Shown here: positions 1-29,411 of the stretch, piece by piece
Layout of the letters: every line of letters starts with the position of its first letter
Position numbering within the stretch: the first letter of the stretch is position 1
DNA from: Christensenellaceae bacterium
GTDB taxonomy: Bacteria; Bacillota; Clostridia; Christensenellales; UBA1750
Direction of reading: 5' to 3'
DNA: 29,411 nt
Assembly (NCBI GenBank): GCA_031287285.1
Contig: JAITTC010000267.1
Coordinates: 1 to 29,411 of the forward strand
Notes under the pieces: model-generated
What the model was told of the DNA's origin: nothing
Seen by the model: the letters and a program-made list of their open reading frames with translations, nothing else
Databases searched by the model: none
Position numbers and translations under genes: made by a program

Positions 1-3
1 GCG

Positions 4-450
4 ATGAAACGCATCTATGTGGATGAAAAGTGGTGCCTTGGCTGCCGCTTGTGCGAATACAACTGCGCTTTTGCCAACGCCACATCCGGCAGGGACGATA
101 TGGCCAAAGCCCTGAAAGACAGGGAGATTAACCCGCGCATCCGCATCGAGGAGGGCGGCGGTATCTCTTTTGCGGTTTCGTGCCGCCATTGTGACGATCC
201 TTTTTGCCAAAGGGCCTGCATTTCGGGCGCGCTGAAGTTCGAAGACGGCCAGGTGACCATCGACCAAGAAAAGTGCGTGGGCTGCTATTCCTGCATCATG
301 GCCTGCCCCTATGGCGCCGTGATGCCCTCTGACGGGGTGGCGGTGCAAAAATGCGATTTATGCATGCAAAACCACCAGGGTATCCCGGCCTGTGTGGAGG
401 GCTGCCCAAACCGCGCCATCATCTTTGAAGAGAGGGAGGTTTCCGCGTGA
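4..450 (+). CDS. Multi-[4Fe-4S] electron-transfer protein (DmsB/NrfC/CooF-like), likely partner of a split glutamate synthase
   Basis: Four Cys clusters: CLGCRLCEYNC, CRHCDDPFCQRAC, CVGCYSCIMACP, KCDLC...PACVEGCP. Stop overlaps next start (GTGA). The ATG is at the window edge, so the upstream context is not visible. Confidence 0.88.
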   Translation: MKRIYVDEKWCLGCRLCEYNCAFANATSGRDDMAKALKDREINPRIRIEEGGGISFAVSCRHCDDPFCQRACISGALKFEDGQVTIDQEKCVGCYSCIMACPYGAVMPSDGVAVQKCDLCMQNHQGIPACVEGCPNRAIIFEEREVSA

Positions 451-1685
451 ATTATCTCATCATCGGGGCCTCACATGCGGGAATTGCCTGCGTGGAGGGC
501 ATCCGCTCCCAGGATGCGGAAGGGCGGATCACCCTGCTTTCGAAGGAAGGGCACAGGCCCTATGGCAGGCCGCTGATCTCGTATTATCTAGAGGGCAAGA
601 CGGATCTTGAGCACATTTCGTATAGGCCCGAGAGCTTTTTTGCCGGCCATAAGGCGGAATTGCGCCTGAACACCGAGGTGGAGTCAATCGACGCCTCTAA
701 GAAGATCGTCCGCGCTGCCTCCGGCGAGGAATTCCCCTACGATAAGCTCCTCGTGGCGACCGGTTCGGTGCCCTTCGTGCCCCCGATGGAGGGGCTTGAT
801 ACCGTTGAGAAGAAGGTCGGCTTCCTGAACCTAGACGACGCCCTGCAGCTTGAGGGCCTGATCGACGAAAAAAGCCGCGTGCTCATCATCGGCGCGGGGC
901 TCATCGGCACCAAGTGCGCGGAGGGCATCGCCCACCGCGTGGCTTCGGTTTCAATCATCGAGATGATGCCGCGGGTGCTGCCCGCCGTGCTCGATGAGGA
1001 CTGCGCGGCCATCGTGCAGACCAAAATGGAAGAGAATAACTGCCGTTTTTATTTGGGCGATTCGGTCGAGCTCTTCAAGGGCAATACGGCAAGGCTCAAG
1101 AGCGGCAAAGAGCTGGAGTTTGACGTGCTGGTTCTGGCCGTTGGCGTCCGGCCCAACACGGCCCTTTTGCAGGCCGCCGGGGCCGAGATCGCGCGCGGCG
1201 TGAAGGTCGACGCCCACATGCAAACGAGCCTGGAAGGCGTTTACGCGGCCGGCGACCTCACCTTGAGCCATGACATCAGCGACGGCGGCAGCGAAAAGAT
1301 CCTGGCGGTTCTGCCAAACGCCTACACCCAGGGCTACACGGCCGGGCAAAACATGGCGGGCCTTGCCTCGAGCTTTGAAAACGCCTTCCCCATGAACGCG
1401 GGCGGCTTCTTCGGCCTGCATCTGATCACGGCGGGCAGCTACCAGGGCGAATGCCTTGTTTTGCCCAACGAAGGCGGCATCAAGAAGCTCTTCATCAAGG
1501 ACGACAGGCTCGTGGGCTACCTGCTGCTTGGCGACGTGCGCCGCGCGGGCATTTACACCTCCCTGATCCGGGATCAGATCCCCTTAAGCACCATCGACTT
1601 TGGGCTCATCGCAGAAAAGCCCCAGCTCATGGCCTTTTCTAAGGCCGAGAGGGCAATTATGCTAGCCGGAGGGAAGAGAGTATGA
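447..1685 (+). CDS. FAD-dependent NAD(P)H oxidoreductase (pyridine nucleotide-disulfide family, NirB N-terminal/rubredoxin reductase-like)
   Basis: N-terminal IIGASHAG FAD fold, LLVATGS, NAD-binding IIGAGLIG, VYAAGD. GTG start after GGGAGG. Confidence 0.9.
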   Translation: MNYLIIGASHAGIACVEGIRSQDAEGRITLLSKEGHRPYGRPLISYYLEGKTDLEHISYRPESFFAGHKAELRLNTEVESIDASKKIVRAASGEEFPYDKLLVATGSVPFVPPMEGLDTVEKKVGFLNLDDALQLEGLIDEKSRVLIIGAGLIGTKCAEGIAHRVASVSIIEMMPRVLPAVLDEDCAAIVQTKMEENNCRFYLGDSVELFKGNTARLKSGKELEFDVLVLAVGVRPNTALLQAAGAEIARGVKVDAHMQTSLEGVYAAGDLTLSHDISDGGSEKILAVLPNAYTQGYTAGQNMAGLASSFENAFPMNAGGFFGLHLITAGSYQGECLVLPNEGGIKKLFIKDDRLVGYLLLGDVRRAGIYTSLIRDQIPLSTIDFGLIAEKPQLMAFSKAERAIMLAGGKRV

Positions 1686-2398
1686 CGATTCAGGCAAGCG
1701 GCAAGGTTTTTAGGGCTTTAAACGAAGAGATCAAGGCTTCCCCCGCGGCGGAGCTCACCGTGACCGAGATCACGGGGCAGCGCTACATCGGCGCGGGGCT
1801 CTCGGGCAAGACGCTGACGCTTCAGGGCGTGCCCGGCAACGCGCTGGGCGCCTACATGAACGGCGCGAAGATCTTCGTGGGCGGCAACGCGCAAGACGCC
1901 GTGGGCGACACGATGAACGACGGCGAAATCGTGGTGGCGGGCTCCTGCGGCGATGCGCTGGGCTACGCGATGCGCGGCGGGCGAATCCTGATCAAGGGCA
2001 ACGTGGGCTACCGCTGCGGCATCCACATGAAGGAATATCAAGATAAGGTGCCCGTGATCGTCATGGGCGGCAGAGCTGGCTCCTTCCTGGGCGAATACCA
2101 GGCCGGCGGGCGCATCGTGGTGCTGAACCTGGCCGGCGAAACCCCGGTGGGCGATTTCTGCGCCACGGGCATGCACGGCGGCCGCATCTATGTGCGCGGC
2201 GGCCTTGGCAGCGCGGTGCTGCCAAGCCAGGTCGAGGCAAGGCGCGCAGAAAGCGCGGATTTGGAGCTGATTCGCGGCGATATCGAGGCCTTCTGCTCGG
2301 CTTTTGGCGGCGATGCGGGCGCGATTTTGCAAGAGGAGTTTACACTGCTTAGCCCAAACTCAAAAAACCCTTATAAGCAGCTTTATACCGTGTATTAA
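1682..2398 (+). CDS. Stand-alone GltB C-terminal (GXGXG / FwdC-like beta-helix) protein
   Basis: GQRYIGAGL, GVPGNALGAYMNG, GNAQDAVGDTMNDG, GNVGYRCGIHM, GSFLGEYQAGG, GMHGGRIYVRG repeats. ATGA overlap with the upstream gene. Confidence 0.88.
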   Translation: MTIQASGKVFRALNEEIKASPAAELTVTEITGQRYIGAGLSGKTLTLQGVPGNALGAYMNGAKIFVGGNAQDAVGDTMNDGEIVVAGSCGDALGYAMRGGRILIKGNVGYRCGIHMKEYQDKVPVIVMGGRAGSFLGEYQAGGRIVVLNLAGETPVGDFCATGMHGGRIYVRGGLGSAVLPSQVEARRAESADLELIRGDIEAFCSAFGGDAGAILQEEFTLLSPNSKNPYKQLYTVY

Positions 2399-2440
2399 GG
2401 CTTTTTTGCAGGTCTTTTTGCGCAAGGCCGCAAAAGCGGC

Positions 2441-2469
2441 TTGCATCTTTGGGCAACATCTTTTAAAAT
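2441..2469 (+). promoter_or_regulatory. Sigma-70/A-like promoter for the glnA-like gene
   Basis: TTGCAT (2441-2446), 17 bp, TAAAAT (2464-2469). Confidence 0.6.
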
Positions 2470-2504
2470 GATATGGGCCGAGAGCCCAAAGCATCGTGTT
2501 GATC

Positions 2505-2545
2505 GCCCCGCTCACCCGCCAAAGGCGCGCGGGGCCTTCTATTTT
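2505..2545 (+). terminator. Candidate leader terminator/attenuator upstream of the glnA-like gene
   Basis: GCCCCGC (2505-2511) pairs with GCGGGGC (2529-2535), followed by CTTCTATTTT. It lies between the predicted promoter and the RBS. Confidence 0.4.
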
Positions 2546-2570
2546 GCAAGCCATGAAGGAGGAACCGGCC

Positions 2571-3848
2571 ATGACCGAAAACCCCGGCGCATTCTTGGGC
2601 GAAAACGACGTGAAGTTCATTCGCCTGGCCTTCTGCGATCTGTTCGGCAGGCTCAAAAACATCTCCATCATGGCGGATGAGTTCGAGAACGTGGCGGCCT
2701 TCGGCAAGAGCTTTGACGCCTCGGGCATTTTTGGCTTTGTCGATACCAAGGGCTCGGATCTTCTCCTCATGCCGGATCTGACGACCATGGCGCTGCTCCC
2801 TTGGCGGCCCCAGCAGGGCGGCAGGGTCGCCAGGGTATATTGCGACATCCTGTATTCAAGCGGCGAGCCCTTCGAGCTCGACGGCAGGCGCATCTTAAAG
2901 AACAGCGTAAGGCGCCTCCAGGCGCTGGGCTACACGGCCAAGATCGCGCTGGAGTGCGAGTTTTATCTCTTCAACCTGGGCGACCAGGGCCAGCCCATTC
3001 TGGCCCCGCACGACCAGGCAGGCTACCTCGACTTTGCCCCGCTCGATAAGGGCGAAAATGTGCGGCGCGAGATTTGCCTGAACCTCGAGCAGATGGGGAT
3101 CAGGCCCTCTTCCTCGCTGCACGAATCAGGCCCCGGGCAAAACGAGATCGACCTGCACCGCAGAAGCCCCATCAAGATGGCGGATGCCTACATCGCCTTC
3201 ACGAACGTGGCCAAAACCGTCGCCTCGAGCTTTGGGCTCTACGCCTCGCTCCTTCCAAAGCCGCTGAAAGATAAGAGCGGCAGCGGCCTGCACGTTTCCA
3301 TCGCCCTTGAAAAGGATGGCGAAAACGTCGTCAAGGGCGAAGGGGGCCTGACCCAGGCAGCCCAGGCCTTCATGCAGGGGATTCTTTCGCGCGTGGCCGA
3401 AATCAGCGCCTTTTTAAACCCCCTGCCGGGCTCGTACTCGCGCCTTGGGCGCTTTGACGCGCCCGGTGAAATCTCGTGGTCGAACCAGAACCTGGCGCAG
3501 CTCCTGCGCGTGGCGCAGTCGGGCGGCGACCGCGGCGCCCACATCGAGCTTCGCTCGCCAGACCCTGCCATGAACCCCTACATCGGCTTTGCCCTGCTGC
3601 TGGAAGCTGGCGCCGAGGGCATCGAAAGGCAGCTTACGCTCCTTCCGGAGGGGGAGGTGCTAGGGAGCCTGCCGGGCAGCCTTGAAAAGGCGGTGGCCCT
3701 GGCGCAGGGTTCCGATTTGGTGAAAAGGGCCCTGCCTTCGCGCTTTGCGGAGCCCTTCCTCTCGCACAAGCTCGGCGAATACGAGAGGATGTTCCGCTCC
3801 GGCGACGCCGAGAGCTTCGAGATCGAGAATGACTTCCCCGTGATCTAA
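2571..3848 (+). CDS. glnA: Glutamine synthetase type I-like protein with degenerate catalytic motifs
   Basis: VKFIRLAFCD, FDASG, ECEFYL, HESGPGQNEID, PKP...GSGLH, IELRSPDPAMNPY. Start placed at ATG 2571 after AAGGAGG rather than 2496. Confidence 0.85.
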   Translation: MTENPGAFLGENDVKFIRLAFCDLFGRLKNISIMADEFENVAAFGKSFDASGIFGFVDTKGSDLLLMPDLTTMALLPWRPQQGGRVARVYCDILYSSGEPFELDGRRILKNSVRRLQALGYTAKIALECEFYLFNLGDQGQPILAPHDQAGYLDFAPLDKGENVRREICLNLEQMGIRPSSSLHESGPGQNEIDLHRRSPIKMADAYIAFTNVAKTVASSFGLYASLLPKPLKDKSGSGLHVSIALEKDGENVVKGEGGLTQAAQAFMQGILSRVAEISAFLNPLPGSYSRLGRFDAPGEISWSNQNLAQLLRVAQSGGDRGAHIELRSPDPAMNPYIGFALLLEAGAEGIERQLTLLPEGEVLGSLPGSLEKAVALAQGSDLVKRALPSRFAEPFLSHKLGEYERMFRSGDAESFEIENDFPVI

Positions 3849-3883
3849 ATCGCCTCGCTTAAGGCCGGAAAGGGGGTACTGCT

Positions 3884-4453
3884 TTGACCGGCGGCGCTTT
3901 GCTGATTTCCTCCAGCGAAAAGGGGCGCCTTGCCCTTCGCGCGCTGCTGGAAGAGGTTCGCCTTCCCTCCATCGAAACCGCGGCCTCCGGCAGCGAGGCC
4001 AGGCGTCTGCTCACGAACAGGCCCTTTTCCCTCGTGGTGGTCAATGCCCCCCTGAGCGGCGAAAATGGCTCGGAGCTCGCGCTGTTCGCCGCCTCTACCT
4101 TGGGGCTGGCTTCGATTTTGCTCGTTCGGCAGGAAGAACTCGACGGCGCGGCCGCCTCGATGGGCGATTCCGGCGTGCTGGCCCTTGGTAAGCCAATCAA
4201 CGGGCAGACCTTTTTGCAGGCGGTGCGCCTTGCGCAGGCGGCGCACGCGAAGATCGCCGCCCTGCAGGAAGAAAACCGCAGATTGCTTGGGCTTTTAGAA
4301 GAACAGCGCCTGGTGAACCGCGCGAAGTGGCTGCTGATCGAAAATAAAGGCCTAACTGAGCCGCAGGCCCACCATTTCATCGAAAAACAGGCCATGGATC
4401 AGCGCATCACCAAGCGGCAGGCCGCGCAAGATATTTTGGATTTATATATTTAG
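3884..4453 (+). CDS. ANTAR-domain RNA antiterminator with pseudo-receiver domain (AmiR/NasT/NitR-like)
   Basis: C-terminal LVNRAKWLLIENKGLTEPQAHHFIEKQAMDQRITKRQAA is a typical ANTAR domain. The N-terminal receiver-like fold has LVVVNAP at the phosphoacceptor position. TTG start after GAAAGGGGG. Confidence 0.88.
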   Translation: MTGGALLISSSEKGRLALRALLEEVRLPSIETAASGSEARRLLTNRPFSLVVVNAPLSGENGSELALFAASTLGLASILLVRQEELDGAAASMGDSGVLALGKPINGQTFLQAVRLAQAAHAKIAALQEENRRLLGLLEEQRLVNRAKWLLIENKGLTEPQAHHFIEKQAMDQRITKRQAAQDILDLYI

Positions 4454-4506
4454 GGCTTTGCCCTATCTCATTTTAACGAAGGAATCTTCAAGGAGGACGC
4501 GGGCAA

Positions 4507-6102
4507 ATGGTGAAATACATCTTCATAACCGGCGGCGTCGTTTCCGGTCTTGGCAAGGGCATCACAGCGGCTTCGCTTGGCAGGCTGCTGAAGGCCCGCG
4601 GCTTCAAGGTCAGCGCGCAGAAGCTCGACCCCTACATCAACGTGGATCCGGGCACCATGAGCCCCTACCAGCACGGCGAGGTCTTCGTCACCGAGGATGG
4701 CGCCGAAACGGATTTAGACCTTGGCCACTACGAGCGCTTCATCGACGAGGACCTCAACAAGTTTTCGAACCTGACCACGGGCAAGGTCTATTGGAACGTC
4801 CTCACGAAGGAGCGAAACGGCGAGTTTCTGGGCGAAACCGTGCAGGTCATTCCCCACATCACCAACGAGATCAAGGGCTTCATCCACTCCGTGGCCGAGC
4901 GTTCGGGCGCCGAGATCCTGCTGACCGAGGTCGGCGGCACCATCGGGGATATCGAAAGCCAGCCCTTTTTAGAGGCCATTCGCCAGGTGGCCATCGAGCA
5001 CGGCCGCGAAAACTGCCTCTTCATCCACGTCACCCTGGTGCCCTACATCAAGTCAAGCGGCGAATATAAATCGAAGCCCACACAGCACTCCGTAAAAGAG
5101 ATGCAGGCCATGGGCCTCTTTCCGGATATCATCGTGGCGCGCTGCGACGAGCCCCTGCAAGACGATATCGTGCGCAAGATCTCGCTGTTTTGCAACGTCA
5201 AGCCGGATTGCGTCATCCCAAACATCACCCTGCCTGTGCTCTATGAGTGCCCCATCATGCTCGAAGAAGCAGGCCTTGCGCGCATCGTGCTGCGCGAGCT
5301 CGGCCTGACCAACAGGGGGCCTGATTTGAGCGATTGGTACGACATGCTCGCGCGCATCCGCGCGCGCAGCAAGAATGTCAAGATCGCCTTGGTGGGCAAA
5401 TACATCAAGCTGCACGACGCCTACCTCTCGGTTGCGGAAGCGCTGCAGCACGCGGGCTACGAAAACGCGGCCACCGTCGAGGTCGACTGGATCGACGCGG
5501 AAGAGATCAGCCCTTTAAACGTGGGCGAAATCCTCGGCGGCTGCGACGGCATTTTGGTGCCCGGCGGCTTTGGCGAGCGCGGCATCGAGGGCATGATTTT
5601 AGCGGCGCGCTACGCGAGAGAAAATAAAATCCCCTATCTGGGCATCTGCCTGGGGCTGCAAATCGCGGTGATCGAGTTTGCCCGCCACGTGCTTCAGATG
5701 CCGGACGCAAACTCCCGCGAGTTTGCCGAAAACGGCCTGCGCAGCGTCATCGACCTGATGCCAGACCAACAGGGCAACCTGCCAAAGGGCGGCACGATGC
5801 GCCTTGGCGCCTACCCTTGCCAGATTAAGCCGGGCTCCAAGATGGCGGCTGCATACGGCGCGCCCCTCATTCAAGAGCGCCACCGCCACCGCTATGAGTT
5901 CAACAACGACTATCGCGAGGAAATGACCAAGCATGGCATGGTCTTAAGCGGCCTTTCGCCAGACGGCCGCCTGGTCGAAGCCATTGAGCTGCCGGACCAT
6001 CGCTTTTTCGTGGGCGTGCAGTACCATCCCGAGTTCAAATCCCGCCCCAATCGGGCTCATCCGCTCTTCCGGGCCTTCATCGAGGCCTCGCTCGAGCAAT
6101 AA
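4507..6102 (+). CDS. pyrG: CTP synthase
   Basis: [65 protein letters not shown]. Confidence 0.99.
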
Positions 6103-6125
6103 CGCCAGCTAGGAGGGTTTCGCGC

Positions 6126-7304
6126 ATGAAGATCAACTCCAATTTCGAAAAAATGCCCCAAAACTACCTCTTTGCGGAGGTCGGCAAGCGCACGAGCGAA
6201 TACGTCAAGGCAAACCCCGGCAAAAAGGTGCTGCGCATGGGCATCGGCGATGTGGCGGGCCCGCTTGTGCCCGTCGTGGTCGAGGCCATGCAAAAGGCGG
6301 CGGCCGAGCTTGGCCAAAAGAAGAGTTTTAGGGGCTACCCGCCCTATGAGGGCTATGACTTCCTGCGCGAAGCGATTGCCGGCTATTACGCGGGCTTAGG
6401 CGCGCCGATTGACCCGGGCGAGGTCTACGTCAACGATGGCGCAAAGTCCGACGCGGGCAACTTCGGCGACATTTTCGACGTTGACAACGCGGTCCTCATG
6501 CCGGACCCGGTCTACCCGGTCTATCTCGATTCAAACCTCATGAGCGGCCGCCGGATCCTTTACATGAACGGAAGCGAAGAAAACGGCTTTCTGCCCCTGC
6601 CAGACCCCAGCGTGAAGGCGGATATCATCTACCTTTGCTCGCCCAACAACCCGACCGGCGCGGTTTACTCAAGGGAAGAGCTGAAGGCCTGGGTCGATTA
6701 CGCAAACGCCCAGGGTGCGGTCATCCTCTATGATGCGGCCTACGAATCCTTCATCTCTGATCCGGCGCTGCCCCGCAGCATTCTCTCCATCAAGGGTGCG
6801 CGCACTTGCGCGGTCGAGATGTGCTCGATGTCGAAGACCGCCGGGTTCACCGGCGTGCGCTGCGGCTATACCATCATCCCCAAGGAACTCATCCGCGGCG
6901 GGCAGAGCATCGGCGCGCTGTGGCTGCGCCGCCAGGCGACCAAATTCAACGGCGTTTCCTACCCCGTGCAGCGCGGGGCGGAGGCTGCCTTCAGCGAGGA
7001 AGGCTATGCCCAGTGCATGGAGGCCATCGCCTTTTATAAAGAGAACGCGGCCATCATGGGCAAGGCCATTGGCTCCTTCACGAAGTACTTTGGCGGCTCT
7101 CAGTCGCCCTATATCTGGCTCAAGTGCCCAAACGGCCTGAAGTCCTGGGAGTATTTCGACTATCTTCTCAACAGCCTGCAAATCGTGGGCACGCCGGGCG
7201 CGGGCTTTGGCAAGATGGGCGAAGGCTATCTGCGGCTCACCGCCTTTGGCGAGCGCGAGGCCGTGCTCGAAGCCATGGAGCGCATCCAAAAGGCGCCGTT
7301 TTAA
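6126..7304 (+). CDS. dapL: LL-diaminopimelate aminotransferase
   Basis: NYLF, MGIGDV, GYPPYEGY, DGAKSD, DPVYPVY, LCSPNNPTG, SMSKTAGFTGVRCG, PGAGFG..GEGYLRLTAF. Confidence 0.94.
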   Translation: MKINSNFEKMPQNYLFAEVGKRTSEYVKANPGKKVLRMGIGDVAGPLVPVVVEAMQKAAAELGQKKSFRGYPPYEGYDFLREAIAGYYAGLGAPIDPGEVYVNDGAKSDAGNFGDIFDVDNAVLMPDPVYPVYLDSNLMSGRRILYMNGSEENGFLPLPDPSVKADIIYLCSPNNPTGAVYSREELKAWVDYANAQGAVILYDAAYESFISDPALPRSILSIKGARTCAVEMCSMSKTAGFTGVRCGYTIIPKELIRGGQSIGALWLRRQATKFNGVSYPVQRGAEAAFSEEGYAQCMEAIAFYKENAAIMGKAIGSFTKYFGGSQSPYIWLKCPNGLKSWEYFDYLLNSLQIVGTPGAGFGKMGEGYLRLTAFGEREAVLEAMERIQKAPF

Positions 7305-7328
7305 GCCTTTTATTCTGCCATAAAAAGA

Positions 7329-7362
7329 GGAAGCGCCCTGGCGAAAGCGGGCGCTTCCTTTT
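7329..7362 (+). terminator. Intrinsic terminator after dapL
   Basis: GGAAGCGCCC (7329-7338) / GGGCGCTTCC (7349-7358), then TTTT. Confidence 0.75.
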
Positions 7363-7450
7363 GCGTAAATGCTCGCGGCAAAGCGGCAATGGCGTAAAAG
7401 CCGGCTCGGCGCCCTCTTTTTAGCGCAAACGCAGCACTTTGCGGCAGTAT

Positions 7451-7603
7451 TTCCCGGGGGAATTGCAAAGGGGGGATGAAAATCCCCTCTTTGCCCATCA
7501 AAAGGCGCGAAAAGCGCCTTTTTTAATTGAAGGGAGTTTCCCCGCAGGGAAACTCCATCCTCAAAATCAAATCGGGCCCCAAAGCGATCGCTTTGGGGCC
7601 CGA
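7451..7603 (+). other. Multi-hairpin structured element, copy 1 (homologous to 14710-14835 minus)
   Basis: Stems at 7465-7494 (13 bp, one G-T, GAAA loop), 7500-7524 (10 bp), 7533-7556 (10 bp perfect) and 7572-7603 (32-bp perfect palindrome). Linkers TTAATTGAAGGG and ATCCTCAAAATCAAA. Confidence 0.7.
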
Positions 7604-7634
7604 AAAGCAGTCGTTTTAGCTGAATGCGCCGGGT

Positions 7635-9311
7635 TTATTTGAGCTCGCCGTTGTTGAGCTCGTCCAGAACCTTCTGCACTTCAGGCATCATGGACGCAAC
7701 GACCTTATCCCACTCGGCCTCGATGTCGATGCCGGGCTGCGCCAGCAGGGCGACCAGTTTTTCCTTCGAGGTAGAGCCGAAGGAGCCGTTCTTGTCTTTA
7801 TTCGGCGCGGAACCGAAGGAAACGACATAGTCGAATTCCTTGATGACCACGGGAACCTGGCCCGAAGCCATGGTGCTCCACAGCCTGTTGCGCTCTTCGA
7901 ACATGTAGGGGATCGCGTCAGGCCCGATCAGCACGGAGTTCATGACCGCGCCGCAGGCAGCGTTCGCCTCGCCAAACTCAGAGATATTCGTGAAGGGGTT
8001 CACGTAGGACTGCGTCGCCTCGTTGAATTCCCAGTTCAGCTTCACGTCCTCGGGGTTCGGGCCGGTGACTTCAAAGTCCACGCCCTCGCGGCCCCAAGCG
8101 CGCATGCGAATACCGTCGGTCGTGTGCAGGTACTCCCAGAAGTCCAGCACGCGCTCGATCTTTTCCTCGCTGATCTTGTGGCTAAGGGCGGTGACCGTCC
8201 AGTAGTCCTCGGTCTGGGTCATGTACCAGTTGCCGTCCCAGGAGGTAACGATTGCGATGCCGAAATCGGAGCGATCCTTGATGACGCCGTCTTGCAGCAT
8301 GGTGGTCGTCCAGTCGTTGAGGGAGCCGGTGACGTTGTAATCGGCAAAGGCCAGGCCGGATTTGATCATGTTCTCGGCTTCGGAAGCGTTGAAGAGCATG
8401 TTATCCTTGTAGATCAGGCCTTCTTGGTACATGTCGTAGGTGACCTTGACGCCCTGCTTGAAGGCTTCGGTTGCCGGCGGCCAAATATACTTGCCGCTGT
8501 CGTCCTTGATGTAGGAGCTGGTTTCGTTGCCTTCCGCGGCGGGCGGGCCAACGAATAGGGCAGCTGCGTGCGGGAAGCCCCAGGTGGGCATCACGAGGCC
8601 TGCGCCTGCGTCCTTATTTCCGCCGGGATCCTGCTTTAAGACCTCGCGGACCAGGTTCACCCACTCATCCCAGGTGTAGATGTCGCCTTCCTTGTAGAGG
8701 CCGACGGCCTTTGCCCAGTCCCTGCGATAGGACCAGTGCGAGGTGTAGCAGCTCTGGGCCTCCGGCGGGTTGGCGCGCATCGCGGGCCAGGAATAGAGCA
8801 CGCCGTCAACGCTCAGGGCGTCGATTGATTTAGAGCTTTCGTAGGTCTTAGTCAGGTTGGGGCGGCTTTCGTTAAAGTACTTCGCGTCCAGCGGGGCGAA
8901 AGCGCCCTGGCGGGCCCAGTCGGCGTATTGCTGCGCCTGCTGGCCCTTCAGGTCCCACCAGATCAGGTCGGGCGCATCGTCGGTCGCGACCCAGGTCGAA
9001 ATCTTCGTGTTCCAATCGCTCCAGTCGATGGGCACATAGTCGAAGCTCAGGTTGAAGAGCTCCTTAACGATCTCGTGCCGCACGTCGATGCCGTTCTTTT
9101 CCGCATTGAGCACGTTCATCGAAACCGTCAGCGGGGTGTCGTAGTTCGAACCACCCTCGGGGGCTGCGGTTGCGCCGCCCTCCGCCGGGGCGCTGGTGGC
9201 CGGCTTGTCGGTCGCGGGGGCCGCGGACTCGCCGCCGGGCGTCGGGGATTGGCAGGCTGCTATGCTCAGCACGAGCAAAAGCGCCAGGCCTAAGGTCAGA
9301 AATTTCTTCAT
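7635..9311 (-). CDS. Carbohydrate ABC transporter solute-binding lipoprotein (LplA-like)
   Basis: Signal peptide MKKFLTLGLALLLVLSIAAC with lipobox Cys, Pro/Ala/Thr linker, PDLIWW and LYSWP SBP-1-like segments. Start at ATG 9311 after AGGAGGAG. Confidence 0.85.
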   Translation of the reverse strand: MKKFLTLGLALLLVLSIAACQSPTPGGESAAPATDKPATSAPAEGGATAAPEGGSNYDTPLTVSMNVLNAEKNGIDVRHEIVKELFNLSFDYVPIDWSDWNTKISTWVATDDAPDLIWWDLKGQQAQQYADWARQGAFAPLDAKYFNESRPNLTKTYESSKSIDALSVDGVLYSWPAMRANPPEAQSCYTSHWSYRRDWAKAVGLYKEGDIYTWDEWVNLVREVLKQDPGGNKDAGAGLVMPTWGFPHAAALFVGPPAAEGNETSSYIKDDSGKYIWPPATEAFKQGVKVTYDMYQEGLIYKDNMLFNASEAENMIKSGLAFADYNVTGSLNDWTTTMLQDGVIKDRSDFGIAIVTSWDGNWYMTQTEDYWTVTALSHKISEEKIERVLDFWEYLHTTDGIRMRAWGREGVDFEVTGPNPEDVKLNWEFNEATQSYVNPFTNISEFGEANAACGAVMNSVLIGPDAIPYMFEERNRLWSTMASGQVPVVIKEFDYVVSFGSAPNKDKNGSFGSTSKEKLVALLAQPGIDIEAEWDKVVASMMPEVQKVLDELNNGELK

Positions 9312-9372
9312 GGTTCTCCTCCTCTCGATATGTGAAAAGGGACCTCCCTTCACAAAGGGGCAAAAGCGGGGG

Positions 9373-10299
9373 CTATTCCTTCACGGCGCCAAGCGTCAGG
9401 CCAGACAGGAAGTAGCGCTGCAGGAAGGGGTAGAGGCACATCATCGGCAGCATCGAAACGATGATGGAACTCATCTTGATGGAGTCGCCCTGCACGTCGG
9501 GCCTGGCCTGGCCCGGCACGTTCATGGTGGCGAGCATGTTGACGTCGTTGATGATGGTGCGCAGCACGTTTTGCAGCGGCCACTTGCTCGAGGTCTTGAT
9601 GAAGAGCATCGCATGATACCACTCGTTCCAACGCTCGACCGCGTAATAGAGGGTAAAGGTGGCGAGCAGCGGCAGGCAGAGGGGCAGCAGGATGCGAAGC
9701 AGGATCGTCCAGTCATTCGCGCCGTCGATCTTGGCCGATTCCTCGAGCGAGGGCGGGATCGAGCGGAAATTATCGGAAATGATGAGCAAATACATTAAAT
9801 TGACGCCCATGGGCAGCACCATGACCAGAAGAGAGTCGGTCAGGTGCAGGTCCTTGATCTGCAGGTAGTAGGGGATCAGGCCGCCCGAGAACCACATGGT
9901 GAAAATCAGCGCAAAGCGCATGACTTTGATGCCCGGCATGCCGGTTTTCGTCAGCGCGTAGCCGCAGAGCACGGTCATCGCCATGTTATAGGCGGTGCCC
10001 AGAACTGTTACGATGACGGTGGTGCGGTAACCCGTAAAGATCAGGGAATTTTTGAAGGTGAAGGCGTAGGAATCCCAGGTGATCGCGGGCGGGATGAGCA
10101 TAAAGCCCTGGGAGCGCTGATAGATCGTGTTGGGCACGATGGAAACCAGGACTGCGTTATAGAAGGGGTAAAGAATGAGCAGCCCCCAAAGGCTTAAAAA
10201 CAGCAGGATGAAGAAATCGACCACGCCAAAGTGGCGGATGCGGTTTTTTCTGGCGACTTTATCGGTTAAGGCCTTATTGTTGATCGCGGTTTGTGCCAT
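9373..10299 (-). CDS. Carbohydrate ABC transporter permease (MalG/LplC-like)
   Basis: EAA loop IPPSLEESAKIDGANDW, WNEWYHAM, YPFLQRYFLSGLTLGAVKE. Confidence 0.94.
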   Translation of the reverse strand: MAQTAINNKALTDKVARKNRIRHFGVVDFFILLFLSLWGLLILYPFYNAVLVSIVPNTIYQRSQGFMLIPPAITWDSYAFTFKNSLIFTGYRTTVIVTVLGTAYNMAMTVLCGYALTKTGMPGIKVMRFALIFTMWFSGGLIPYYLQIKDLHLTDSLLVMVLPMGVNLMYLLIISDNFRSIPPSLEESAKIDGANDWTILLRILLPLCLPLLATFTLYYAVERWNEWYHAMLFIKTSSKWPLQNVLRTIINDVNMLATMNVPGQARPDVQGDSIKMSSIIVSMLPMMCLYPFLQRYFLSGLTLGAVKE

Positions 10300-10313
10300 C
10301 TTGTTTTCCCTCC

Positions 10314-11267
10314 TTACAGAACGGCTTCCTGGCCTAGCGAGCGCACGAATAGGTTGGCAGAGAGCATCATGACGAAGTTGATGACGTTCTTAAACAGGCC
10401 AACGGCGGTGGAAAAGCCAAGGTCTACGCCGGAGGTCCGCACGAACGAGATTCTGTATATGTAGGTGTCGATGATGTCGCCCTTCTCGTACACAGGCGGC
10501 GTGTAGGTGTTAAAGACCTGGTCGAAGCCACCCTCCATGATGTAGCCCACGCGCAGCACGAACTGGATCGAGATCATGCTCACGATGCCCGGCAGGGTGA
10601 TGTTCACGATCTTTTGCCAGCGGTTGCAGCCGTCGATCACCGCAGCCTCGTAAAGGGATTGGTCGATGCCGGAAACCGCTGCCAGGTAGATGATCGTGCC
10701 CCAGCCGGCTTCCTTCCACATATCAGAAAGCACCAGCACCCAGCGGTAGATGTTGCCGTCGTAGAGGAAGTTCCAGTTCTGGCCGGCCTCGGGGTTTAGC
10801 ACCATGGCCACCTTGCGCACCATGCCCGTGGAGCCGAGCAGGTTGAGCATGATGCCTGCCAGCAGCACCCACGAAAGGAAGTGAGGGAAGGTGTAAATCG
10901 TCTGCAATACGCGGCGGTAGCGCGGCGTGTAGCACTCGTTGATGAGCAAAGCCAGGAAGATTGGGAAGGGGAAGCCCACCAGGATGCGCATGAAGGAAAT
11001 CAGAACCGTGTTGCGCAGGGCAGGCAGGAACTCGGGCTCATCCATCATGTATTTGAAGTGGGCGAAGTCATTCCAGGGGCTCGCCGCGATGCCCGCGAGC
11101 TTGTAGTTCTTAAAAGCGAGCTGAATGCCATACATCGGCATGTATTTAAACAAAAAGATGAAGACCAGCGTGGGCAAAATCATCAGGTAAATCCAGCGGT
11201 AATTGTAGATTTCCCGCCAGATATTCCTGCGCGCCCTGCGCAACCCGGCCAAAGACTGTGCGGTCAT
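10314..11267 (-). CDS. Carbohydrate ABC transporter permease (MalF/LplB-like)
   Basis: YMPMYG, PHFLSWV, WKEAGWGTIIYLAA, LYEAAVIDGCNRWQKI, DIIDTYIY, STAVGLFK. Confidence 0.94.
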   Translation of the reverse strand: MTAQSLAGLRRARRNIWREIYNYRWIYLMILPTLVFIFLFKYMPMYGIQLAFKNYKLAGIAASPWNDFAHFKYMMDEPEFLPALRNTVLISFMRILVGFPFPIFLALLINECYTPRYRRVLQTIYTFPHFLSWVLLAGIMLNLLGSTGMVRKVAMVLNPEAGQNWNFLYDGNIYRWVLVLSDMWKEAGWGTIIYLAAVSGIDQSLYEAAVIDGCNRWQKIVNITLPGIVSMISIQFVLRVGYIMEGGFDQVFNTYTPPVYEKGDIIDTYIYRISFVRTSGVDLGFSTAVGLFKNVINFVMMLSANLFVRSLGQEAVL

Positions 11268-11329
11268 CCTTCTTTCCTCCTTCTTAGGCGCTGCTCGCCG
11301 CCTCTCTAATTTCCGTCGAATTACAATCT

Positions 11330-11358
11330 ATGTTATCCCTAGGTTATCGATCTGTCAA
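11330..11358 (-). promoter_or_regulatory. Sigma-70/A-like promoter of the sugar ABC operon
   Basis: Minus strand TTGACA (11358-11353), 17 bp, TAACAT (11335-11330). Confidence 0.55.
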
Positions 11359-11609
11359 TAAGGAACGATTTTCAAAATCCTCTTGATTTCACCGCTTCAA
11401 ATCGGGTTTTATTCTTTCTCATGGATTTACGACAAAAACCCCTTTAATAGTGCCGATCAATTCTTTTTACAGAGCCTCATTCAATCCGGTAAAAATCCCG
11501 AATTATCTATTTTCACATCCACTATAGCGTTAATATTTCAATATTTTTACTTGTACTTACATAAACGAATTACTATTTTTTTAACATTGCCGACGATGAG
11601 AAATTCACG

Positions 11610-11655
11610 CAACAACGAAGGCCGGCCCGTAATTTCGGGCCGGCCTTCGTTGTTG
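11610..11655 (-). terminator. Long hairpin, probable terminator of the iscR-iscS-iscU-AKR transcript
   Basis: Perfect 20-bp stem CAACAACGAAGGCCGGCCCG / CGGGCCGGCCTTCGTTGTTG with a 6-nt loop, 17 bp past the AKR stop. The U-tract is weak. Confidence 0.65.
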
Positions 11656-11672
11656 TGCCTGGCGCTTTTGCT

Positions 11673-12500
11673 TTAAAAAGGGAAGCTTTCCGGGTCTGCG
11701 CCGATGCGCGCGCCCTTGTTTAGGGCAAAGATGCGCTCCATTTCAGCTTCGCTGAGTTCAAAGCCGAACAAGTCGGCGTTTTCGAGTATCCTCTCTTTAT
11801 GAACGGACTTGGGGATGTTCACAAAGCCCCTTTGCAGCCCCCAGCGCAGCACGATCTGCGCCGGGCTCTTGCCGTGCGCCGCGGCGATGGCGGCAAGGGC
11901 GGGATCACCGAGCACCTTGCCCCGCCCGAGCGGGCTCCAGGGCTCAAAGACGATGCCGTTCTTCTGGCAGAACGCAGCAAGCTCGGTTTGGCTGAGCTCC
12001 GGGTGGCACTCCACCTGGTTGACGGCGGGTTTGATCTCGCAGCTGCGCAAAACATCCTCTAAGTGGTGGATGTTGTAGTTCGAAACGCCGATGGAGCGCA
12101 GCTTTTCGCCCCTTTGCAGCCTTTCGAGCACCGACCAGGCCCGCAGGTAGCCCCTTTCTTCGCGCACGGGCCAGTGGATCAAAAACAGGTCGATGTAGCC
12201 GATGCCGAGCTTCTTTAAGCTCTCTTCAAAGGCCGCTTCTTCCTCGTGGTCGCGGATGCGCTGGTTCCAGAGCTTGGTCGTCACGAAGAGTTCCTCGCGG
12301 GGGATGCCGCTTTCGCGAACGGCCTTGCCCACGCTCTCTTCATTGCCGTAATAGGCGGCCGTGTCGATCAGGCGATACCCGGCGTCGAGCGCCCAGCGCA
12401 CGGCGTTGTAGGCTTCCTCGCCTTGGGCCTTGAATACGCCAAGCCCCAAAATCGGCATCTCATAGCCGCTCGAAAGCTTTACTCGGCTTTGCAAGTTCAT
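11673..12500 (-). CDS. Aldo/keto reductase (YvgN / 2,5-diketo-D-gluconate reductase-like)
   Basis: MPILGLGVF, GYRLIDTAAYYGNEE, LFVTTKLW, DLFLIHWP, SIGVSNY, NQVECHP, IPKSVHKERI. Confidence 0.95.
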   Translation of the reverse strand: MNLQSRVKLSSGYEMPILGLGVFKAQGEEAYNAVRWALDAGYRLIDTAAYYGNEESVGKAVRESGIPREELFVTTKLWNQRIRDHEEEAAFEESLKKLGIGYIDLFLIHWPVREERGYLRAWSVLERLQRGEKLRSIGVSNYNIHHLEDVLRSCEIKPAVNQVECHPELSQTELAAFCQKNGIVFEPWSPLGRGKVLGDPALAAIAAAHGKSPAQIVLRWGLQRGFVNIPKSVHKERILENADLFGFELSEAEMERIFALNKGARIGADPESFPF

Positions 12501-12505
12501 TGGCT

Positions 12506-12931
12506 TTACTCCTCGTCTTCGTCCTCCTCGACGTTGGGCTTTGAGAAGCCCTCGGGCAGGGGGATGCCGTTCTTGTTAAAGTAGTCTTCCAGAGCGGTTT
12601 TAAGGGCCTGCTCGGCCAGCAGCGAGCAGTGCATCTTCACGGGGGGCAGGCCGTCGAGCGCCTCTGCCACCGCCGCGTTGGTGAGCTTTAGGGCCTCCTC
12701 AATCGTCTTGCCGATGACCAGCTCCGTCGCCATCGAGCTCGTCGCGATCGCGGCGCCGCAGCCGAAGGTCTTGAACTTGACGTCGGTAATCACATTATCG
12801 TCAATCTTCAAAAACATTTGCATGATGTCGCCGCACTTGGCGTTGCCCACGGTGCCCTGGCCCGAGGCGTTTTCGATTTCCCCTACGTTTCTTGGGTGCA
12901 TGAAGTGATCCATTACCTTTTCGCTATACAA
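12506..12931 (-). CDS. iscU: Fe-S cluster scaffold protein IscU/NifU-like
   Basis: [39 protein letters not shown] (three Cys plus Asp/His). Acidic tail EEDEDEE. Confidence 0.95.
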
Positions 12932-14102
12932 GCTGAACGCCTCCCTTTTCTTGGTTGAACAGCGGCGACATCTGCCGGAGCCGCTCGACGATTTTGACGA
13001 GTTCTTCGACCGTCGTATCGATTTCTTCCCTGGTGTTGTCTTTGGATAGGGTCAGCCGCAGGGATCCGTGCGCGATCTCGTGCGGCAGACCGATGGCCAG
13101 CAGCACATGAGAGGGATCGAGCGAGCCCGAGGTGCAGGCGGAGCCGGACGAAGCCGCGATGCCGGCCAGATCGAGCAGCAAAAGCAGGGATTCCCCCTCG
13201 ATGAAGCGGATGCAGACGTTGACGTTGCCGGGCAGGCGAAGCGTTGGGTGGCCGTTGAGCCTCACATCGGGAATCCTTTCGAGCAGGCTCTCAATGAGGT
13301 AGTCCCGCAGCTCGGTTTCCCGGCTAACGCTCGCGTCGATTTCCCTTGTGGCAAGCTCGATGGCGGTGCCAAGGGCCACGATGCCGGGCATGTTCTCGGT
13401 TCCGGCCCTGCGGGAACGCTCTTGCCCGCCGCCGTCGATGAGGTTTGCAAGGCGCAGCCCCTTGCGGACATAAAGGGCCCCGATGCCCTTGGGCGCGCCG
13501 ATCTTGTGGCCGGAAAGCGAGAGCATGTCGATATTTTGGGCCTTTACGTCGATCGCCATGTGGCCGATGGCCTGCACGGCGTCGGTATGGAAGGGAACAC
13601 TCTTGCTCTTGCAAAGCGCGCCGATTTCAGCAATGGGCTCGATGGTGCCGATCTCGTTGTTGGCGGCCATGATTGAAACCAGGATCGTGTCTGGGCGGAG
13701 GGCCTTTTCCAGGCCTTCAAGGCTGATGAGGCCGAATTGGTCGACCGGCAGGTAAGTAATCTCAAAACCCTCTTTCGCCAGGGTTTCGCAGGTGTGAAGC
13801 ACCGCGTGGTGCTCGATTGCGCTGGTGATGATGTGGCCCTTGCCGGCCCTGTGCGCCACGCCCTTGATGGCCCAGTTATCGGCCTCGCTGCCGCCTGAGG
13901 TGAAGTAGATCTCTTCCTTGGTGGCGCCCAGTGCCTTGGCGACCTTTTCGCGGGCCTCCTCGAGCTTTTGCTTGGCCTCGCGGCCGGTCGAGTACACGCT
14001 GGAGGGGTTGCCAAAATCGTTTTGCAGCGTGGGCAGGATGGCTTCCAATACCTCGGGGCGGACCTTCGTGGTCGCCGCGTTGTCGAGATAGATTTTGTTC
14101 AT
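12924..14102 (-). CDS. iscS: Cysteine desulfurase IscS/NifS
   Basis: [39 protein letters not shown] (PLP Lys), [17 protein letters not shown]. Confidence 0.96.
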
Positions 14103-14144
14103 GGCTCAATGCCTCCTCTGTTGTTTGGCTCGCGGCAATGCCGC

Positions 14145-14594
14145 CTAAACGCTGAGTTTTTGGGCCTCTTCGCCGCAGAGCACGGCGGGGGAGGGTTCGG
14201 TCAGCAGATCCTGCAGGGTGATGGAGATCAAAACATCGTTTACCCCGTCGTGGATGCGCTGCCAAAGGCTATGCATCGCGCAATTCGTGGCGTTTTCACA
14301 CTGCTCCTCGTCGAGTACGCAGCTCGCCGGGGCCGTCGGGCCTTCCAGCGCCGTGATCACCGCGTAGGCTGAGATTTCATTCGGGGGCTTGGCCAGCTCG
14401 TAGCCGCCCTGCGCGCCCCGGATCGACTTCACCAGCCCCGCGCGCCGCAGGGGGGCGATGAGCTGCTCGAGGTAGGCTTCCGGCACGCCCTGCCGCCCGG
14501 CAATCTCCTTGACCGAAAGCGGGCCGCTGCCAAAGCGCAGCGCAAGCTCATACATCGCCCGCACGCCGTAGCGCCCCTTTGTGGAAAGCTTCAT
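14145..14594 (-). CDS. iscR: Rrf2-family regulator, IscR-like
   Basis: MKLSTKGRYG, YLEQL, SIRGAQGGY, C-x6-C-x5-C plus downstream His. It heads the isc operon. Start at ATG 14594 after GGAGGG. Confidence 0.85.
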   Translation of the reverse strand: MKLSTKGRYGVRAMYELALRFGSGPLSVKEIAGRQGVPEAYLEQLIAPLRRAGLVKSIRGAQGGYELAKPPNEISAYAVITALEGPTAPASCVLDEEQCENATNCAMHSLWQRIHDGVNDVLISITLQDLLTEPSPAVLCGEEAQKLSV

Positions 14595-14606
14595 TTCGTC
14601 CCCTCC

Positions 14607-14631
14607 AATGCCGAGTGAAATCATCGGATTT
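14607..14631. promoter_or_regulatory. Putative IscR/Rrf2 operator 1
   Basis: AATG-CCGA-GTGAAATCA-TCGG-ATTT, a 25-bp pseudo-palindrome between the predicted start site and the RBS. Confidence 0.6.
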
Positions 14632-14640
14632 TATGGCTTT

Positions 14641-14669
14641 AGAATAGCACGGCCCCTCGCGGCCGTCAA
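14641..14669 (-). promoter_or_regulatory. Promoter of the iscR operon
   Basis: Minus strand TTGACG (14669-14664), 17 bp, TATTCT (14646-14641). Confidence 0.65.
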
Positions 14670-14671
14670 GC

Positions 14672-14696
14672 TATTCCGATTCATTTTATAGGATTT
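14672..14696. promoter_or_regulatory. Putative IscR/Rrf2 operator 2
   Basis: TATT-CCGA-TTCATTTTA-TAGG-ATTT, with the same CC/GG spacing as operator 1, abutting the -35. Confidence 0.6.
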
Positions 14697-14709
14697 TAAC
14701 CTTCTGCAT

Positions 14710-14835
14710 GCCCGGCGCGGGCTTTGAATTCGCGGAAGGCATTCCGCAAGCGGAATGCCCTTGAATGAAGGCGCGAAAAGCTATTGCTTTTCGCGCAAAG
14801 GCGGGGGAGCAACTCCCCCTGCACCCCTTCCGGGG
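14710..14835 (-). other. Multi-hairpin structured element, copy 2 (homologous to 7451-7603 plus)
   Basis: Stems at 14803-14819 (7 bp), 14771-14796 (11 bp perfect), 14738-14759 (10 bp perfect) and 14710-14722 (5 bp). Minus-strand linkers TTCATTCAAGGG and TTCCGCGAATTCAAA. Confidence 0.7.
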
Positions 14836-14985
14836 CTGGCTGCGAGCAGCCATTGCTTTGCGAAACGCCCGAGGTTTGGCGTCGCTATGCAAAACGGCCA
14901 CGGCCGCCGCAAAAGGGGCAAGAGGCAATCAATTCAGCCGCTGCAAGCGACAAAAACCCGTAAGCGCCACCATCATGCCCTCGCC

Positions 14986-15110
14986 ATGTTTTTCTCGCCG
15001 CTTCGTGTTGGGATGGCTTACCAAACAGGCTGATTTTGGCGCTGGTCCTCGCCGTGAGCGCGGTGGTGATCCCGGGCGCCGTTTGGGCCATCGCTAGGGA
15101 CTTTCTTTAA
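14986..15110 (+). pseudogene. Possible frameshifted remnant of a small membrane-protein gene (C-terminal part)
   Basis: MFFSPLRVGMAYQTG (14986-15030) continues after a one-base shift as LILALVLAVSAVVIPGAVWAIARDFL-TAA (15030-15110). It is hydrophobic, uses host-like codons, and its stop abuts a terminator arm. Confidence 0.35.
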
Positions 15111-15126
15111 AAAAGGGCGGCGGGAA

Positions 15127-15685
15127 AGAGAGCATCGTCCCTACGAAAAGCGGAGCGATGCGGAAACCGCAATGACGGGCAAAAGACGAGGACATGGCTG
15201 CACTTCTTCATCATTGCGAGGAGCGTAAGCGGCGAAGCAATCCAACAAGTACGCGCAAAGCCTTCTTTAAAAAGGAAGACGCTGGATTGCTTCGTTGCCA
15301 CTCGCAATGACGAGGTAGAGGGAGGCGCTGGGTTGCTTCTTCGTCATTGCAAAGAGCCAGCGACGTGGCGGTTGTAAAGGGTACTCCGCGGCTTCGTCAT
15401 TGCGAGGAGCGTAAGCGACGAAGCAATCCAGCAAGCATGTGCAAAGGCTCCTTCAAAAAGGAAGACGCTGGATTGTTTCGTTGCCACTCGCAATGACGAG
15501 GTAGAGGGAGGCGCTGGGTTGCTTCTTCGTCATTGCAAAGAGCGCAGCGACGTGGCGGTCGTAAAGGGTACTCTGCGGCTTCGTCATTGCGAGGAGCGTA
15601 AGCGACGTGGCAATCCAGCAAGAACGCGCAAAGCCTCCTTCAAAAAGGAAGACGCTGGATTGCTTCGTTGCCACTCGCAATGACG
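15127..15685. repeat. Tandem array 1 of a 104-bp CGTC-tagged palindromic (REP-like) unit, 3 copies
   Basis: Units at 15209-15312, 15395-15498 and 15582-15685 (period 186/187 bp): CGTCATTGCGAG-GAGCGTAAGCGA-CGAAGCAATCCAGC-N34-GCTGGATTGCTTCG-TTGCCA-CTCGCAATGACG. Flanked by the direct repeat GGCGGCGGGAA at 15116-15126 and 15685-15695. Confidence 0.95.
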
Positions 15686-15721
15686 GCGGCGGGAAGGTGA
15701 ACCCCTTCCCGCCGCCCTTTT
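15685..15721. terminator. Terminator hairpin downstream of the M20 dipeptidase gene
   Basis: GGCGGCGGGAAGG-TGAACC-CCTTCCCGCCGCC, then CTTTT, 8 bp from the minus-strand stop codon. Confidence 0.7.
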
Positions 15722-15728
15722 CATGCGC

Positions 15729-17168
15729 CTATAGCTCGCCGGTCCATTCCGCCAGCGCCAGGATGTAGATCTCGATTCCCTTGAGCAGGTCATCCACATA
15801 AAGCGCCTCATCGGGCGCGTGGGCACCGCCGTGCCCGGGCGGGAAGAGCGCCGGATCCTGCGCATGCCCTAAGCCCTTTGGCAGGCCCATGCCAAAGACC
15901 AGCCCGTTTGGCAGCTTGCGCGCGTAGGTGCCGCCGCTCATCGCGTAGGGCTCTGCCTGCGCGCCCGCGACCTCGTTAAAGGCCTTCGTCAGCGCCTTCA
16001 CCACAGGGCTTTCCTTGGGGAAGTGATTTGGCTTGTTCGCCTGCACGAGCTGTGCCTTGTAAGCGCCCCGTTCACAGGCCTTGGCGATGCCCGCCAAGAG
16101 TTCCTCGAGCTTTGCCGTGACGGGGTAGCGAATGTTGAACTGCAAGACGGGCCGTCTTTGCTCGTCAAGGCTCAAAAGGCTGCCCACGGAGGTCAGCGCG
16201 CCGCTGATCTCGTCCTCGCAGGCGATGCCAAAGCCGAAGCCGTTCAAGCCGATGCCCGCTTTGAGCAAAAACGCCAGGGCATTTTCGTCCCCATCGCCCA
16301 AAATCCCGGCGAAGAACAGCCCGCGCAGCAGCTTTTGGATGGCGTTCACGCCACCCTCTGGCCTGGCCGAGTGGCTGGCCACGCCGTGCGCCCGGATTTT
16401 GACGCTTTTTTCGCCATGTTCCGCCTCAAGGCCATCGGGAAGGCCCTTTTGGAGCTTTTCTGTAAGCGCTTCGCCTGCCTTCAGCTCGATTTCGGCCAGA
16501 TCCGGCACGATGTTGCTGGCCTGTCCGCCCCTGAGCGCCAAAACGGCCTCGCTCAAGGGGGCGTCACCCAAGAGCTTGATCTCGATGATGCCCTTTTCGG
16601 CAAAGCCCACGGGGAAGGAGCCGTCCGCCACCAACGACAGCGCGGGCGCCTCGTAGTTTGCGACATAATGCGTCGCATCGTCCATGCCCGTTTCCTCGCT
16701 GCAGCCCAGGAAGATGCGCAGGGGCTTTGCTGGGCGCAGGCCCAGCTCCTTCATCGCAAGCGCCGCATAGAGCGCGCCGACCGCGGGGCCCTTATTGTCG
16801 GCAACGCCGCGGCCGATGAGGTAACCCTCCTTTTCGATGGGTGAAAAGGGCTGAGCGTGCAGCCAGCCTTCGCCCGGCGGAACCACGTCCAGATGCCCCC
16901 AGATGCCGATGCTGCCGGGGGCCGTTTCGCCTTCGCCAAGCCAAAGCGCGCCGACCTTATAGTCGTAATTTTGCGTAAAAAAGCCCAGTTCCGCGCCGAG
17001 TTTCAAGGCCTCGTCCAGCACGTCGCGGCAGGCCTTTCCGTAGGGGCCGGGCTGCGCGCCAGAGTCGCTGATGCTTGGAATGCGCGCCAGCCGGAGGATA
17101 TCCCTCACGATCTGCGGCCGTTTTTCCTCCAGCCAAGCCCGCACGCTTTTTCGCGTTTCGCTGCTCAT
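15729..17168 (-). CDS. M20 metallo-dipeptidase (PepV/Sapep-like)
   Basis: GHLDVVP, GRGVADNKGP, GCSEETGM, ADGSF, SGGTYAR, AHAPDE. Confidence 0.9.
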   Translation of the reverse strand: MSSETRKSVRAWLEEKRPQIVRDILRLARIPSISDSGAQPGPYGKACRDVLDEALKLGAELGFFTQNYDYKVGALWLGEGETAPGSIGIWGHLDVVPPGEGWLHAQPFSPIEKEGYLIGRGVADNKGPAVGALYAALAMKELGLRPAKPLRIFLGCSEETGMDDATHYVANYEAPALSLVADGSFPVGFAEKGIIEIKLLGDAPLSEAVLALRGGQASNIVPDLAEIELKAGEALTEKLQKGLPDGLEAEHGEKSVKIRAHGVASHSARPEGGVNAIQKLLRGLFFAGILGDGDENALAFLLKAGIGLNGFGFGIACEDEISGALTSVGSLLSLDEQRRPVLQFNIRYPVTAKLEELLAGIAKACERGAYKAQLVQANKPNHFPKESPVVKALTKAFNEVAGAQAEPYAMSGGTYARKLPNGLVFGMGLPKGLGHAQDPALFPPGHGGAHAPDEALYVDDLLKGIEIYILALAEWTGEL

Positions 17169-17193
17169 AGAAAGCCCTCCTTCTCAATCGCCT

Positions 17194-18300
17194 TTAATCG
17201 AGTACGATCAGTTCCCTGGGGAAGTGGTTCAGCGCCTCCGCGCCCCTTTCGCAGGCGGCGAGCAGGTTTTCGATCCGAACGCCAAAGCGGCCGGGCAGGT
17301 AGATCCCGGGCTCGTTCGAGAACACCATGCCGGGGTGGATGACGGTCTTTTCGCCGTGCACCGCGGAGGGGCCCTCGTGCACGTCGAGGCCTATGCCGTG
17401 GCCGAGGCGGTGCGTGAAGAACTCGCCATAGCCCTGGCCCGCGATGTATTCCCGCGCTGCGTCGTCCACCTCGCCCAAGCTGCTGCCGGGCCTTGCCGCC
17501 GCCTCCGCGCGCAGATGCGCTTCTAAAACGATGTGATAGACCTTCTCAAACTCGGGCTCCGGCTTGCCGAAGTGAACGGTGCGGGTGATGTCGCTGCAGT
17601 AGCCCTCCACGCGGCCGCCAAAGTCCGCCAGCAGGCAGCTGCCGTCTTCAATGGGCACATCGCTCGTGCGGTGATGCGGCTCCGCGGCGCCCGGGCCCAC
17701 GGCGATCAGCGCGCCATAGGCCTCAAGGCCCAGCGCGCGCATCTCGGCGGTCAAGGCCTCTGAAAACTCCCTTTCGGTCTTGCCGATCCACTCGCGCCCG
17801 CGCTTTAAAACGGCGCGCAGGGCTTCGTCTGCCCCTGCGCTCGCCCTGCGGATGGCGCGAAGCTCGCTCTCATCCTTAATCAGGCGCTGCCCCTCGGTCA
17901 AAGCATCGCCAAGAACGAAGCTTGAGCCTGGCAGGCTTTGCTGAATCGCCAAGGCGAAGCGCGCGGGCAGCGAAGCTTCCAGCGCGACCTTGCAGACCTT
18001 GAAGCCGCGCTCTTCCAGCGCCGCCTTTAGCAGGGCGTAGGGGTTTTCGCCATCCGCCCAATAGAGCTTTTCGCCGATGGGCAGGCGCTCGACCTGCAGG
18101 CGATAGAGCAAATTGGCGATGAAAAAGGGCTCCCCCTCCTTTGGCAGCACGAGGGCGAGCAGGCGCTCGTCCCCGCGCGGCGGGTAGCCCGTTAAATAGA
18201 ATAGGTTCGAGGATGCGCCGGCCACGAACAGATCGACGCCGAGGCCTTGCATTTCCGCCTGCGTGCGGCGGATGCGCCCCTCAAAAATGCCTTCGTTCAT
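17194..18300 (-). CDS. Xaa-Pro peptidase (M24B, PepQ/PepP-like)
   Basis: Metal ligands in ADFGG, YCSDITRT, GHGIGLDVHE, NEPGIY and GVRIE. ATGA overlap with the oppF stop. Confidence 0.92.
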   Translation of the reverse strand: MNEGIFEGRIRRTQAEMQGLGVDLFVAGASSNLFYLTGYPPRGDERLLALVLPKEGEPFFIANLLYRLQVERLPIGEKLYWADGENPYALLKAALEERGFKVCKVALEASLPARFALAIQQSLPGSSFVLGDALTEGQRLIKDESELRAIRRASAGADEALRAVLKRGREWIGKTEREFSEALTAEMRALGLEAYGALIAVGPGAAEPHHRTSDVPIEDGSCLLADFGGRVEGYCSDITRTVHFGKPEPEFEKVYHIVLEAHLRAEAAARPGSSLGEVDDAAREYIAGQGYGEFFTHRLGHGIGLDVHEGPSAVHGEKTVIHPGMVFSNEPGIYLPGRFGVRIENLLAACERGAEALNHFPRELIVLD

Positions 18301-19256
18301 ATGAAGTTCGCCTCCAAGCTTTGATTCCAGGGGCTTTCGCTCCAGCGCGAAAACTGCTCGCCGGTGGCCAGCACGAAGTGCCCCTTTCCGGCCTGATGGT
18401 ATTCGCCCTCGCCGTAGTCGATCCCTTCCGCGCGAACGTCGTAGCGCAGGGTTTTGCGGATGCGCTCAAGCCTTGGATCGGGCCTTGGGATCGCGCTGAG
18501 CAGCGACCTCGTGTAGGGATGCGTGGGATTTTGGAAGATCGCCTCGGTCGGGCCGTATTCCACGAGCTTGCCGTAGTGCAGGACCCCGATTTGATCCGAG
18601 ATGTACTTGACCATCGAAAGGTCGTGCGAGATGAACAAGAGGGCGATCCCGGTATCGCGCTGAATCGCCTTCATGAGATTCACCACCTGCGCCTGCACCG
18701 AAACGTCGAGCGCCGAAATCGCCTCGTCCGCGATGATGAGGTCCGGGTTCATGATCAGCGCCCGCGCGATGCCCACGCGCTGCTTTTGCCCGCCAGAGAA
18801 CTGGTGCGGGAAGCGCAGGGCGTGCTCTGCGCTGAGGCCGACCCTTTCGAGCAAAGAAAAGACCCTTTCCTTGCGCTCTGCGGCGCTCCCGCATAGGTGG
18901 TTGATGTCAAGGCCTTCGGCGATTAAGTCGAGCACCTTGCGGCGGGGGTTCAGCGACGCGGAGGGATCCTGAAAGATCATCTGCATTTTCAGGTGGAGCA
19001 TCCTGCGGGTTTCGCTGTCGAGCCGGCCCGCGATCTCCTTGCCGTTGAAGGCGATTTGCCCGGCCGTCGGCTCATAAAGCCTGATCAGCGAGCGCCCGAT
19101 GGTCGATTTGCCGCTGCCGCTCTCGCCCACCAGTCCGTAGGTCTGCCCGCGCTCAATCGAAAAGCTTACGCCGTCCACAGCCCTGACGGTCAGCTTCTGG
19201 CTCAGCCTAAAGTGCTGCTTTAGATCCCTTACTTCCAACAGGGGCCTTGCTTCCAT
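18297..19256 (-). CDS. oppF: Oligopeptide ABC transporter ATP-binding protein
   Basis: GESGSGKST, QMIFQDP, FSGGQKQR, IIADEAISALD, ISHDL, HPYT. Start at ATG 19256 after AAGGAGGG. Confidence 0.92.
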   Translation of the reverse strand: MEARPLLEVRDLKQHFRLSQKLTVRAVDGVSFSIERGQTYGLVGESGSGKSTIGRSLIRLYEPTAGQIAFNGKEIAGRLDSETRRMLHLKMQMIFQDPSASLNPRRKVLDLIAEGLDINHLCGSAAERKERVFSLLERVGLSAEHALRFPHQFSGGQKQRVGIARALIMNPDLIIADEAISALDVSVQAQVVNLMKAIQRDTGIALLFISHDLSMVKYISDQIGVLHYGKLVEYGPTEAIFQNPTHPYTRSLLSAIPRPDPRLERIRKTLRYDVRAEGIDYGEGEYHQAGKGHFVLATGEQFSRWSESPWNQSLEANFI

Positions 19257-19285
19257 CCCATTTCCCTCCTTCAAAAAGGCGCTCG

Positions 19286-20374
19286 TCACGGCTTTGCAAA
19301 GCGCGGCGGCCGTTCGACCTTTGGCGCTTTTTCGTGCAGGAGCCAGGTCGCGGCAAAGTGCGTTTCGCTCACCTTGAACATCGGCGCTTCGCGCCGAAAG
19401 TCGATGTTCAGGGCGTATTCGTTGCGCGGGGCGAAGGGCTCGCCCACGGTTTCGCCCACCATGTTGGGCGGGTTGCCGGGGATGGTGTACAGCTCGCCAG
19501 AATCCATCTCCACATCCGGCATGGCCAGGAGCAGCCCCCAGGTATAGGGGTGGCGCGGGTCGTAGAAGATCTCGTCAGAAAGGCCTCTTTCGACGACGCG
19601 CCCCGCGTACATCACGGCGATCTCATCCGCCACCTTGGCCACCACGCCAAGGTCGTGGGTGATGTAGATCACCGAAAGGCCGAGCTTTCGCTGCAGCTCC
19701 TGAATGAGCTCGAGGATGCGCGACTGAATGGTCACATCAAGCGCCGTGGTCGGCTCGTCGCAGATCAGGATTTCTGGATTGCACGAGAGCGCCATCGCGA
19801 TGACCACCCTTTGCCGCATTCCGCCGGAAAGCTGGTGGGGGTAGCTCTTCATGCGGCTTTCGGCCTCCGGAATCTCGACGAGCGAGAGCAGGCGCACGGC
19901 TTCCGCCCTTGCCTGCGCGCTGCCCATCCCCAAATGGTCGCGCAGGCCCTCCATCAGCTGCTTGCCGATGGGCATCGTGGGGTCTAGGGAGGTCATGGGG
20001 TCTTGAAACACCATGGCGATGCGCTTGCCGTTGATCTCGCGGCGCATTTCGCGCCTTTTCAGCCCGAAAAGCTCGGTTTTTTTGCCGCCTGGGCCGCTTA
20101 AGACCGCGCTGCCGCTCTCGATGCTGGCGTTTTCACCCAGCAGGCCGGCGAGCGCCTTCACGGTCACGGATTTGCCGCTGCCGCTCTCGCCCACGATGGC
20201 CAGGGTCTTGCCCTTTTTCAGGTCAAAATCCACGCCGCGCACGGCGCTGACCACGCCGTAGCTCGTCTTAAAGCGCACCGAGAGATTTCGCACCGAAAGC
20301 AAAATATCATCGGCCCAAAGCGCCTCGTTTTGCGGGCTCTTCTGCCCGTTGTTCAGCTCGCTCATTCCGCTCAC
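19286..20374 (-). CDS. oppD: Oligopeptide ABC transporter ATP-binding protein
   Basis: GESGSGKS, MVFQDPMTSLDP, LSGGMRQR, DEPTTALDVTIQ, ITHDL, HPYTWGLL. Start is GTG 20374 or ATG 20365. Confidence 0.93.
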   Translation of the reverse strand: MSGMSELNNGQKSPQNEALWADDILLSVRNLSVRFKTSYGVVSAVRGVDFDLKKGKTLAIVGESGSGKSVTVKALAGLLGENASIESGSAVLSGPGGKKTELFGLKRREMRREINGKRIAMVFQDPMTSLDPTMPIGKQLMEGLRDHLGMGSAQARAEAVRLLSLVEIPEAESRMKSYPHQLSGGMRQRVVIAMALSCNPEILICDEPTTALDVTIQSRILELIQELQRKLGLSVIYITHDLGVVAKVADEIAVMYAGRVVERGLSDEIFYDPRHPYTWGLLLAMPDVEMDSGELYTIPGNPPNMVGETVGEPFAPRNEYALNIDFRREAPMFKVSETHFAATWLLHEKAPKVERPPRFAKP

Positions 20375-21462
20375 CTATCCTTCATCCTGGGGTCGAGCGC
20401 GTCGCGCAGCCCGTCTGCCAAGAGATTGAAGCTCAGCATCAGCAGCCCAAGCACCACCACGGGGAAGATCATCATATAGGGGTGCGCCGTGAGGGACTTG
20501 AACGAGTCCGAGATGATGGAGCCGAGCGACGCCATCGGCACGGGGATGCCGATGCCGATGAAGGCCAAAAACGCCTCTGAAAAGATCGCGCTTGGAATCG
20601 AGAACATCGACATGACCAGGAGCTGCCCGATGATGTTGGGCAGGACCTCCTTCGAGATGAGGAAGAAGGGCCGGGCGCCCAAGGTGCGCGCCGCCAGCAC
20701 GAATTCCTGCTCCTTGAGCTTGATCATCTGCGCTCTTGCCACGCGGCTCATGCCGATCCAGCCGGTGAGCATCAGGGCGAGGATGATGCTGAGAAGCCCT
20801 GGCTTGAGCACGATGATGAGCAAGGTGATGATGATGAGATTGGGGATGCCGTGCAAAACCTCGACGATGCGCTGCATCACCATATCGACCTTGCCGCCAA
20901 AATAACCGGAAATCAGACCGTAGCTCATGCCAAAGAGCATGTCGATCAGCACGGCGACCAGCGCGATGAACAGGGAGATTCGAGTCCCTTCCCAGGTCCT
21001 GGTGAAGAGATCGCGGCCGAGCACGTCGGTGCCGAACCAGTGGTAGACGGTTTCGCCGTCTTCGAGCTTTTCGTATTTGTTGACGATCTTGACGCCGGTC
21101 GACATCGGCACGGCCTCTCTGCCGTCTAAAAAGCCCAATTTTTCAAGGCCCTGGATGCGGGGGGCCATATTGTCATGCCCCGTAAGCTGCTGCTCGTAGC
21201 TGTAGCCGCTGACGAGAGGGCCGATGAGCGCAAACAGCACGATCAGCACGATGAAGAACAGCGAGCAGAGCGCGCCGCGGTTCCTCGCCAGGCGCCCCAT
21301 GGCCTCCTTGGTGAAGGAAACGGGCGAAATCGGCTCTGCGGCCAGAGCCGCAAAATCCCCCTCCGCGGCGAACTCAAAGTCGTGCTCGTCAAAGGCGAAT
21401 TCCTCGGCCGCGGGCGGTGTTGCCCCCGCGTGAAGCCGCGTTTCGGCGTTTTCAATCGTCAT
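20371..21462 (-). CDS. oppC: Oligopeptide ABC transporter permease
   Basis: HWFGTDVLGRD, GLISGYFGG, EFVLAARTLGA, EAFLAFIGIG, DGLRDALDP. Confidence 0.93.
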   Translation of the reverse strand: MTIENAETRLHAGATPPAAEEFAFDEHDFEFAAEGDFAALAAEPISPVSFTKEAMGRLARNRGALCSLFFIVLIVLFALIGPLVSGYSYEQQLTGHDNMAPRIQGLEKLGFLDGREAVPMSTGVKIVNKYEKLEDGETVYHWFGTDVLGRDLFTRTWEGTRISLFIALVAVLIDMLFGMSYGLISGYFGGKVDMVMQRIVEVLHGIPNLIIITLLIIVLKPGLLSIILALMLTGWIGMSRVARAQMIKLKEQEFVLAARTLGARPFFLISKEVLPNIIGQLLVMSMFSIPSAIFSEAFLAFIGIGIPVPMASLGSIISDSFKSLTAHPYMMIFPVVVLGLLMLSFNLLADGLRDALDPRMKDR

Positions 21463-22400
21463 GACTGCGAAGCCCCCTTTGCCAGGCGAATCCTCGGGTC
21501 GATGACGCCATAGAGGATATCCACCACCAGCATGATGGCGATGTACAGCAGGCTATATACGAAGGATAGCGCCGTCACCACCGAGTAGTCGTTGGCCTGA
21601 ATGCCCTCGACCAGGAGCTGGCCGACCCCGGGAACCGAAAAGATGCGCTCCACCACCAGGCTGCCGGTCATCAGCCCCACGACCAGCGGCGCCAGCACCG
21701 TGACCACGGGGATGAGCGCGTTGCGCAGCGCGTGGCGGGCGATCAGACGGAAGCCGTCGATGCCGCGGCTTTGCGCGAAGAGGATGTAGTCTGAGCTGAG
21801 GACTTCCAAAAGCTCGGTGCGGGTAAAGCGCGCGATGGAGGCCATGGTGAACAGGCTGAGCGCCACCGTCGCCAGCACCGAGGATTGAAAGGGCAGGGCA
21901 TCCTGATAGAGGATGGGGAACCACTTGAGCTTAAAGCCAAAGAGGTACGACAGCCCCAGGGCGAACACATACGAGGGAATGCTCACCCCGACGACGGAGA
22001 GAACCGTGCAGAGGGTATCCCAAATCGTGTTGTGCTTCAGCGCCGCCACGATGCCCAAAATCAGCCCGAGGAAGGTGCCCAGCAGGATGGCCTGGCCGCC
22101 GATGCGCATCGAAACCGGGAGCCTGCTGCTTAAAAAGCTCGAAATGGGCACGTTTTTCTGAATCGCGTAGGAAACGCCGAAATCCCCGCTGAAGGTGTTC
22201 TTCATAAAGTTCCAAAATTGCACCAGAATGGGCTGATCCAGCCCATATCTGGCCCGAAGCGTGGCGATCTGCTCGGGGGAAAGGCGCTCGTCGTTAAAGG
22301 GGGAGCCCGGCAGAAAGGTCATCAGCACAAAGAGGATCAGCACGATGAGCAAGAGCGTCAGCACCGCGATCGCAGCCCGCTTGAGGATGTAGGCTCTCAT
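21459..22400 (-). CDS. oppB: Oligopeptide ABC transporter permease
   Basis: RYGLDQP, GDFGVS, PSYVFA, DYILFAQSRG, HALRNAL, VERIFSVPGVG, DILYGVIDPRI. Confidence 0.93.
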   Translation of the reverse strand: MRAYILKRAAIAVLTLLLIVLILFVLMTFLPGSPFNDERLSPEQIATLRARYGLDQPILVQFWNFMKNTFSGDFGVSYAIQKNVPISSFLSSRLPVSMRIGGQAILLGTFLGLILGIVAALKHNTIWDTLCTVLSVVGVSIPSYVFALGLSYLFGFKLKWFPILYQDALPFQSSVLATVALSLFTMASIARFTRTELLEVLSSDYILFAQSRGIDGFRLIARHALRNALIPVVTVLAPLVVGLMTGSLVVERIFSVPGVGQLLVEGIQANDYSVVTALSFVYSLLYIAIMLVVDILYGVIDPRIRLAKGASQS

Positions 22401-22437
22401 GCCCTTACCCCCTCCTTTTTTAGTCTTTTACGCCGCA

Positions 22438-22471
22438 GGGGAGAAAAGGGGTTTTTTGCCCCTTTCTCCCC
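22438..22471. other. Intercistronic hairpin between oppA and oppB (mRNA-stabilising or partial terminator)
   Basis: GGGGAGAAA(A)GGGG / CCCCTTTCTCCCC. No U-tract on the coding strand. Confidence 0.55.
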
Positions 22472-22504
22472 GCGAAGCGCTTTATTTGGGAAGCCTGCGT
22501 TTGT

Positions 22505-24208
22505 TTATTGCTCGATCACCGCGTAGCGCGAGATCAGGGTGCCCGTGGTCGTGAACTCGATGCCCTTGACGTAGGGCTTGATGAGGTAAGCGTTGGCCTT
22601 TTGGTAAACGGGGAAGACCGCAGCGTCTTCGCCGATGATCTGCTCCGCGTCCTGCAGGGCCTTGAGGCGCGCCGGAATGTCGTTGATGAGCTCGTCGGAG
22701 GCGGACTTCTCAAGGCGGTCGAACTCGGCGTTTGACCAGCTGCCGTAGTTATAGGTGCTGCCGGTCAGGAAGAGATCGAGGAAGGTCGTCGCGTCTGAAT
22801 AGTCGGGGCCCCAGCGGGTCAGCGCAAGCTCGTAGTCGTGCGCCGCCATGCGCTCGACGCGGTTCTTTTTGGGCATCTGCTCGATGGTGATGGTCACGCC
22901 GGGCAGGTTTTCTTGAATCTGCGCCTGCAGGTACTGCGAGGCGTTGATGGTGGCTTCATTATCTTCCACGAGGAGGGTGAAACTGACTTCGCTTACGCCG
23001 AGCTCTTCCGGGGCCTTCTGCCAGTATTCCTTGGCAAGCTCCTTGTTGACCTCTAAAAAGGGCTTCGTCAGGTCGCGGAAGTCGGCGCCGTCTGCCGTGA
23101 TGTGGGTGAGCTTGGTCACGATATAGTCGGCGGGCACGGAGCCGTCCTTCAGGACGGTCTTTACCAGCGCTTCCTTATCGAAAGAGAGGGCGAGCGCCTT
23201 GCGCAGGTTGAGATTATCGAGCCCTGGAACTAGGACGTTCGGGCTCAGATACCACAGCGCGCCCGTTAAAACCGGGGTGAACTCCGGGGCGTCGCTATAG
23301 AGCTCGGCCTGCTCGCCGCCCAGAACCACCACGTCGATATCGCCGTTTTCATAGGCGAGAACGGCCTGCTGGCTGTCTTTAACGACCTGGTAGGTCAGGC
23401 CGTCCACGCTGATGCGATCGGCGAAAACATAGTCGGGGTTTTTAACCATCTCGATGAAGGTGGCCGAGGGCTGGTAGCTCTTGAGCAGGAAGGCGCCGTT
23501 AGAAAGCGTGGTTTCCGGCGAGGTGCCGTACTGGTCGCCCTGCGCCTTATAGAAGGCTTCGTTCACCGGGAAGAAGCTGCCCATCGCAAGAGCGGTTTCC
23601 ACGTAGGGGATCGGCCTTTCGAAGCGAACCTCGAGGGTCTTGTCGTCGATTGCGGTGATGCCAAGCTCTTCCTTTGGCAGTTCGCCGTCGATGACCTCAT
23701 CGGCGTTGAGCACCGCCGTGGTGCGCAGCAGGATGGAGTATTGCAGGGCGTTGGCCGGGTCTGCCAATTCGCGCCAAGAGAAGACGAAGTCATGTGCGGT
23801 GACGGGGTCGCCGTTTGACCAAACCGCGTCTTTTAAATGATAGGTGAAAACGAGGTTGTCGTCGCTCTTGTCGACGCTTTCGGCCAGGGCCAGGCGGGGA
23901 ACGCCGTCCGCATCGCGGATATACAGGCCCACGTTCAGGGAGCCGGTTACGTTCAGGGCGATGGTGTCTTCCGCCTTCAGGGTGTCAAGCGTGGCGGCTT
24001 CGCCTTCAAGGGCCAGATGCAGGATGTTCGGGCGCGTTTCGCCTGCCGAGGGCGACTCCGGCGCGGCAGCTGACTCGGTGGGCGCCGCCGTTTCGCCTGC
24101 CGGGGCCGAGGTTGCGGGCGAGGGGCTGGGCGATGCGCAGGCCGTCAGCGCGACGAAGAGCGCAAGCGCCAGCAGCAGGGAAAGGGCCTTTTTAGCTTTG
24201 CTTTGCAT
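22505..24208 (-). CDS. oppA: Oligopeptide-binding lipoprotein
   Basis: Lipobox VALTAC, WSNGDPVTAHDFVFSW, SNGAF, NLRKAL, WGPDYSDATTFLD. Confidence 0.92.
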   Translation of the reverse strand: MQSKAKKALSLLLALALFVALTACASPSPSPATSAPAGETAAPTESAAAPESPSAGETRPNILHLALEGEAATLDTLKAEDTIALNVTGSLNVGLYIRDADGVPRLALAESVDKSDDNLVFTYHLKDAVWSNGDPVTAHDFVFSWRELADPANALQYSILLRTTAVLNADEVIDGELPKEELGITAIDDKTLEVRFERPIPYVETALAMGSFFPVNEAFYKAQGDQYGTSPETTLSNGAFLLKSYQPSATFIEMVKNPDYVFADRISVDGLTYQVVKDSQQAVLAYENGDIDVVVLGGEQAELYSDAPEFTPVLTGALWYLSPNVLVPGLDNLNLRKALALSFDKEALVKTVLKDGSVPADYIVTKLTHITADGADFRDLTKPFLEVNKELAKEYWQKAPEELGVSEVSFTLLVEDNEATINASQYLQAQIQENLPGVTITIEQMPKKNRVERMAAHDYELALTRWGPDYSDATTFLDLFLTGSTYNYGSWSNAEFDRLEKSASDELINDIPARLKALQDAEQIIGEDAAVFPVYQKANAYLIKPYVKGIEFTTTGTLISRYAVIEQ

Positions 24209-24340
24209 GGTGTGGTTCCTCCTCTAGTATTTCGTATGCGTTCAGATGGTGAGATCCGGCTTCTTTGAAAGAGCAAAGGGGCCGCGGCATCGCTCCTTTT
24301 GGCCGAAGCGCCGGTGCGTGGTCATCGGAATTCTTTCTTT

Positions 24341-24375
24341 CCAAATAAGCATATCATTCATATATGTTTATTTGG
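24341..24375. promoter_or_regulatory. Inverted repeat just downstream of the oppA promoter (candidate operator)
   Basis: CCAAATAAGCATAT-CATTCAT-ATATGTTTATTTGG, 13/14 symmetric. Confidence 0.45.
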
Positions 24376-24387
24376 TATCTTTATCTT

Positions 24388-24415
24388 AGTATATTCACGC
24401 CCGCAGAACTGTCAA
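24388..24415 (-). promoter_or_regulatory. Promoter of the opp operon
   Basis: Minus strand TTGACA (24415-24410), 16 bp, TATACT (24393-24388). Confidence 0.6.
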
Positions 24416-24581
24416 CCGTTTTTTCTTTCGCGCATTGTAAAGTTTTTGCGCTTTTTAGCGAGCACCGCGGTAAAATAAAAGGGGCGCGTCCCTGCTGGGG
24501 CGCGACCTCATCGTCACAGGCCCTAGATTAGCACAAATGCGGCATTTCGTCAATGGCGCTCTTTCATTTCGGCCAAAAACA

Positions 24582-24590
24582 TGGTACCAT
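24582..24590 (+). promoter_or_regulatory. Possible extended -10 for the amidohydrolase operon
   Basis: TG-G-TACCAT about 40 bp upstream of the GTG start. The -35 match is poor. Confidence 0.3.
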
Positions 24591-24628
24591 AGGCGAAACA
24601 GCCACGCAAAGCTTAAGGAGGCGCCGCC

Positions 24629-25768
24629 GTGCAAGGCCCTAAAAACGCCCTGAAAACCCTGCGCGCACACAGGCGCGCGCTGCATCGAATTCCCGAAATG
24701 GCCAACCACGAATTTCAGACCAAGGACGCCCTGCTTTCTGCCCTTCGGGCCCTGAAGCCCGATCTTCTGCGCTGCTATGGCGGCACGGGAATCAAGGCCG
24801 TGTTCTTTTGCGGCAAAGAAGGGGCGAAAACCCTCGGCTTCCGCGCCGACATGGACGCCCTGCCCGTTGAAGAGAAGACCTGCCTTCCCTTTTGCTCGCA
24901 AAACCCGGGCTTTATGCATGCCTGCGGGCACGACGGGCACATGGCCTTGCTCCTGACCTTTTTGGGCTTCGTTTCCGCCAAGCGCCTGGAGCTTCCCCAC
25001 AACATCGCGGCCATCTTCCAGCCTGGCGAAGAAAATCTCCTCGGCGCGCGGGATATGGTGCGCGCGGGCATTTTAGAGGATCCCCGCGTCGACGAAATTT
25101 ACGGCCTTCATGTGATGCCAAGCTACAGGGCGGGCACCATCGGCCTTTCCGCGGGGCCGGTCATGGCCGGCAATACGAGCCTCGACATTCGCGTAATCGG
25201 CAAAAGCGCCCACGGCGCCGCCCCGCACCTTGGGGTCGACTCCATTTTGGCGGCTTCGCAGGTGGTTTTAAGCCTGGAGGCAAGGCTCACCCGCCTTTCC
25301 GCCGAGGAACCCTCGCTTTTAACCTTCGGGCAGATCGCGGGCGGCGTGGTGCGCAACCAGCTCGCCGGCGAAACGACGCTTCGCGGCACCCTGCGCTATT
25401 TCAGCCTTAAAAGGCGCGACGAGCTGCACCGGGTCATCGCAGAAAGCTCTTCCGCGGCGGCCGCCGTCTTCGGCGCCAAGGCGGAAGTGCTCTTCGACGA
25501 AAGGCAGTACCCCCCGGTCGTCAACGACGCGGCCGTGGTGAGCAAGGCGCTGCCCCTTCTTCCCGAGGGGGTGCTCGTTCCCCAGCCCCGCCAGATGATT
25601 GCCGAGGACTTTTCGTGCTATTTAAACGAGCGCCCGGGCTTTTTCGCCTTCGCGGGCGTTGGCCGGGGCGAGAGCGACGCGCCCCTTCATTCAGATCGCT
25701 TCAGCTTCGACGAGGAAGCGCTGCTTCCGGCGCTCGACTTCTACATTCGACTGGCCCAAAACCCTTAA
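24629..25768 (+). CDS. M20D amidohydrolase (N-acyl-amino acid amidohydrolase-like)
   Basis: RRALHRIPE, FRADMDALP, MHACGHDGH, FQPGEE, GLHVMP, AEDF, LHS. GTG start after AAGGAGG. Confidence 0.92.
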   Translation: MQGPKNALKTLRAHRRALHRIPEMANHEFQTKDALLSALRALKPDLLRCYGGTGIKAVFFCGKEGAKTLGFRADMDALPVEEKTCLPFCSQNPGFMHACGHDGHMALLLTFLGFVSAKRLELPHNIAAIFQPGEENLLGARDMVRAGILEDPRVDEIYGLHVMPSYRAGTIGLSAGPVMAGNTSLDIRVIGKSAHGAAPHLGVDSILAASQVVLSLEARLTRLSAEEPSLLTFGQIAGGVVRNQLAGETTLRGTLRYFSLKRRDELHRVIAESSSAAAAVFGAKAEVLFDERQYPPVVNDAAVVSKALPLLPEGVLVPQPRQMIAEDFSCYLNERPGFFAFAGVGRGESDAPLHSDRFSFDEEALLPALDFYIRLAQNP

Positions 25769-25787
25769 ATCACGAGGAGGACTGCCC

Positions 25788-26717
25788 ATGGCCGGCTTTT
25801 TTCAAAACTTCTTCACAGGCAACCCCAATAAGGCGGAATTCACCAAGGAGATGCTGCCCAAGAACCGGCGCGAGCTCTTTGCCGAGATGCTCAAGCTCAA
25901 TCTTTGGAATCTCATCAAGGCGAATTCGATCTATCTGCTCTTCACCATCCCGATGTGGGTCAACATCTGGGCGCACTCGCGCATCCTGATCGACATGGCC
26001 CAGGCCTCCGCCGACGGGCTCACGGTGGATGGCATCCGCCCCTTCTTCAGCGAGGGTTACCTGGCCGTGTTCCTCATCGCCATGGTGCCCTGCCTGCTCC
26101 TGCAGGGCCCCGCGAAGGCGGCGCTGAAATACCTCGTCCGCAAATGGGCGATGGACGACCACGCCTCCTCCTGGAGCGACTTTTGGTACGCCTTCCGCGC
26201 AAACCTCAAGCAGGGTCTGTCGCTGGGGCTCCTCAACGGCCTGCTTTTTCTGCTTTTACCCTTTGCTTTCCTGTTCTATAACGGCATGTCGGCCCAGGGG
26301 ATGATTTACTTCGTCCTGGAGGTTTTGGTGGGGCTGATCGCGCTGATCGCCTACTTCGTCAACCTCTATGCCTGGCCCATGATGGTATCCTATGAGATGG
26401 GCCTGAAGACGATCCTTCAAAACTCGCTGATCATGGCCATCGGCCGGCTGCCCTTCACCCTACTTTACTTTATCATCGGGCTGGTTCCGGCCGTGATCTG
26501 CCTCTTCTTCCCCATCGCCCTGGTGTATTACTTCCTGATCGGCTATTCCTTCCACGCCTTCGTCAACGTTTCTTACACCAACAGCGCCTTTGACCTTTAC
26601 ATCAATCCCCGCGTCGAGGGCGCGGAGATCGGCAGGGGCATGTACAAGCCCCCCGAAGACGAGTACGAATACGTCGACATCGACGATGACGACTACGAAG
26701 ATAAACCCAAGAAGTAA
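25788..26717 (+). CDS. DUF624/YesL-like membrane protein with acidic C-terminal tail
   Basis: Several TM segments, WSDFWYAFRANLKQG, LKTILQNSLIMAIGRLPFTLL. Start at ATG 25788 after GAGGAGG. Confidence 0.72.
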   Translation: MAGFFQNFFTGNPNKAEFTKEMLPKNRRELFAEMLKLNLWNLIKANSIYLLFTIPMWVNIWAHSRILIDMAQASADGLTVDGIRPFFSEGYLAVFLIAMVPCLLLQGPAKAALKYLVRKWAMDDHASSWSDFWYAFRANLKQGLSLGLLNGLLFLLLPFAFLFYNGMSAQGMIYFVLEVLVGLIALIAYFVNLYAWPMMVSYEMGLKTILQNSLIMAIGRLPFTLLYFIIGLVPAVICLFFPIALVYYFLIGYSFHAFVNVSYTNSAFDLYINPRVEGAEIGRGMYKPPEDEYEYVDIDDDDYEDKPKK

Positions 26718-26752
26718 ACGGCCAAAACCGATTGCGAAAGGGGCGGAGGATC

Positions 26753-27496
26753 ATGCCTTCCTATACGGATTTTGCCCATGTCTACGATTTTTTGATGGAC
26801 GATATCAATTACGACCGCTGGCTTAAATACTATCTGGAGCTCACCCAGCCTACGCCCCGCTCCCGCATCGTGGAGCTCGGCTGTGGCACCGGCGCTTTCT
26901 CGTTGCGCCTGGCCAAGCAGGATTTTGAGGTGCTCGGGCTCGATCTTTCCTACCGCATGATCGGTGTCGCGCAGGAAAAGGCCAGGGCCGCGGGGGCGAA
27001 GCTGCAATTCGCGCGCCAGAACATCGAAAATCTCGATCTTCCAAGGCCCGCACCGGTCATCATCGCGCCCTGCGATGTGATCAACTACCTGACCACCGCA
27101 AAGGCCGTGCGCAGCTGCTTTGCCTCGGTCTTCCAGAACCTGGAGCCCGGCGGTCGCTTCTGCTTTGACATCTCGACCTTTGACAAGCTCCTCTCGATGG
27201 ATTCGCAGATGTATGGGGAGGACAGAGTCGAGATCAGCTACCTTTGGTTTAACCACTTCGAGCGCGAATCGAGCCTGCTGCAGATGGATTTGAGCGTCTT
27301 CGTCCGCCAGGAAGGAGGGCTCTACCGCAAATTCTACGAATCCCAGGTGCAGCGCGCGCACGAGATTGCGGAGCTTAGCCAGATCCTGACCGAAATCGGT
27401 TTTGCCGATGTGCACGTCTACTCGCGCATGACCCGCGAAGACCCCAAAAAGGGCGATGATCGCGTGCACTTCCTTTGCCGGAAGCCCCTGCGCTAG
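26753..27496 (+). CDS. Class I SAM-dependent methyltransferase (YqeM-like)
   Basis: FAHVYDFLM, motif I VELGCGTG, GLDLSYRMI, CDVINYL, LEPGGRFCFD. Start at ATG 26753 after GGAGGA. Confidence 0.9.
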   Translation: MPSYTDFAHVYDFLMDDINYDRWLKYYLELTQPTPRSRIVELGCGTGAFSLRLAKQDFEVLGLDLSYRMIGVAQEKARAAGAKLQFARQNIENLDLPRPAPVIIAPCDVINYLTTAKAVRSCFASVFQNLEPGGRFCFDISTFDKLLSMDSQMYGEDRVEISYLWFNHFERESSLLQMDLSVFVRQEGGLYRKFYESQVQRAHEIAELSQILTEIGFADVHVYSRMTREDPKKGDDRVHFLCRKPLR

Positions 27497-27528
27497 GCTA
27501 AAAACCCTTCTGAAGGGAAGGCATCGAT

Positions 27529-28416
27529 ATGGACGAAATCCTGCATGTTGAAATCGAGCTTGGCCAAGCCCGTGCGTTGGTCTGCGTTTCGAGCGATCTG
27601 GCTGCCGAGGCCCAGCGCATCCACGGCCTTTCGCATCTGGCCTCTGCGGCCCTTGGCCGCGCCTTGACTGGTGCCGCCATGCTCGGCGCCCTGCAAAAGA
27701 ACGAAAAAGACCGCTTGACCATGACCTTCCGCGGCGACGGACCGCTTTCCCCGGTGGTGACGCTCAGCAACGGCAAGGGGGAAGTCAAGGGCTACCTTGA
27801 AAACGGCTCGCTCGAGCTGCCCCTGAAGCCGAGCGGCAAGCTCGACGTGGGCGGCGGCGTGGGGCATGAGGGCAGGCTCATCGTGGTGCGGGATCTTGGC
27901 CTGCGTGAGCCCTATGTGGGCCAAACCAGGCTTGTTTCCGGCGAAATTGCCGAGGATATCGCCCTGTATTTGAGCGCGTCCGAGCAAACGCCCTCGCTTT
28001 TTGCCCTGGGCGTTAGGCTGGAAGAGGGCAAGGTCGTCAGCTCCGGCGGCGTGCTCATTCAGCCCCTGCCGGGCTGCAGCGAAGAGCTTCTGCAAAAGCT
28101 CGAGGGGCTGGCCGGGCGCCTCGCGAATATCTCGAACCTCAGCAAGGAGGCCTGCGGTTCCGCAGCCGCCCTGGTTTCGCTTTGCCTGCCCGGGCTTAAC
28201 TACGAGATCCTCGAATCCATCAAGCCCGTTTGGCGCTGCGACTGCTCCCTCGAACGCATCCAGCGCGCGCTGCTCTCGATGGGCGCCGGCGAGCTGAACG
28301 ACATGATCGAGAAGCAGGGCGGCGCGGAGCTTTCCTGCCACTTTTGCAATAAGAAATACAATCTTTCAGCAGAGGAGCTCCGCCACCTCCTTCAGGAGGG
28401 CTTGAGCGAGGACTAG
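27529..28416 (+). CDS. hslO: Hsp33 redox-regulated chaperone
   Basis: ALGRALTG, GEVKGY, LVSGEIAED, SEQTPS, GGVLIQPLPG, zinc motif CDC...CHFC. Confidence 0.95.
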   Translation: MDEILHVEIELGQARALVCVSSDLAAEAQRIHGLSHLASAALGRALTGAAMLGALQKNEKDRLTMTFRGDGPLSPVVTLSNGKGEVKGYLENGSLELPLKPSGKLDVGGGVGHEGRLIVVRDLGLREPYVGQTRLVSGEIAEDIALYLSASEQTPSLFALGVRLEEGKVVSSGGVLIQPLPGCSEELLQKLEGLAGRLANISNLSKEACGSAAALVSLCLPGLNYEILESIKPVWRCDCSLERIQRALLSMGAGELNDMIEKQGGAELSCHFCNKKYNLSAEELRHLLQEGLSED

Positions 28417-28446
28417 CTCATTTTTGTGCGCATTCCTTAGGATGAA

Positions 28447-28481
28447 AAACAGCGCCCTCTTTCAAAAAGAGGGCGCTGTTT
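28447..28481 (+). terminator. Terminator after hslO
   Basis: 16-bp stem AAACAGCGCCCTCTTT-CAA-AAAGAGGGCGCTGTTT. Confidence 0.75.
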
Positions 28482-28544
28482 GCTTAAACGCAGCCCGAGG
28501 CTTCGCGGTAAAAGGCGGAAGGGATGCCGGGTCGATCATCGCGG

Positions 28545-29411
28545 CGGATTTCCTTCGTGGGCGGCGCTGCCGCATGGCGCCCTTCGCCGCTATCGCATCG
28601 TGCCCCTTTCGTCATTGCGAGTGGTAACGAAGCAATCCAGCGTACTTCGTCGCTTACACGCCTCGCAATGACGGTGGATACGCCGCTCCTTCGTGGGTGA
28701 CGCTGTCGCATGGCGCCCTCGTCGTCATTGTGAGTGGCAACGAAGCAATCCAGCGCACTTCCACTTTGCAGCCCTTTGCACGTACTCGCTGGATTGCTTC
28801 GTCGCCTGCGCTCCTCGCAATGACGGTGGGTGCGCCGCTCCTTCGTAGGTGACGCTGTCGCATCGCGCCCTTTTCGTCATTGCGAGTGGCAACGAAGCAA
28901 TCCAGCGTACTTCCTCTTTGCATGCCCTTTGCACGTGCTCGCTGGATTGCTTCGTCGCTTGCGCTCCTCGCGATGATGGCGGCCCCATCAAGGCGATGGC
29001 CTCGTTGCGCCGCTCCTTCGTAGATGACGCTATCGCATCGTGCCCTCTTCGTCATTGCGAGTGGCAACGAAGCAATCCAGCGTGCTTCCTCTTCGCAGTA
29101 CCTTTGCACGTGCTCGCTGGATTGCTTCGTCGCCTGCGCTCCTCGCGATGACGGCGGCCCCATCAAGGCGATGGCCTCGCTACACCGTTTCTTCGTGGGT
29201 GGCGCTGCCGCATGGTGCCCTTCGCCGCTATCGCATCGTGCCCTTTTCGTCATTGCGAGTGGCAACGAAGCAATCCAGCGTATCTCCTCTTCGCAGTACC
29301 TTTGCACGTGCTCGCTGGATTGCTTCGTCGCCTGCGCTCCTCGCAATGACGGTGGGTGCGCCGCTCCTTCGTAGGTGACGCTGTCGCATCGTGCCCCTTT
29401 CGTCCTTGCGA
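28545..29411. repeat. Tandem array 2 of the same 104-bp palindromic unit in opposite orientation; runs off the window end
   Basis: Units at 28610-28673 (internally deleted), 28723-28825, 28875-28978, 29050-29153, 29248-29351, and a sixth starting at 29401. Each is CGTCATTGCGAG-TGGCAA-CGAAGCAATCCAGC...GCTGGATTGCTTCG-TCGCCTGCGCTC-CTCGCAATGACG. The left boundary is approximate. Confidence 0.95.

Follow-up and report, generated by a model that had tools for sequence, protein, structure and literature searches.

A degenerate glutamine synthetase paralogue as a putative 2-oxoglutarate sensor for NitR-type antitermination in a Christensenellaceae bacterium

The locus and its genes

The window, that is the whole stretch of DNA analysed, comprises 29,411 nucleotides of contig JAITTC010000267.1 from a Christensenellaceae bacterium (assembly GCA_031287285.1). 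Its features around the gene under study are collected in Table 1. This gene is an uninterrupted open reading frame in which both Pfam domains of glutamine synthetase (GS) were found. On TIGR00653, the GlnA equivalog model, the protein scored 290 bits, which is under the cut-off of 429. Its closest solved relatives are the GS-I-alpha of P. polymyxa (7tdp, E 7e-84) and of M. mazei (8s59/8ufj). An AlphaFold2 model was obtained with a pLDDT of 92.6, and a Foldseek search with this model gave the M. mazei GS as top match (TM 0.92), methanogen GS-I-alpha structures lying at TM 0.92-0.93. This places the GS-like protein in the GS superfamily, with a predicted type I-alpha fold composed of a beta-grasp and a catalytic domain.

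Longer versions of the protein starting at 2496 or 2553 were ruled out. A stop codon comes after the upstream in-frame ATG in the sister genome, which indicates that the start at 2571 is correct. The N-terminal helix had been described as short in an earlier sequence-only reading; the N-terminus is indeed shorter, but by 3-4 residues compared with the typical length. The region of the C-terminal helix (3770-3848) is unlike that of canonical GS-I, as it has a few additional residues and is without the conserved Trp-Glu motif. In GS-I this region makes the inter-ring contact of the dodecamer, and here it is a candidate partner-binding surface. Compared with the sister species, the gene has a dN/dS of 0.084 at a dS of 0.52, the value for pyrG being 0.081. 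The GS-like gene is under strong purifying selection.

Table 1. Features of the window in and around the GS-like gene (residue numbers in the first column are those of the GS-like protein unless otherwise stated; Mt, M. thermolithotrophicus; Mm, M. mazei)
Feature	Position	Strand	Basis
4Fe-4S ferredoxin-like subunit of GOGAT cluster	4..450	+	domain search; order in relatives
FAD/NAD(P) oxidoreductase of GOGAT cluster	447..1685	+	PF07992
GXGXG-domain glutamate synthase subunit (gltB3), last gene of split GOGAT cluster	1682..2398	+	PF01493; same order in relatives
Tentative promoter (weak -35 at 2441, TAAAAT at 2464) and terminator-like stem 2505-2535 with C-AAAGGC-G at 2520-2527	2441..2545	+	
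GS-I-alpha-like protein, 425 aa; degenerate active site, full putative 2-oxoglutarate pocket	2571..3848	+	PF03951 + PF00120
F16 and R18, predicted 2-oxoglutarate pocket (Mt F18, R20)	2616..2624	+	PMC10799026; alignments
D58 replacing glutamine-feedback Arg62	2742..2744	+	alignments; R62 missing in 123/123 clade members
R79, pocket arginine missing in 2-oxoglutarate-insensitive Bacillus-type GS (Mt R88, Mm R87)	2805..2807	+	alignments
R165, R166 and S182, predicted 2-oxoglutarate pocket (Mt R174, R175, S191)	3063..3116	+	alignments
D296 replacing Glu304 flap glutamate	3456..3458	+	alignments
L308 replacing catalytic Arg316	3492..3494	+	alignments
NitR-type pseudo-receiver and ANTAR antiterminator, 189 aa, Asn54 at phospho-acceptor position	3884..4453	+	PF03861; weak PF00072

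A family search of the genome, which is 88% complete, revealed two GS genes, and the 97%-complete sister genome likewise contains only these two. The sequence-only reading had proposed looking for a canonical glnA or glnN elsewhere in the genome, and an intact one is present: the second gene, on contig C169, encodes a type III GS (glnN, 697 aa) whose catalytic motifs are readable. It is divergent from gltB1-gltB2-purA. These genes form one contiguous region with those of the window in the sister genome, in the order glnN, gltB1, gltB2, purA, ferredoxin, oxidoreductase, gltB3, GS-like gene, ANTAR gene, pyrG and dapL. In all 20 regions excised from relatives glnN adjoins the GS-like gene, these regions having been picked for matching both. 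In many loci the GOGAT cluster ends with the GS-like gene. Elsewhere in the genome, contig C176 carries an amtB gene with a C-terminally fused PII (GlnK-like) domain (about 569 aa, the PII part judged by eye). Further along the window, 15729-25768 holds a peptide-use cluster, in which a family-5 solute-binding protein is encoded along with peptidases of the M20 and M24 families.

Directly 3' of the GS-like gene lies the receiver-ANTAR open reading frame, a candidate partner that the sequence-only reading had not named. It could be aligned to 1s8n and AmiR and was the sole ANTAR gene found in a search of the genome. The phospho-acceptor column is Asn in 87 and Asp in 13 of 110 relatives. As the protein of the window has Asn at this position, it cannot be driven by a kinase. 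Pseudo-receiver ANTAR proteins take their control from a modulator protein, AmiC in the case of AmiR (PMC3369931). Of the clade loci whose flank is long enough, 118/119 have an ANTAR gene directly after the GS-like gene; for the metagenome loci among them the count is 73/74. The linkage was also approached from the other side, by a reciprocal search of 400 genomes of the phylum: of the 26 other best matches of the NitR type, 21 have a GS-like gene with a full or near-full 2-oxoglutarate pocket directly upstream, four (L186-L189) are without a GS within 1.5 kb and one is ambiguous. The sensor of the four may be located elsewhere in their genomes. The ANTAR linkage of one further GS locus (L044) was distrusted, as it rests on a weak match (E 4e-4). 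Prediction of a complex of two ANTAR chains with one GS-like chain, from paired alignments of about 100 rows, gave a score of 0.18 against a mark of 0.32.

The ANTAR-linked GS-like proteins form one branch of the GS tree (SH-aLRT 100), apart from intact GS-I, and the gene of the window has a long branch in this tree. Three more GS of the intact type with an ANTAR neighbour fall outside the clade. One locus of another genome, L045 (G051:C95), encodes a fully intact GS-I-alpha with R62, the 2-oxoglutarate pocket and an ANTAR neighbour; it scores 583 bits on TIGR00653, above the cut-off, and no other GS was found in its genome. On this midpoint-rooted tree, L045 suggests that an active GS-NitR pair was the ancestral state.

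Active-site and pocket residues

The GS-like protein was aligned by HMMER to P. polymyxa 7tdp and M. mazei 8s59/8ufj, through which the B. subtilis numbering was carried over, and the register was compared with the M. mazei numbering D57, R66, R87, R172 and S189 (PMC11957540). D53, E132, E134, Y156, E189, E196, G241, H245, R298, R321, E333 and R335 are kept. The metal ligands (E132, E134, E189, E196, H245 and E333) are all present, as the sequence-only reading had stated. That reading had further reported changes at the Glu304 flap, at Arg316 and at the feedback residues Arg62/Glu65, and a deletion in the Tyr373 loop region, all of which were borne out by the alignments: E304 is replaced by D296, R316 by L308, R62 by D58 and E65 by G61, and about 14 residues spanning Tyr373 are missing. 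Y303 is replaced by F295. The substitutions E184 to S180, Y201 to R197, N247 to S243, S249 to A245 and R331 to H324 fall in the lining of the nucleotide (adenine) site, Y201 being the adenine-stacking aromatic, and had gone unnoticed in the sequence-only reading. At the positions that would mark a GlnA equivalog, catalytic E304 and R316 and adenine-site Y201, S249 and R331, the protein has D296, L308, R197, A245 and H324.

The same changes, including E304D and R316L, were found in the 92% identical protein of the sister genome (L003/P0003, also Christensenellaceae), which excludes a sequencing error. Among the 120 nearest proteins E304 is retained in 108 and R316 in 116, and by these alignments the two changes are restricted to the protein's own lineage. 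The substitution of Asn240 (S236) noted in the sequence-only reading is also real, but is no sign of inactivity: N240 is missing in 20/24 otherwise intact GS-I relatives, so that it carries no weight and was dropped as a marker. In intact clostridial GS-I (L041-L064) the position is mostly Ala, Ser or Cys. R316 is a key catalytic residue of GS (PMC9249791), and in E. coli GS the change R339C at the equivalent position affected kcat (down) and Km (up) 40-100-fold (PMC12018205). Judged from these residues, the GS-like protein is very probably strongly impaired as a GS. The loss of R316, the eroded adenine site and the intact type III GS in the genome are in favour of the binding-only role that had been suggested.

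In methanogen GS, 2-oxoglutarate is bound in a pocket made up of F18, R20, R88, R174, R175 and S191, positions 34 and 94 being other than Glu. Bacillus-type GS do not have this pocket; the same authors caution that the pocket motif is no proof of an effect of 2-oxoglutarate (PMC10799026). The GS-like protein carries every feature of this pocket (F16, R18, S32, R79, V86, R165, R166 and S182). Counted over kin and near-duplicates, so that the fractions are non-independent samples, the full pocket is present in 118/123 proteins of the clade and in 8/24 non-ANTAR GS-I, whereas 12 core catalytic residues are all present in 70/123 and 23/24, respectively. This implies that the allosteric pocket is under tighter selective constraint than the active site. 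The catalytic losses make up about 20 distinct lesion patterns, some with Lys or Ala in place of a metal ligand, and close relatives of the window protein have lost such ligands outright (E132K; E189K; E132A/E134A/E189A). The clearest case of a dead enzyme is a clade member from genome G028 (L070/L086), with E132A, E134A and E189A and an intact pocket. These losses go against the idea, held in the sequence-only reading, of the metal/glutamate site as the preserved feature, and indicate that the site preserved by the family is the 2-oxoglutarate pocket. Its presence in 8/24 non-ANTAR GS-I means that the pocket could also be an activator site or structural. Taken together, these sequence comparisons make 2-oxoglutarate a somewhat better than even candidate for the ligand of the GS-like protein.

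Since the core residues are complete in 70/123 members, the clade is not uniformly dead. The window protein could then be a slow but real GS that is switched on by 2-oxoglutarate like methanogen GS-I-alpha, and possibly be a regulator as well (a trigger enzyme). The metal ligands, D53, Y156, R298, R321 and R335 are all in place, and in the genome of L045, which is intact and has the pocket and an ANTAR neighbour, no second GS was found. This reading is nevertheless considered improbable, because R316, E304, S249, R331 and the adenine-stacking aromatic are all missing at once from the copy in the window, because metal ligands are lost in close relatives, and because an intact type III GS is available.

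Alternatively, the protein could be a NitR sensor that reads glutamine or glutamate, not 2-oxoglutarate, in what remains of the active site. Bacillus GS signals via glutamine (PMC9249791), and E132, E134, E189, E196, G241, H245, R298 and R335 are kept in the window protein, of which E196 and R298 are invariant in the ANTAR-linked proteins. However, the glutamine lock requires both R62 and E304, which are missing in 123/123 and 45/123 clade members, respectively. The complete absence of R62 makes glutamine sensing of the Bacillus type unlikely, and Lys or Ala at metal ligands in several relatives speaks against a ligand held there. This possibility is therefore also rated as rather improbable, and 2-oxoglutarate is retained as the favoured ligand.

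Leader hairpins as predicted RNA targets

ANTAR-type hairpins were sought as a six-base loop with A1, G4 and a closing C-G pair, a 3-bp stem being demanded in the strict test. Such a hairpin was found 5' of glnN in 21/24 loci and 5' of gltB1 in 21/24 (1.4 and 1.7 in shuffles), and is followed by a T tract in 18 and 20 of these leaders, respectively. Among control leaders it was found in 0/12 for purA and 1/33 for gltB3. The hairpin is located 11-24 nt downstream of a sigma-70-type -10 box. A second hairpin further downstream was present in 5/21 and 7/21 leaders, compared with 2.5 and 2.8 expected by chance, and upstream of the first the -10 box leaves little space for another. The ANTAR-type target in the glnN and gltB1 leaders (L072-L090; also C169:4284 and C176:3211) thus appears to be mostly a single hairpin, unlike the published dual-hairpin model. 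In an Rfam search of four loci containing the leaders, no family was found for the hairpin, a tmRNA being the sole match.

A motif scan of the whole genome gave 117 raw hairpin matches, mostly due to chance, which were kept if a promoter and/or a pairing terminator was present. In the genome of the window the hairpin precedes glnN (C169:4284), the amtB-glnK fusion (L092, C176:3211) and an opp/dpp-type peptide ABC operon (L215, C22:1191), where it is accompanied by a strong terminator and has no promoter match. The last of these would extend the regulon to the uptake of organic nitrogen. In each of these three leaders the hairpin is absorbed by a terminator in the fold of lowest energy, and the two structures exclude each other. 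The hairpin was also found in the sister genome, before glnN and an amtB gene. A strict hairpin was not found in the gltB1 leader of the window genome (L002, C169:3880-4140), in which a block of about 60 nt around a TTGACA box is identical in the sister genome. The leader of the GS-like gene itself contains a terminator-like stem that folds and is conserved, with its loop, in L003; its C-AAAGGC-G element fails the strict test for a 3-bp stem. Scanning 2350-4600 gave no promoter at threshold, the putative promoter at 2441/2464 being below it. Several intact clostridial GS-I have an ANTAR-type hairpin and terminator in their own leader (L026, L043, L044, L046-L048).

A proposed GS-derived sensor for NitR and its relation to known systems

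NitR antiterminates the genes for GS and GOGAT under nitrogen limitation (PMC6316151, PMC4676874), by a mechanism that has been termed not fully understood (PMC6316151). We consider it likely, on the comparisons given above, that the GS-like protein is a catalytically disabled GS through which 2-oxoglutarate is sensed and antitermination by NitR is controlled; that it is a dedicated regulator of NitR, whatever its ligand, is rated as probable. Glutamine would be made by the type III GS, and the GS-I-alpha paralogue would be kept as the signal-input subunit of NitR. The protein is predicted to fold, and would oligomerize, like GS-I-alpha. 2-Oxoglutarate, as the signal of nitrogen starvation, would bind in the inter-subunit pocket and shift the conformation as it does in methanogen GS. 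The GS-like protein would contact the co-encoded ANTAR protein and most likely hold it inactive at high nitrogen, and rising 2-oxoglutarate would free the ANTAR protein, as is the case with AmiC-AmiR and NasS-NasT. The freed protein would then bind the hexaloop hairpin just past the promoter and block the overlapping terminator. Predicted targets are glnN, amtB-glnK and the peptide ABC operon, to which gltB is added in most relatives.

The analogy with AmiC and NasS, together with the phenotype of a glnA deletion in C. thermocellum, favours sequestration of NitR over its activation, but the probability of sequestration is put at slightly short of even. In C. thermocellum the gene order is the same, glnA lying beside an ANTAR gene (PMC4676874, PMC9888227). 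According to the account of Rydzak 2017 given in PMC10967112, deletion of this glnA caused a nitrogen-starvation response despite raised glutamine. This phenotype fits the loss of a negative regulator. In the same account 2-oxoglutarate was raised too, so that the phenotype could be indirect. The GlnA of C. thermocellum and of C. saccharobutylicum are likened here to the clade by their gene order.

It could also be that the GS-like protein has some other non-catalytic task, as a scaffold, in a GOGAT complex or as a partner of PII, and that nitR receives its signal from elsewhere, for instance from GlnK. The position of the GS-like gene at the end of GOGAT clusters, the AmtB-PII fusion in the genome and the NitR genes without a GS neighbour would agree with this. 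On the other hand, the pair of GS-like and ANTAR genes persists in loci away from the GOGAT genes (L006, L007, L020-L022, L025 and L085) and the Asn receiver is beyond the reach of any kinase, which makes such a task decidedly unlikely. The altered chemistry that the sequence-only reading had left as an option, for instance that of a gamma-glutamyl-amine ligase, found no support and is considered very unlikely. Ligases of this kind (GlnA2/PuuA type) share the GS fold, the altered Glu304 flap and the changed Tyr373 loop, but R339 is retained in them whereas D50 and Y179 are lost, the reverse of what is seen here (PMC8394153). Moreover, the protein scored 165 bits on the NCBIfam model GGputSyn against a cut-off of 650, no amine catabolism genes were recognized beside the gene in the window or in the relatives' loci, and the lesions vary among lineages without convergence. 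Decay of a redundant glnA, to which the many substitutions, the type III GS and the long branch might point, was rejected, largely on the low dN/dS (0.084 at dS 0.52) and also because the frame is intact, the fold confident and the lesions common to the sister species.

With a GS-derived sensor gating NitR as the preferred explanation, it is conceivable, at somewhat less than even odds, that many Clostridia and some spirochaetes use a GS paralogue as a dedicated 2-oxoglutarate receptor for a kinase-independent ANTAR antiterminator, which would act on a promoter-proximal RNA switch of mostly one hairpin. Nitrogen control would then follow a route distinct from NtrBC/PII and from GlnR/TnrA, and the nitrogen sensing of NitR would be accounted for. 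Many genes of gut and rumen Clostridia annotated as glutamine synthetase may be regulators. It would also be explained why the glnA deletion in C. thermocellum, according to the account cited above, raises glutamine and yet brings on a starvation response, which bears on the design of biofuel strains. As a sensor and a ligand can be named as candidates, along with six residues of the pocket and the RNA targets, the question of how NitR perceives nitrogen is directly testable, for which L045, possibly representing the ancestral state, is a good control protein. GS as a sensor, ANTAR pseudo-receivers and the 2-oxoglutarate pocket are each known, and their combination is new to the searchable literature: no degenerate GS as NitR sensor and no GS pseudoenzyme with an ANTAR partner was found, subscription papers being outside the reach of this search.

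The closest fold is that of the 2-oxoglutarate-activated methanogen GS-I-alpha (M. thermolithotrophicus 8ooq and M. mazei GlnA1 8s59), with which every pocket residue is shared. Those proteins are active, have intact equivalents of E304 and R316 and are described without an ANTAR partner, whereas the GS-like protein is degenerate and has an ANTAR neighbour. In B. subtilis GS-TnrA/GlnR a GS-I-alpha likewise serves as nitrogen sensor for a gene regulator by protein contact, as is proposed for the window. B. subtilis GS is, however, an active enzyme that reads glutamine through R62 and E304 and binds DNA-binding regulators via R62 and R316 (PMC9249791), while in the GS-like protein R62, E304 and R316 are all lost and the partner is of the RNA-binding type. 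In AmiC-AmiR of P. aeruginosa (PMC3369931) and NasS-NasT of Paracoccus (PMC3795266), a pseudo-receiver ANTAR protein is likewise paired with a co-encoded ligand-binding protein, the binding of a ligand being putative here. In common with these systems, the ANTAR protein of the window is co-encoded and has a non-phosphorylatable receiver, and an A1/G4 hexaloop hairpin overlaps a terminator; their RNA targets are dual hairpins, whereas here mostly one hairpin is found. The sensors AmiC and NasS have solute-binding-protein folds and are not enzyme paralogues. Nearest in gene order is the clostridial glnA-nitR pair (C. saccharobutylicum NCP262 GlnA/NitR; C. thermocellum Clo1313_2031/2030), in which, as in the window, a GS-I-alpha gene is followed by a receiver-ANTAR gene in a GS/GOGAT cluster. 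GlnA is taken there as the enzyme (PMC6316151), whereas in the genome of the window the GS-I copy is degenerate and the type III GS is the intact enzyme.

Follow-up and report, generated by a model that had tools for sequence, protein, structure and literature searches.

The window analysed here (the whole stretch of 29,411 nucleotides; all features described are on its forward strand) begins within a split glutamate-synthase (GOGAT) operon, whose tail (1–2398), assigned by Pfam matches, encodes a 4Fe-4S protein truncated at the contig end (1–450), a pyridine-nucleotide oxidoreductase (447–1685) and a GXGXG-domain protein (1682–2398). The first half of the operon is on contig C169 of the same assembly. 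Downstream of this tail lie two genes: the first (2571–3848, ATG start after AAGGAGG) encodes a 425-amino-acid protein related to type I glutamine synthetases of the alpha group (GSI-alpha), a member of a clade of ANTAR-linked paralogues and a candidate metabolite sensor, hereafter called GS-like. The second (3884–4453, TTG start after GGAAAGGGGG) encodes a NitR-type antiterminator of 189 amino acids, made of a pseudo-receiver with an Asn phospho-site, a coiled-coil linker and an ANTAR domain. The GS-like stop codon (3846–3848) and the ANTAR start are separated by 35 nt, as given by the initial annotation.

In relatives the gene order is GATase-FMN-(purA)-Fer4-PyrRedox-GXGXG-GSlike-ANTAR. The window locus, with an ANTAR gene directly 3′ of a type I GS gene and a GOGAT link, belongs to the clostridial NitR module. 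The same arrangement is found in Clostridium saccharobutylicum NCP262, where the ANTAR gene of glnA-nitR(-gltAB) directly follows a type I GS gene linked to GOGAT genes (Stutz et al., 2007, summarized in PMC6316151); antitermination was proposed to induce the GS and GOGAT genes of this species under nitrogen limitation, and nitrogen sensing by NitR was described as 'not fully understood' (PMC6316151). The C. saccharobutylicum GS differs by its description, as it was cloned as an active enzyme whereas the clade of the window GS shows decay of the catalytic site, and that system has an antisense-RNA layer as an additional feature. The window cluster is also homologous to the co-expressed C. thermocellum genes Clo1313_2030 (ANTAR), 2031 (GSI) and 2032–2036 (GOGAT), with a type III GS nearby and an AmtB-PII fusion elsewhere (PMC4676874, PMC9888227).

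A promoter-like TTGCAT-17 nt-TAAAAT site (2441–2469), read from the sequence, precedes the GS-like gene; it is conserved in a second genome of the genus (G001) and was not called by a consensus scanner. It is followed by a leader hairpin (2505–2545; GCCCCGC...GCGGGGC, then TTCTATTTT), with a fold of −31.8 kcal/mol (z −1.9), which is also conserved in G001 and looks like a terminator rather than a canonical antiterminator site. The 8-mer CAAAGGCG at its apex (2520–2527) would occur by chance some 50 times in a genome and was therefore given no weight. A small hairpin, TAGGGC-TTT-GCCCTA with a T-rich tail (4451–4475, −8.3 kcal/mol, z −2.3), is a weak terminator in the gap between the ANTAR gene and pyrG (CTP synthase, 4507–6102), itself followed by an LL-diaminopimelate aminotransferase gene (6126–7304), both identified by domain and family matches. 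The products of these two genes consume glutamine or glutamate, and in relatives they are often encoded 3′ of the GS-like/ANTAR pair.

The NitR protein and its GS-like neighbour

The ANTAR domain (PF03861, residues 138–185) scored 55.9 bits, compared with a Pfam cut-off of 27.3, and the receiver part scored 24.4 bits with Response_reg, under the cut-off of 30.2. Rv1626 (1s8n) aligned along the full length of the protein (E 3.9e-14) and the similarity to AmiR (1qo0) was weak (E 9e-5, residues 66–185); these alignments give the pseudo-receiver, coiled coil and ANTAR architecture of the AmiR/NasT type. The receiver residues were placed by alignment to Rv1626, EutV-like 6wsh and one more receiver. 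The phospho-Asp position is occupied by Asn54 of LVVVNAP (TTG start counted as residue 1), the acidic Asp-Asp pair by the Ser-Ser of LLISSSE and the Thr87 position by Val. Among the residues of a phosphorylatable receiver (D12/D13, D57, T/S87, K109), only Lys109 (GKP) is retained. The alignments thus bear out that the receiver lacks an acidic pocket and carries Asn at the phospho-site, as first proposed, and add the Val. The Asn was found in nearly all orthologues of the same order and in 67 of 74 from other species, of which five have Asp. No histidine kinase is encoded in the window, in agreement with the initial annotation, none of the 12 HATPase_c matches of the genome being on this contig, and no linked histidine kinase was found in the 109 loci examined. 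Since the NitR receiver is not phosphorylatable, NitR must take its signal from a partner protein or a ligand. A partner of the AmiC/NasS type, with a periplasmic-binding-protein fold, was found in none of the 109 loci; the neighbour here has a GS fold.

The immediate upstream neighbour of the ANTAR gene was a GS homologue on the same strand in 26 of 29 same-order loci and in 75 of 80 loci from other species (including Ruminococcus, Sedimentibacter, Romboutsia, Defluviitalea and Treponema). Few loci (8/109) had NitR but no GS-like neighbour, and loci free of GOGAT genes kept the pair, either divergent from glnN (about 17 loci) or alone (many more). The pairing of the two genes is not due to chance, and the co-occurrence that had been suggested as a check is observed, together with an Asn-type receiver in most loci and with a non-canonical GS in every linked pair. 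Mirror-tree analysis of 46 loci gave a correlation between GS-like and NitR of 0.48 (partial r 0.30, permutation p 0.004); this test does not discriminate, as the partial r between NitR and the neighbouring GXGXG protein was higher (0.53), and no specific co-evolution signal of GS-like and NitR was seen by distance-matrix correlation in these 46 loci. A model of a complex of two GS-like chains with NitR residues 1–135, made with self-made alignments, had a median score of 0.22 against a mark of 0.32, a value that bears on binding in neither direction. A literature search for a complex between a GS pseudoenzyme and an ANTAR protein found no description of one.

Catalytic site and predicted 2-oxoglutarate pocket of the GS-like protein

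The window GS-like protein contains both GS Pfam domains (PF03951, PF00120) and all six metal ligands (E128, E130, E185, E192, H241, E326), and it retains R321 of the glutamate site, R344 and R359. Compared with the 429-bit cut-off of the NCBIfam GlnA equivalog TIGR00653, it scored 290 bits. Catalytic residues are substituted as follows (E. coli numbering before the arrow, window residues after): S53→G52, H210→L183, E327→D296, R339→L308 and R355→H324; the flap around D296 is one residue shorter, and the equivalent of B. subtilis R62 is D58. The protein therefore has the domains and metal ligands of a competent GSI-alpha enzyme and departs from it in equivalog score, Ser53, Glu327 flap, Arg339 and Arg355. 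In stand-alone GSI of the same order (n = 19), 18 of the 20 catalytic positions tabulated are invariant, and Ser53, Glu327, Arg339 and Arg355 are invariant in 19/19.

Among the operon GS copies of the order, Ser53 was lost in 27/27, the flap Glu in 18/27 and at least one metal ligand in 13/27. The linked GS of other species included no canonical copy (0/74); 25 had lost a metal ligand and all 74 the R62 equivalent. For all linked copies combined, none of 101 was canonical and 38 had lost a metal ligand. They form a separate clade, with Pfam Gln-synt_C scores of 225–351 bits compared with 385–471 for canonical GSI, and some genomes hold a canonical GSI, a linked GS-like copy and GlnN together. 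Compared with the same-genus genome, the dN/dS ratio of the GS-like gene (0.084) is the same as that of pyrG (0.081), which indicates that the gene is still functional. The description of the gene as a degenerate glnA is correct with a qualification, as far as residues can tell: the equivalog score and the substitutions at S53, E327, R339 and R355 uphold it, but the six metal ligands are intact, so that the window copy is not clearly dead and may retain some activity.

The 2-oxoglutarate pocket of Methanosarcina mazei GlnA1 is formed by F24, R26, R87, R172, R173 and S189 (PMC11957540, PMC10799026), which map to F16, R18, R79, R165, R166 and S182 of the window protein; the position of B. subtilis E36 is occupied by a small residue, S32. 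The GS-like protein thus carries the residues of a 2-oxoglutarate-binding GSI-alpha in a predicted pocket. In the 101 linked copies, R87 is conserved in 99, R172 and R173 in 101 and S189 in 97, and the full 2-oxoglutarate signature is carried by 78; R87 is found in only 6 of 19 canonical GSI. Archaeal GSI-alpha enzymes are among the best solved-structure matches of the GS-like protein (E about 1e-82). The PWRP arginine, reported missing in bacterial homologues (PMC10799026), is conserved in the GS-like clade and missing in the aligned Paenibacillus GS (7tdp). All 2-oxoglutarate-contacting residues of M. mazei GlnA1 (PMC11957540) and M. thermolithotrophicus GS (PMC10799026) align with conserved residues of the GS-like clade. 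The archaeal proteins differ in being catalytically active, with 2-oxoglutarate as the driver of their assembly and activity, whereas in the GS-like clade catalysis appears dispensable and the putative output is control of NitR. Taken together, these patterns suggest that catalysis is no longer selected in the clade, and that the fold, the core of the glutamate site and the inter-subunit 2-oxoglutarate pocket still are.

An RNA element upstream of nitrogen genes

A conserved RNA element, with 29 instances in relatives (5′ of the GOGAT GATase gene, glnN, the GS-like gene and purA), consists of a single hairpin with a C-AAAGGC-G loop, in competition with a terminator within which the loop and the 3′ arm of the hairpin pair; covariation backs both alternative helices. 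Each unit has one conserved hairpin, right after the promoter, and sometimes two complete units are in tandem. The loops found (AAAGGC, AAAGAC, AATGGC) are hexaloops in which A comes first and G fourth, and the hairpin overlaps the terminator. In the present genome, covariance model R1 matched before oppBC (31 bits), where the opp leader lies at C22:1183–1237, and before amtB (24 bits), and a variant of the element precedes glnN; leaders of the NitR module, with terminator and antiterminator, are thus found before opp, amtB and glnN here, and before GOGAT, glnN and GS-like genes in relatives. The element was also found in loci outside the training set, before GS-like and glnN genes. Of 37 genomes that encode the ANTAR protein, 26 had the element, compared with 3 of 24 that do not. 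This association is to some degree circular, since ANTAR-containing genomes served to build the model, and the genomes are related to one another.

The element resembles the ANTAR RNA substrates of Ramesh et al. (2012; PMC3369931) by its A1/G4 hexaloop, its overlap with an intrinsic terminator and its position upstream of nitrogen genes. These substrates have two tandem hairpins whereas the present leaders have one conserved hairpin; dual-hairpin sites had been anticipated. Genome scans for a strict dual A1/G4 hexaloop with terminator gave scattered matches, none of them near nitrogen genes. A loose scan for single hairpins was swamped by noise, whereas its restricted version and the covariance model were informative. 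A scan of the window with Rfam at gathering thresholds gave no match. With filters off, model R1 found no element in the window GS-like leader, even at E ≤ 10, nor in the GOGAT-GATase leader of this genus. The site predicted before the GOGAT cluster of this genome was therefore not recovered: the recognizable sites precede glnN, amtB and opp instead, and none precedes the GOGAT cluster or the GS-like gene.

A candidate nitrogen switch and its alternatives

We propose that NitR binds the short RNA hairpin with the C-AAAGGC-G hexaloop, in which the first base is A and the fourth G. Without NitR, the loop and 3′ arm of this hairpin would instead form the 5′ strand of the intrinsic terminator; NitR binding would therefore allow RNA polymerase to read into the nitrogen genes. 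The targets would be glnN, amtB and opp here, and in relatives also the GOGAT operon and the GS-like gene. The most likely partner of NitR would be the GS-like protein encoded 35 nt upstream, which would sense nitrogen status through 2-oxoglutarate, and perhaps glutamine too, and would retain or free NitR accordingly, in the way that AmiC acts on AmiR and B. subtilis GS on TnrA/GlnR. That the two proteins touch, which ligand is sensed and whether the regulation is positive or negative are inferred here. The idea that the GS acts as sensor for the antiterminator of the GOGAT cluster, put forward in the initial annotation, is partly supported, by the co-occurrence and by a fit with the C. thermocellum literature, but not in its downstream target, as the GOGAT genes sit upstream in the same operon.

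In AmiC-AmiR (Pseudomonas aeruginosa, 1qo0) and NasS-NasT (Paracoccus denitrificans, PMC3795266), as proposed here, an adjacently encoded ligand-binding partner gates the RNA binding of a pseudo-receiver ANTAR protein; AmiC and NasS have a periplasmic-binding-protein fold and sense amides or nitrate, whereas the window neighbour is a GS-fold protein of dodecamer type. B. subtilis GS is likewise a GSI-alpha nitrogen sensor that controls TnrA and GlnR by protein contact (PMC9249791), but it is active and glutamine-feedback-inhibited and acts on MerR-type DNA-binding proteins; here the output would be an RNA-binding antiterminator, and none of the ANTAR-linked GS examined retains the key Arg62. 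Deletion of the C. thermocellum type I GS 'deregulates nitrogen metabolism', in the words of the title of Rydzak et al. (2017, Metab Eng 41:182; PMC4676874, PMC9888227), and to the extent of that title this literature would fit a regulatory role for the linked GS. The comparison is by gene arrangement, and neither an interaction of 2031 with 2030 nor 2031 as a pseudoenzyme is reported.

Several observations would also suit other explanations. As the last structural gene of the GS/GOGAT operon, the GS-like gene also occupies the expected place of a working GS. The protein might be a diverged but working glutamine synthetase, or a gamma-glutamyl ligase, co-transcribed with GOGAT, NitR receiving its signal from elsewhere, for example from AmtB-fused PII or from a small molecule on the pseudo-receiver. 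This position suits a GS/GOGAT cycle, the window copy keeps its six metal ligands as well as R321, R344 and R359, GlnN is the only other GS found in this genome (assembly completeness 88%), an AmtB-PII fusion is encoded on its contig C176, and in some relatives ANTAR genes follow fully canonical GSI genes. We nevertheless hold this explanation to be rather unlikely: non-conservative changes have removed metal ligands in half of the orthologues from the order (E129K, H269R, triple E129A/E131A/E212A), which are nevertheless intact and NitR-adjacent, Ser53 and the Gln-feedback Arg are lost in all linked copies, the GS-like gene is kept as a third copy in genomes that have a canonical GSI and GlnN, and the allosteric pocket is better conserved than the catalytic site.

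Lower still is the likelihood that the GS-like protein is a regulatory subunit or decoy for enzymes such as GlnN or the split GOGAT, its adjacency to NitR reflecting only shared regulation. Its constant linkage to GOGAT genes and divergent glnN would suit such a role, and oligomer state does regulate GS enzymes (PMC10651883, PMC11957540); however, the pair persists in loci devoid of GOGAT genes, and only the 8 of 109 loci noted above have NitR on its own. It is highly improbable that NitR works as an ordinary two-component regulator, with an unlinked orphan kinase that phosphorylates a residue other than the canonical one. The 12 HATPase_c genes of the genome and the canonical-site Asp of five of the 74 orthologues would allow it, but almost every orthologue lacks the acidic pair, the phospho-Asp and Thr87 together, the 109 loci lack a linked kinase and the Response_reg score is under the Pfam cut-off. 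Against our proposal itself stand the window leader and the genus GOGAT leader, which are devoid of the RNA element, and the single hairpin where characterized ANTAR sites have two (PMC3369931).

In conclusion, we give an even chance to a NitR-type antiterminator gated by a GS-derived metabolite sensor, the pair being the regulatory end of a nitrogen-assimilation operon. More tentatively, and slightly short of even, a GS paralogue may have turned into a dedicated receptor, for 2-oxoglutarate at the inter-subunit pocket and perhaps for glutamine at the crippled active site, which would directly gate an unphosphorylatable ANTAR antiterminator and so serve as master switch for nitrogen in hundreds of species of Clostridia and in some Spirochaetes. 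The recurring GS-like/ANTAR pair is probably the poorly understood nitrogen switch of Clostridia, where NitR-type nitrogen sensing has been a standing question since the 1990s. The present analysis provides named residues, RNA sites and partner proteins to assay. If true, the proposal would add a third kind of ANTAR input to kinases and binding proteins of the AmiC/NasS type, and would offer a clear case of an enzyme turned receptor as well as a handle on amino-acid overflow for metabolic engineers. If the GS-like protein is the sensor, it would account for the puzzling phenotype of the C. thermocellum type I GS deletion, as worded in the title of Rydzak et al. (2017), and for nitrogen control among a large proportion of gut, rumen and biomass-degrading anaerobes.

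Organization and conservation of the GS-like-ANTAR gene pair

The genome that contains the window (G000) is a metagenome-assembled genome of 1.68 Mb (88% complete, GC about 60%). The window is contig C164 in its entirety (29.4 kb). It opens, on the plus strand, with three genes: one for a 4Fe-4S protein (1-450) that the contig end truncates, one for an oxidoreductase (447-1685) and one for a GXGXG protein (1682-2398). After a 172 nt spacer come the glutamine synthetase (GS) homologue (2571-3848) and, 35 nt further as initially annotated, the receiver-ANTAR gene (3884-4453), whose product is called NitR here. A weak hairpin (4451-4465) separates the latter from pyrG and the LL-DAP aminotransferase gene (4507-7304, plus strand). 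These users of glutamine and glutamate, respectively, follow the ANTAR gene in many related loci. The first half of the glutamate synthase (GOGAT) operon is on contig C169, which joins the window start by synteny with the sister genome of the same genus; purA (adenylosuccinate synthetase) lies inside the split operon there (C169:1-1275), as in L036, L037, L041 and L047.

The initial annotation proposed that the NitR receiver cannot be phosphorylated, and alignments with Rv1626, a EutV-like regulator and another receiver bear this out: Ser-Ser replaces the acidic Asp pair, Asn54 the phospho-Asp and Val the Thr87, and Lys109 is the only signature residue retained. The Pfam Response_reg match is under the cut-off, the ANTAR match clear. 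None of the 12 HATPase_c genes of the genome is on the window contig, in agreement with the reported lack of a histidine kinase gene.

The predicted co-occurrence of the two genes was also found. Of 61 genomes in the order, 37 have a NitR homologue, and a GS homologue lies directly upstream in 26 of 29 retrieved loci, within a conserved operon, GATase-FMN-(purA)-Fer4-PyrRedox-GXGXG-GSlike-ANTAR-(pyrG-dapL), from which glnN is often divergent. About 593 loci were obtained by scanning species-representative genomes; in the best 80, which were examined and include Oscillospiraceae, Ruminococcus, Sedimentibacter, Romboutsia, Defluviitalea, Peptococcaceae and Treponema, a GS homologue was upstream in 75, and the phospho-site was Asn in 67, Asp in five and Ser in two of the 74 scored.

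In three loci (L053, L103, L170) the ANTAR gene directly follows the GXGXG gene with no GS-like gene; such natural partner-less cases could be informative. The phospho-site of L053 is His. Canonical GSI genes are followed by a second, shorter ANTAR gene in L070, L071 and L073 (relatives in genus g5) and in L065, L066 and L067; here too the receiver cannot be phosphorylated, having Cys, Gly, Thr or Asn as its phospho-site residue, and the GS-then-pseudo-receiver-ANTAR theme is therefore broader than the degenerate paralogue.

Active site and predicted 2-oxoglutarate pocket of the GS-like protein

The GS homologue resembles GSI-alpha and shares about 45% identity with the GS of Paenibacillus and of M. 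mazei; its GlnA equivalog score is 290 bits (cut-off 429). The homologue was compared with 19 stand-alone GSI genes of the same order, in which 18 of 20 tabulated catalytic positions are invariant. In E. coli numbering, Ser53 is replaced by Gly, His210 by Leu, Glu327 by Asp in a flap shortened by one residue, Arg339 by Leu and Arg355 by His; Asp occupies the position of the B. subtilis feedback Arg62. None of the six metal ligands is lost, and Arg321, Arg344 and Arg359 are also retained. The earlier description as degenerate is fair; for this copy, a dead enzyme is unsupported, as the metal ligands remain.

The copies linked to ANTAR genes form a separate clade, with Gln-synt_C scores of 225-351 bits versus 385-471 bits for canonical GSI. 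Among 27 order-level copies, Ser53 is absent from all, the flap Glu from 18 and at least one metal ligand from 13 (E129K/A/N, E131A, E212R/A/K, H269R/Q/S). None of the 74 wider copies is canonical: 25 have lost a metal ligand, 39 the flap Glu and all 74 the Arg62 equivalent. Besides the window gene, one GS was found in the 88%-complete genome, a type III GlnN (contig C169); canonical GSI, linked copy and GlnN coexist in one genus. The window gene is under purifying selection as strong as that on pyrG (dN/dS 0.084 and 0.081). Together with the catalytic decay of the linked copies, this argues that the protein is probably retained for a role other than catalysis.

M. mazei GlnA1 holds 2-oxoglutarate with F24, R26, R87, R172, R173 and S189 (PMC11957540), residues that have equivalents in M. 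thermolithotrophicus GS (PMC10799026). They align with F16, R18, R79, R165, R166 and S182 of the window protein, and Ser32 is found where B. subtilis Glu36 would block 2-oxoglutarate. Of 101 linked copies, 99 have R87, 101 have R172 and R173, and 97 have S189; R87 is present in only six of the 19 canonical GSI. By these counts, the predicted pocket of linked copies is better conserved than their active site.

A hairpin/terminator element in front of nitrogen genes

In relatives, the GATase gene is preceded by a sigma-70-like promoter and, directly after it, a hairpin (5' arm-C[AAAGGC]G-3' arm) whose loop and 3' arm can alternatively pair with a downstream strand to form a terminator. In all, 29 instances were found in front of GATase, glnN, GS-like and purA genes, with covariation in both alternative helices, including pairs beyond the selection rule. 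The covariance model built on this element (R1) also detects it before GS-like and glnN genes in loci outside its training set. It occurs in 26 of 37 ANTAR-positive genomes versus 3 of 24 others, a partly circular comparison. The A1/G4 hexaloop conforms to the ANTAR RNA rule (PMC3369931), with a single hairpin here instead of two. The dual-hairpin sites anticipated upstream of GOGAT have a one-hairpin counterpart before GATase in relatives; no R1 element was found in the GOGAT leader of the window's genus, nor in the window's own GS-like leader (promoter-like site 2441-2469, hairpin 2505-2535).

The strongest AAAGGC element of the window's genome (31 bits; contig C22:1183-1237, L086) precedes the operon of an oligopeptide ABC permease (oppB/oppC), a position suggesting that peptide uptake is part of the same nitrogen regulon. 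On the minus strand of contig C176 (L033 2860-2913), a 24-bit variant with loop AATGGC, accompanied by a strong terminator (-27.9 kcal/mol, z -6.6), precedes a 632-aa frame encoding AmtB fused to a PII (GlnK-like) domain, like the fusion reported for C. thermocellum Clo1313_2260. The glnN gene is preceded by a variant with loop AAAGAC, conserved in the sister genome.

Elsewhere, R1 elements lie just downstream of the ANTAR gene in two unrelated loci, before pyrG in L139 and with no identified downstream gene in L119. Another immediately precedes a canonical GSI gene in genome G020 (C13:97442-97500); the NitR query found no homologue in that genome, where the role may fall to a more diverged ANTAR protein. 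In the window, a hairpin at 28440-28489 resembling a bidirectional terminator has a weak R1 score (21 bits) owing to its stem (AAGCAAAC...GCGCC), and is probably an ordinary terminator.

A model for NitR control and its precedents

We propose that NitR would prevent termination by stabilising the hexaloop hairpin, and would itself be held or released by the GS-like protein according to its reading of 2-oxoglutarate and/or glutamine. Contact between the two proteins, the identity of the ligand and the direction of regulation are inferred, and we consider the chances of this model about even. The nitrogen genes of a C. thermocellum type I GS deletion mutant are reportedly up despite high glutamine, which would be consistent with restraint of NitR by a GS-like protein. 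In the main rival, the GS-like protein is a diverged but active GS and NitR receives its signal from another source, PII for instance; the intact metal ligands of the window protein are compatible with this reading, the loss of catalytic residues across linked copies speaks against it, and we consider it rather unlikely.

The named precedent is NitR of C. saccharobutylicum, whose way of sensing nitrogen has been described as not fully understood (PMC6316151). The GOGAT-GSlike-ANTAR cluster is the same as the co-expressed C. thermocellum cluster Clo1313_2030 (ANTAR), 2031 (GSI-alpha) and 2032-2036 (GOGAT) (PMC4676874, PMC9888227). Deletion of the type I GS is reported to deregulate nitrogen metabolism in that species (Rydzak 2017). 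No description of the module was found in the literature searched. In conclusion, the proposed module is a variant on known themes (NitR antitermination, AmiC/AmiR-style gating and GS as sensor), and the window GS-like protein is a less-decayed member of it, in Christensenellaceae-like bacteria.

Follow-up and report, generated by a model that had tools for sequence, protein, structure and literature searches.

The two hairpin-rich stretches described here from a 29,411-nt piece of Christensenellaceae DNA (hereafter the window), copy A at 7451..7573 on the plus strand and copy B at 14721..14835 on the minus strand, are diverged members of a multi-copy, non-coding, hairpin-rich repeat family, which is dispersed in the intergenic DNA of a few Christensenellaceae genomes of termite-gut type. 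With a probability of roughly 0.6, we interpret this family as a new, lineage-restricted group of modular, BOX/BIME-like non-coding interspersed repeats; it is new as a family, not as a kind. According to this model, the repeat would have spread at the DNA level by a transposition or recombination route, a mobility that we infer, and most copies, copy A above all, would now be decaying passengers. A local effect, if any, would come from stable stem-loops placed at transcript 3' ends, where they may act as barriers or stabilisers.

Direct reading of both strands bears out the similar order of parts that a first-pass annotation had reported for the two stretches. In either stretch, a hairpin made of a C run and a G run is followed by TGC and by a G-rich hairpin with TTTGC at its close; next come a third hairpin with GCGCCTT as its end, a linker, a hairpin of about 10 bp and a second linker. 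As claimed, the first linkers (TTAATTGAAGGG vs TTCATTCAAGGG) are identical at 10 of 12 positions, and the stems of the ~10-bp hairpin (GGAGTTTCCC/GGGAAACTCC in copy A, GGCATTCCGC/GCGGAATGCC in copy B) differ at four positions, all four of which are compensated. The identical 10-bp register ascribed to these stems applies to copy A with its 10 pairs, but copy B has nine effective pairs; its tenth would close a 2-nt loop. The second linkers (ATCCTCAAAATCAAA and TTCCGCGAATTCAAA) indeed share 11 of 15 positions, although part of this linker in copy A is the T-tract of an adjoining minus-strand terminator. The supposedly common 'final hairpin' is not homologous: that of copy A is the terminator of a neighbouring gene, and that of copy B is a small 5-bp hairpin (14710..14722, minus strand) that is absent from the other copies by sequence comparison. 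When aligned with MAFFT, copies A and B show a mean column identity of 72%, and the folding of the intergenic regions that contain them is far more stable than that of shuffled sequence, at z-scores of -7.8 and -3.3, respectively.

The same annotation had taken the element to be present twice, as a discrete stretch of 130-150 nt ending in the final hairpin. This delimitation is unsupported. The window's own assembly (G000; 270 contigs, 1.68 Mb, 60% G+C, 88% complete) contains about six such units, relatives contain further ones, and the unit measures about 85 nt, or about 115 nt with an optional hairpin. It starts with a short CCCC-GAG-GGGG hairpin, followed by a GGGGGAG...CTCCCCC hairpin and by the position of the optional third hairpin, which is empty in many copies and occupied by varied GC-rich hairpins in others. 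The linker TTCATTCAAGG (consensus form TT(C)ATTCAAGG) then leads to hairpin 4, in which the AAG/CTT base is conserved and the top is variable, and to TCCGC. Among 28 units, hairpin 4 occurs with at least seven different stems, framed by CAAGG and TCCGC as conserved flanks.

In the window's genus, the unit, or its first two hairpins alone, usually forms the 3' end of a larger mosaic. A motif scan of G000 detected the GGGGGAG hairpin about 13 times, always after about 150 nt of conserved sequence, and iterated nhmmer searches of the same assembly led to a 523-position profile with about 35 matches, many of them at contig ends. The element proper spans profile positions ~54 to 523, that is, about 470 nt. 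A given copy may have module 1 (~54-330), module 2 (~330-523) or the two together, and several combinations of module 1, module 2 and a tail occur, with hairpin 3 being optional. The tail consists of the optional hairpin 3, the linker, hairpin 4 and TCCGCG..TCAAA; it is present in six G000 copies, namely A, B and those on contigs C162, C157, C13 and, more loosely, C49. All copies are intergenic according to a GC3-based gene call. The mosaic of modules 1 and 2 is present on G000 contigs C92, C124, C223, C205 and about 30 others. Its module 1 is composed of successive GC-rich hairpins whose loops resemble CGCTCCGCTCG.

Copy B (R1, 113.7 bits; the model is described below) is a well-preserved unit. 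On the minus strand, alignments place its hairpin 1 at 14824-14835, the core hairpin at 14801-14822, hairpin 3 at 14771-14796, the linker at 14760-14770, hairpin 4 at 14738-14759 and the TCCGCG..TCAAA tail at 14721-14737. By blastn against its own assembly it is 90% identical to contig C162 over 111 nt, and partial matches occur elsewhere. The element in fact extends upstream to about 14900: the stretch 14800..14900 (minus strand) matches profile positions 422-522 with an nhmmer E value of 3e-19 and represents a truncated 3' part of module 2 whose end is formed by the first two hairpins of copy B. Hence, copy B comprises profile positions 422-522 plus the tail. Two open frames run across it (14765-15097, plus strand; 14686-14928, minus strand), both with flat GC1/2/3 values of about 0.58-0.63 as against a GC3 of about 0.8 in the real genes of the window; since, in addition, GC3 is flat over these frames (0.58-0.59) and copies differ from one another by gaps of 1-2 nt, the frames are not genes. 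Copy B is not the leader of the adjacent Rrf2-family gene (14145..14624, minus strand; PF02082) either, because a scan located a promoter-like site of this gene (TTGACG, 17 nt, TATTCT; 14641..14669, minus strand) downstream of the copy. This promoter region is conserved in the sister species genome G001 (a MAG, 97% complete), where copy B is absent and the two sequences are again homologous from about 14706, immediately upstream of the promoter.

Copy A is the most diverged member of the family, as judged from two covariance models and from the orthologous region of G001. Sequence, folding and covariance-model alignment define a degenerate first hairpin (7453-7462) and a core hairpin with a 13-bp stem including one G:T pair and a GAAA loop (7465..7494), which the covariance-model alignment identifies as the counterpart of the GGGGGAG hairpin of the family. 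The optional third hairpin (AAAAGGCGC / GCGCCTTTT; 7500..7522) is followed by the linker TTAATTGAAG together with hairpin 4 (7523..7556), the latter consisting of its two stem arms around the loop CGCA (7533-7556), and by an A-rich 3' linker (7557..7571), all on the plus strand. Read on the minus strand, the A-rich linker is the T-tract of the next hairpin, a 14-bp stem followed by TTTGATTTTG (7572..7603, minus strand), which is the intrinsic terminator of the gene at 7635..9353 (minus strand) and lies outside the repeat. The product of this gene is a 572-amino-acid protein with gene-like codon usage (GC3 of 0.82) and no Pfam family at E ≤ 1e-3. On the other side, a terminator-like hairpin with a T run (7325..7357, plus strand), recognized by folding and sequence, follows the aminotransferase gene 6126..7304 (plus strand; PF00155).

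That a resident terminator with its T-tract supplies both the last hairpin and the A-rich linker of copy A might suggest that the two stretches are arrays of GC-rich terminator hairpins which resemble each other by chance. The model R1, built from eight tails with copy A left out, nevertheless assigns 44.4 bits to copy A (E 4.8e-10), as compared with 12 bits for the best match elsewhere in the window outside both elements. Under the stricter R2 (85 positions, 15 units from three genomes, copy A again left out) it reaches only 27.3 bits (E 3e-4) in a search of the window, and it misses E ≤ 1e-3 in a genome-wide search. Taken together, these scores indicate that copy A is a genuine but the most diverged member. 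Its membership is further supported by a family member in the orthologous intergenic region of G001, where a complete copy of modules 1 and 2 without a tail is followed by the conserved terminal hairpin of copy A (7572-7603). The locus is thus occupied in both genomes, by different module sets. With the order of linker, hairpin and linker recurring in 28 units as well, chance resemblance is very improbable. Copy A lies between two convergent terminators and no promoter-like site was seen there, which makes it probably untranscribed; we picture it as a remodelled remnant in a probably untranscribed gap.

The covariance-model search of the genome and its relatives that had been proposed by the first-pass annotation uncovered further copies and at the same time a patchy distribution. 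Among 41 relatives, a BLAST search with a full copy detected the family in no genomes other than G000 and G001, apart from fragments limited to hairpins in G018, a genome of another genus (a MAG, 87% complete). In the family, R1 was positive in three of 20 genomes (G000, G001 and G018), G018 being the only positive species among eight of its genus. In a sample of the order comprising 151 genomes from 95 genera, to which G018 does not belong, R2 detected only G000 and G001. An exact-pattern scan of 185,579 species genomes returned a single match, G001, and two metagenome scans returned no match to the element. At E ≤ 1e-3, R2 yields 11 matches in G000, 12 in G001 and 22 in G018, some of which consist of the first two hairpins alone; full units number about six in G000 and at least five in G001. 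Copies of the unit in G018 amount to at least 22, some of them in tandem. There the ~85-nt unit stands alone, with neither module 1 nor module 2 upstream, and the hairpin-4 stems differ yet again (GCGAACCC, GCGGGCCC, GCGAATCC). On contigs C255, C173 and C60 of G018, tandem pairs of the 85-nt unit start 120-200 nt apart, and the 3' flanks of G018 units occur in two recurring versions, GCTTCC... and GCGTAAAA....

Compensatory change in the stems was correctly recognized from the two window copies and turned out to be stronger than these could reveal. When 15 units are simply aligned with MAFFT, 95.2% of the cells pair and 10 of 22 pairs change on both sides, values reached by none of 500 shuffles and not approached by slid controls. 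With 28 units, pairing remains at 95.1% of the cells and 15 of the 22 pairs change on both sides. The two genera have retained the same unit architecture although their hairpin-4 stems are completely different, an indication of selection on a fold. Because the architecture survives the complete turnover of one stem, we propose that the folded hairpins are probably needed for spread or retention of the repeat.

Such covariation does not prove that the repeat acts as RNA, because compensated stems are equally expected for DNA palindromes. Palindromic DNA repeats show the same paired changes, and hairpin-templated repair can yield them even without selection. The alternative that the unit or the ~470-nt mosaic belongs to a structured-RNA family, either acting in trans as a small RNA or placed in 3' untranslated regions as a cis element that stops exonucleases or serves as a protein-binding site, is in our view unlikely. 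It would account for the both-side changes in hairpins of 28 units from three genomes and for the conservation of the linkers among units, and co-transcription is frequent for REP and BOX elements (PMC3733652, PMC3049150). A further weak covariation signal comes from a putative long-range helix in module 2, with flanks whose pairing is stronger inside one copy than across different copies (-6.1 vs -5.1 kcal/mol; permutation p~0.006), which would fit a single-stranded fold, of RNA or ssDNA, weakly better than a cruciform. The RNAalifold consensus of module 2 consists of three local hairpins only, and a column-pair scan was swamped by G/C richness. In stems with a single mismatch, G:T and A:C occur 6 and 8 times, without strand bias. 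When all 22 pairs are considered in the 15 units, the counts become 18 and 6, with most G:T at loop-closing or base positions or inherited, and at firmly paired positions they are about equal; we base no conclusion on this wobble comparison. Against an RNA function, single substitutions break hairpin-4 pairs in closely related G001 copies.

Searches for known RNA families and for expression signals likewise speak against the RNA alternative. A comparison of the window with Rfam 15 (4,227 families) at gathering score gave no match, and nothing was found over the element on 12 copy-bearing contigs even at E ≤ 1, in line with the earlier statement that no known family could be assigned. Outside the element, these contigs gave weak hits and an ordinary THF riboswitch on G000 contig C124 (88.7 bits; locus positions 2059-2159); this riboswitch and a sub-threshold T-box leader on C223 (54 bits; locus positions 1805-2028) lie near copies and are unrelated to the repeat. 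Among public sequencing runs, the locus was found in no RNA run, and the few DNA runs contained under 20% of its words. On neither strand does the element contain a promoter-like site that is constant in position among copies. The position of copy A between convergent terminators and the occurrence of copies in both orientations relative to neighbouring genes are also difficult to reconcile with a dedicated transcript: upstream neighbours are on the same strand in 20 cases and on the opposite strand in 14, downstream neighbours in 16 and 25, respectively. The first-pass interpretation is supported in that the element is dispersed, non-coding and built from hairpins with structure-preserving changes. 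Of the two options originally offered, ncRNA or non-autonomous mobile DNA, RNA is not established by the covariation, and a dispersed DNA element fits better, also in view of the clustering of copies by genome, their presence or absence at orthologous loci and their patchy occurrence in relatives.

The 3' end faces the element in 45 of 75 scored neighbouring genes. This mild preference for gene 3' ends is compatible with the RNA alternative, and also with REP-like sites that serve the host by terminating transcription in both directions, by stabilising mRNA 3' ends or by binding gyrase- or IHF-like proteins, roles that have been suggested for REP/BIME elements. Most REPs follow genes or separate convergent ones (PMC3733652), and next to several units there is a GC-rich hairpin that has the form of a terminator when the opposite strand is read. 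In copies A and B, however, none of the unit's own hairpins is flagged as a terminator and none has a T-tract in either direction. A terminator scan at copy B flags only the 14710-14722 hairpin and one at ~14834-14852 in the truncated module-2 stretch, and in copy A only 7572-7603 (minus strand), outside the repeat, qualifies; the unit is therefore not an intrinsic terminator. Since the element is also missing from most relatives in the family and order, lacks the GTAG or CGTC tag of REP hairpins and is accompanied by no detectable RAYT gene, and since orthologous sites can be empty yet carry an ordinary terminator, we consider a host-serving role rather unlikely.

Comparison of orthologous loci, another proposal of the first-pass annotation, revealed copies that are present in one genome and absent from the other of the pair G000 and G001. 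Where G000 has a full copy of 659 nt on contig C92, the spacer of G001 measures 57 nt and includes an ordinary terminator. At two loci the sister genome is without a copy; the intergenic DNA there is too diverged for exact junctions or a target-site duplication to be read. The module-2 copies separate according to genome (support of 99/99), except for one tail-bearing G001 copy that groups among G000 copies. This genome-wise clustering could also stem from gene conversion.

Of the kinds of neighbouring enzyme that had been suggested (HUH, nuclease, reverse transcriptase), no Y1 HUH, TnpB or IS110 gene was found, and reverse transcriptases occur only away from the repeat. The Y1/RAYT transposase domain PF01797 had no match in G000, G001 or G018 (88%, 97% and 87% complete), with control genomes being positive; the TnpB zinc-ribbon PF07282 and the IS110 domain PF02371 are absent from G000 and G001, and a coding gene adjoins the element at no copy. 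Given that the genomes are incomplete MAGs, the missing transposase is weak evidence. RVT_1 had no match in G000. G001 has two reverse-transcriptase loci, one on contig C16 (101047-104652) and one on C47, with no repeat nearby; the former shows the order bAvd-like, RVT_1 and DUF6273 protein, as in diversity-generating retroelements (DGR). A retroelement-derived (SINE-like or retron) repeat is not supported, given the absence of RVT_1 from G000 and the DGR-like reverse transcriptases without repeats in G001.

Among known systems, the BOX elements of pneumococci are the closest analogues. Like RUP and SPRITE repeats they are patchily distributed and behave as parasites (Croucher et al. 2011, PMC3049150); they are modular, have no transposase of their own, are judged parasitic and turn over slowly (PMC3049150). 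Similar to the Christensenellaceae repeat, BOX combines optional or repeatable modules between fixed ends, is intergenic, forms stable stem-loops, reaches tens of copies per genome without its own transposase, and occurs in one species group and, as a separate related set, in a relative that is further away. By modules, copy number and folding, the repeat thus belongs with BOX-type modular repeats, which are a functional class and not a sequence family. There is no sequence similarity between the two, the BOX host is of another phylum than this 60% G+C Christensenellaceae lineage, and the conserved base and freely varying top of the last hairpin are peculiar to the Christensenellaceae unit. 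In addition, BOX is known to be expressed, whereas the present repeat is known from genome sequence alone.

The repeat resembles REP and BIME elements (Di Nocera et al. 2013, PMC3733652) in being composed of GC-rich extragenic palindromes in mosaics and in its bias towards the 3' ends of genes and towards intergenic regions of the convergent type; for REPs, a part in termination and in the stability of mRNA has been proposed. By contrast, it has three hairpins with conserved linkers instead of one palindrome of 20-40 bp, and no GTAG or CGTC tag is located at hairpin bases in 15-28 aligned units, the sole GTAG being inside the module-2 loop region. With neither the tag nor, in all three genomes, the Y1/RAYT gene typical of REPs and REPINs, we rejected membership in the RAYT-associated REP/BIME group. 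Small size, lack of coding capacity, multiple copies, presence/absence polymorphism and predicted secondary structure are shared with MITEs (for review, see PMC3184786). Unlike these, the repeat has no terminal inverted repeats, as end-vs-end local alignments of the full consensus, the unit and a composite copy were no better than shuffles, and no parent insertion sequence was found. The sharp 3' boundary, some 5' truncation and the multi-hairpin non-coding nature recall the omega RNA of IS200/IS605 (TnpB) elements and the bridge RNA of IS110. An IS200/IS605 omega RNA or PATE is not supported, given the absence of PF07282 and PF01797 from G000 and G001, and neither is an IS110 bridge RNA, given that of PF02371. 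As regards integron attC sites, copies of the repeat are dispersed and outside cassette arrays.

The window also contains two arrays (15206-15730 and 28550-29411) of palindromic units of about 104 nt that start with CGTCATTGCGAG and have more than 40 matching places in the sister genome. Their leading CGTC recalls the CGTC-tagged REP super-family, which reportedly is without a dedicated transposase (PMC3733652).

Taking into account the three-hairpin fold of the ~85-nt unit, one may speculate that it is a functional single-stranded structure, of RNA or ssDNA, recognised by a mobilisation or recombination system outside the known hairpin-using ones, whose genes (Y1/RAYT, TnpB and IS110) were not found. 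We regard this possibility as quite doubtful. If it were true, hairpin 4 with its conserved base and free top would be a copy-specific address or specificity element.

The scientific interest of the Christensenellaceae repeat family is modest. Its practical consequence is that about 35 intergenic stretches are marked as not to be read as regulatory RNAs or small genes, misreadings exemplified by the 'final hairpin' of copy A and the plus-strand open frame at copy B. With many copies at contig ends, the family is probably behind much of the fragmentation of the MAG. Small interspersed repeats for which no mobilising enzyme is known are frequent and little understood. The present family provides a lineage marker for a poorly known gut clade of the Christensenellaceae, and its three-hairpin architecture, kept across two genera with one stem wholly changed, makes a case for asking what recognises such folds.

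Follow-up and report, generated by a model that had tools for sequence, protein, structure and literature searches.

The sequence of the locus under investigation supports the view that a mosaic array of CGTC-REP sequences interrupts a formerly single, strong palindromic terminator, part of the left arm of which now stands there twice. Insertion with duplication of the target is the simplest reading that the sequence supports. As for how it might have come about, we favor, at roughly even chances, the insertion of REP sequences into the terminator with a target duplication of variable length, made by replication or repair and not by a fixed-stagger transposase.

The window (the whole stretch of DNA that was analyzed, 29,411 nucleotides) belongs to a short-read metagenome-assembled genome (MAG) of 270 contigs, 88% complete, with 1.68 Mb and 60% G+C, pieces of which occur in public termite-gut metagenome runs. 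The only other genome of the same genus (2.24 Mb, 97% complete) is referred to hereinafter as the sister.

Structure of the Locus

The features of the locus, with positions counted along the window, are the following:

14705-14880, plus strand: structured multi-hairpin repeat of about 150 nt, of another family, upstream of the stranded arm
15036-15110, plus strand: the sole ORF ending at the TAA at 15108-15110 (24 codons, TTG start, hydrophobic), a doubtful gene
15105-15110: minus-strand T-run (TTTTTT read on the minus strand), now about 570 nt from the present hairpin
15111-15126, plus strand: stranded outer 16 nt, AAAAGGGCGGCGGGAA, of the putative former left arm of the terminator, recognized by complementarity to 15706-15721
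15116-15126, plus strand: direct-repeat copy 1, GGCGGCGGGAA, inside the stranded left half-arm
15127-15684, no strand assigned: mosaic CGTC-REP array of three tandem units of about 186 nt (558-559 nt in all), from the repeat and self-similarity analysis
15127-15207, 15314-15393 and 15500-15580: spacers of about 80 nt each, with a degenerate small REP hairpin
15208-15313, 15394-15499 and 15581-15685: inverted REP pairs (REPIN, about 105 nt)
15136-15139 and, on the minus strand, 15682-15685: outward-facing CGTC heads
15685-15695, plus strand: direct-repeat copy 2, GGCGGCGGGAA, the first 1-4 nt of which are attributable equally to the REP arm
15685-15716, no strand assigned: present terminator hairpin, 13-bp stem, loop TGAACC
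15717-15722, plus strand: CTTTTC tract 3' of the present hairpin
15729-17168, minus strand: Sapep/M20-family dipeptidase gene (Pfam Peptidase_M20, 5.5e-26)

The initial annotation had placed the same 11-mer at 15116-15126 and 15685-15695, and both its letters and its coordinates were confirmed. The 16-nt segment 15111-15126 is complementary to 15706-15721 at every position and forms with it the perfect inverted repeat that had been described around the block. When position 15126 is joined in silico to 15696, with 15127-15695 removed, the folding of the joined sequence agrees with the predicted perfect 18-bp stem with the loop TGAACC; in a context of 92 nt, the reconstructed terminator has a folding energy of -47.3 kcal/mol on the plus strand and -51.5 kcal/mol on the minus strand, and it has A/T runs on both sides (an A-run before the stem and a T-run after it). 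The hairpin present today, in which 15685-15697 pairs with 15704-15716 (repeat and terminator scan, the latter calling it on the plus strand), reaches -34.8 kcal/mol (z = -6.6), and none of 200 shuffled sequences folds as well; its stem has 13 bp, i.e., 5 bp fewer than the reconstructed one. The stranded segment 15111-15126 has no local hairpin (-11.8 kcal/mol, z = -0.45).

The proposal that the insertion had preserved a working hairpin is only partly sustained. Judging from the sequence, the plus strand still displays a 13-bp stem followed by CUUUUC, as in an intrinsic terminator, while on the minus strand, which is that of the peptidase gene, the shortened stem is followed by GUCAUUGCG and the U6 tract is gone, so that this strand would no longer display the feature. 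The reconstructed site would have had a stem and a U-tract on both strands, with U6 on the minus one.

The direct repeat is real, but the length of 11 bp originally assigned to the duplication represents its upper bound, the boundary with the REP arm being ambiguous. The repeat-family coverage falls sharply at 15685/15686 and at about 15133. Since it drops from 92 to 27 and then to 10 over 15685-15687, and since 38 of the 423 REP arms run on with GGCG after ...CGCAATGAC, the duplicated target can be set at 7-11 nt. The microhomology at the junctions is weak (4 nt, GGCG, at the right one and none demonstrable at the left one).

The stop codon of the dipeptidase gene is located 7 nt from the foot of the putative original stem and 43 nt from the array. 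The nearest homologue of the encoded protein, 85% identical, is named Sapep family dipeptidase and labelled Christensenellaceae; no peptidase more than 85% identical was found in a search of 5.8 billion proteins. On the opposite side, the TAA at 15108-15110 is present on the plus strand, as previously reported, but it closes just a 24-codon ORF with a TTG start and does not establish a convergent protein gene. The multi-hairpin repeat at 14705-14880 (-91.6 kcal/mol, z = -4.2) is unrelated to REP and is represented, whole or in fragments, at least eight times in this genome and at least eight times in the sister; a scan of the window, including this repeat, against Rfam gave no family over threshold. 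A small RNA and a second repeat family are both conceivable identities for this element, and the plus-strand terminator may have served it.

Organization and Family of the Array

The array is composed of 3.0 units of about 186 nt, a number that the short-read assembly may have altered, and not of the 2.6 units previously counted, the first spacer being merely more diverged. The units share 92.5-93.5% identity, and in each REPIN the two arms flank a loop of about 34 nt. One of the two consists of CGTCATTGCGAG, 12-13 nt, and then GAAGCAATCCAG; its partner has 7 nt in the middle. The signature of the family consists of a CGTC head, an ATTGC/GCAAT stem and a CCAG tail, and all of these can be recognized: CGTCATTGCGAG heads occur throughout, the strict two-part pattern has 165 matches genome-wide, and ATTGC...GCAAT is followed by CCAG, with a loop that exceeds the 4-5 nt typical of the family. 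The sequences are also numerous, clustered and located at the 3' ends of genes, with 92 blocks that total 38 kb of the 1.68 Mb.

The best copy elsewhere in the assembly shares 84% identity over about 165 nt beyond the REPIN; no donor exceeding 84% for this part of the unit was found in the assembly, from which donor arrays are perhaps missing. This points to local tandem duplication as the source of at least some of the array. A search with the left-junction sequence gave no informative match. The family has a second array in the window, at 28594-29365, which is inverted and shows periods of 152 and 175 nt; it ends about 45 nt from the end of the contig (29411) and was left out of the flank tests.

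Chance Controls and Comparison with the Other Arrays of the Genome

The arrays of the genome were delimited by self-BLAST coverage and the blocks with a REP core were kept, for a total of 92 blocks, 61 of which have both flanks assembled. As a null, the left and right flanks of different arrays were paired (flank swap). Exact boundary direct repeats of at least 11 nt were found in 0.08% of the mismatched flank pairs and inverted repeats of at least 12 nt in 0.02%; the 16-mer at 15111-15126 has no second occurrence in the 1.68-Mb genome. The rarity of such repeats among swapped flanks and the uniqueness of the 16-mer indicate that the left half-arm is truly related to the right-hand terminator. 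As for the 11-mer GGCGGCGGGAA, it is a low-complexity motif (GGC repeats), about five times commoner than the uniform expectation, and it occurs 13 times in the genome, both strands considered, with three of the 13 occurrences at this locus.

The same scar is not shared by the family. Boundary direct repeats of at least 9 nt were detected at three of the 61 arrays; two of them are internal array modules, and the only genuine one is that of this locus. Flanking inverted repeats of at least 10 nt, i.e., split palindromes, were found at one of 60 testable arrays, again this locus, and none of the remaining testable arrays splits a palindrome. The idea of an 11-bp flanking duplication as a family-wide scar is thus contradicted (one of 61 arrays), the other duplications measuring 93 and 115 nt.

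These longer duplications emerged from a local alignment of wider flanks, which revealed direct repeats scoring at least 30 at six of 50 arrays, versus 0.5% of the swapped-flank controls. On inspection, most of the repeats with this score could be assigned to CRISPR-like repeats, to degenerate REPs or to tandem units of larger size; some apparent flank repeats were discarded because they belonged to collagen-like Gly-X-Y coding sequence or to internal array modules. Clear target duplications are present at three of about 51 arrays, namely at this locus and on the contigs C185 and C196, where they are about ten times longer than the 11-nt case. At C185, a 93-nt duplication (95.7% identical), corresponding to the last codons and the stop of a YitT/DUF2179 gene, flanks an array of 340 nt. 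At C196, 115 nt from a beta-lactamase-fold gene (its 3' end) are found on either side of an array of 714 nt, the two copies being 93% identical; the left copy extends into a diverged piece of the end of a convergent GFO/IDH/MocA gene, and the terminator palindrome is missing from it. Both arrays lie between convergent genes, and both duplicated segments are single-copy in the sister, whose spacer at the C196 site measures about 45 nt and holds a terminator hairpin. In this genome, the flank-array-flank structures thus involve duplicated stretches of about 10, 93 and at least 115 nt. The three cases are grouped here with caution, as they may not share the same mechanism.

When the segments 1328-1480 and 2205-2420 of C196 are compared, the left copy is cleanly devoid of the terminator palindrome of about 65 nt, with the sequences on both sides kept; to judge from the alignment, the duplication seems to have been followed by deletion of the hairpin. 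Close to the C196 junction there is also a match of 10 nt (TTGCCGCGCC), which lies off the joint and, for this reason, was not counted as microhomology.

In some cases, CRISPR-like repeats are interleaved with REP arms or fused to them, as at C182 (1420-2036 and 15649-15731) and C187; further sites of this type are those of C265 (2298-2388), C75 (about 3090-3240) and C85 (2120-2600). Two types of repeat were observed, ATCACCCCCGCTCGCGCGGGGAAAGC, which resembles type I-E repeats, and ATTTCAATCCACGCG..., which resembles type I-C ones. At C75, three CRISPR-like repeats and two spacers of about 33 nt stand beside a REP array in the interval between two genes, which in the sister are only 46 nt apart. 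Cas1 genes are present in this MAG. REPs could be invading CRISPR arrays, or CRISPR units could be carried within mosaic arrays. A different kind of repetition is that of C120 (6100-7120), C156, C268 and C270, which contain long GGNCCNTGCGG-like runs with a period of 9 nt; these look like collagen-type Gly-X-Y coding repeats on the opposite strand, and they gave false flanking repeats in the first screen.

Distribution of the REPs and Search for an Empty Allele

Matches to the strict REP pattern number 165 in the 1.68 Mb of this genome versus 11 in the 2.24 Mb of the sister, and the pattern is present in just five of 151 genomes of the order. The array flanks were mapped to the whole sister genome, and both flanks are syntenic for 20 arrays; 14 of these 20 sites are REP-free in the sister, which indicates that arrays were gained in the lineage of this MAG, and the other six contain REP in both species. 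Where the synteny is clearest, hardly anything but a short spacer containing a terminator hairpin separates the flanking genes of the sister. Moreover, contig ends lie next to 31 of the 92 REP blocks, which makes the arrays a main cause of the fragmentation of the MAG.

At three loci of the sister (contigs C43, 22170-22532; C45, 68721-68977; and C26, 21603-21852), a single REP has been duplicated in tandem along with 50-106 nt of unique flank, with periods of about 154-257 nt. The strict pattern is also found in more than 120 species-representative contigs across phyla, mostly of Alphaproteobacteria (Bradyrhizobium and sphingomonads), with others from Gammaproteobacteria, Bacteroidales (including termite-gut 'Emb289' MAGs), Melainabacteria and a Bacillota MAG. 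Given an identical pattern in several phyla, one may ask whether it has spread horizontally within gut communities.

An empty allele carrying the reconstructed terminator, which had been envisaged in relatives or reads, was not found in 41 relatives, in the metagenome scans or in three public runs. Among the 41 relatives, only the genome of the same genus is syntenic at this locus; its spacer at this site is 350 nt long, cannot be aligned, and holds a REP arm in the same orientation, so the presence of REP here may predate the split of the two species or the duplication event. A JGI metagenome scan gave no match for the peptidase query and zero matches for the hairpin pattern, and in the three public termite-gut runs the contigs of this organism are only about 150-270 nt long, none of them bridging the junctions.

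Possible Origin of the Duplication

The history that we favor would start from a strong palindromic Rho-independent terminator, with 18 bp in its stem and located 7 nt past the stop codon of the dipeptidase gene. One or more mosaic CGTC-REP units would have entered the left arm of the stem between ...GGGAA and GG..., with 7-11 nt of the target beside the entry point ending up on both sides, and the insert would have been amplified in place, or would have arrived pre-amplified, as three tandem units of about 186 nt. The outcome would be the stranded half-arm of 16 nt on the left and the 13-bp hairpin on the right, with a U-tract for plus-strand transcripts only. The event would not be due to a fixed-stagger transposase and was probably coupled to replication or repair: a polymerase stalling in the hairpin might copy a REP array located elsewhere and resume at a variable distance behind its departure point or, in an equivalent version, widely staggered breaks might be filled in. 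The same kind of event might have duplicated from about 10 to more than 100 nt of target in this genome. We infer both the direction of the event (insertion versus another rearrangement) and the template-switch or repair mechanism.

Among the other explanations, the one that fares best, though we consider it unlikely, is that the array is a MITE-like non-autonomous element moved in trans by a transposase with a fixed stagger of about 9-11 bp, the direct repeat being a classic target-site duplication. The direct repeat does abut the repeat-family boundary directly, and the outward-facing CGTC heads that bound the block might represent degenerate terminal inverted repeats. Duplications of 9-11 bp fall within the range of IS4-type DDE enzymes, and a true duplication of 9 nt, which lies within the ambiguity of the boundary, would have the typical length for a DDE transposase. 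However, a direct repeat of this kind exists at just one of 61 arrays, and the 93- and 115-nt duplications found elsewhere argue against a fixed-stagger enzyme.

The search for a mobilizing enzyme points in the same direction, even if its absence is weak evidence in a fragmented MAG, in which insertion sequences often are not assembled. No Pfam match for Y1_Tnp, OrfB_IS605, rve, DDE_Tnp_1 or RVT_1 was found in this 88%-complete MAG, nor for Y1_Tnp, OrfB_IS605 or rve in the 97%-complete sister; the sister harbors one DDE_Tnp_1 gene, which might be counted in favor of a transposase, and two RVT_1 genes, and Y1_Tnp matches occur in other genera of the family. The ORFs bracketed by arrays encode, according to Pfam, a flavoprotein, a flavin reductase, PBP1, an MFS transporter, a homoserine dehydrogenase and a methyltransferase, plus two proteins without a confident family. 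The genes between arrays are housekeeping ones, with no HUH/Y1, TnpB, rve, DDE or RT among them, and the check proposed earlier for an enzyme (HUH/Y1, DDE or RT) flanked by the REP unit gave no candidate. This agrees with the work of Di Nocera et al. (PMC3733652), who, as the initial annotation stated, described the CGTC REPs as having no known transposase. In addition, the HUH/Y1 enzymes that are the usual partners of REPs do not duplicate their targets, the IS200/IS605-type enzymes related to RAYTs producing no sizeable target duplication (PMC2817692). The varied length of the duplications, the enzymes not found, and the lack of target duplication by REP-linked enzymes together favor replication or repair over a fixed-stagger transposase.

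A slightly less probable scenario dispenses with a duplication coupled to the insertion. The array would have arrived without any duplication, or would have stood there first, and the hairpin would have been rebuilt by intrastrand quasi-palindrome template switching off the right arm, with the direct repeat as a by-product. Indeed, the right arm that was retained is complementary to all of the duplicated 11 nt, and a direct copy is indistinguishable from a fold-back one; furthermore, the REP arm at the sister's site would fit an old array followed by a more recent hairpin event, and the precise loss of the terminator palindrome from one of the two C196 duplicates points to the instability of palindromes in this genome. 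Nevertheless, a plain insertion would leave only GG/CC (2 bp) to nucleate the fold-back, and the 93- and 115-nt non-palindromic duplications found at other arrays would be left unexplained.

It is very improbable that the whole arrangement is an artefact or a coincidence, that is, a contig mis-joined through repeats or a chance similarity of a half-arm in G+C-rich sequence. The assembly derives from short reads, the blocks located at contig ends (31 of 92) reveal that arrays trouble the assembler, the motif is a low-complexity one occurring about five times more often than expected under uniformity, and no independent read or contig bridges the junctions; yet a k-mer assembler is not misled by a repeat as short as 11 nt, the sequence of each junction is unique, and the 16-nt complementarity, its exact placement and the restored A/T runs go far beyond the controls. 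Finally, the Cas1 genes and CRISPR-like repeats of the genome prompted us to consider spacer-type integration by Cas1-Cas2, in which an insert of about 30-35 bp ends up between copies of an entire repeat (about 28-37 bp); this was rejected on the basis of sizes, the duplication here being 7-11 nt and the insert 558 nt.

Comparison with Known Repeat Systems

The CGTC-tagged REPs were defined in 2013 by Di Nocera, De Gregorio and Rocco (PMC3733652). The sequences analyzed here share with the CGTC-1-like REPs of that work the CGTC head, a stem that starts with AT (ATTGC...GCAAT) and a CCA-type tail, as well as the presence of hundreds of copies, the arrangement in dimers and clusters, the location at gene 3' ends and the absence of an associated RAYT. 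They differ in their long internal loop (7 or 12-13 nt), although loops of different length were noted in the Bradyrhizobium CGTC-1 (PMC3733652), in their mosaic arrays, and in their host, apparently a termite-gut Clostridia-like bacterium, the terms 'Firmicutes' and 'Clostridi' having zero occurrences in the text of that article. The flanking target duplication seen here is not described for CGTC REPs in it (PMC3733652).

REPs nested in palindromes have already been reported: in H. neapolitanus, CGTC-1 dimers lie in 41-bp palindromes, and in T. roseum, GTAG-23 lies in small ones (PMC3733652). The likeness consists of a REP unit within a pre-existing inverted repeat; in those species, however, the palindrome is itself a repeated target or partner, whereas here it is a unique terminator with a partly duplicated arm, and this is the sole split palindrome among about 60 arrays.

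Tandem REPIN clusters including the flank are also known, from P. fluorescens SBW25 (Bertels and Rainey 2011, PMC3116915). The REPIN/RAYT system shares with the present one the inverted REP pairs forming a hairpin of about 105 nt and, at the three sister loci mentioned above, the flank-including tandem clusters. The heads are CGTC here and not GTAG, and neither the MAG nor the sister has a Y1_Tnp (RAYT) match. Unlike the tandem flank plus REPIN of SBW25, this locus, C185 and C196 show a flank-array-flank structure without a second array.

MITEs of the Correia or ERIC type are short non-coding inserts with inverted ends and a flanking direct repeat, often near genes or terminators, and in such families most copies show the same duplication length and depend on a cognate transposase. 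The array resembles them in its build and placement. The length of the duplication is not constant, with a boundary repeat of at least 9 nt at just one of 61 arrays and with 93 and 115 nt for the two other duplications, and rve and DDE_Tnp_1 were not detected in the MAG, where insertion sequences often fail to assemble. REPs at the join points of tandem chromosomal duplications of Salmonella were reportedly observed in 1990 by Shyamala, Schneider and Ames; those duplications are said to arise by exchange between two REPs already flanking the segment. In common with them, REP material is found here at a novel joint between duplicated copies, but there is no REP on the outer sides. In the literature examined, we found neither a CGTC-REP array flanked by a duplicated unique target nor gene-end duplications bracketing arrays.

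How CGTC REPs multiply has been an open question since 2013, no enzyme being known, and a single locus gives no answer to it; taken alone, the locus is a curiosity. The pair of genomes, on the other hand, is a usable system for studying how these sequences move, as it displays a sharp expansion in one lineage, new arrays where the sister has only a terminator, and legible scars that differ greatly in length. These facts argue against a classical cut-and-paste enzyme, and strain-resolved or long-read data from the same termite-gut population would make the alternative of replication or repair testable. On the practical side, the arrays fragment the assembly, and the pseudo-duplicates of gene 3' ends may be miscalled by annotation pipelines.

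More tentatively, and with less confidence than for the locus itself, it is possible that CGTC-REP arrays in general spread without a dedicated transposase, by hairpin-initiated copying during replication or repair (at terminators and perhaps at CRISPR repeats), with duplications ranging from about 10 to more than 200 nt and with a recent burst in this lineage. If this were true, insertions into the 3' ends of genes would survive because the gene end is duplicated, and this MAG and its sister (165 versus 11 matches, with 14 of 20 sites empty in the latter) would have captured a recent burst of the family.
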